A stretch of DNA of 35,343 nt from a virus. Taxonomy: Duplodnaviria > Caudoviricetes. The stretch is taken from positions 1-35,343 of the IMG/VR virus record IMGVR_UViG_3300022177_000057. One strand, 5' to 3'. The position numbers and the translations under genes are program-made. Under the pieces are notes generated by a model that did not search any database, had not been told where the DNA came from, and worked only from the letters and a program-made list of their open reading frames with translations. Shown in pieces: positions 1-35,343 of this stretch (position 1 is its first letter; every line of letters begins with the position of its first letter).

Positions 1-531
1 TTACTGCCGCGAAACACTCCACGCCGGCGCGAAGATCACTTTACCGGGGCCGAGCAGCCCATCAACCGCCGGACCCTTGAGCACCACCACATGCCAGAAG
101 TAGCCTGCTAACTCCATCTCGAAGCCGGCCGGCACCTTGAACACCCGACCCGCCTCCATCATACTTCCCGTCTCGGGGCTGCCTTTGATCAGCCCGTCCA
201 GGAAGGCTTCCATCGTGATCCGCGCGCCCGCACCCGGCCCGCCGGTGGTCACAACCGTCCGGCCCACGTCATCCTGCACAACCAAATCTGGTAGCTCGGC
301 CTGCATGTTCTGCCGCTGATCCAGGCGAACCAAAAGCAGCTGATAGGCCAGGCGCTGGAGGTGGGACTCCTGAACGCGAATCTTGCGCCAGGCCCGGTCG
401 GACTCCTCCCACGCGCGGGCCGCCTTCTGGGGTTTATAAATGGTTTGATAGTAGAGAAGGCCAAAGAATGCCGGCACAGAAAGCAGGCCCAGCACCATAA
501 CCAATGATACAAAACGTCCCCGACTGGCCAT
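1..531 (-). CDS. Hypothetical membrane-anchored protein, probably co-transcribed with the repressor
   Basis: Likely ATG at 531 (MASRGRFVSLVMVLGLLSVPAFFGLLYY), an N-terminal hydrophobic helix, 19 nt after the repressor stop. The ORF track extends to 615. Confidence 0.65.
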   Translation of the reverse strand: MASRGRFVSLVMVLGLLSVPAFFGLLYYQTIYKPQKAARAWEESDRAWRKIRVQESHLQRLAYQLLLVRLDQRQNMQAELPDLVVQDDVGRTVVTTGGPGAGARITMEAFLDGLIKGSPETGSMMEAGRVFKVPAGFEMELAGYFWHVVVLKGPAVDGLLGPGKVIFAPAWSVSRQ

Positions 532-550
532 CGTCCCCCCCAACGCCTCG

Positions 551-1582
551 CTACATGTCCCGCCCCACCCAGACCACGCGGCCAATGATCTCCATGTCAT
601 CCGGCGGCGCGGCAAGGTCCAACTCGAACGGCCGGTAGACGGCGTTGTCGCTGGTCACCTGCACCCGCCGGTCCGGCAGGCGATGCAGGCGCTTGACCAG
701 CATGGCACCGTCGATGCGCAGCACGTAGAGGCCGTCATCATAGTTGGCCACCCTTGAGCGATCCACCAGAACCACATCGCCCTCGCGCAAGGTGGGCTCC
801 ATCGAGTCGCCCACCACCGTGACCAGCACCAAATGCGGCACATGCAGACCGCGCTCCGCCTTGACCCAGGCTTTGAGGAACGCGAGATGTTTCTTGGGGC
901 GCTGGTTTTCCTCTACGAGCACCCCGTGGCCGGCCGCGGCCTGCAGGTCATATAGCGGGATGAACACGTATTCATCCATAACCGGCAAGGCGGCGTCTTT
1001 GGCCAGGGGCACGCCATGTTCCAGCGGCTCGGCATCTATCCAACTCAGATCGCGCCCTAGAAATTCATGTTGGACTAGCTCGTCGACCAAGCGATTCAAA
1101 GGGAAGGCAGCCTGCCAACCCTCAACATCCAGCAGCAGCCGCTGCAGATCACAACCCAAGGCTTCACACAACAACTCGGCCTCGGCGGGCTCGGGCAGGG
1201 TGCGCCCCATTTCGATCTGCGCCAACCGCGCCAGGTCCAGGGCGCCGTCCTTCGTCAACCGCTCAATCTTGGCCCGGCCCGGCCCGGTCGCCCTAAGGTC
1301 GCGCAGGTTGATCCCTACGCTTCGAGCTGTCTCTCGATATTGGCCTATCTTATTGATAAGGCTAGCTAGAAAAAACTCGGAACTGCCAATTAAGGTTTCT
1401 ACCGAACACCCCAAGGCTTCGGCGATACGCACCAGTGCGTCATCGCCGGGGCTTTGTTGCCCACGTTCATACTTCCCATATTGAACGACGTGCATATCAG
1501 CGCGGCGGGCGATTTCCGTCTGAGGAATTTCGCCGCGCAGGGTTTTCAGTCGCCGTCCGATGGTTTCCGCAATTATTCCCAT
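551..1582 (-). CDS. CI-like phage repressor: two XRE-type HTH domains plus S24 peptidase
   Basis: IGRRLKTLR..QTEIARR..YGKYERG; second HTH-like unit LAQIEMGRTLP..LCEALGC; Ala-Gly site AAAGHG; catalytic GDSMEP and VKRL. ATG at 1582 preferred over TTG at 1594. Confidence 0.92.
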   Translation of the reverse strand: MGIIAETIGRRLKTLRGEIPQTEIARRADMHVVQYGKYERGQQSPGDDALVRIAEALGCSVETLIGSSEFFLASLINKIGQYRETARSVGINLRDLRATGPGRAKIERLTKDGALDLARLAQIEMGRTLPEPAEAELLCEALGCDLQRLLLDVEGWQAAFPLNRLVDELVQHEFLGRDLSWIDAEPLEHGVPLAKDAALPVMDEYVFIPLYDLQAAAGHGVLVEENQRPKKHLAFLKAWVKAERGLHVPHLVLVTVVGDSMEPTLREGDVVLVDRSRVANYDDGLYVLRIDGAMLVKRLHRLPDRRVQVTSDNAVYRPFELDLAAPPDDMEIIGRVVWVGRDM

Positions 1583-1685
1583 AAACCAATTCAACTTCGG
1601 CTTGACAAAACAAAACCGTTTCAGGTAATAACCTATTAGGTTGTGATGACCATTTTAGGTTGTGTCATTATCCGGCGGTCAAAGC
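1583..1685. promoter_or_regulatory. Divergent lysis/lysogeny control region with promoter and candidate operators
   Basis: AT-rich; perfect TTGACA at 1602-1607 with a TAAT-containing -10 near 1624-1631. Palindrome AACCTA-T-TAGGTT at 1630-1642. Direct repeat TTAGGTTGTG at 1636-1645 and 1655-1664. Confidence 0.75.
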
Positions 1686-2030
1686 ATGAAGCCACACCAG
1701 ATTAGAGGTCGCCTCCTGCTGAAAGGGCTAACCACGGCCTTGTTGGCCAAGGACCTGGACGTCTCGGTCGTAGCTGTCAACCGGGTCATCGCCGGCACCC
1801 TGGCCTCCCGGCGCATCATGCGCCGCATCGCCGACTTGATCGGTCAGCGCCCGGAGCGGGTTTTCCCCGCCGCCGCCCGCCTCTTTGTCCCTGAGCATAT
1901 CCGGCCCAAGGCATCCAGGTCAACGCTTGCCGCAGCAGGTGTTTCGGACGCCAGGCGGTCCGGCCCGACCCCGGACCGGGCCGAGAGTCAGGCGGAATCC
2001 TCGGCGATGACGGCTGGAGGCAGGCCGTGA
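1686..2030 (+). CDS. Ner/Cro-like HTH regulator
   Basis: MKPHQIRGRLLLKGLTTALLAKDLDVS...IADLIGQRPERVFP; first gene divergent from the repressor. Confidence 0.8.
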   Translation: MKPHQIRGRLLLKGLTTALLAKDLDVSVVAVNRVIAGTLASRRIMRRIADLIGQRPERVFPAAARLFVPEHIRPKASRSTLAAAGVSDARRSGPTPDRAESQAESSAMTAGGRP

Positions 2031-2464
2031 GGTCCGAAAGCGCCTATCAGATCCAACTGCCCCTCACCCGCAACCTGGATTTGCAGCGCCGGACCAAGGC
2101 CGCCGTGGGCCGGGCCATGAAGGCCTGCGGGCTTTCGCGCGAGCAGATCGCCGACCGGATCAACGAGGCCTTGGAAGCCGAGGGCAATCCCTACCGGGTA
2201 TCGGCTGCGGCGCTGGACCGCTGGGCGGCCCCTTCGGACACCACCCACAATATCTTCGCCTGGCTGGCGCCCCTCTTTTGCCGGGTGACCGGCAACCGGG
2301 AGCTGGTGGCCCTCCAGGCCGAGGCCCTGGGGATGGCCCTGGCCGGCGAAGAAGAAATGATCCTGATCCGCATGGCCAGCGCCCGCCGCAAGCGCCAAGA
2401 GGCCGCCCGCGAGGAGCGCCGCGCCCTGGAGGCCCTGGAAGACCTGGAGCGGGGCCGCGCCTAG
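2027..2464 (+). CDS. Putative phage DNA-binding protein
   Basis: GTGA overlap with ner; HTH-like SREQIADRIN...VSAAALDRWAAPS. Confidence 0.7.
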   Translation: MRSESAYQIQLPLTRNLDLQRRTKAAVGRAMKACGLSREQIADRINEALEAEGNPYRVSAAALDRWAAPSDTTHNIFAWLAPLFCRVTGNRELVALQAEALGMALAGEEEMILIRMASARRKRQEAAREERRALEALEDLERGRA

Positions 2465-2492
2465 GCCCCAACCAATCACGGGAGGGAGAGCG

Positions 2493-2750
2493 ATGACCCT
2501 GGAAAAGGTGATCAAGCATGACGCCGAGGCGCTGATAAAGGCGGCGCTGGTGGCCAATGTGACCGGGAAAATCCTGATCAGCGACGAGGTGGAGTTGTCC
2601 GCGAGCGACTACACCCAGGCGTTGATCGGGGAACTGGTCAGGCTGGACTACCTGAAGGTTGATGCCTGCCTGCTCCTGCCCGGTCCGCGGGCCGAGGTCA
2701 TGGACATCAGCGACGTCCTCGGCGCCCTGAAGAAGAGGGGGGCAATATGA
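2493..2750 (+). CDS. Hypothetical protein
   Basis: Strong RBS GGAGGGAG; 85 aa. Confidence 0.7.
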   Translation: MTLEKVIKHDAEALIKAALVANVTGKILISDEVELSASDYTQALIGELVRLDYLKVDACLLLPGPRAEVMDISDVLGALKKRGAI

Positions 2751-2893
2751 CCGCCCTTATCCATACCTATAGCAGCCCGCGCGCTCTGGCCCGCGCCCTG
2801 CGCAAGCTCAGCCTGCGCTATGGCGGGGGCACCCGCCTGATTGATGCCGCGCGGGCCGAGGCCCAGCGCCTGGGGCGGAGGGCTGCGGCGTGA
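2747..2893 (+). CDS. Small basic 48-aa protein, not in the ORF track
   Basis: MTALIHTYSSPRALARALRKLSLRYGGGTRLIDAARAEAQRLGRRAAA; ATGA overlap upstream and GTGA overlap downstream fill the gap exactly. Confidence 0.7.
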   Translation: MTALIHTYSSPRALARALRKLSLRYGGGTRLIDAARAEAQRLGRRAAA

Positions 2894-3204
2894 GCAAGGC
2901 CGAGTCCGTCAACGCCCTGGCCCGGGGCCTGGACCTGCTGCAGGAGGCGGCCCACATGGGGCCGTTCACGCTGAGCGAGATGGCCCGCGCCTTGGGCGAG
3001 CCCACCAGCACCGTGGACCGCTGGATCAGGACCCTGGCCGACAAGGGCATGCTCGACAAGGCCAGCCCCACCCAGTGGACGGTCGGCCTCAAGGCGGCCG
3101 ACTTGTGGGCGGCCTACCGCCTGCGCCTGAAACGGCAAATCGAGGAAGCCAGGATCGGCCTGGCCCGCACCGCCATACCAGAGGAGACGAGCGAATGGCA
3201 CTAG
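2890..3204 (+). CDS. IclR-type HTH DNA-binding protein
   Basis: SVNALARGLDLLQ...TLSEMARALGEPTSTVDRWIRTL. Confidence 0.8.
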   Translation: MSKAESVNALARGLDLLQEAAHMGPFTLSEMARALGEPTSTVDRWIRTLADKGMLDKASPTQWTVGLKAADLWAAYRLRLKRQIEEARIGLARTAIPEETSEWH

Positions 3205-4139
3205 AAGACACCTTGGGGCAGGCGGCCGACGTCGCGGCCACGGTTTCCCACGGCCTGGAGGATCAGGGCGACCTGGAGGTGGCCGAAGGCCGCCTGGAGA
3301 TAATCCAAAAGGATGAGGCCCTGCGGACCATGCTGGAGATCGGCAAGGCCGCCGGCCGGGTGCAGAGCGCCCAGATTTTCGGCCACGTGGCCGATTCTAT
3401 CCATGTAAGCCAGCTTCGGCGGCTCAAGGAAATCCACAAAGCTGCCGGCCTGACCTGGGCACAAGCCTGCGAAATTATTGGTATCGCCCGTCGCACCGCA
3501 GACCGATACCTGAATCTGGCCGACGAGCTGGGTGACGACTTTTTCGGCCACTGTGCCCAAATCGGCCTTTCGGTGCGGGCGATGGACGCCGCGCGCCAGC
3601 TGCCCGAACCGGTGCGTCAGGCCCTCGCCCAGGGCGAGGTGGTGGACCTGGAGACGGTGAGCAAGGAGGCCCTGACCGACGCCATCCGGCAGCTGGCCGG
3701 CGAACATGCCAAGGAGAAGGCCGATCTGGAGCAGACCCTGGCGGCCGAGCGCAAGTTGAGCAAGAAGGCGTTGGACAAGGGCTCCGAACTGACAGACCAG
3801 GTCAAGACCTTGACCCAGGAGCTGGAGGCCCTGCGCGAGGGCCTGGTGGCCGACGAGAGCCGCGCCCTGGCCGCCCTGCGCGAGGCCGAGCGCCCCATCG
3901 TGGCCCATATGGCCCGCCTGAAGAACACCCTGGACCTGGCCGGCCGTTCGCCGGCCTTCATCGCCCGCCTGGTGTCCGGCCTGGAGATGATCCGGGCGCT
4001 GGCCGACCTGACCGGCAAGGTGATCCTGGCCCGAGTCGAGGGTCTGGAGCCCGACGAAGAGGCGCTGGGGGTCGAGGCCCATCAGCTCAACCAGGACATC
4101 GCCGCCCACGACGGCGCCGCCCCCCATCCCGGGTTCTAG
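3195..4139 (+). CDS. DUF3102-like coiled-coil/HTH protein upstream of the transposase
   Basis: ATG at 3195 after GAGGAG; WAQACEIIGIARRTADRYLNLA; position typical of B3/BcepMu-like phages. Confidence 0.7.
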   Translation: MALEDTLGQAADVAATVSHGLEDQGDLEVAEGRLEIIQKDEALRTMLEIGKAAGRVQSAQIFGHVADSIHVSQLRRLKEIHKAAGLTWAQACEIIGIARRTADRYLNLADELGDDFFGHCAQIGLSVRAMDAARQLPEPVRQALAQGEVVDLETVSKEALTDAIRQLAGEHAKEKADLEQTLAAERKLSKKALDKGSELTDQVKTLTQELEALREGLVADESRALAALREAERPIVAHMARLKNTLDLAGRSPAFIARLVSGLEMIRALADLTGKVILARVEGLEPDEEALGVEAHQLNQDIAAHDGAAPHPGF

Positions 4140-4141
4140 CC

Positions 4142-5875
4142 ATGACCGACGAGCTGGCGCGGCAACTGGTCCTGGCCCTCAAGGCCGCCCCCTACGGCGG
4201 CAAGGAGGCGGTGCTGGCCCATTGGGCCGCGCACCTGGGCCTGTCCCGCTCCAGCCTACTGCGGGCCGCCGGCCGCGCCGGCTATCAGCCCCAGGAGCGC
4301 AAGCCCCGGGCCGACGCCGGCCGCAGCCGGGCCGGCATCAGCGCCGACGGCCTGGACTACGTGGTGGCCCTGATGACCGGCAGCCACCGCAAGGTCGGCC
4401 GGATGGAGATGCCCACCACCGAGGCGGTGGAGGAGTGCATCCGCCGCGGGGTGCTGCCCCCGGACACCCGGGTGGAGACGGTGCGTCGGCTCCTGCGCCA
4501 ACGGGGAGCCAGCCGCCGCGCCCTGCAGGCCAACTACACCACCGACGGCCAGACGGTGAGCGCCGCCCACGTGCGGCTGGTTAGCGACGGCCCCAACCAC
4601 ATGCACCAGGTCGACGTGTCGGCGTGCCTCCACTGGTATTTCCGCAAGCGCGGGGGCCTGGCCTTCCGCCACCAGAAATTGGACCTGGCCGGCGGCAAGA
4701 AGGCCGAACCCTACCGGGCCATCCGCGAGCATATTCTGCGCTACGTGTTGGTGGACCACGCCACGGGCGCGCTGTTCGTCAGGTATTACCTGGCCGCCGG
4801 CGAAACCGCCCTGAACATGATCGACTGCCTGCACCACGCCTGGCGGCGGCGCGAGCACCCCCAGGACATCTTCCACGGCGCGCCGCGCCTGCTCTACTTC
4901 GATCGCGGTGCGGCCAACACCGCCGCCATCACCGCCAACCTGTTGGACAACCTCCAGGTGCGCTGGGAGGCCCACCAGGCCGGCAACAGCCGGGCCACCG
5001 GCGCGGCCGAGGTCTACCAGCGCATCTGGCAGCAGCACTTCGAAAGCAAGCTGTTCCTGCGCCCCCCGGAGAACCTCGAGGAACTGAACGCTCGGGCCGA
5101 CGACGCGCGCATCTACTTCTGCGCCACCCGGATCAACCGGGCCACCGGCCAGACCCGTTGGCAGGCCTGGTCGGGTATCCGCGGCGATGAACTGCGGGTG
5201 CCCCCGCCCCGCGAGGTCTGGAACGAGTTGGTTCACGAGCGGCCCCACCTGACCCGAGCCAGCGCCGACGGCATCGTGCGCCACAAGGGCTCCCGCGCCC
5301 TGATCCTGGAGCCCATCAACGTGGGCGAGCCGATCATGGTGCTGCGCAACCCCTACAAGCTGCCCGAGCTGTGCCTGTTCCGGGTGACCGAGGACGGCGG
5401 CCGGGGCGCGCCGATGGCCAGCAAGCACGTGGCCGACGAGCGCGATCTGGCCGTGGCGGTGGGCGAGTTCCGCCGCCGGGCCGACACCCCGGCCCAGAAA
5501 GCCATGAAGTTGGCTGGAGGGCTGGACCTGAGCGGCTTCAGCGAGACGGTGTTCGCGGCCAAGGTCGACGAGCTGCCGGCCAACGTGCGCTTTTTGGAGC
5601 GCAAGGGAAGCGAGATCGCGGTGGAGCCGCCCGCAGCGCCGGAGCAGGCCTCGGCCGGGGACGACGAGGCGCGACCGGCCTGGTTCGCCACCGGGACCGA
5701 TCGTTACGAGTGGTGCCTGCGCCGCCGGGCCGCCGGGGCCGAGCTGGGGCCGGCGGACCGGGCGTGGATGGAAGAGTTCGAGCGCGACGAGGAATACATC
5801 GCCCAAGTGGACTGGTTCACCCAGCTCCGCGCGTTCCTCGCCCAACAAGTCGTAAACACGGGAGGGAGAGCATGA
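4142..5875 (+). CDS. DDE transposase (MuA equivalent)
   Basis: N-terminal HTH and RKPRADAG; candidate catalytic D (MHQVD), D (LYFDRG) and E (ATGAAE). Confidence 0.9.
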   Translation: MTDELARQLVLALKAAPYGGKEAVLAHWAAHLGLSRSSLLRAAGRAGYQPQERKPRADAGRSRAGISADGLDYVVALMTGSHRKVGRMEMPTTEAVEECIRRGVLPPDTRVETVRRLLRQRGASRRALQANYTTDGQTVSAAHVRLVSDGPNHMHQVDVSACLHWYFRKRGGLAFRHQKLDLAGGKKAEPYRAIREHILRYVLVDHATGALFVRYYLAAGETALNMIDCLHHAWRRREHPQDIFHGAPRLLYFDRGAANTAAITANLLDNLQVRWEAHQAGNSRATGAAEVYQRIWQQHFESKLFLRPPENLEELNARADDARIYFCATRINRATGQTRWQAWSGIRGDELRVPPPREVWNELVHERPHLTRASADGIVRHKGSRALILEPINVGEPIMVLRNPYKLPELCLFRVTEDGGRGAPMASKHVADERDLAVAVGEFRRRADTPAQKAMKLAGGLDLSGFSETVFAAKVDELPANVRFLERKGSEIAVEPPAAPEQASAGDDEARPAWFATGTDRYEWCLRRRAAGAELGPADRAWMEEFERDEEYIAQVDWFTQLRAFLAQQVVNTGGRA

Positions 5876-6603
5876 GCCGGGATTGGAAGTTCATTCAAAC
5901 CGCCAACGTTCGCAACCTGACCGGGGCCATGAACGCCCTGATGAACCGTCCGCCCAGGACCCCGGGTCTGGCGGTGGTGCATGGCCCGGCCGGACGGGGC
6001 AAGACCGAAGCCGCCATCTGGTATTGCGGCAACCGTGGCGGCCGCTACCTGGTGGCCAACCCCTTGTGGACCCCGCGCTGGATGCTGTGCGACCTGTACG
6101 CGGCGCTCAAGGGCCTCAAGACCGCCAACTTCACCAGCGCCAAGGCGGCGTTCTGGGAATGTCACCAGCTGATGAAGACCGACTCCCTGCCGGTGTTCAT
6201 CGACGAGGCCGACCAGATCGCCCGCAAGTTGCCTCTGCTGGAGGCCCTGCGCAACCTGGTGGACGGCACCGGGACGCCCATCGTCTGCGTGGGCACCGAC
6301 CAGATTTTCGTTCAGCTGCAACAGCGGGAGCAGTTCGCCAGCCGGGTCTATCAGGTGGTTACCTTCGAGGCCCTGAGCCTGGATGAAGTGAAGATGGCGG
6401 CCTCCGAATTAAATGGCCTGAATCTGGACGACGCGGCCGCCAAGGCGCTGCTGGAGGCCTGTGGCGGCTACTTCCGCGACCTGGTGGTGTCCCTGGGCAT
6501 CCTGGTCCAAGCGGCCACGGCCAGCGGCACCAAGGAGCCCGACGCCAAGATGGTGCAGGGCCTGTCACGTCGGGTGATGCGGGCCATGCTGCGGGCGGCC
6601 TGA
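5872..6603 (+). CDS. AAA+ transposition ATPase (MuB equivalent)
   Basis: ATGA overlap with the transposase; Walker A GPAGRGKT; Walker B VFIDEAD. Confidence 0.92.
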   Translation: MSRDWKFIQTANVRNLTGAMNALMNRPPRTPGLAVVHGPAGRGKTEAAIWYCGNRGGRYLVANPLWTPRWMLCDLYAALKGLKTANFTSAKAAFWECHQLMKTDSLPVFIDEADQIARKLPLLEALRNLVDGTGTPIVCVGTDQIFVQLQQREQFASRVYQVVTFEALSLDEVKMAASELNGLNLDDAAAKALLEACGGYFRDLVVSLGILVQAATASGTKEPDAKMVQGLSRRVMRAMLRAA

Positions 6604-6604
6604 C

Positions 6605-7099
6605 ATGGCCGCCTGGGACGTGATCCAGCGCTGGGTGCGCAGGCAGGGCCGGCCAGTCTCGATCAGCGAGATCGCGGCCGGCTGCAAGCTGACCCACGCC
6701 GAAGCCCTACGGCGCGTGCAGCGCCTGGTGGAGGCCGGCGAGCTGATCGACCAGGGCGGCGACCGGATCACCGCGCTGCCCGCGACGGGGTGGGACAAGC
6801 CGCGCGAAACCGCGCCGCCGACCCAACGCCGCATCTGGAACGTGGCCTGCAACTGCGACAAAAAGGGGGCTTGGACAGCGGCGGAGATCGCCCGCCTGGC
6901 CGAGGCCACCACGGATTACACCAGGCAATATCTGGCCCACTGCGAATCCTTGGGCTATCTGCTGGTGACCCGCCGGCCCGGACAGGCCACGTGGTTTCGC
7001 CTGCATCCCGAGGCCCCAGCCATCGGCCAACCGCCGGTATGGACCAACCGCCGCAACCGCGAGCTGCGCCAGCGCCAGCGGCGGGCCCAGCCTCCCTAA
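6605..7099 (+). CDS. Putative double winged-helix DNA-binding protein
   Basis: SISEIAAGCKLT..RLVEAGEL and TAAEIARLAEAT..YLAHCESLGYL. Confidence 0.7.
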   Translation: MAAWDVIQRWVRRQGRPVSISEIAAGCKLTHAEALRRVQRLVEAGELIDQGGDRITALPATGWDKPRETAPPTQRRIWNVACNCDKKGAWTAAEIARLAEATTDYTRQYLAHCESLGYLLVTRRPGQATWFRLHPEAPAIGQPPVWTNRRNRELRQRQRRAQPP

Positions 7100-7110
7100 C
7101 CCCACCTCCC

Positions 7111-7219
7111 GCCGTCCGGGGGCCAACGCCCCGGACGGCTCCTCCCTGGGCCGGGGTCGGCGGGCTCCGGCCCAGGGAAGAGCCGTAGCCCAGTCCTTAA
7201 GCAACCCGGCGCGACCGGG
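7111..7219 (+). other. Intergenic cluster of GC-rich hairpins
   Basis: Stems 7111-7121/7129-7139, 7144-7158/7163-7177 and 7205-7209/7215-7219. Confidence 0.7.
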
Positions 7220-7233
7220 GAAGGGAGAGCGAG

Positions 7234-7842
7234 ATGAAGACGCCCAAGTTGACCAAGGAACATCGCAACGCCTTTTTGACCCTGACGCGGAAAGCCACCG
7301 CCCCGGCGGAGGCCCAGACCCGCGAACAGGCCCTGAAGGAGTTGTTGCGAGCGGTGCGGCCGGTGCTGGAGCGGACCTGGCCGCGTAAGGACATGGCGGT
7401 ACTGGAACGTCACAAGGTGGCGAGGCGGCGCCAAAAGCTGCGCTTGCGCGTCAGTGGCGAAAACGGGTGCAGTTGCGTGAATGTGGACCTGCCGGCCGAC
7501 AGCTACGCGCACCCCGTCCCGGTGGACCCTCACGGCTTTAACGAGGTCCAGACGTTGCCGCTGCAACTGGAAAGCGAGGCGGCCTCTGCGGCGTTGGCCT
7601 ACCTCAACGCCCAGGACGCGGCGCGCGCGGCCAACGAAAATCTGCAAGTGGCCTTGGCGACGCTGGTGGAGGAGATCGTGGTGCCGGGCCGTCCTCTGGA
7701 CAACCTGGATCAACTGGTGCAGCTCTGGCCCGATCCGGCCGTGATCGAGTTGGCCGAGAAGATCAAGGCCGGCTCGTCGGTGCTGTCGGGCGAGGAGGCG
7801 GTCGAAGTGGTCAAGAGCGCCTTCAGCGGAAAGGCGGCCTAG
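7234..7842 (+). CDS. Hypothetical protein, possibly Nmad5-like
   Basis: RBS present; N-terminal KLTKEHR and C-terminal LDQLVQLWPD recall Nmad5 proteins (unverified). Confidence 0.65.
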   Translation: MKTPKLTKEHRNAFLTLTRKATAPAEAQTREQALKELLRAVRPVLERTWPRKDMAVLERHKVARRRQKLRLRVSGENGCSCVNVDLPADSYAHPVPVDPHGFNEVQTLPLQLESEAASAALAYLNAQDAARAANENLQVALATLVEEIVVPGRPLDNLDQLVQLWPDPAVIELAEKIKAGSSVLSGEEAVEVVKSAFSGKAA

Positions 7843-8097
7843 ATGATCGCCTACGCATGGGCCAGCGGCCTAATTGGGTTCGGCCCCAAGTGCCCCAAGA
7901 GAGCCCTGCCCATCGCCAACCACGACGACGAAGCCAAGCTGCGCGATACCATCCACGGCACTGCCCGCAAGGCCCGCCAAAGCAATAGCTGGTTGGTGCC
8001 CGGAGTCCCCGAGGCGGCCGACGGGAACGCGGCCGTGAATGCCCTGGTCTCCTACAGTCAACAGGTCATGGAAGCACTGAAGCGGGAGAACCCATAG
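7843..8097 (+). CDS. Conserved small phage protein, often labelled 'host nuclease inhibitor'
   Basis: MIAYAWASGLIGFG..P..ALPI...LVPGVPEA signature; the function label is unverified. Confidence 0.75.
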   Translation: MIAYAWASGLIGFGPKCPKRALPIANHDDEAKLRDTIHGTARKARQSNSWLVPGVPEAADGNAAVNALVSYSQQVMEALKRENP

Positions 8098-8166
8098 CCG
8101 AAACGCCCCGGAGCGTCCGGGGCGTCGGAGCGGGCTGGCCGCCGCCCCCTGATGATGGCAGGCCAG
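8097..8166 (+). ncRNA. Type II hammerhead ribozyme with pseudoknot
   Basis: GAAA 8100-8103; stem III 8103-8112/8116-8125; GUC site 8124-8126; stem I 8127-8133/8142-8148; CUGAUGA 8149-8155; stem II GCC 8097-8099/GGC 8157-8159; pseudoknot CUGGCC 8135-8140/GGCCAG 8161-8166. Confidence 0.88.
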
Positions 8167-8171
8167 GCAGG

Positions 8172-8297
8172 TGAGGGTTGCCGGAGGCGGGTACGAGCCG
8201 CCCCCGGCGACCGGATGGAATCAGCATCCGACCAGGTGAGACACCCAACCCTCGTGACATAGGGCCAGAGGGAAGACTAACACGGAGAGGTCGGATG
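8172..8297 (+). promoter_or_regulatory. Structured leader of the methyltransferase gene (multi-branch fold with an anti-start-codon element)
   Basis: Closing stem 8172-8180/8246-8254 with three internal hairpins; CATCCGACC 8225-8233 is complementary to GGTCGGATG 8289-8297. Confidence 0.5.
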
Positions 8298-9059
8298 GTT
8301 AGAGCGGATTTCGAGGCTGAGGGCGTGATGCTTTTTCGGGGTGACAGCGTGGCCTTGTTGGATCAGTTGGTGTTGCCGCCGGTGGACGCGGTGATCACCG
8401 ACCCGCCCTACAGCAGCGGCGGGTTCACCCATGCCGCGCGCTCGGCCCCGCCCGAGCAGAAATACGTCAGCGCCGGGCAGAAGAAGACCTGGCCCAGCTT
8501 CCTGGGCGACAATCGCGACTCGTTGTCCTGGTTGGTCTGGTCGGACGTGTGGGCCAGCCTGGCCCATCGTCACTGCCGGGATGCGGCATATTTCCTCATG
8601 TTCTCGGATTGGCGGCAACTGCCGTTGGCCAGCATCGCCCTGCAGATGGGCGGATTCGTCTGGCGGGGGGTGATCGCCTGGGACAAGACCGAGGCCGCCC
8701 GCTCGCCCCACAAGGGCTATTTCCGCCATCAATGCGAATACGTCCTGTGGGGCTCCAAGGGGCCGTTGCCGGCCAGCGGCGGGCGGGGTCCCTGGCCCGG
8801 CTGCCTGCGCCACCCGGTGAGGCAGAGCGACAAGCACCACATGACCGGCAAGCCCACGGACCTGATGACCGACCTGGTGCGGGTGGCCCCGCCCGGCGGC
8901 GTGGTGCTGGACCCATTCATGGGCTCGGGCACCACCGGCGTGGCCGCGCTGCGCGCCGGCTGCCAATTCGTGGGCATTGAGATGGACCCGCACTACTTCG
9001 AAGTGGCCAAGGAAAGAATATCAGCCGCCTTGGCCAAGAGGAGCGCAGATGCGTCCTGA
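8295..9059 (+). CDS. Beta-class N6-adenine/N4-cytosine DNA methyltransferase (orphan)
   Basis: Catalytic VITDPPY precedes SAM-binding VLDPFMGSGTTG; HMTGKP; SD GGAGAGG before ATG 8295. Confidence 0.93.
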   Translation: MVRADFEAEGVMLFRGDSVALLDQLVLPPVDAVITDPPYSSGGFTHAARSAPPEQKYVSAGQKKTWPSFLGDNRDSLSWLVWSDVWASLAHRHCRDAAYFLMFSDWRQLPLASIALQMGGFVWRGVIAWDKTEAARSPHKGYFRHQCEYVLWGSKGPLPASGGRGPWPGCLRHPVRQSDKHHMTGKPTDLMTDLVRVAPPGGVVLDPFMGSGTTGVAALRAGCQFVGIEMDPHYFEVAKERISAALAKRSADAS

Positions 9060-9327
9060 TCGCAGCACCAAGGCCCTGACCGCCGTCGGCTACGTCGGCC
9101 TGTCCCTGTGCGGCGTCCCGCAGTGGTGGCACATGCTGTTCACCGGGGACGTGGCCGGGGTCAGCCCCTGGTTCCTGGCCAGCTACACCGCCAGCCTGGC
9201 CGCGCTCCAGGCCGCGTTTGTGTTGGGGCGCGTGGGCCGGGCCTTGGTGCTGGGCAACGCCGCCGGACTGCTCAACGCCCTGGCCAGCCTGGCGGCCTAC
9301 GGGTGGGTGGCGGGAGGGAACGCATGA
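9049..9327 (+). CDS. PQ-loop/SemiSWEET-like three-helix membrane protein
   Basis: 92 aa, three hydrophobic segments, GVPQWWHMLFTGDVAGVSPWFL motif. Confidence 0.65.
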   Translation: MRPDRSTKALTAVGYVGLSLCGVPQWWHMLFTGDVAGVSPWFLASYTASLAALQAAFVLGRVGRALVLGNAAGLLNALASLAAYGWVAGGNA

Positions 9328-9566
9328 GCCAAATCCGCGACCTGGCTGAAGCGCTGGTGGATGCCCTGGACCAGGAGTGCCACGACTCCCACGCGGTGAT
9401 ACCCGACTGGTTGCGGACCGACGCCACCGGAGATATCTGCCTGGCCTGCCTGCTCCAGGGCCTGATCGATCGCCTGGAGATCCACGCCAGCCCGGACGCC
9501 AACGCCCTGGCTCTCGGACTACGGTTGCTCCGGCCTCGCTGTGATGGTTGGCACGAAGACAGCTGA
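9324..9566 (+). CDS. Hypothetical protein
   Basis: ATGA overlap, RBS GGAGGG; CxxC (CLAC). Confidence 0.65.
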   Translation: MSQIRDLAEALVDALDQECHDSHAVIPDWLRTDATGDICLACLLQGLIDRLEIHASPDANALALGLRLLRPRCDGWHEDS

Positions 9567-9581
9567 CGAAAGGAGGAGAGC

Positions 9582-9767
9582 ATGTGTATCGGTGAGAAAT
9601 CGCCCCAGGACTGCAACATCTGCATTTTATGGAAGCGAACCGGCAACTCGGCCAAAGGCAAGCGCATCCCGGACGGCCGGGGTGGCTGGGGCAGCGGCAA
9701 ATGCACCTGGGACAAGGGGCCGGAGACCTGCCGGCCTACGCGGACCAGGGGCAAACTCGGCGAATGA
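9582..9767 (+). CDS. Small Cys-rich hypothetical protein
   Basis: RBS AGGAGGAG; CNIC plus three more Cys in 61 aa. Confidence 0.65.
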   Translation: MCIGEKSPQDCNICILWKRTGNSAKGKRIPDGRGGWGSGKCTWDKGPETCRPTRTRGKLGE

Positions 9768-9784
9768 GCGAGAGGAGGAGAGCG

Positions 9785-10225
9785 ATGCCCGAGACGACCG
9801 GCGTTGACCTGATCGCGGCCGAGCGCCGCCGCCAGGTCGAGGTGGAGGGATTCGACGCGGTGCGCGACGACCGCTGCCGCCGTGGCGAGTTGGCCCAGGC
9901 CGCGGCCTACTACGCCTTTCCGGGCGACGAGGTGTCCACGGGCCTGCCCCACAAGTGGGGCACCGGCTCGTTGAGCATCAGCTTGCAGCGGCTGCTGTTC
10001 CCGTCTGGCTGGTCCCTGAACGGGCGGGAAAAGGCGCGGCACGATCGCATCCGGCAGCTGACCATCGCCGGAGCCTTGTGCGCGGCCGAGATCGACCGCC
10101 TGCTTCGGGAGCAGGCCCGCGCCAACCAGGCCCAGGCTCGCCAGCACCAGCCCTGGTGCCCGGCGGTGGACATTTCCGGCGCGGGCGAGCCCGGGACCTG
10201 CACCTGCGGTGGCGGGGAGCAGTAG
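9785..10225 (+). CDS. Conserved phage protein of unknown function
   Basis: IAAERRRQVEVEG..DD..GELAQAAAYYA...AGALCAAEIDRL signature; RBS AGGAGGAG. Confidence 0.8.
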   Translation: MPETTGVDLIAAERRRQVEVEGFDAVRDDRCRRGELAQAAAYYAFPGDEVSTGLPHKWGTGSLSISLQRLLFPSGWSLNGREKARHDRIRQLTIAGALCAAEIDRLLREQARANQAQARQHQPWCPAVDISGAGEPGTCTCGGGEQ

Positions 10226-10228
10226 GCC

Positions 10229-11581
10229 ATGACTCGTCGCCTGCCACCCCAGGACCTGGCCGCCGAGCAGGGCGTGCTGGGGGGCGTGCTGGCCCACGGG
10301 TCCGAGGTGTTGGCCGGGGTGGCGGCCACCATCGAGCCCCACGATTTCTACGATCGCCGTCACGGCCTGATCTTCGCCTCCATGCTGGCCCTGTACGAAA
10401 AGGGCCAGCCGGTGGACGAAATCACGGTGTTGGGGCGGTTGAGCGACGAGGGCCGCCTGGAAGCGGCCGGTGGGGCGGCCTTCCTGGCCCAGCTCACCGA
10501 CGTGGTGCTGAGCCCGGCCCACGTGGACCACTACGCCCGGCTGGTGGCCGACAAGGCCCTGCTGCGCCGGTTCATCGCCGCCGGCCACCAGGCCATCGAA
10601 TCCGCCTATGCCCACCAGGCCGACCCCGAAACGGCCCTGGAGGAGGCCGAGCGGACCATCTTCGCCGCCACCCAAGCCCGCCGCCTGTCCGGCTTCGCGC
10701 CCCTGGGCGAGATCGTCAAGGGCTCGCTGAAGCTCCTGGAGCAACGCTACCGGCACAAGGGCCTGATCGGCGGGGTGTCCACCGGCTACCGGGTGCTGGA
10801 TCAGCTCACCAACGGCCTCCAGGCCGGCGACCTGGTGATCGTGGCCGGCCGGCCCAGCATGGGCAAGACCGCCTTCGCGCTGAACATGGCCGCCAACGCC
10901 GCCCTGGACCACCAGGTCGGAGTGGCGGTCTTCAGCCTGGAGATGAGCAAGGAGCAGTTGGGCCTGCGCCTGTTGTCGGCCGAGGCCCGGGTTTCGGCCG
11001 GCAAAATGCGCAGCGGCTTTCTGGCCGCCCCGGACTTCGGCGCGCTCACCACTGCCGCAGACCGACTCTACGCCGCGCCGATCTACATCGACGACACCCC
11101 GGCCGTCACGGTGCTGGAGATGCGAGCCAAGGCCCGGCGGTTGATGGCCGAGCGCGGCCTGGGCCTGGTGCTGGTGGACTATCTCCAGCTGATGCGCGGC
11201 CGGGCCGGGGCCGACAACCGCGAGCAGGAGATCAGCGATATCAGCCGCAGCCTCAAGGCCCTGGCCAAGGAGCTGAACCTGCCGGTGGTGGCCTTGAGCC
11301 AGCTCAACCGCAAGGTTGAGGACCGGCCGGGCGACAAGCGCCCGATGCTGGCCGACCTGCGCGAGTCCGGGGCCATCGAGCAGGACGCCGACGTCATCAT
11401 GTTCATCTACCGCAAGAAGGCCTACAAGAAGCGCGCCGACCCGGTCGAGCCCGACGACCACGTGGCCGAGATCATCATCGGCAAGCAGCGCAACGGCCCC
11501 ACCGGGGTGGTCAAGCTGGCCTTCGTGGACGAATTGACCAAGTTCGAGAACCTGGCCGATGAATTTGGAGGTGACGCATGA
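10229..11581 (+). CDS. dnaB: Replicative DNA helicase
   Basis: PPQDLAAEQGVLG, GRPSMGKT, FSLEMS, VDYLQLM, LSQLNR, DLRESGAIEQDAD, KQRNGPTG. Confidence 0.97.
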   Translation: MTRRLPPQDLAAEQGVLGGVLAHGSEVLAGVAATIEPHDFYDRRHGLIFASMLALYEKGQPVDEITVLGRLSDEGRLEAAGGAAFLAQLTDVVLSPAHVDHYARLVADKALLRRFIAAGHQAIESAYAHQADPETALEEAERTIFAATQARRLSGFAPLGEIVKGSLKLLEQRYRHKGLIGGVSTGYRVLDQLTNGLQAGDLVIVAGRPSMGKTAFALNMAANAALDHQVGVAVFSLEMSKEQLGLRLLSAEARVSAGKMRSGFLAAPDFGALTTAADRLYAAPIYIDDTPAVTVLEMRAKARRLMAERGLGLVLVDYLQLMRGRAGADNREQEISDISRSLKALAKELNLPVVALSQLNRKVEDRPGDKRPMLADLRESGAIEQDADVIMFIYRKKAYKKRADPVEPDDHVAEIIIGKQRNGPTGVVKLAFVDELTKFENLADEFGGDA

Positions 11582-12324
11582 GGGATCAGGACCTGGGCAT
11601 CACCCGGGACGTGGTGGCCGGGCAGGAGATCTACGGCCAGCCGGGCGAGTCTCCGGTGAAGATTCTACACCGCCCGGAGTTGACCAAGTGGGAGCGCCGC
11701 GTGGTGGCGGTGCTGGGGGATTTCAGCCGGGAGTTTCCCGGCGAATTCCTGCCGGCCGAGGAGTTGGCCGAGGCCCTGGGCCTGTTTGAGTATGCCGGCC
11801 AAAAGCCGACTCCCTCGCGGGCCACCCGTAACCTGCGCACGTTGGTGAACCACCTGATCGAGTTCCACGCCATCCCGGTGGCCCCCCTGCCGGGCGTCAA
11901 GGGCGGCTACCGCCTGGGCCTGACCCGCGAGGAGGTGGAGCGGGCGGTGGGACCCCAACTGCGGCGGGTGCGCACGGGCATGCGCAAGGTCAGCTCCCTG
12001 CAAGGCGCGGCCGAGATTCTCACCGAGGGGATGGTGCAGCTGACGTTGGACCTGCCGGGCAAGACCCCGGTGGAAATCCACCGGGTGCTGGGCGAGCGCC
12101 TGGGGGCGGGTGGCGGTCCGGCCAGCCTGGGCCAGGTGAAAAAGGCCCTGGAAATTTACCAGGCCGACCCCGATCGCTACGCGCGCGAGATCGAGGACCT
12201 GGCCGAGCAGTTCGGCGGTCTGTTCGTGCGCGCCACGGTGTTGGAGGAAGCCGAGGCCGCGCTGGCCCAGGCCCAGGCCGCGGTGGCGCGCGCTCGTCAG
12301 GGCAGCCGGGCCGAGGCCGCCTGA
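11578..12324 (+). CDS. Hypothetical protein, possible winged helix
   Basis: ATGA overlap; AEELAEALG...LRTLVNHL...GGYRL. Confidence 0.7.
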   Translation: MRDQDLGITRDVVAGQEIYGQPGESPVKILHRPELTKWERRVVAVLGDFSREFPGEFLPAEELAEALGLFEYAGQKPTPSRATRNLRTLVNHLIEFHAIPVAPLPGVKGGYRLGLTREEVERAVGPQLRRVRTGMRKVSSLQGAAEILTEGMVQLTLDLPGKTPVEIHRVLGERLGAGGGPASLGQVKKALEIYQADPDRYAREIEDLAEQFGGLFVRATVLEEAEAALAQAQAAVARARQGSRAEAA

Positions 12325-12863
12325 TGGCCACCAAGATCATCCGGGGGCCCTGGGGGCGCGGCCAGCGCCACCCGCTGTGGGCGGCCCTGTGGCCGCAGCT
12401 GGAGGTCCTGCCCAGCCCCGGCCAGGAGTCGGTCATCGCGGCGGTGGTGGAGGAGATCGCCAGCCTGTTGCGGGCGCTGGGGTCCGAGCCGATCCGGGAT
12501 CACGCCACCTGGCTGCGGGGAGTGGTGGAGCAGGCCGACCCCGGGCTGTGGCCGCCCAGCGACTACCAGGCGGTGTTGCGCGTCCTGAAGGCCAAGAAGG
12601 CCGAGCTGATCGCGCGGCAGCGCAACGGCCAGCGCATCACCCCGGCCCAGAACAAGCGCCTGTGGGCGGCGCTGGCCGCCCACCCGCATTGCGACCAGGA
12701 CTGGCTCTACGCCCAGATCGCCGCGCGCTTCCCCCGGGCCAAGCGCGCGAAGAACGGGAAGATGAAGCCCAGCGTCAGCCTCCTGACCCGCCGCGAGGCC
12801 GGGGAGCTGATCGACGAGCTGGAGGGCCGCGCCCCCCGCCGCCGGCGTCGGAGGAGCGCGTGA
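12324..12863 (+). CDS. GemA (Mu gp16)-like protein
   Basis: C-terminal ITPAQNKRLWA...SVSLLTRREAGELIDEL; immediately upstream of mor. Confidence 0.5.
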   Translation: MATKIIRGPWGRGQRHPLWAALWPQLEVLPSPGQESVIAAVVEEIASLLRALGSEPIRDHATWLRGVVEQADPGLWPPSDYQAVLRVLKAKKAELIARQRNGQRITPAQNKRLWAALAAHPHCDQDWLYAQIAARFPRAKRAKNGKMKPSVSLLTRREAGELIDELEGRAPRRRRRRSA

Positions 12864-13108
12864 GCGACCTGCCCGGCATCCTGGCCGAGATCGCCGCCCT
12901 GGTCGGCCCCGACGCCGCCCGGCGGATCGGCCTGCGCCTGGCCGGCCAGGTGGTCAAGTTCCCCTGCCGGGCCGCCCTGGTCCGGCCCGACCGCGACGCC
13001 GAGATTCGCCGTCTGTTCGACGAGGGCTGGAGCATCGAGGCCCTGGCCGCTCGCTTCAAGCTGTCCCGCCGCCGGGTCAGGCAAATCCTCATCGGACGCA
13101 TCTCCTGA
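12860..13108 (+). CDS. Mor/C family transcription activator
   Basis: GTG start in a GTGA overlap; LAGQVVKFP...RDAEIRRLF...IEALAARFKLSRRRVRQIL. Confidence 0.88.
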   Translation: MSDLPGILAEIAALVGPDAARRIGLRLAGQVVKFPCRAALVRPDRDAEIRRLFDEGWSIEALAARFKLSRRRVRQILIGRIS

Positions 13109-13281
13109 CCAAAATTCCTTAGAAAAATTCAAAAAGGGAAACGCTGGGGGCCGACTATTTCCCCGCGCTGTGGTGTCTTAGCACCAGGTGATCGCGGGTT
13201 GCTCTCCCGCCCCCACGGCCGGGGGCAACGCCTGGGCAGCGGAGCCCCCGGCCCCTTCCCCCTCAAACGAGGACGCACGTC
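13109..13281 (+). promoter_or_regulatory. Probable late promoter region
   Basis: AT-rich tract after mor; AAAATTC at 13111 and 13124; GGGAAA 13136-13141/TTTCCC 13158-13163 inverted pair; no canonical -35. Confidence 0.5.
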
Positions 13282-13563
13282 ATGATCGCCCAACTGCTCA
13301 TCCGCGGCGGTTGCAGCGCCTGCGCCGAGGCCCGCCCCGTTAAGGGCTGGCTGCGGCAAATGGGAATCGCGGTCACCGAGCTGGACGTCGGCACCCCGGA
13401 GGGCCTGGCCGAGGCGGCCTGGCTGGACGCGGCGGACCTGGAGGCGCTCCCGGTGCTGCTGCTCCACGACGACGCGCAAGGCGAGCTGCGTCGCTGGGTG
13501 GGGGCGCTGCCCTCTCCGGCCCAGCTCCGCCGCTTTCTGCTGGAGGTGTCCTGTGGCGCGTAG
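13282..13563 (+). CDS. Glutaredoxin/thioredoxin-fold protein
   Basis: GCSAC (CxxC) near the N-terminus; cis-Pro-like ALPVLL. Confidence 0.75.
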   Translation: MIAQLLIRGGCSACAEARPVKGWLRQMGIAVTELDVGTPEGLAEAAWLDAADLEALPVLLLHDDAQGELRRWVGALPSPAQLRRFLLEVSCGA

Positions 13564-13918
13564 CCATTTTCGCCCCGAGGAATTCCGCTGCCGCTGCCGC
13601 TGCGGCTGCGGGCTGGGCATGGAGCGGATGGACCCCGCCCTTATGGAGTCGCTGTACCGCCTGCGCGACCAGGTGGGGCCGATCAGGATTACCAGCGCCG
13701 TGCGCTGCCCGGCCCACAACGCGGCGGTAGGCGGCAGCCCCACCAGCAGCCATTTGGCTGGCCACGCCCTGGACATCGCGGTGGTCAGCGTGAGCGAGCG
13801 CTATCTCCTTTTGCGCGCGCTGCTGGCCCAGGGCTGGGAGCGGATCGGCATCGGCCGCGACTTTTTGCACGTGGACAACCACCCGGCCAAGCCGAGCGGC
13901 GTGGTCTGGCTGTACTGA
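13553..13918 (+). CDS. Endolysin, peptidase M15 family
   Basis: HFRPEEFRC, ITSAVRCPAHNAAVGG..SSHLAGHALDI, FLHVD. Confidence 0.92.
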   Translation: MARSHFRPEEFRCRCRCGCGLGMERMDPALMESLYRLRDQVGPIRITSAVRCPAHNAAVGGSPTSSHLAGHALDIAVVSVSERYLLLRALLAQGWERIGIGRDFLHVDNHPAKPSGVVWLY

Positions 13919-13929
13919 AGGAGGCCCTC

Positions 13930-14067
13930 ATGATCGCCTGGATCAAGAACCACAAGGCGTTGATGACCAGCGTCGCCGGCGCGGCCCTGGCGGCGGCGGG
14001 CGGCTTGATCACCTGGAGCGACGCGGTCCGGCAAGTCCTGGCCGCCCTGGGTCTGGGGGTGCAGTGA
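13930..14067 (+). CDS. Small hydrophobic protein, candidate holin; not in the ORF track
   Basis: MIAWIKNHKALMTSVAGAALAAAGGLITWSDAVRQVLAALGLGVQ; RBS AAGGAGG; TGATG overlap with the next gene. Confidence 0.65.
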   Translation: MIAWIKNHKALMTSVAGAALAAAGGLITWSDAVRQVLAALGLGVQ

Positions 14068-14708
14068 TGCGGCGAATCAAGATCAACTGGGGCTATTGGC
14101 TGGCCCTGGGATTGCTGGGCGCGATGTTGGCGGTCGTGAGCGGTTGCTCCTACCTGAGCGCCAAAAACACCGTCTACACTCCTGTGTTCAACCAGCAGGG
14201 GCAGTTGGTGGTGGGCGGCGACGGCCAGCCCCTGACCACCAGGCAAGAGCTGACCGACGAGGCGGCCTATTACCAGGCCCAGCTGATGGGCGCGCAGATC
14301 GCCTCCCAGCCGATTTTCAAGCTGACCTTCCCGGATCAAGCCAAGGCGGGGATGCAGGCGGCCCTGACTAACCCCAGCCAGGCCACGCCCTACGCCGTAG
14401 CCAATCTGCTGGCCGGGGCATCCCTGGAGGTTCGCGCACCCCACAACGGCCAGATCGGGCAGTACCGCTCCGAGTGGGCCAACTGGATACCGGTGCTGGC
14501 GATGGCCGCCCAGAGCGCATTTGTCACCGACCGCCTGGCCAATGTGGCCGTGGCCGGCTTCGGCGCGGCGCGGGGCACGGTCACCACCATCAACGCCAGC
14601 CAGCAGGCGGGGGTCCAGGTGGGATCGCCCGGGGGCCAGGTCAACACGCCCAGCACCACCACAACCACCACCAGCAACGACGACCACAGCGTCCAGGGGG
14701 CGCAGTAG
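14067..14708 (+). CDS. Lipoprotein in the lysis cassette (spanin candidate)
   Basis: Basic N-terminus, hydrophobic stretch and lipobox VSGC. Confidence 0.7.
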   Translation: MRRIKINWGYWLALGLLGAMLAVVSGCSYLSAKNTVYTPVFNQQGQLVVGGDGQPLTTRQELTDEAAYYQAQLMGAQIASQPIFKLTFPDQAKAGMQAALTNPSQATPYAVANLLAGASLEVRAPHNGQIGQYRSEWANWIPVLAMAAQSAFVTDRLANVAVAGFGAARGTVTTINASQQAGVQVGSPGGQVNTPSTTTTTTSNDDHSVQGAQ

Positions 14709-15443
14709 ATGGCCGGGGGCAGCCAAGACGGGCTCCACTGGGGCGGGTTCCCGGCCCAGGATGGCCCCCAGCTGCACGCTGGTGGGATTCCTGCCGTTGG
14801 TGTGGGTGTTGACAGCCCCCAACCCGGAATCGTGGCTCCTGGCGCGCCTGGGGCGGCCGAGGTCCCGGTGGCGGACGTGGGCCTGGCCGACTACGCGGCC
14901 CAGGGCTGGCCCGACCTGGTGCGCGGCATGGTGGTGACGGTGGAGCGGCCGTGGTCCTGGCGTCGGCCGCTGCTGTCGCTTTTGGCCTGGCGCATCCGCC
15001 GCTGGTCCGGCCTGATTGCCGGCCGTCCGGCCCGGGCCAGCCACGCCATGCTCTATCTGGGCGCGGGGCGCTGCGCCAGCCAGGACGCTCGCTACGACGT
15101 GGTGCGCCTGGAGGCCTACCGCGGATGCGTGCTGCGCTTCTGGTCCTGGCCGGGCGGCCGGGCCGAGCGCAACGCCCTGGTGGCCGAGGCGGTGGTGCAC
15201 GTGGGCGAGGCCTACGGCTGGCGCGACATCGCGGCCCAGCTCCTGCGAGCGGCCACCGGCAACCCGGCCTGGCTGCAGGCCCTGGCCGACCGCCGCTGGA
15301 TTTGTTCCGAGGCGGTGTGCGCGCTGCTGCGCACGGTGCTGCCGGGCTACCTGGGCGGACGCTCCTGCGACTGCACGCCCCAGGAGCTTGAGGACTGGAT
15401 GCTCGCCCAGGGCTGGCCCTGCCTGGCCCTGCGGCTCATTTGA
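14709..15443 (+). CDS. Permuted papain-like NlpC/P60 (YiiX-like) hydrolase
   Basis: His before Cys: SHAMLYLG...GEAYG...WICSEAV...TPQEL; start uncertain. Confidence 0.75.
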   Translation: MAGGSQDGLHWGGFPAQDGPQLHAGGIPAVGVGVDSPQPGIVAPGAPGAAEVPVADVGLADYAAQGWPDLVRGMVVTVERPWSWRRPLLSLLAWRIRRWSGLIAGRPARASHAMLYLGAGRCASQDARYDVVRLEAYRGCVLRFWSWPGGRAERNALVAEAVVHVGEAYGWRDIAAQLLRAATGNPAWLQALADRRWICSEAVCALLRTVLPGYLGGRSCDCTPQELEDWMLAQGWPCLALRLI

Positions 15444-15454
15444 CGGGGGGGACG

Positions 15455-15799
15455 ATGGGCGATCCGGCCGTGGCCCTGGAGCAGATGCGGGGGCAATTCA
15501 ACCGCAAATTGGCTGACCTGGAGGGACAGATCAAGAACCTCCAGACGGCGGTGCATTTGGGCATGCAAGCCATCCGGGAGCAGTTCGCCGGGTTGGTGGC
15601 GGCCCTGGGGCACAAGGACGGCGATTGCGTCACTTGCCGCCACGGCCTGGACAAGCAATTGGGCGACCACGAGACGCGCTTGCGCTCTCTGGAAGCGGCT
15701 AAGTGGAAGCTGGTGGGGGCCCTGCTCATCGCGGGTCCGGTGTTGGGGGGCGGCTGTGGGGCCTTGGTGACCTGGCTGCTAAATAGGGTGTCGCAATGA
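15455..15799 (+). CDS. Coiled-coil protein with C-terminal transmembrane helix
   Basis: DHETRLRSLEAAKWKLVGALLIAG. Confidence 0.7.
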   Translation: MGDPAVALEQMRGQFNRKLADLEGQIKNLQTAVHLGMQAIREQFAGLVAALGHKDGDCVTCRHGLDKQLGDHETRLRSLEAAKWKLVGALLIAGPVLGGGCGALVTWLLNRVSQ

Positions 15800-16032
15800 A
15801 CCTGAGCGATCAGCAATTGTTGGCGCGGACCAAAATCGAACAACGCATCAAGGAGCGTGAGGTCCAGATCAGAGCCAAGCTGGACTCCCTGAGCTACAGC
15901 CTTAACGAGTTCGTGCAGGGCGGGCTGGACAAGCTCAAGGAGGCCGACGCCGAAATCCTGTTTACGGACTTCATGCAACTCATGGCCGACTACCGGTTGG
16001 CCCTGGAGGCCCGCGCCCAGGTCGGGCGCTAG
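15796..16032 (+). CDS. Hypothetical protein
   Basis: ATGA overlap; 78 aa. Confidence 0.7.
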   Translation: MNLSDQQLLARTKIEQRIKEREVQIRAKLDSLSYSLNEFVQGGLDKLKEADAEILFTDFMQLMADYRLALEARAQVGR

Positions 16033-16045
16033 GAGCCCCGCGCCC

Positions 16046-16576
16046 ATGCCCAAGAAGTACCCGCCGGCCGCACGCCGCGAGGCTTGCGAACTGTACGTCT
16101 CTCTGGGTGACCTGGAGCAGGTGGCCCAGGAGATGCGCCGGCGCGGCTACGCCAGCTACTCCGTGGAGACGCTGCGGCGCTGGCGCGACGAGGGCGGCTG
16201 GGACCAGGTGCGGGCCGGGGCGGTGGGTGAAGCGGCCAAGGTCGCGGCCCTGGCCGACGCCGAGGCGGCGGTGGTCAACATGCTGGCCAGCTACCAGGCT
16301 CTGCGGGGACAAATCCAGACCAAGTTGGCCGACGACCAGGTGGAGTTCGCCGAGGGCGTCAACCTGCTGGTCAAGATCGACGGCCTGATCCGCTCGCTCC
16401 TGGCCCAGCAGCGCGGCAAGGTGCAACAGGTGGACAAACCCGCCCTGGCCCTGGAGATGCTGGAGCTGGTGGTGAGCACCCTGGCGGAACTGGACCCGGC
16501 AGCCCTGGAGTTTGTCCAGCCCCACATCCCCGCCCTGGGCCAAGCCCTCAAAGCCCGCTACGCGGAGGCCGCGTGA
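16046..16576 (+). CDS. Terminase small subunit-like protein
   Basis: N-terminal HTH SVETLRRWRDEGGWD; directly upstream of TerL. Confidence 0.75.
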   Translation: MPKKYPPAARREACELYVSLGDLEQVAQEMRRRGYASYSVETLRRWRDEGGWDQVRAGAVGEAAKVAALADAEAAVVNMLASYQALRGQIQTKLADDQVEFAEGVNLLVKIDGLIRSLLAQQRGKVQQVDKPALALEMLELVVSTLAELDPAALEFVQPHIPALGQALKARYAEAA

Positions 16577-18081
16577 TGTCCATGCGTGGCCGCCCCCAGC
16601 TGACCGAGCTGGCCTTCGACCGCAAGGTGGCCGAGCTCGCACTGTGGGCTCAGGACCTGGTGAGCCCCTTCCGCGACCGTTCGGCCAAGGCCAGGCAGGA
16701 ACGCCGCGCCCGCGCCGGCCGGGACTTTTTCTTCTTCTGCGCCACCTACCTTCCCCACTACTTCACGGCCGAGCCGGCCGATTTCCACCGCGAGCTGGTG
16801 GAGCTGATCGACTGGCGGCCGGACCCGTCGGCGGGCGAGGCGGTGACCCCGGTGGCGGTGGCGGCCCCGCGCGGCTTCGCCAAGTCCACCATCGTGGGCA
16901 CGGCCTACGTGCTCTGGCAGGCCCTGGAAAACCGCCGCAACTTCGCGGTGCTGGGCTCGGAGACCAAGGACCTGGCCGAGGACACCGTGGCCGGCATCGC
17001 GGCTGAGCTGATTGACAACCCCCGCGTGCTCTACGACTACGGCCGCCGCCTGGAATCGGCCAAAAAGGCCGACCTGGCCCTGGACGGCGGGCGGGGCTGC
17101 CGCGTGCTGGCCCGCGGCGCGGGGCAGATGTTCCGGGGGCTCAAGCACCGCGCTCGCCGGCCGGACCTGGCGTTGCTGGACGATCTGGAAAGCGACAGAA
17201 GCGTCAAGAACCCCCGCCGGGTCAAGGACCTCTTGGAGTGGGTGCTGGGCACGGTCTATCCGGCCCTGAACCCCGACGGCAGCCTGTTCGTCATCGGCAC
17301 CATCCTGAGCCGGCGTTCGGCCCTGGCTACCATGATCCACAGCCCGGAGGAGCCCTGGCGGGGTTGGGTGCGGCGGGTCTACCGCGCCCTGAGTCCGGAG
17401 GGCGAGAGCCTGTGGCCGGCCTACTGGCCCACGCCGGTGATCCTGGCCCAGCGCGCTCGCATGGGCAGCGTGCAGTTCAACCGCGAGAAGATGAACGATC
17501 CCCGCGACGAGGAGGGTCTGTTCCGCGAGGAGTGGCTCCAGACCTGGTCGCCGGACGATTTGCGCGACCGCAATCTGGTGACGGTGGGCTTCCTGGACCC
17601 CAGCATCGGCACCGGCGAGAGCGCCGACTACAAGGCGGTGGTCAGCGTGGGCCTGGACCCGGCGGAACAGGTGTTCTACGTGCTGGACGCCTACATCCGG
17701 CGAGCCAGCCTGGATCAGGTCTACCAAGCGGTCCTGACCCGCCAGCGCCGCTATGGCTATACGATTTTCGGCTGCGAGGACAACCTGTTCCAGAAGCTCC
17801 TTCTGGGCGATCTGGCCAAGGCGGCGGTGGCGGACCAACTGGTGCTGCCGCTCAGGGGCGTCACCCACCGCCTGGGCAAGGAAACCCGCCTGGCCGGCCT
17901 GAGCCCCCTGGTGGAACGGGGCCTGGTGCGGTTCCCGGCCCCGGAGCACCGCGACGCGGACATGCGGCTGCTGATCGAGCAGCTGATCTACTTCCCCAGC
18001 CCGACCGTGCATGACGACGGCCCCGACGCCCTGGAGGGGGCGGTGGCGCTGCTGCGCGGCGGCGGGCTGCAAATCTGGTGA
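16576..18081 (+). CDS. Terminase large subunit
   Basis: APRGFAKST, RPDLALLDDLE, FLDPSIG, HDDGPDALEGAV. Confidence 0.95.
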   Translation: MSMRGRPQLTELAFDRKVAELALWAQDLVSPFRDRSAKARQERRARAGRDFFFFCATYLPHYFTAEPADFHRELVELIDWRPDPSAGEAVTPVAVAAPRGFAKSTIVGTAYVLWQALENRRNFAVLGSETKDLAEDTVAGIAAELIDNPRVLYDYGRRLESAKKADLALDGGRGCRVLARGAGQMFRGLKHRARRPDLALLDDLESDRSVKNPRRVKDLLEWVLGTVYPALNPDGSLFVIGTILSRRSALATMIHSPEEPWRGWVRRVYRALSPEGESLWPAYWPTPVILAQRARMGSVQFNREKMNDPRDEEGLFREEWLQTWSPDDLRDRNLVTVGFLDPSIGTGESADYKAVVSVGLDPAEQVFYVLDAYIRRASLDQVYQAVLTRQRRYGYTIFGCEDNLFQKLLLGDLAKAAVADQLVLPLRGVTHRLGKETRLAGLSPLVERGLVRFPAPEHRDADMRLLIEQLIYFPSPTVHDDGPDALEGAVALLRGGGLQIW

Positions 18082-20255
18082 GCGGCATGGGAGCAACGCG
18101 ACTGCGCGATTGGGCCTTACGCCTGGTGGGACGGGCGGTGCTCAAGGCGGCGCCGGTCCTGACCTCGGTGGACATGGGGCCGGGCTTCATCGGCCGCTCC
18201 AACCTGGGCAGCCGCGCCCGCCAGGTCCAGGCCTACCAAGGCCTGGTGGCCACCTGCGTCAACCGGGTCAGCGAGGACGTGGCCGGTCTGGAGGCGCGGC
18301 TCTATAAGCGCCGGGGCCGGCGGCGTGACGACTGGGCCGAGGTGGGCGACCACCCCCTCCTGGACCTCCTGGACCGGCCCAACCCCCTGTTCAGCGGCTT
18401 CGACCTGGTGCGGCTTTCCCAGGCCCACTTGGAGCTGACCGGCATGGCCTTCTGGCTGGTGGTGCCCAACCGCCTGGGCCGGCCGGCCGAGCTGTGGCCA
18501 CTGTTCCCCCAGCACCTGATTCGCATCGTCACCGGCCGCGACTCCAGCGAGATCATCAAGGGCTTCGCCTTCCGGGGTGAGGACGGCCGCGAGCGGGTGC
18601 TGGACCCGGACGAGGTGATCTACCTGCGCCTGCCCCATCCCGAGAGCATGGTCTACGGCGCCTCCACGGTGCAGGCCCAGGCCTATGCCTACGACGTGTC
18701 CCTGGCATTCAGCGTGTACCACCGCAACCTGCTGCAAAACTCGGCCCGCCCGGACGTGGTGCTGAAAAGCGACCAGCACCTGACCGAGGAGGAGGCCGGC
18801 CGGGCCAAGGCCCGCTGGAAGGCCAGCTTCGGCGGGCCGGAGCGGGCTGGCGATGTGGTGGTGCTGGGAGCCGGCCTGGAGCCCAAGCCCCTGACCGTCA
18901 GCAGCCGGGACGCGGAGTTCATGGCCCTGGCCGGCTGGAGCCAGGACCTGGTCCTGGCGGCCTTCGGGGTTCCAGCCGGCAAGCTGGGCCTGGTCAAGGA
19001 CGTGAACCGGGCGAATATGCAGGAGCTGGACACCACCTACCACCGCGAGAGCCTGCACCCGCGCGCCCGGCGCTGGACGGCGGCGCTCACCGCCCTGGCG
19101 GCCCGCTACGACGCCGACCTGTGGTGCGAGCTGCACCACGAGGTGCCCAAGGACCGCGAGTTCGAGCACAAGGCCGCGATGGAGCGGCTGGACCACGGTG
19201 CGGCCACCGTCAACGAGGTGCGGGCCGAGGACGGCCTGGAGCCTGTGCCGGGCGGGGATGTGCCGCGCCTGCCGGCCAACATGGTGCCCCTGGGCGCGGG
19301 CGTGGCGCGGGGCGACCGAGGCGGGGCGGAGAAGCTGGGCGCGCGGCCGCCGGCGGTTAAGGGCGCGGCGGAGGACGAGGCCCTGTGGCTCAACGACTTC
19401 GCGGCCCAGGTGGATCCCTGGACAGCCCTGATGCAGGGACGGCTGGTGGTGGTTTTTCAGCGCCAGGCTGCGGTGACGCTGGGCCGGCTGCGCTCCCTCT
19501 GGCCGCGCCTGGAGGGCAAGCTGGCCGGCTGGGGCCGGGCCAAGGTCCGGTCCGAGGTGCAGAAGGGCCTGGCCGAGGTGGAGCTGGTGCTGGCCGATTG
19601 GGACGCCTGGGGCGAGGAGCTGACCCATGAGGTCTGGGAGCGGACCCTGCCCTGGGTGATCCAGGAGGGAGGGCAGGCGTCTCTGGCCGCCTTTGGCTTC
19701 GGCATCAGCTTCAACCTGCGCGACCAGCGGGTGCTGGATTGGCTGGAGTCCAACGCCGCCACCGCAGCCAAGGTCAATGACCACACCCGCGACCGCCTGC
19801 GCCATGCGCTGGTGGAGGCGGTGAAGTCCGGCGAGGGCTTTGACCAAGCGACACGGCGCGTGGAGGAGGTCTTCGGGTGGTGCGAGCGGGAGCGGGCTGA
19901 GACCATCGCCCGCACCGAGGTCAGCAACGCCCGCCGCCTGGGCTATCACGAGGGACTGGTCCAGAGCGGCGCTCCCTTTGTCAAGGAATGGCGCAGCGAG
20001 CCGGGGGCGCGTCCGACCCACGCGGCGGCCGCCACCCGCTACGGCGAGGGCAAGGGCATCGCCCTGGAGGCCCGGTTCGCGGTGGGCGGCTGCACTTGTC
20101 AGGTGCCCGGTCACTCGGGTTGTGCCGCCGAAGATATCAACTGCCGCTGCTACCTGGTCTACCGCCCGGCTCCCTCGGCCAAGGCGATCAGCCCGGAAGC
20201 GTCGGTCATCATGGCCCCGGCGCGGGCCTACACCCAGGAGGAGTGCCATGCCTGA
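18078..20255 (+). CDS. HK97-family portal fused to a Mu gpF/SPP1 gp7-type minor head domain
   Basis: HPLLDLLDRPNP...LELTGMAF...PAELWPL...TVNEVRAEDGLEP; C-terminal RAETIARTE...KEW...RPTH...INCRC. Confidence 0.9.
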   Translation: MSGMGATRLRDWALRLVGRAVLKAAPVLTSVDMGPGFIGRSNLGSRARQVQAYQGLVATCVNRVSEDVAGLEARLYKRRGRRRDDWAEVGDHPLLDLLDRPNPLFSGFDLVRLSQAHLELTGMAFWLVVPNRLGRPAELWPLFPQHLIRIVTGRDSSEIIKGFAFRGEDGRERVLDPDEVIYLRLPHPESMVYGASTVQAQAYAYDVSLAFSVYHRNLLQNSARPDVVLKSDQHLTEEEAGRAKARWKASFGGPERAGDVVVLGAGLEPKPLTVSSRDAEFMALAGWSQDLVLAAFGVPAGKLGLVKDVNRANMQELDTTYHRESLHPRARRWTAALTALAARYDADLWCELHHEVPKDREFEHKAAMERLDHGAATVNEVRAEDGLEPVPGGDVPRLPANMVPLGAGVARGDRGGAEKLGARPPAVKGAAEDEALWLNDFAAQVDPWTALMQGRLVVVFQRQAAVTLGRLRSLWPRLEGKLAGWGRAKVRSEVQKGLAEVELVLADWDAWGEELTHEVWERTLPWVIQEGGQASLAAFGFGISFNLRDQRVLDWLESNAATAAKVNDHTRDRLRHALVEAVKSGEGFDQATRRVEEVFGWCERERAETIARTEVSNARRLGYHEGLVQSGAPFVKEWRSEPGARPTHAAAATRYGEGKGIALEARFAVGGCTCQVPGHSGCAAEDINCRCYLVYRPAPSAKAISPEASVIMAPARAYTQEECHA

Positions 20256-20967
20256 GCTGGTGCGCAAGATCGTGGCGGCTGAGATCAAGGCGCTGGAGGA
20301 GGACCGGCGCACCATCGTGGCCGTGGCCAGCACCGAGAGCCCCGACCGGGCCAACGACGTGATCCGGGCCGACGGCTGGTCGCTCGGCAACTTCATGAAG
20401 AACCCGGTCATCGTCTGGGGCCACGACTACAGCGCCCCGCCGGTGGCCAAGGCGGTGCGGGTCTGGACGGAAGGGCCGGCCCTGATGTTCGAGGCCCAGT
20501 TCCCCACCGTCGACGAGTATCCCTTCGGCGACACCATCTACCGGCTGATCAAGGGCGGCTACCTGCGGGCCTTCAGCGTGGGCTTCGACCCCATCGAGAG
20601 CAAGGACCGCGAGGGCTACGGCCGCGAGTACATCAAGCAGGAGCTGTGGGAGATCAGCCTGGTGACGGTGCCCATGAACCCCGAGGCCCTGGTGCGCCTG
20701 GGCATGGGCGGTTTCGGCCCGGAGACGGCCAAGTCGCTGGAGGAGATCGCCCGCCGCCTGGACCGCCTGGAAAAGGCATTGACCGCCCCCAACCCCCAGC
20801 CGAGCGGGGAGCCCCCCGCCGACCCGCCGCCGGCCGAGACGCCGGCCCCCGACCCCCAACTCATCACCCGCGCGCTGGCCGAGGCCCTGCCCCAGGCCCT
20901 GGGCGCGGCGCTGGACAAGGCCGTTACCAAGCGGATCAACCACCACCTGGGCAAGGTGGACGCTTAA
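20248..20967 (+). CDS. HK97-family prohead protease
   Basis: VWGHD, AFSVGF, ELWEISLVTVPMNPEA; ATG at 20248 after AGGAGGAG. Confidence 0.93.
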   Translation: MPELVRKIVAAEIKALEEDRRTIVAVASTESPDRANDVIRADGWSLGNFMKNPVIVWGHDYSAPPVAKAVRVWTEGPALMFEAQFPTVDEYPFGDTIYRLIKGGYLRAFSVGFDPIESKDREGYGREYIKQELWEISLVTVPMNPEALVRLGMGGFGPETAKSLEEIARRLDRLEKALTAPNPQPSGEPPADPPPAETPAPDPQLITRALAEALPQALGAALDKAVTKRINHHLGKVDA

Positions 20968-20978
20968 GGAGGCGTTTG

Positions 20979-22190
20979 ATGGAGACCAAGGAGCTTATTC
21001 CGATCATCGAGGAGGCGGTGGGCAAGGCGCTCAACGAGGAGACGCTCAAGGGCCTGGTGGACAAGGCCCTGGAGCCGCACCTCAGGGCCCTGCCTTCCAA
21101 GGCCGTGCGCGTCGGCGACGACCCCGCCGGCGAGGAGCCGGCCGAGAAGCTGACCTTCAGCCAGCTCTTGGGCGAGGTCAAGCGGATCAGCAACGGCCAG
21201 CACCCCAAGCACCTCAAGCCCGAGGGCGCGGTGCTCAAGGCCCTCTACGCCGGCAGCGACACTTCCGGGGCCTACCTGGTGCCCACCGAGGAAAGCCGCC
21301 AGATCGTCGACCTGACCAGCGAGCTGCCCAGCGTGGCGCGGCTGTGCACTCAGGTGCCCATGCGCAGCGGCCAGCTCACCTTCCCCACCCTGGCCGGCGG
21401 GGTGACGGCCTACTGGATTCCCGAGGCCACCGAGGACAAGAGCGCCGTCGATCCCAGCGGTTACACCCAGGCCGGCGGCCGGGTGCCCTCCAGCGACCCC
21501 ACCTTCGGCCAGGTGGCCCTGAACGCCTACGTGCTGGGCGTGCGGGTGGTGCTGAGCAACCAGCTCCTGGACGACAGCGACCCCGGCGTGGACGCGGTGA
21601 TCCGGGGGCTTTTCGCCAAGGCCATCAACAAGGCCTTCGACGTGGCCATCCTGCGCGGCCAGGGCGTGTCCGTCAGCGCCACCGATCCGGTCAAGGGCCT
21701 GGCCAACCGCATCGTCACCAACCGCCTGGCGGCCGGGGCCGAGTTCAACTTCGACGACCTGGCCGACCTGATCTTCAAGGTCTACGAGAACGCGCCCGAG
21801 GTGACCCAGGTGCCCATCGTGGGCCACACCAAGGCGGAGAAGGTCATCATGAAGCTCAAGGACAGCGACGGGAACTACATCTACCGCGCGCCGTCGGAGA
21901 CCGGCTCCGGCCTGCCCAAGGTCCCCAGCGTCTGGGGCGAGCCCTTCATCCGCAACGGCAACGTGCAGACCACCCTGGGCGCGGACAACAAGCAGACCCA
22001 GCTCTTCGCCGGAGACTTCGCCGGCAGCGCCTACGTGGGCCAGCGCCAGGGCATCGCGGTCAAGGTGATCGACCGCAGCGAGCCCTACATCAGCCACAAC
22101 CAGACCGCCTTCATCGCCCTGGCCCGCCTGGGCTTCACCGTCAGCGACGAGGCGCGCTTCGCCCTGCTGGAAGGCGTGCCGACCCACTAA
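20979..22190 (+). CDS. HK97-family major capsid protein
   Basis: SGAYLVP, AYWIPE, LSNQLLDDS, KLKDSDGNYIY, FAGDF; RBS AAGGAGG. Confidence 0.93.
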   Translation: METKELIPIIEEAVGKALNEETLKGLVDKALEPHLRALPSKAVRVGDDPAGEEPAEKLTFSQLLGEVKRISNGQHPKHLKPEGAVLKALYAGSDTSGAYLVPTEESRQIVDLTSELPSVARLCTQVPMRSGQLTFPTLAGGVTAYWIPEATEDKSAVDPSGYTQAGGRVPSSDPTFGQVALNAYVLGVRVVLSNQLLDDSDPGVDAVIRGLFAKAINKAFDVAILRGQGVSVSATDPVKGLANRIVTNRLAAGAEFNFDDLADLIFKVYENAPEVTQVPIVGHTKAEKVIMKLKDSDGNYIYRAPSETGSGLPKVPSVWGEPFIRNGNVQTTLGADNKQTQLFAGDFAGSAYVGQRQGIAVKVIDRSEPYISHNQTAFIALARLGFTVSDEARFALLEGVPTH

Positions 22191-22201
22191 CCAACCCTGA
22201 T

Positions 22202-22230
22202 CGCCCCTGGGATCGCGTGTCCCGGGGGCG
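22202..22230 (+). other. Hairpin after the capsid gene
   Basis: CGCCCCTGGGA...TCCCGGGGGCG; no U-tract. Confidence 0.5.
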
Positions 22231-22246
22231 GCGAGAGGAGCAAGCC

Positions 22247-22864
22247 ATGCGAGAGCGCAAGAACAAGCGGACCACCCTGGTCCTGATCGCGGCCCTGATC
22301 ATTTCGGCGCTGAGCGCCGCCGCGGCCCTGGCCTGGAGCGGGGCGCTGACCGCCCACGCCACCGGCACCACGGCCGCCGCGGTGATCCTGCCCGGCGACG
22401 CCAACGCCCGCGCCGTGGTGCAGGCCTTCAACGCCACCAGCGACAAGGCCGGCAGCAAGCTGGCGGTCTACTGGGCCGACGGCCTGGAGACGACGGTGGA
22501 CGCCGCCAGCGCCTCCACCACCCTCAACGTGGCCGCCACCACCGGTTTCGCCGCCGACAACCTCATCGCCGTCGCCAAACCGGACGGCCGGGTGATCTGG
22601 CGCACGGTTTCGGCGGTGACCGCCGGGGAGAGCCTGACCCTGTCCACCGCCCTGGCTTCCGGCTACGGCGAGGTTGGCGACCGGGTCATGCTGCTGGCGG
22701 CGGCCGCCGCCAACACCGACGCCGAGATACCGGTGGGCGCGGCCACCAAGGAGCTGAGCAATCCCCTTGGGGTGATCGCCGGCCCCAAGGACAGCCCGCT
22801 TTTGCTCCAGGTGGACGGCACCTCGGCCTGCGCCGTGAATTATCTCACCTGGTCCTTCAAGTAG
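22247..22864 (+). CDS. Signal-peptide-bearing beta-rich protein within the head operon
   Basis: MRERKNKR, hydrophobic core and ALA cleavage motif; RBS GAGGAG. Confidence 0.75.
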   Translation: MRERKNKRTTLVLIAALIISALSAAAALAWSGALTAHATGTTAAAVILPGDANARAVVQAFNATSDKAGSKLAVYWADGLETTVDAASASTTLNVAATTGFAADNLIAVAKPDGRVIWRTVSAVTAGESLTLSTALASGYGEVGDRVMLLAAAAANTDAEIPVGAATKELSNPLGVIAGPKDSPLLLQVDGTSACAVNYLTWSFK

Positions 22865-22868
22865 ACCC

Positions 22869-22897
22869 GCCCCGCCGGGGTGCGACCCCGGCGGGGC
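22869..22897 (+). other. Perfect 13-bp hairpin
   Basis: GCCCCGCCGGGGT-GCG-ACCCCGGCGGGGC; no U-tract. Confidence 0.65.
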
Positions 22898-22916
22898 TCC
22901 TGAAAGGAGCCTCAAA

Positions 22917-23186
22917 ATGCCCGACGTGCGAGTGAAGGTGCTCAAGCGCTTCAACGACCTGGCGGCCGGGGCCGAGACCCACCTGGACGCCGCGGTGGCC
23001 GAAAAGTGGGCCGGCCTGGGCCTGCTGAAGGTCATCGACCCCGAGCCCGCCCCCGCGGCGCAGCCGGAGGCCGAATCCCCGGCGGCCCCGCCCGAAAGCG
23101 AAGCCGCCGCCGCCCCGCCCGAAAGCGAAGCCGCCGCCGCCCCGCCCGAGAACGCGGCCGCCAAGGCCGCCAAGGTCCGCAAGTAG
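22917..23186 (+). CDS. Small head-region protein with Ala/Pro/Glu-rich tail
   Basis: RBS AAAGGAG; PPESEAAAA repeats. Confidence 0.8.
   Translation: MPDVRVKVLKRFNDLAAGAETHLDAAVAEKWAGLGLLKVIDPEPAPAAQPEAESPAAPPESEAAAAPPESEAAAAPPENAAAKAAKVRK
23085..23149 (+). repeat. In-frame 27-bp tandem repeat, about 2.4 copies
   Basis: GCCCCGCCCGAAAGCGAAGCCGCCGCC at 23085 and 23112, partial copy at 23139. Confidence 0.9.
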
Positions 23187-23195
23187 GGGGCGGCC

Positions 23196-23825
23196 GTGGC
23201 CCTGTCCGACCGCGCCCTGTGCAGCCTCCAGGCCCTCAAGGCCTACCTGGGCCTGGAGGTTGCCGACTACGACTCCGCGCTGGAGGGGATCATCGAGGCG
23301 GTGAGCGCCAGGGTCGAGTCCCACACCGGCCGGGCGCTCATGGCCCGCGACTACTCTCCGGACCCGGCCGACCCGGCCTACGACCCGGACAATGCCGTGT
23401 TTGACGGCGACGGAGGCGAGACGCTGGCCCTGCCCCAATACCCGGTGCAGAGCCTGACCGGATTGAGCCTCAACGGCCTGGCGCTGGCCCCGGCCTCCGG
23501 GGTCTCGCCGGGTTGGGTGCTCAACCGCCGCTCCGGCATGGTCAGCCTGGTGGGCGGGGTCTTCACCCCCGGCCTGGGAAACGTGGCCGTGGCCTACCGG
23601 GCTGGCTACGAAACCGCCCCGGCCGACCTGGCCCAGGCGGCGGTGGAGTGGGCGGCGGCCAAGGTGTTGGACAGCCATCTGGCTGGCAACCTGGGCGGCA
23701 AACGCCTGGGGCTGAGGAGCGAGGCCCTGCCCGACGGCCTGGGCACTCGCTCCTTCGAGAGTGGTGCGCTGCCTGTGGCGGTGCGCGCGGTCCTGGACCG
23801 CTATCGCAAGGCGGTGTTCGCGTGA
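23196..23825 (+). CDS. Head-tail connector/adaptor (gp6-like)
   Basis: SLQALKAYLGL...VESHTGR...YRAGY..APADLAQA...VLDRYR. Confidence 0.85.
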   Translation: MALSDRALCSLQALKAYLGLEVADYDSALEGIIEAVSARVESHTGRALMARDYSPDPADPAYDPDNAVFDGDGGETLALPQYPVQSLTGLSLNGLALAPASGVSPGWVLNRRSGMVSLVGGVFTPGLGNVAVAYRAGYETAPADLAQAAVEWAAAKVLDSHLAGNLGGKRLGLRSEALPDGLGTRSFESGALPVAVRAVLDRYRKAVFA

Positions 23826-24316
23826 TCGCTGGGCGGGTGATCTTCGACCCTTCGGACCTGGCCCGTCTGCGTCGCCAGCCCGAGCGATTGGCGCGGGCGG
23901 TGGGCGCGGCCCTGGCCTGGACCCTGAACGACGCCCGCGACCACGCCCGTGCGGTTGGCATGGGCGGCGGGCCGGGCCGGCTCACCAGCCGCCACGGCGA
24001 GGCCGGCCTGCGGGGCAGCATCGGCTGGGAGCTGCGCGACGAAGGCCTGCGCTTTTTGGGCGTGCTCCACGCAGGGATGGTCTATGCGGCCATCCACGAG
24101 TTCGGCGGCGTCACCCGGCCCCACGAGATCAGACCCCGGCGCGGCCGCGCCCTGCGTTTCGCCGCCGGCGGCCGGATGGTCTTCGCCCGCCTGGTGCGCC
24201 ACCCCGGCAGCCGGGTCCCGGCCCGGCCTTACCTGCGCCCGGCTCTGGAGTTCGGCGCGGACAAGCTGCGCGATGAGCACCTTCCCGCGGCCCTGCGGGT
24301 GGAGGGCCTGGTGTGA
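23822..24316 (+). CDS. Virion morphogenesis/tail completion protein (Mu gpG/HK97 gp10-like)
   Basis: LRGSI...YAAIHEFGG...VPARPYLRPA; GTGA overlap. Confidence 0.85.
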   Translation: MIAGRVIFDPSDLARLRRQPERLARAVGAALAWTLNDARDHARAVGMGGGPGRLTSRHGEAGLRGSIGWELRDEGLRFLGVLHAGMVYAAIHEFGGVTRPHEIRPRRGRALRFAAGGRMVFARLVRHPGSRVPARPYLRPALEFGADKLRDEHLPAALRVEGLV

Positions 24317-24729
24317 GCGGACAGGTGGACATCCTGGCCGCGGTGCGGGCCTGCCTGGCCTCCATCAGCCAGGCCAACGGCCATCCCCTCACCGTGCGCC
24401 AGGTGCTGCGGGGCCAGCGCAACCCCCGCGACCTCCGGCCTCTGCCGGCGGTGGGTTTTTATCGTGAGAACCTCCAGTCCCAGCCCCAGGCCGGCGGCGT
24501 CTGCGAGTGCGGCCTGGGGCTGGGAGTGTGGGGTTTCGCGGCCTGCCCGGCCGAGGGCGACTGCCAGGCGGTGCACCAACTGGAGGACGCGGTCTGCCGG
24601 GTGCTCCAGGACCCGACCCTCAACCCCTGGTGGGCCTCCACCATTCTGGGCGAGGCGGGCTACCTGGAGCTGGACGGTCTGGCCGGCTTCGATCTGGCGG
24701 TGACCATCAATTACGAGGCCGCGCGGTAG
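24313..24729 (+). CDS. Putative tail terminator
   Basis: Size and position before the tail tube; LASISQANGH. Confidence 0.65.
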   Translation: MSGQVDILAAVRACLASISQANGHPLTVRQVLRGQRNPRDLRPLPAVGFYRENLQSQPQAGGVCECGLGLGVWGFAACPAEGDCQAVHQLEDAVCRVLQDPTLNPWWASTILGEAGYLELDGLAGFDLAVTINYEAAR

Positions 24730-24747
24730 CGGCCCTGGAGGGAGAAC

Positions 24748-25794
24748 ATGAGCTACGGAGCGGAAACCAAGATCGGGCTGAAGAAGGCTGCGGCCTGGGG
24801 AACGCCGGTGGCCTGCGGGGCCGGCGACGGCCTGCTGATCACCAACGAGAAGATCAACTGGAGCCGCGAATCGTTGAAGGATGACAGCGCCGGTCAGAGC
24901 TTCCCCGGCCAGATCGATCAGGGGCTTATCACCAGCGGCGGCGACCTGAACGCCTACCTGCGCTACGAGGATCTGTTGCTCCTGGCCATGATGCTGGGCA
25001 GCGCCGCCGCACCCGAGGTGCAGGGGGCCACCGCCGCCTATCAGCACCAGCTCACCTGGGCGGCCAGCGTCAATGGCCTCTTCGCCACCCTGGCCCTGTT
25101 CCGGGGCTATGGCGTGCACGAGTATCCGGCGGCCAAGGTGGCCAAGCTCACTCTGGCCGGCCAGCTGGGCAAAGAGGTGACGCTGAACGCCAGCCTGCTC
25201 TGCGACACCATGAACATCAACACCGGCGCCGGCGTCAACAACCTGACCACCATCGCCGCCGTGAACCCCGCTCCCACCCCGCGGGTGCTGGCCAGCGCCG
25301 GCCTGTGGCGGATGAACGATCAGTCCGGCGTCGCCTTGTCTGGGAGCGACGAGTTGAAGGGCAAAAACGGCCCGGTGGAGTTCAGCCTGGCTTGCGACCG
25401 CCTGCTGAAGCCCGACTATCTGGCCGGCGGAGGGGACAAGATCGCCGAGCCCACCAGTGATGGCTTCCCCAACATCACCCTGACCCTGAAGCTGGGCGAA
25501 TACGTCAGCGACACCTGGCTGGGCGAGCTGATGGCGGGCACGGCCAAGAAGGCCGATGTCACCTTCACCGGCCCGGTCTGCGACGGGGCCTTCAGCTACA
25601 GCTTCAAGCTGGAGCTGCCCCACCTGCGCCTGACCAGCACCGACGGCCCCAACATCGATCGCGGGGCCAAGTTGCCCCTGTCCCTGACCTACGAGGTGCT
25701 CAAGCCCGACGCGGCCCCGGCCGGCATGACCGAGCTGACCATGCCCATCCGGGCCACGATCATCAACAAGCAGACCACCAGCCCACTGGCCTAA
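24748..25794 (+). CDS. Major tail tube protein
   Basis: IGLKKAAAWGTP N-terminus; position before chaperone and tape measure. Confidence 0.8.
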   Translation: MSYGAETKIGLKKAAAWGTPVACGAGDGLLITNEKINWSRESLKDDSAGQSFPGQIDQGLITSGGDLNAYLRYEDLLLLAMMLGSAAAPEVQGATAAYQHQLTWAASVNGLFATLALFRGYGVHEYPAAKVAKLTLAGQLGKEVTLNASLLCDTMNINTGAGVNNLTTIAAVNPAPTPRVLASAGLWRMNDQSGVALSGSDELKGKNGPVEFSLACDRLLKPDYLAGGGDKIAEPTSDGFPNITLTLKLGEYVSDTWLGELMAGTAKKADVTFTGPVCDGAFSYSFKLELPHLRLTSTDGPNIDRGAKLPLSLTYEVLKPDAAPAGMTELTMPIRATIINKQTTSPLA

Positions 25795-25819
25795 GCCGGT
25801 TGGCGCAGGGAGTAGAGCC

Positions 25820-26242
25820 ATGAGCGACGCGACGCCGGTTTTCGACATCGAAATCATCGCCGAGGACGAACGCATTCCGGTGCGCCTGGGCAAGGCCATC
25901 TTCTGGGTGCGGCGGATGCCCGACGGCAAGGAGCTGGAGATTCGCCTGGCCCACGTGGTAGGGGCCAAGGCCAACGCCAAGGCGGTGGCCCAGGCCAACG
26001 CGGCCATCGCAGAGGCCAAGTTCGACTACATCCTGCTGGACTGGGAGGGTGTGGGCGACCCCACCACCGGCCGGGCCGCGCCCTGCGACGCTCGCACCAA
26101 GCGCATGCTCCCCCTGGCCTTGAAGCAGGCCCTCATCGCCCGGGCCATGATGCCCAACACCCAGGGCGACGAGGCGGGGGCGGAGGAGGAGGGAAACTCC
26201 GCGCCTTCGCCCGCTTCCGGGCCGGCTCCGGCGCTCAACTGA
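25820..26242 (+). CDS. Tail assembly chaperone (gpG equivalent)
   Basis: LLDWEGV motif; ends shortly after the slippery site. Confidence 0.8.
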   Translation: MSDATPVFDIEIIAEDERIPVRLGKAIFWVRRMPDGKELEIRLAHVVGAKANAKAVAQANAAIAEAKFDYILLDWEGVGDPTTGRAAPCDARTKRMLPLALKQALIARAMMPNTQGDEAGAEEEGNSAPSPASGPAPALN

Positions 26243-26526
26243 GTTGCGCCGCCTGCCGGGACCATCAGAAGCGAGGCGAAGGCAAACCCATGTGCAAGCT
26301 CTGTCCCTTGCCGGAGTTCTGGGGCGGGCTGAGCGAATTCGCTCGGCTGGCCTGGAACTCCTACTGCCAACGCTTCAACGGTCTGCGGGCCGACTACGGG
26401 GTCGCGGCCCCGCCGATCAGGCTGCCGCGCGCGCGCGCCGAACGGCTGACCCGCCTGTGGTCGGCCATCCATGACGAGTTGGTGAAGTTGCGCCGGGAAG
26501 AGCTGGAGGCCAAGGGCAAGCGCTGA
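26191..26526 (+). CDS. -1 frameshift extension of the chaperone (gpGT equivalent)
   Basis: G GGA AAC at 26191-26197 in the correct phase; -1 frame open to TGA 26526, which overlaps the tape measure ATG. Confidence 0.8.
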   Translation, partial: GKLRAFARFRAGSGAQLSCAACRDHQKRGEGKPMCKLCPLPEFWGGLSEFARLAWNSYCQRFNGLRADYGVAAPPIRLPRARAERLTRLWSAIHDELVKLRREELEAKGKR

Positions 26527-29500
26527 TGGCTGACAAGATTCAGATCTGGCTGGAAGTCGACGCGTCCAAGGGGGTGGCGACCCTCAAGGACTTCGACCGC
26601 GCGGTGGAGGAGGTGGGCCGCACCACCGCCGGCGTGGACCGCCAGTTCCTGGGCCTGGGCTCCACCCTGGGTTGGCTGTCCGGCGCCCTGGCCGGTCTGA
26701 GCCTGGCCACGGTGGGCAAGCAGTTCATCGGCGTGGCCGCTGGAGCCGAGAGCGCCCGTAAAACCCTGGAGGGCCTGGGCTACGGCGCGGACGCCGCCGG
26801 CCGCCAGATCGACACCCTGCTGGCCAAGGACTACGCCAAGGTCTTTGGCTTCGAGCAGATCAAGACCGCCCAGGTGCGCCTGGAGACGGTGCGCGGCGCG
26901 GTGGGCGACGTGGACCGGGCCATGAAGGCCCTCACCGACAGCGTGGCGGCCTTCGGCGGAACCTCGGCCCAATTGGACCGGGCCACCATCGCCATTCAGC
27001 AGATCGCCGGCAAGGGCGTGGCCAGCCTCGAGGAGATCAGGCAGCAGCTCTCCGAGGCCATCCCGGACGCGGCCCAGCTCATGGCCCGGGGCCTGGGCCT
27101 GAGCATGGCCGAATTCACCAAGCTGGTGGAGAGCGGCGCCCTGGACGCCAAGACCGCCCTGAACGCCATGTTCCGCGAGATGGAGCGCGAACACGGCGGG
27201 GCGGTGAGCCGCATGCTGGGCACCTGGACCGGCATGACGCAGCAGATGGGCTTTTACTGGCAGTCCTTCGCCAAGCAGACGATGGAGAAGGGCGGTGTCT
27301 TCCAGGAGCTGGAGGGCCAGGCCCGCCATTTCCTGGACGTGCTGGGGCAGCTGGAGGAAGAAGGCGTCCTGGAAGACTGGGCCGAGAGCCTGGGCGGCAA
27401 GCTGACCACGGTGGTCAAGGCCCTGGGCTGGGCGGCCGAGAACGCCAACGTGCTGGCCACGGCCGCGGCCTCCGGCGCGGGGGTCTGGGCGGTCTATCAC
27501 GCCGAGGTCTGGCAGGCCGCCGGCGGGCTCAACAACACCCTCAACCTGACCCAAAAGCTCTGGCCCCTGATCCAGGCCCACCCCTTCACCGCCGTGGCGG
27601 CCGGCATCGGCCTGGCGGTCACCGCCACCGTGGCGTTGGGCAACGTCTTCGAGAGCGCCGAGGAGCGGGTCCGCCGCTTCTACCTGGAATCCAAGCGCGG
27701 CTGGCAGGAGGTCGACAAGAGCAATGCCGAGCTGGAGCGCATGGAAAAGGCGGTGGCGGAACTGAACCAACGCCTTTCCGAGGCCAACGGCAGCCGGACC
27801 AAGGAGCGCGAGGCCATCGAGGCGGTGAACCGGCTGATTCCCGACCTCAAGCTCAATTATGACGGCACCCGCGAATCCCTGACCCAGCTCAACGTCACCC
27901 TGGCCCAATATTTGAGCCTGCGGCGACAGGAGGCGGAAGCTGACCGCCAAAAACAGGTGCAAAAGGACTTGGAAGGGCTCGAAGCGCTTAAAACCAAGAT
28001 CGCCGGCTTGCGCCTGGAGTGGGATCAGCTTAATCGTCTGCGGGAGACGCCCGGTGTCTTCGGAAAGGGGGTCGAGGAGACCTTGGTGAATCTCTCCAAG
28101 CGCGTCTCCGCTCTTCTTTCCGACTATCAGCGGATGGCCGAGTTTCGGCTCAAATCACCCGAACTGGCAGCCGACGCCGAGGCGATCCAGAAGTCCATCG
28201 GCGGCCTGCTGGAGGCGATCGCGGCCGCTGGCGGCAAGGTGGGCGACGCCCCGGCCCAGGCCCTGGCTAAGATCAACCAGGCCGCCCAGGTGGCGGCGGC
28301 GGCCACTGGCGACGCCCTGCGGGGTTTGGGCCAGGATCAAGAAGCGGCCGCCCACCGCGCGGCAGAGGCTCTTTCCGAGTTGGGCAAGCGCGAGCTTACC
28401 GACGTGCAGAAAAAGCTGCGCAAGCTCGACGAGGAATACCAAAAGTATTACGACGCGCTGGCCGACAAGGCCTCTCTCTCCTATGACTACGCGGTGGGTT
28501 TTTACGAGAAGGACCTGGCCTACCTGCGCCGGGTGCACGAGGTGGAGCGCGCCCGCATCCTGGAACCCAGCCTGAAGCGGGAGACTGAGGCCCACGAACG
28601 CGAGTTGGAACGTCGCAAGCGAGCGGCGGAAAAGCTGGCCAAGGAGGAGTTCGACCTGGCCTCCAAGTGGGAGGACGCCAAAGTCAGCCTGCGGGAAAAG
28701 GGCGGCGGCGAGGTGGAGCGCCAGCTGGCCCACCTGCAAAACGAGTTCGCTAAATACTACAAGGCCCTGGAGGACTACGCGGCCGGCAACTACGACTTCG
28801 CGGTGAGCTTCTACGAGAAGGAGCGGGACGAGGTCGACCGGCTCTACAATGTCGACCGCAACAAGATTCTGGCCAAGGCCGACGAGAGCTGGCGACGGCA
28901 GCACCGGCGATCCTGGGAAGGGGTGCTGGCGGATTGGGCCGACGGCGCCAAGCACATGGAGGAGCTGACCGCCAACAGCTTCAAGAACATCCAGGACATG
29001 GCCGCCCGGGACCTGGCCCGGGGCCTCAAGGGCGAGTTCAAGAGCATCGAGGAAGCGGCCGACGCGGTCTTCAACAACGTGGTCAACCTGGCCGCCCAGG
29101 CCTTCAGCCAGATGCTGGTGATCTGGGGCAGCGCCAACTTCGCCCGCCTGTTCAGCGGCGGCAGCTACCTTCCCTTTTTCGGCGGGGTGATCGGCGGCGG
29201 CAATAGCGCCGCAGGCGGATCGGCCGCAGGCCTTGACCTGGGCGATGCGGCCAGCCTGGGCAAGGCCGCCTGGAACTGGTGGAACAACCCCGCCGCCGCG
29301 GTGTCCCTGAACCCCGCGCAAGCCCTGTGGCTCAACGGTTCCGGCGGCTACCTGGCCGGAGCCTCCCCCGCTGCCACCAACAGCATCTACGCTGGCGGGG
29401 AGTGGGCCGGGGTTAGCCCCAGCGCTTGGGGCAACGGCGGATGGTGGTCCCAGCCCAGCTTCGGCGGCATGACCTGGGGCGGCACCACCCTGGCCGGAGT

Positions 29501-30977
29501 GGGGGGCGCGCTGGGCGGCTGGATGATGAACCAAGGCAAGGGCACCACCGCCCAGTTGGTGGGCGCGGCCGGCGGCGCGGCCGGCTCCATCGGCGGGTCC
29601 ATGCTGGCCACGATGGCCCTGGCCGCCACTCCCTTGGCCCCCATCGCGCCGTTCCTGGGGGCGTTGGTGGGCGGCGGCGCGGGTGGCCTGTTGGGCGGGC
29701 TCTTCGGCGAGGAGACCAATGACGCCCCAAAACACTATGCCGCCAACCTGCAAAAGCTCCTGCAGGGCGGGGCGGACAGCCTGACTCTCAACGACCTCTA
29801 CCACCAATACAGCCTGGGAGCGGGCAACCGCGAGGAACTGGATCAAGTCTACAAGCAGGTGGCCGCCGCCGGGCAGACCAGTTGGTGGCAGGCCGATCCC
29901 GAACGGGGCCTGAAGCTGGGTCGCCTGGGCGACCAGGATTTCTGGCGGGTGGCCGGTTTGGGCGGTTTCGACGACCAGGCCCTGGCCGACGCCGACCCGG
30001 AGGTGATCCGCGAGTTGGCCGAGGCGGTGGCCGAGGCCGAGGAGTCCCTGGGGCCTTTCGCCTTCGCCCTGCGCGGGGTGCTGGAGGGATTGGACCTCTC
30101 CACCCTCAGCGCCGACGAGTTGGCCACGGTGTTGCAAGAGCGACTGACCCCGGCCGCGGCCATTCAAGCCCAGAAGCAGATGGAGCTGGCCGCCGGGGCA
30201 GACAACCTGAGCGCCAGCCAAAAGGCGCTCAAGGCCACTCAGGACGCCCTGCTCTACACCCAGGACCTGGACGCCCAGAGCAAGGAGCAGCTTATCGAGC
30301 TGCTGCTCACCGAGAGCGGCAACGTCCAGGAGCTGACTGCCAAGCGCCAGCGCCTGACCGAGATACAACAGCTGCTCAACCAGGCCAGCGACCTGGGGGC
30401 CGAAAAGACCCGCGCCCTGATCGAGGAAGGCCGCGAGCTGGCCAAGGACCTCGGGCTCCAGAAGACCAAATGGGAAAGCAACGAAGAGGCTGTCAGCAAG
30501 ATCGTGGACGCGGTGCAGCGTCTGATCGACAAGTTGGACTCCATACCCTCCAGCAAGGACGTCACCGTCAACTACCGGGAGCGGCACCTGACGGACGATT
30601 CCAGCTCCTACCACAGTGGAGGAGTGGTGCTGCATCGGGGCGGTGAAGTGCCCCCCCGACGTTATCACGCCGGCTCTTTGGTCACCCGCCTGGCTCCCGA
30701 CGAAGTGCCGGCCATCCTTCAGCGCGGGGAGTTTGTGATGCGCCGCGAGGCGGTCAGCGCCCTGGGGCTGGAATTCATGGAGGATGCCAACCGTGGCCGG
30801 CTGCCAGCGACGGACGGCGGGACTTTGATCCAGATCAACGCGCCCCTGGTGAGCGTGGACGGTGGGGTGTTCACCAGCGGGGAGGCGCTCAACGACCTGG
30901 CCCGGCTGCTGGAGGCCAAGCTTTACGACCTGACCCGGGGCCGCTACAGCGCCGACTCCCCCCTGGTGCGGAGGTAG
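26526..30977 (+). CDS. Tail tape measure protein, 1483 aa
   Basis: QQIAGKGVASLEEIRQQLSEAIP domain, coiled coils, Gly-rich hydrophobic block, C-terminal YHSGG..DEVPAILQRGEFV. Confidence 0.93.
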   Translation: MADKIQIWLEVDASKGVATLKDFDRAVEEVGRTTAGVDRQFLGLGSTLGWLSGALAGLSLATVGKQFIGVAAGAESARKTLEGLGYGADAAGRQIDTLLAKDYAKVFGFEQIKTAQVRLETVRGAVGDVDRAMKALTDSVAAFGGTSAQLDRATIAIQQIAGKGVASLEEIRQQLSEAIPDAAQLMARGLGLSMAEFTKLVESGALDAKTALNAMFREMEREHGGAVSRMLGTWTGMTQQMGFYWQSFAKQTMEKGGVFQELEGQARHFLDVLGQLEEEGVLEDWAESLGGKLTTVVKALGWAAENANVLATAAASGAGVWAVYHAEVWQAAGGLNNTLNLTQKLWPLIQAHPFTAVAAGIGLAVTATVALGNVFESAEERVRRFYLESKRGWQEVDKSNAELERMEKAVAELNQRLSEANGSRTKEREAIEAVNRLIPDLKLNYDGTRESLTQLNVTLAQYLSLRRQEAEADRQKQVQKDLEGLEALKTKIAGLRLEWDQLNRLRETPGVFGKGVEETLVNLSKRVSALLSDYQRMAEFRLKSPELAADAEAIQKSIGGLLEAIAAAGGKVGDAPAQALAKINQAAQVAAAATGDALRGLGQDQEAAAHRAAEALSELGKRELTDVQKKLRKLDEEYQKYYDALADKASLSYDYAVGFYEKDLAYLRRVHEVERARILEPSLKRETEAHERELERRKRAAEKLAKEEFDLASKWEDAKVSLREKGGGEVERQLAHLQNEFAKYYKALEDYAAGNYDFAVSFYEKERDEVDRLYNVDRNKILAKADESWRRQHRRSWEGVLADWADGAKHMEELTANSFKNIQDMAARDLARGLKGEFKSIEEAADAVFNNVVNLAAQAFSQMLVIWGSANFARLFSGGSYLPFFGGVIGGGNSAAGGSAAGLDLGDAASLGKAAWNWWNNPAAAVSLNPAQALWLNGSGGYLAGASPAATNSIYAGGEWAGVSPSAWGNGGWWSQPSFGGMTWGGTTLAGVGGALGGWMMNQGKGTTAQLVGAAGGAAGSIGGSMLATMALAATPLAPIAPFLGALVGGGAGGLLGGLFGEETNDAPKHYAANLQKLLQGGADSLTLNDLYHQYSLGAGNREELDQVYKQVAAAGQTSWWQADPERGLKLGRLGDQDFWRVAGLGGFDDQALADADPEVIRELAEAVAEAEESLGPFAFALRGVLEGLDLSTLSADELATVLQERLTPAAAIQAQKQMELAAGADNLSASQKALKATQDALLYTQDLDAQSKEQLIELLLTESGNVQELTAKRQRLTEIQQLLNQASDLGAEKTRALIEEGRELAKDLGLQKTKWESNEEAVSKIVDAVQRLIDKLDSIPSSKDVTVNYRERHLTDDSSSYHSGGVVLHRGGEVPPRRYHAGSLVTRLAPDEVPAILQRGEFVMRREAVSALGLEFMEDANRGRLPATDGGTLIQINAPLVSVDGGVFTSGEALNDLARLLEAKLYDLTRGRYSADSPLVRR

Positions 30978-30979
30978 CG

Positions 30980-31522
30980 ATGTACGAGCTGAGCCAGGCT
31001 TTCCACCGCGCCCGCCGCCAGCGCAACCGCGCCCCGGTGGTGCTGTTCACCCTGAGCAACGCCTTCGGGGTGCGGGTGTATTCCAACCGGCTGCCGGCCG
31101 AGGACGCGGACAGCCTCAAGGCCGCGCCCCGGGCCGACGGCACCTGGCTGGCCGACGGGGCGTCGCTGGCCGGTTACAACGGCCTGCCGGCCCTGGAGCG
31201 GGCGGCCCGGGTGCTCTCCTTCGGCGCCCCCCGAGCCTCCCTGCTGCCGGTGCGCGGGCAGTTCCTGGCCAGTCTGGGGGCCAGCGAGGCCGCCACCCTC
31301 AGCGTCACCCTCAGCAACAGCCCCCAGGGCCCGCCCGGAGAGACGGCGCGGCCCTTCACCCGCCTGGAGGCGGTGGAGCATCTGCTGGGCGCCCGGGGCG
31401 AGCTGACCGTGGGCTATCTCCCCGAAGTGCCCCTGCGCGAGTTCCTCAACCTTTTCCGGGGCAAGGTGGCCAGCTACAGCCTCACCCCGGACACCGTCAC
31501 CCTCACCCTGCGGGCGGCCTGA
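30980..31522 (+). CDS. Putative tail tip protein
   Basis: Position after the tape measure; RBS GGAGG. Confidence 0.65.
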   Translation: MYELSQAFHRARRQRNRAPVVLFTLSNAFGVRVYSNRLPAEDADSLKAAPRADGTWLADGASLAGYNGLPALERAARVLSFGAPRASLLPVRGQFLASLGASEAATLSVTLSNSPQGPPGETARPFTRLEAVEHLLGARGELTVGYLPEVPLREFLNLFRGKVASYSLTPDTVTLTLRAA

Positions 31523-32703
31523 TGCTGGACCTGGACGCCAATCTGAGCCTGGCCTCGGCGCTGATCTACCCCGCGCCCAAGCGCCCCACCGACTACCTGC
31601 CCCTGGTCTACGGCGACCTGGGCCAGGGCGCGTCCGGGGTCTGGACGGCGATCTGCGTCGACAGCCTCAACCTGGTCTACGCCCTGGCCGGCCATCCCCT
31701 GGCCGGGCCGGTGCACCTGTACGACAAGAACGGCCCCATCGACCCCGCGGACTATAGCCTCAACCTGGCCCACAACTATCTCTATAAAGGCGTCGTCGCC
31801 ACCGCCACCTTCGCCGCCCCGCCCAACGAGCCGGTCACGGTGCGGGGCCGGGGCAAGCCCGACGCCGGCGGCGGACTGATCGACAACCCCCTGGACCTGG
31901 CCCGGGACCTGCTGCTCACCGCCGCCGGGGCCACGCTCGCGGACCTGGACGCCAACAGCTTCCGCCGCGCCCAGGCCCGGGCCGCTGGGCTGGGCTATCG
32001 CGCGGCCGGGGTGGTCGAGCGTCCCCGCCAGGTCGGCCAGGTCCTGGCCGAGTTGCTGGGCTGTTTCCTGGGCAACTCCTGGCGCGACGGCCGGGGCCGG
32101 CTGCGCTTCAGCCTGGACATCGGGGCCGGGGCGGTGACCGACGGCGACCTGCTGACGAGCTTCTCCGCCGCCGACCTCAGGGACATGAGCGCCACCGCCA
32201 ACCTGGACGATCTTTGCAACCTGGCCGCCGCCCACTACGCCTATTCCTGGGCCGACAAGGCCTATGCCGCCGCCTACGACGGCCAGGACGCCCGCGACCA
32301 GCGCAGCATCGGGCTGTACGGCCTCTTGCCCCGCCTGTTGGAGCTGCCCTGGGTGCGCGATCCGGCCACCGCCCGCACCGTCTGCGGCCGGCTGGTGGGA
32401 CTGGTGGGCTTTCCCCGGCGGCTGATCAGCTTCGAGGAGGCCGGCCTGGTCAACCTGCCGCTGGAGGTGGGCGACCCCGCCCTGCTCAGCCTGCCCTGGC
32501 TGGGCGACGAGATGGGCCGTCCCCTGGTCAACCAGATCGTGCGGGTGCTGGCCCTCGAGCCCCGCTTCGACGCTGGCTCCACCCGGGTCACGGTGTTGGA
32601 CACCGGCTATTTCAAGACCCGCGCCCACCCGGCCGACGGCTCCTGGTTGGCCGACGGCGGCTGCGTCGCCGGTGGAGAGCGCGACCGCCGGGAATATTGC
32701 TGA
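31522..32703 (+). CDS. Putative tail hub/tip protein
   Basis: PLVYGD, IDNPLDLARDLL, SIGLYG, LEVGD motifs seen in siphovirus tail proteins. Confidence 0.7.
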   Translation: MLDLDANLSLASALIYPAPKRPTDYLPLVYGDLGQGASGVWTAICVDSLNLVYALAGHPLAGPVHLYDKNGPIDPADYSLNLAHNYLYKGVVATATFAAPPNEPVTVRGRGKPDAGGGLIDNPLDLARDLLLTAAGATLADLDANSFRRAQARAAGLGYRAAGVVERPRQVGQVLAELLGCFLGNSWRDGRGRLRFSLDIGAGAVTDGDLLTSFSAADLRDMSATANLDDLCNLAAAHYAYSWADKAYAAAYDGQDARDQRSIGLYGLLPRLLELPWVRDPATARTVCGRLVGLVGFPRRLISFEEAGLVNLPLEVGDPALLSLPWLGDEMGRPLVNQIVRVLALEPRFDAGSTRVTVLDTGYFKTRAHPADGSWLADGGCVAGGERDRREYC

Positions 32704-32722
32704 GTGCGCCTGGGAGGCAAGC

Positions 32723-33793
32723 ATGAGCGCCTGTGGCTTCCTGTTCCAGAACCTGGCCAGCGACCCGGACCAGGTGTCGGTTTCCTCAGCCCGGCCGGGG
32801 TTGGTGGGCGTCCCCGTCCCCCGCTCCCAGGGCGCGGCCGCCGCCTATTCCGGCGGGGAGCACACCGCCGGCCAAGACCAGGTCTTCCTGGTGGAGATCG
32901 ACTCGCTGGCCGCCGGAGCCGAGGTGGGGCAGGCCAGCTTCCGCTGGCGGCGGGCGGACAGCCCGGTTTGGGAGGAATCCGGCCGGTCCACCGACAGCCT
33001 GTTCCAGGACCTGGCCGACGGGGTGCGGATCAAATGGCTCTCCGGCGCGGGCGCGGACTTCGCCCAGGGCGACGCCTGGACCATCCTGGCCATGCGCTCC
33101 CGGGGCGGGGCCATGCTCCTGGACCGCGACCGCGACACCGAATGGGTCAGCCTGGGTTGCGCCAGCGAGCACCTGACCATCGACCTGGGTCAGCCCCAGG
33201 CCGCCCCGGCCCTGGCCCTGTTGGACCACAACTTCACCAGCGCGGCCGAGATTTGGCTCCTGGCCGACGACGGCCCCGACTGGGAGCATCCGGCCCAGGC
33301 CCGGCTCCTGGCCCCCACCAGCCCCCATCTGCTCTGCCTGACCGACTGGAGCGCCCGCCACTGGCGGCTGACCATCGCCGACCCGCTCAACCCCGAGGGT
33401 TGCCTGCGGGCCTCGCTGCTCCACCTGGGCGGCTGCTTCAGCCCCTCGCGCACCTTCCGGGCCGGCTACCAGCGCTCCCTGGTGGCCGGCCGCTCCACCA
33501 CCGTCACCGACGCCGGCAAGCTGGGAGGCAGTGTCCGGGGCCTGGCCCAGTCCTGGCAGATCGGCTTCCGAGGCCTGACCGACACCGACCTGGCCGGTTT
33601 CGAGGCCTTGTTCGCCGCCTGCCACGACCCGGCCAGCGGCCTCCTGAGCCCCCTGCTCTTCATCCCCTTCCTGGAAAACCCGGAGCGCTGCCTCTACTGC
33701 CTGCCTGCCGCCACCATCAGCCCGGTGCAGCGCAATCTGGGCAGCCACGAGTTGGCCTTGCAGCTGGAAGAGGTGATCAGAAGCCATGTGTAA
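32723..33793 (+). CDS. Putative tail protein with a discoidin-like segment
   Basis: DRDRDTEWVS...HLTIDLG...RHWRLTI; RBS GGAGG. Confidence 0.65.
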   Translation: MSACGFLFQNLASDPDQVSVSSARPGLVGVPVPRSQGAAAAYSGGEHTAGQDQVFLVEIDSLAAGAEVGQASFRWRRADSPVWEESGRSTDSLFQDLADGVRIKWLSGAGADFAQGDAWTILAMRSRGGAMLLDRDRDTEWVSLGCASEHLTIDLGQPQAAPALALLDHNFTSAAEIWLLADDGPDWEHPAQARLLAPTSPHLLCLTDWSARHWRLTIADPLNPEGCLRASLLHLGGCFSPSRTFRAGYQRSLVAGRSTTVTDAGKLGGSVRGLAQSWQIGFRGLTDTDLAGFEALFAACHDPASGLLSPLLFIPFLENPERCLYCLPAATISPVQRNLGSHELALQLEEVIRSHV

Positions 33794-33844
33794 CCGCAGC
33801 GGCCGCCCGGCTGGGGGCGAGCGCGGCCCAAGGGAGTTCCCGAT

Positions 33845-34750
33845 ATGAGCGACATGCGCATCCAGTACCAAGAGGAGATGGTGGGGGCGGGGCACCCCAC
33901 CAAGCCCGACACCCTCAACCGCCTGGCCCTGGTGGAAACCGACCTGGACGGCCACGGCAAACTGCGCTTCCTCAGGGTCCAGACCGAGGCCCCGGCCACC
34001 GGAGCCGACGAGGGCGTCATCTACACCCGGGCGGCCGGCGGCCGACCGGAGCTGTTTTTCCGCAGCGCTGATTCGGCCGAGGAGGTGCGCCTGACCTCCT
34101 CCGCTGGCCCGGGGGTTTTGCTGCTGCCCCGGTCTTTGCCCGGCCTGCTGCCCGACGACCAGCTCTCGGCCGAGAACGACACCAGCCTGGGGGCGGTGCG
34201 CTTCGGCAACGCCGGCGCGGTGGCCTGGGGACATTTCGAGGTCTGGCTGGACGATGTCGCCTGGCGCATCCAGCTGGAGGCCATGATGAGCAGCGGTGAG
34301 GCGGCCAACGTGGGTCTGACCCTGGTCTATCAGGTCTTCGGGATGGACGTGGCCATGAACCCGATCAAGACCCGCTGGCAGGCCAGCCGGGCCTACGGCC
34401 TGGGGGACAAGGTCATCCCGGCCGCGCCCAACGGCCACTACTACCAGTGCACCACCGCCGGGACCAGCGGAGCGGCCGCGCCCACCTGGCCCGCCAGCGG
34501 CACGGTCAGCGACGGCACGGTGGTCTGGACCCGCCAGGGCAATGGCATGATCTCCCTGGGCGAGTACAGCCTGACCCCGCCGGCGGCGGCCTACGACCGC
34601 TTCGACCTCGACAGCGCCAGTCTGCAAATCCCGGCCGGCGCGGTGGCGGCCGGCGACCGGGTCCACTTCGGCCTCTGGCGCGCGGCAGGCGACACCCACA
34701 CCGGCGACCTGATCATCAACGAGTTGTGGGTCGCCCCGGTGGAGGTGTAG
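33845..34750 (+). CDS. Putative tail fibre/receptor-binding protein with a carbohydrate-binding-like module
   Basis: WQASRAYGLGDKV...YYQCTTAGTSGAAAPTWP...DGTVVW. Confidence 0.65.
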   Translation: MSDMRIQYQEEMVGAGHPTKPDTLNRLALVETDLDGHGKLRFLRVQTEAPATGADEGVIYTRAAGGRPELFFRSADSAEEVRLTSSAGPGVLLLPRSLPGLLPDDQLSAENDTSLGAVRFGNAGAVAWGHFEVWLDDVAWRIQLEAMMSSGEAANVGLTLVYQVFGMDVAMNPIKTRWQASRAYGLGDKVIPAAPNGHYYQCTTAGTSGAAAPTWPASGTVSDGTVVWTRQGNGMISLGEYSLTPPAAAYDRFDLDSASLQIPAGAVAAGDRVHFGLWRAAGDTHTGDLIINELWVAPVEV

Positions 34751-34752
34751 CC

Positions 34753-35343
34753 ATGTTGGGCCTGATCCGCGCGCCCCAGCAAATGCAGTCGATCCGCAAC
34801 GCCTACACTCACACCAACCCAGGAGCGGATACGGACGTCAATCGGGATGTGAGCCTGGACGCTCCAGTATCCCGCACGGATCGCTACCTGATCCAGGTGC
34901 CCAGGGGGCGCGAGTGTACTGGCCTGAGCGGGTACATGGTCGCGTTCGTGAAACGTGCCTATTGGCTGGACGCGCAGACCATCAGAGTAGTGGTGCGGCA
35001 CCTGGCCAGCGCCGGAGGGGATTACTCCTACGACCTACCGGTGGACGTCCTCGGGCCGTTTCGGCGGGTGCAATATGTGACCGTCACCACCGACTTCACG
35101 GCGGTAGCGGGTCAGCGCATCACCAAGACGGCCGCTATTTCGCCGGTCAATGGCAACAAGGCGCTGGTGTTGCCTGTGATCCAGTCCGGGATGGTCCCCC
35201 ACATGCACTACGCGACGGTGGGGCATCCGTTCGTAATGGAAAAGTTGTGGCTGTCGGCAGCCGACCAAGTGTCGGCGCAATTTCGCCTGCGAAACACCAC
35301 GTACACCAACCAGACCATCGACCTAGCCGTAGTCGAGCTCTAG
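34753..35343 (+). CDS. Putative distal tail-associated protein
   Basis: ATG at 34753 after GGAGG; codon usage visibly less GC3-rich; two similar halves. Confidence 0.65.
   Translation: MLGLIRAPQQMQSIRNAYTHTNPGADTDVNRDVSLDAPVSRTDRYLIQVPRGRECTGLSGYMVAFVKRAYWLDAQTIRVVVRHLASAGGDYSYDLPVDVLGPFRRVQYVTVTTDFTAVAGQRITKTAAISPVNGNKALVLPVIQSGMVPHMHYATVGHPFVMEKLWLSAADQVSAQFRLRNTTYTNQTIDLAVVEL

What the first reader, a model, noticed from the sequence alone, without database searches (positions are those of the whole stretch)
8097..8166. Complete type II hammerhead ribozyme inside the early operon of a transposable prophage
Seen: all core elements occur in type II order. These are GAAA, a perfect 10-bp stem III, a GUC cleavage triplet, a 7-bp stem I with one A-C mismatch, CUGAUGA, and a short stem II with one extra U (8156). 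Loop I (CUGGCC) pairs perfectly with the 3' tail (GGCCAG). Known: bacterial and phage type II hammerheads use such a pseudoknot, and an extra base between A9 and G10.1 is tolerated in some natural hammerheads. Inference: cleavage after C8126, 29 nt past the upstream stop, would split the early mRNA into a transposition part and an MTase-dnaB-mor part. The first stem II base is the G of the upstream TAG, so terminating ribosomes could modulate folding.
Basis: partly seen in the sequence, partly recalled or inferred. Interest (0 to 1): 0.88.

Follow-up and report, generated by a model that had tools for sequence, protein, structure and literature searches.

The report
Hammerhead ribozyme before antisense-controlled methylase leader
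A self-cutting RNA motif of a well-known kind (type II hammerhead) sits between two genes of a jumping prophage and likely cuts its early message, and right behind it lies a conserved folded element, found before phage DNA-modification genes, that likely makes a small antisense RNA and probably keeps the methylase switched off.

Summary
The hammerhead is real but ordinary. Window 8096-8167 matches Rfam Hammerhead_II at 47.3 bits (cut-off 37). All listed elements are in place, and stems and pseudoknot covary in related prophages. The extra U and the overlap with the stop codon are common: 52 of 124 and 67 of 99. Cutting of prophage messages was proposed and shown in vitro for other prophages in 2011. 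Ribosome control of folding is untested. The A-C mismatch is rare (3 of 125) and close relatives carry G there, so this copy may be slower.

I found 17 distinct copies, 15 before Pfam-confirmed DNA-modification operons of four families. The sense RNA is predicted to hide the methylase start codon. The opposite strand carries an extended -10 box (12 of 17 exact) and folds as a closed four-way junction, so it likely encodes a ~98-nt antisense RNA. Only 3 of 17 copies have a hammerhead upstream, so the two are separate modules. Nothing here shows cleavage or transcription.

The parts
7843..8097 (+). 84-aa ORF, PHROG 1518 'host nuclease inhibitor' family; its TAG overlaps stem II
8097..8166 (+). 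type II hammerhead ribozyme (RF02276) with extra U8156
8103..8125 (+). stem III hairpin, 10 bp; would cap the 3' end of the upstream product
   Evidence: role inferred
8124..8127 (+). GUC triplet; predicted cut between C8126 and G8127
   Evidence: by homology to the hammerhead consensus, not shown
8127..8148 (+). stem I (7 bp, A8129-C8146 mismatch) with loop I; would cap the 5' end of the downstream product
8135..8166 (+). pseudoknot 8135-8140 / 8161-8166
8149..8156 (+). CUGAUGA core plus extra U
8173..8253 (.). conserved four-way-junction element; outer stem 8173-8180 / 8246-8253; no Rfam match
8225..8233 (+). anti-start segment, predicted to pair with 8289-8297 (methylase start codon)
8170..8267 (-). 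predicted ~98-nt antisense RNA: 5' hairpin plus closed four-way junction; both ends inferred
8274..8282 (-). extended -10-like box TG-n-TAnnnT of the predicted antisense promoter
8284..8290 (+). Shine-Dalgarno-like GGAGAGG
8295..9059 (+). DNA methyltransferase, Pfam N6_N4_Mtase, 254 aa from ATG 8295
   Evidence: start supported by L305 alignment from residue 1
4142..6603 (+). transposase (PHROG 310) and adjacent AAA ATPase that mark the prophage as transposable

Best explanation
The sequence at 8097-8166 is a type II hammerhead ribozyme motif that likely cuts the prophage's early message after C8126, and the downstream piece would begin with a conserved leader that is predicted to hide the methylase start codon and is likely controlled by a small antisense RNA made from the opposite strand. 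Step 1 (shown): the ribozyme motif, its covariation and the gene order. Step 2 (inferred, about 0.8): it cuts during transcription without a ligand. The upstream piece would end in the stem III hairpin with a cyclic phosphate; the downstream piece would start with the stem I hairpin and a 5'-OH, so the halves could decay and be translated separately. Step 3 (conservation shown, function inferred, about 0.75): the extended -10 box at 8282-8274 drives a ~98-nt four-way-junction RNA antisense to the leader. Step 4 (inferred, about 0.55): that RNA pairs through its variable loops with the newly made, still open leader and silences it by duplex decay or interference. The methylase would then be made only when strong early transcription outruns the antisense RNA. 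The two modules are independent; here they lie 6 nt apart.
For: Ribozyme: RF02276 above cut-off. On 14 hand-picked similar hammerheads, 12 of 21 pairs change on both sides, including 6 of 7 in stem I and 3 of 5 in the pseudoknot. The genome with the closest transposase (85%) has a hammerhead after the same gene, with the same TAG overlap and a fully paired, different stem I. L305 has hammerhead, leader and a 68% identical methylase in the same order. A related contig keeps 8093-8266 while both flanking genes are replaced. PMC3088659 showed in vitro cutting of three prophage transcripts. Leader: 17 distinct copies; 15 of 17 precede Pfam-confirmed N6_N4, D12, Mom or DAM-like/GNAT genes, the other 2 an ABC-type gene, with a GNAT hit in L344. 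In 9 of 9 close copies the full-length fold hides the AUG. The anti-start pair changes on both sides in 3 of 9. Consensus energy is -47.5 on the minus strand against -27.6 on the plus strand, and 16 of 17 copies fold better on minus. Exact TGnTAnnnT is present in 12 of 17 at 16-24 nt from the outer stem, and the pattern occurs only 5 times in the whole window. Mu mom is harmful and tightly controlled (PMC3299994 passage).
Against: No cleavage, transcript end or antisense RNA was observed. Without the pseudoknot the hammerhead fold scores -33.5 against -39.1 for a rival hairpin. A stem I mismatch at this position occurs in only 3 of 125. Only 3 of 17 leaders have a hammerhead upstream, and 0 of 80 viral loci with a related methylase have either element. 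The antisense RNA would not cover the ribosome-binding site, and blocking the part it covers lowers the cost of opening that site in 15 of 17 (no control), which points to activation rather than silencing. The minus strand is G-rich, which favours its folding energies. 5 of 17 lack the exact -10 pattern. No -35 box or terminator for the antisense RNA is evident, and the consensus promoter scan did not list it. The copies are related, so counts are not independent events.
Confidence: 0.62

Rival explanations
1. Translation gates the ribozyme: a ribosome ending at the TAG covers stem II and GAAA, so heavy translation of the upstream gene delays cutting.
For: 67 of 99 hammerheads start within 5 nt of an upstream stop, against 27 of 943 matched positions. 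Among 26 with a long downstream gap and both ends called, 16 are still flush against 1.7 expected.
Against: No functional test. The long-gap class may include missed short genes (my ORF cut-off was 50 codons). The stop supplies an A that is conserved before stem II anyway. The upstream gene is swapped freely. A hairpin-capped 3' end just behind the stop explains the placement equally well.
Confidence: 0.2
2. The antisense RNA is an activator: by capturing the anti-start segment 8225-8233 it frees the methylase start codon, much as Com opens the Mu mom leader.
For: The predicted RNA covers the anti-start or anti-SD segment but stops 27-52 nt before the AUG; the opening cost falls in 15 of 17 copies, in the window from 9.1 to 5.3 kcal/mol.
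Against: Removing any upstream competitor lowers that cost, and there was no control. A weaker relative (L360, E 6.9e-7) precedes a com-mom pair that already has its activator. A housekeeping-type promoter would be on in the lysogen, when the enzyme is expected to be off.
Confidence: 0.25
3. This copy of the ribozyme is weakened or decaying, and the message is mostly read through.
For: Rare A8129-C8146 mismatch (3 of 125). G at 8129 in 8 contigs of two other runs. The rival hairpin wins by 5.6 kcal/mol with A but by 1.5 with G. Related prophages L304 and L306 have no hammerhead in the fetched stretch.
Against: All core bases and all core-closing pairs are intact. The energies leave out the 6-bp pseudoknot and Mg2+. 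A contig of another study (X2) also keeps A8129.
Confidence: 0.15
4. The leader is a sense-strand riboswitch (for example for SAM or SAH) whose four-way junction is the aptamer, insulated by the ribozyme cut.
For: Two exclusive sense folds both have compensated pairs; in L315 one change is compensated in both partners. The core is kept while the masking segment differs, anti-start in most and anti-SD in L336-L338.
Against: The 'junction' bases pair fully on the minus strand. The conserved 3' motif reads as a minus-strand -10 box. Downstream enzymes include Mom and GNAT proteins, not only methyltransferases. No Rfam riboswitch match.
Confidence: 0.1

Closest known systems
Type II hammerhead ribozymes, Rfam RF02276 (Perreault et al. 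2011, PMC3088659; parts 1-5 of 8 of the main text read)
   Same: Topology, core, short stem II, loop I / 3' tail pseudoknot, intergenic place in a prophage, proposed cutting of polycistronic messages.
   Different: One extra U after A9 with a 3-bp stem II (common in my set, 52 of 124), an A-C mismatch in stem I, a single copy rather than a cluster, and a structured methylase leader directly behind it.
CChMVd (+) viroid hammerhead with an extra base between A9 and G10.1 (PMC1636495, passages)
   Same: An inserted base at the same place in an active natural hammerhead.
   Different: Extra A, with a moderate rate loss reported; a viroid RNA, not a phage mRNA.
Mu com-mom control (PMC3299994, abstract and passages)
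   Same: A transposable phage keeps a DNA-modification gene under tight post-transcriptional control, and the enzyme is interchangeable between Mom and methyltransferases.
   Different: Mu uses the Com protein and a late operon at the right end. Here the methylase lies among the early genes, I identified no Com gene before it, and the control element is a likely antisense RNA.
EcoRI antisense RNA Rna0 (PMC3141266, abstract only)
   Same: A small antisense RNA (88 nt) from a reverse promoter at a restriction-modification locus.
   Different: [quoted passage not shown]
ColE1 RNAI, P1/P7 C4, P4 CI and type I toxin-antitoxin antisense RNAs (recalled, no call)
   Same: About 80-110 nt multi-hairpin antisense RNAs with variable loops that act on a refolding leader.
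   Different: No Rfam match of the element to any family; the target here is a DNA-modification gene.
Pistol-like PK hammerhead (PMC11300833; parts 1-2 of 6 read)
   Same: Same catalytic core, pseudoknot-stabilised.
   Different: There the pseudoknot replaces helix II; here it joins loop I to the 3' tail, so it is a different architecture.

Membership tests
Hammerhead_II (RF02276) | Covariance-model score above the gathering cut-off over the whole model | tested here: met
   47.3 bits against 37, model positions 1-66
Hammerhead_II (RF02276) | Core C3 U4 G5 A6 N7 G8 A9, G12 A13 A14 A15, U16 H17 | tested here: met
   CUGAUGA 8149-8155, GAAA 8100-8103, UC 8125-8126; core as listed in PMC3088659 methods
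Hammerhead_II (RF02276) | Core-closing pairs 1.1-2.1, 10.1-11.1 and 15.1-16.1 | tested here: met
   G8127-C8148, G8157-C8099, A8103-U8125. 10.1-11.1 needs U8156 read as a bulge; read without the bulge, the 2011 filter would have rejected it at first
Hammerhead_II (RF02276) | Type II order: stems I and III closed by loops, stem II open | tested here: met
Hammerhead_II (RF02276) | Pseudoknot between loop I and the 3' tail | tested here: met
   6 bp in the window; 3 of 5 pairs change on both sides among 14 sequences; 5 bp or more in 77 of 125 against a shuffled-tail mean of 44.5, maximum 57
Hammerhead_II (RF02276) | Site-specific self-cleavage after H17 | not testable with these tools
   Only shallow RNA contigs were available
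Transposable (Mu-like) prophage | Transposase with adjacent ATPase, repressor facing away, Mor-type activator, head and tail genes | tested here: met
   the record is classed as a provirus
Transposable (Mu-like) prophage | Transposase-binding ends and target-site duplication | not tested
   The record is 44% complete by the tool's estimate
Any Rfam family (riboswitches, antisense RNAs) for the element 8173-8297 | Covariance-model match | tested here: not met
   Best E 1.2 on 8150-8330; 0 matches at E up to 1 in 10 homologous loci
Cis-encoded antisense RNA (functional class) for the element 8170-8267 minus | Own promoter on the opposite strand | tested here: inconclusive
   Extended -10 pattern conserved in 12 of 17; no -35, no transcript evidence
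Cis-encoded antisense RNA (functional class) for the element 8170-8267 minus | RNA is made and changes expression of the overlapped message | not testable with these tools
   Contigs show neither strand nor ends

The most novel reading that the evidence does not exclude
The prophage chains two RNA devices: a stop-codon-gated hammerhead cuts out a methylase message with a fixed 168-nt leader, and an undescribed family of four-way-junction antisense RNAs reads that leader through phage-specific loops to decide when DNA modification is switched on. The same antisense family serves four unrelated enzyme families (N6_N4, Dam/D12, Mom, DAM-like/GNAT), so it would be a portable, protein-free timing switch for phage anti-restriction.
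Probability: 0.3. Interest if true: 0.75.

Novelty: new member of a known kind. Interest (0 to 1): 0.45.

Why it matters
The biological role of bacterial and phage self-cleaving ribozymes is still described as largely elusive (PMC6765202, passage). This locus offers a compact test: one ribozyme, a natural weak/strong allele pair at 8129, a swappable upstream gene and a measurable downstream enzyme. The neighbouring element matters more. It is a covarying RNA motif without an Rfam match that goes with phage DNA-modification genes of several families, and it would explain how such genes are held in check where no Com gene is seen. The hammerhead alone is an ordinary further example.

Tried and rejected
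Relatives in viral contigs by single protein: none for the upstream ORF or the transposase. A 17-base leader motif scan gave 13 hits with unrelated flanks, rejected as chance. Leader BLAST against annotated phages and plasmids: no match. Leader models on 80 methylase loci and 92 other loci: nothing below E 0.35. Model R2 hit L361 (E 3.8e-4) lies inside a coding frame that I read as a ribosomal protein; rejected and not counted. L360 was kept apart as a weak member. L349 and L351 duplicate L347 and L350 and were dropped before counting; the 33-base partial hit L317 was not counted. A leader-peptide reading was rejected: the frame is open into the enzyme in L304, L305 and L306 but broken in the window. 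Four metatranscriptome runs of one study have pieces ending at 8075 and 8086 and one starting at 8158, none across 8126/8127; at depth 2-5 this is no evidence. The consensus promoter and terminator scan gave chance-level counts. Two searches of the held supplements of PMC3088659 for extra-U motifs found nothing; gapped alignments would defeat such a search, so I cannot say whether the 2011 set held this subtype. Literature searches that found no description of the leader or antisense element. No paper on hammerheads in Streptomyces phages. The library lacks most subscription journals, and large motif catalogues in supplements were not seen.

Full report
Observation. Rfam scores 8096-8167 as Hammerhead_II at 47.3 bits, cut-off 37, E 7.6e-7. 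It is the only hammerhead of any of the three types that my descriptor finds in the window. Rfam's alignment shows two inserted bases because its model has a 2-bp stem II; the reading with one bulged U and three pairs fits the sequence and its relatives better.

Setting. The record is a provirus. A repressor gene faces left (551-1594). On the plus strand follow small regulators, a transposase (PHROG 310), an AAA ATPase, an HTH protein, an unknown ORF, the 84-aa 'host nuclease inhibitor' ORF, the ribozyme, an N6_N4 methyltransferase, DnaB, a Mor-type activator, lysis, head and tail genes. Record titles of the closest transposase relatives name Desulfarculus or Desulfarculaceae in 3 of 5 genome hits. 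That one transcript runs from the repressor-proximal promoter through 8097 is inferred from gene order; the promoter and terminator scan was at chance level.

Conservation of the ribozyme. The genome whose transposase is 85% identical has a hammerhead after the homologous upstream gene. It shows the same TAG overlap, a fully paired stem I of different sequence and a GUA triplet. L305 has hammerhead, leader and methylase in the same order. RF02276 passes its cut-off in 11 of 37 genomes of that order. On 14 hand-picked similar sequences, 95.9% of 293 cells pair and 12 of 21 pairs change on both sides, including 3 of 5 pseudoknot pairs; stem III of L305 is misaligned there. In public DNA runs, one contig keeps 8093-8266 while both neighbouring genes are replaced. 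Eight contigs in two runs carry G at 8129, which restores the stem I pair, while one contig of another study keeps A.

How ordinary it is. A pattern scan suggests about 920 stored viral stretches with this stem III. Among 124 distinct type II hammerheads in all loci fetched by then, 52 have the extra U; 89 of the 124 came from the pattern scan, so the share is biased. Of 99 with enough upstream sequence, 67 begin within 5 nt of a stop codon, against 27 of 943 control positions with the same four bases. The anchoring holds for 16 of 26 with a long downstream gap, 1.7 expected, although missed short genes may inflate that class. 13 of 80 viral loci with a homologue of the upstream ORF carry a hammerhead downstream of it, and 0 of 80 loci with a related methylase do. 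Perreault et al. 2011 (PMC3088659, parts 1-5 of 8 read) described type II hammerheads, the pseudoknot and prophage clusters, and showed cutting of three ~2-kb transcripts in vitro. A 2019 review (PMC6765202, passages) still calls the role largely elusive. An extra base after A9 is known from a viroid, with a moderate rate loss (PMC1636495, passages).

Possible weakness of this copy. A mismatch at stem I position 3 occurs in 3 of 125, and 105 of 125 have six perfect pairs. Without the pseudoknot the hammerhead fold scores -33.5 against -39.1 kcal/mol for a hairpin that buries the core; with the natural G allele the figures are -40.4 and -41.9. I still expect activity, because the core is intact and the tertiary contacts are not scored.

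The methylase most likely starts at 8295, so 128 nt lie between the pseudoknot and the AUG. The stretch 8172-8256 folds at z -4.7 and has no Rfam match. BLAST, a pattern scan and a covariance model found 17 distinct copies including the window's. The tallies were 7 of 37 genomes of the order by BLAST (one of them only a 33-base partial hit), 10 of 61 of the class and 3 of 151 of a phylum sample by model R1. Fifteen of the 17 precede Pfam-confirmed DNA-modification genes, directly or after a ParB-like ORF (my reading; Pfam gave no hit for that ORF): N6_N4 (window, L305, L315, L346), D12/Dam (L304, L306, L314, L336, L337, L338, L345, L347, L350), Mom (L316) and DAM-like plus GNAT (L308). L318 and L344 precede an ABC-type gene, with a GNAT hit in L344. 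A second model added a weak member before a com-mom pair (L360) and one false hit (L361). Only 3 of 17 have a hammerhead upstream in the fetched stretches, so the two are separate modules.

Reading of the element. On the sense strand, 9 of 9 close copies fold so that the start codon is paired, while the transcript cut short after the outer stem folds as a four-way junction. Both folds have compensated pairs: 9 of 27 and 10 of 31 pairs, most of them in helices that the two folds share. The anti-start pair changes on both sides in 3 of 9, and one change in L315 is compensated in both alternative partners. On the minus strand the same stretch closes into a junction with almost no unpaired bases: consensus energy -47.5 against -27.6, 16 of 17 copies more stable, and z -3.2 for 8267-8170. 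G-richness of that strand helps. At 16-24 nt from the outer stem, 12 of 17 copies have an exact TGnTAnnnT on the minus strand with the free positions varying; 4 end in C and 1 lacks the TG. The pattern occurs 5 times in the whole window. I read this as an extended -10 box (sigma-70 consensus recalled) for a ~98-nt antisense RNA.

Mechanism. Shown: motifs, covariation, gene context. Inferred: the ribozyme cuts during transcription and leaves each product with a terminal hairpin. The methylase message starts at G8127, is open only briefly while nascent, then refolds shut. The antisense RNA recognises the open form through its variable loops. I put silencing at about 0.55, activation at about 0.3 and other roles at 0.15. 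For silencing: Mu keeps mom tightly off (PMC3299994, passages), L360 already has a Com activator, and a housekeeping promoter would be on in the lysogen. For activation: the RNA would stop short of the ribosome-binding site, and blocking the covered part lowers the opening cost in 15 of 17 (no control). Four shallow metatranscriptomes could not test any of this.

Novelty. The hammerhead is a new member of a known family in a known kind of place. I found no description of the antisense element in four literature searches or in Rfam; subscription papers and motif catalogues in supplements were not seen. After reaching this reading I found that unchecked notes of this scan describe similar antisense cloverleaves, stop-flush hammerheads and the extra-base subtype in other genomes. 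They are not independent support, and I did not test whether those cloverleaves are homologous to this one. Overall interest is 0.45: about 0.25 for the ribozyme alone, raised by the adjacent undescribed element and by how testable the locus is.

Noticed in passing
L127 423-3851 (Streptomyces phage Omar, NC_054662.1): Seven type II hammerheads above the Rfam cut-off within 5 kb on the gene strand, none annotated; one literature search found no paper on them.
   Followed up: partly
L224, L233, L234, L251, L265, L269, L270, L281, L283, L284, L286, L291, L293: 13 of 80 viral loci with a homologue of the upstream ORF have one or two type II hammerheads 0.3-4 kb downstream of it; L293 has the same 6-bp pseudoknot as the window without the extra U.
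   Followed up: partly
L360 1480-1640 (G077): Weak member of the leader family directly before a Com zinc-ribbon gene and a Mom gene.
   Followed up: partly
L308, L316, L318, L344, L346, L347, L350, at the predicted antisense start: The first hairpin of the predicted antisense RNA is a perfect 12-14 bp palindrome of different sequence in each copy: self-complementary loops or a DNA site. The window lacks it.
   Followed up: no
G216 (L347, L349, L350, L351): One genome holds four leader-Dam copies as two identical pairs, as expected of duplicated transposable prophages.
   Followed up: no
L304 7574-8451: The Dam-like gene behind the leader is frameshifted near its start in this assembly.
   Followed up: no
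L301 3536-3609: A tRNA gene lies about 250 nt outside the window's left end in the longer contig that holds the same prophage.
   Followed up: no
L022-L025, L056-L057: Viral contigs with four and at least three closely spaced type II hammerheads of the same subtype.
   Followed up: no
window 1603-1632 +: TTGACA followed by an AT-rich stretch before the first rightward gene: candidate early promoter, not listed by the consensus scan.
   Followed up: no
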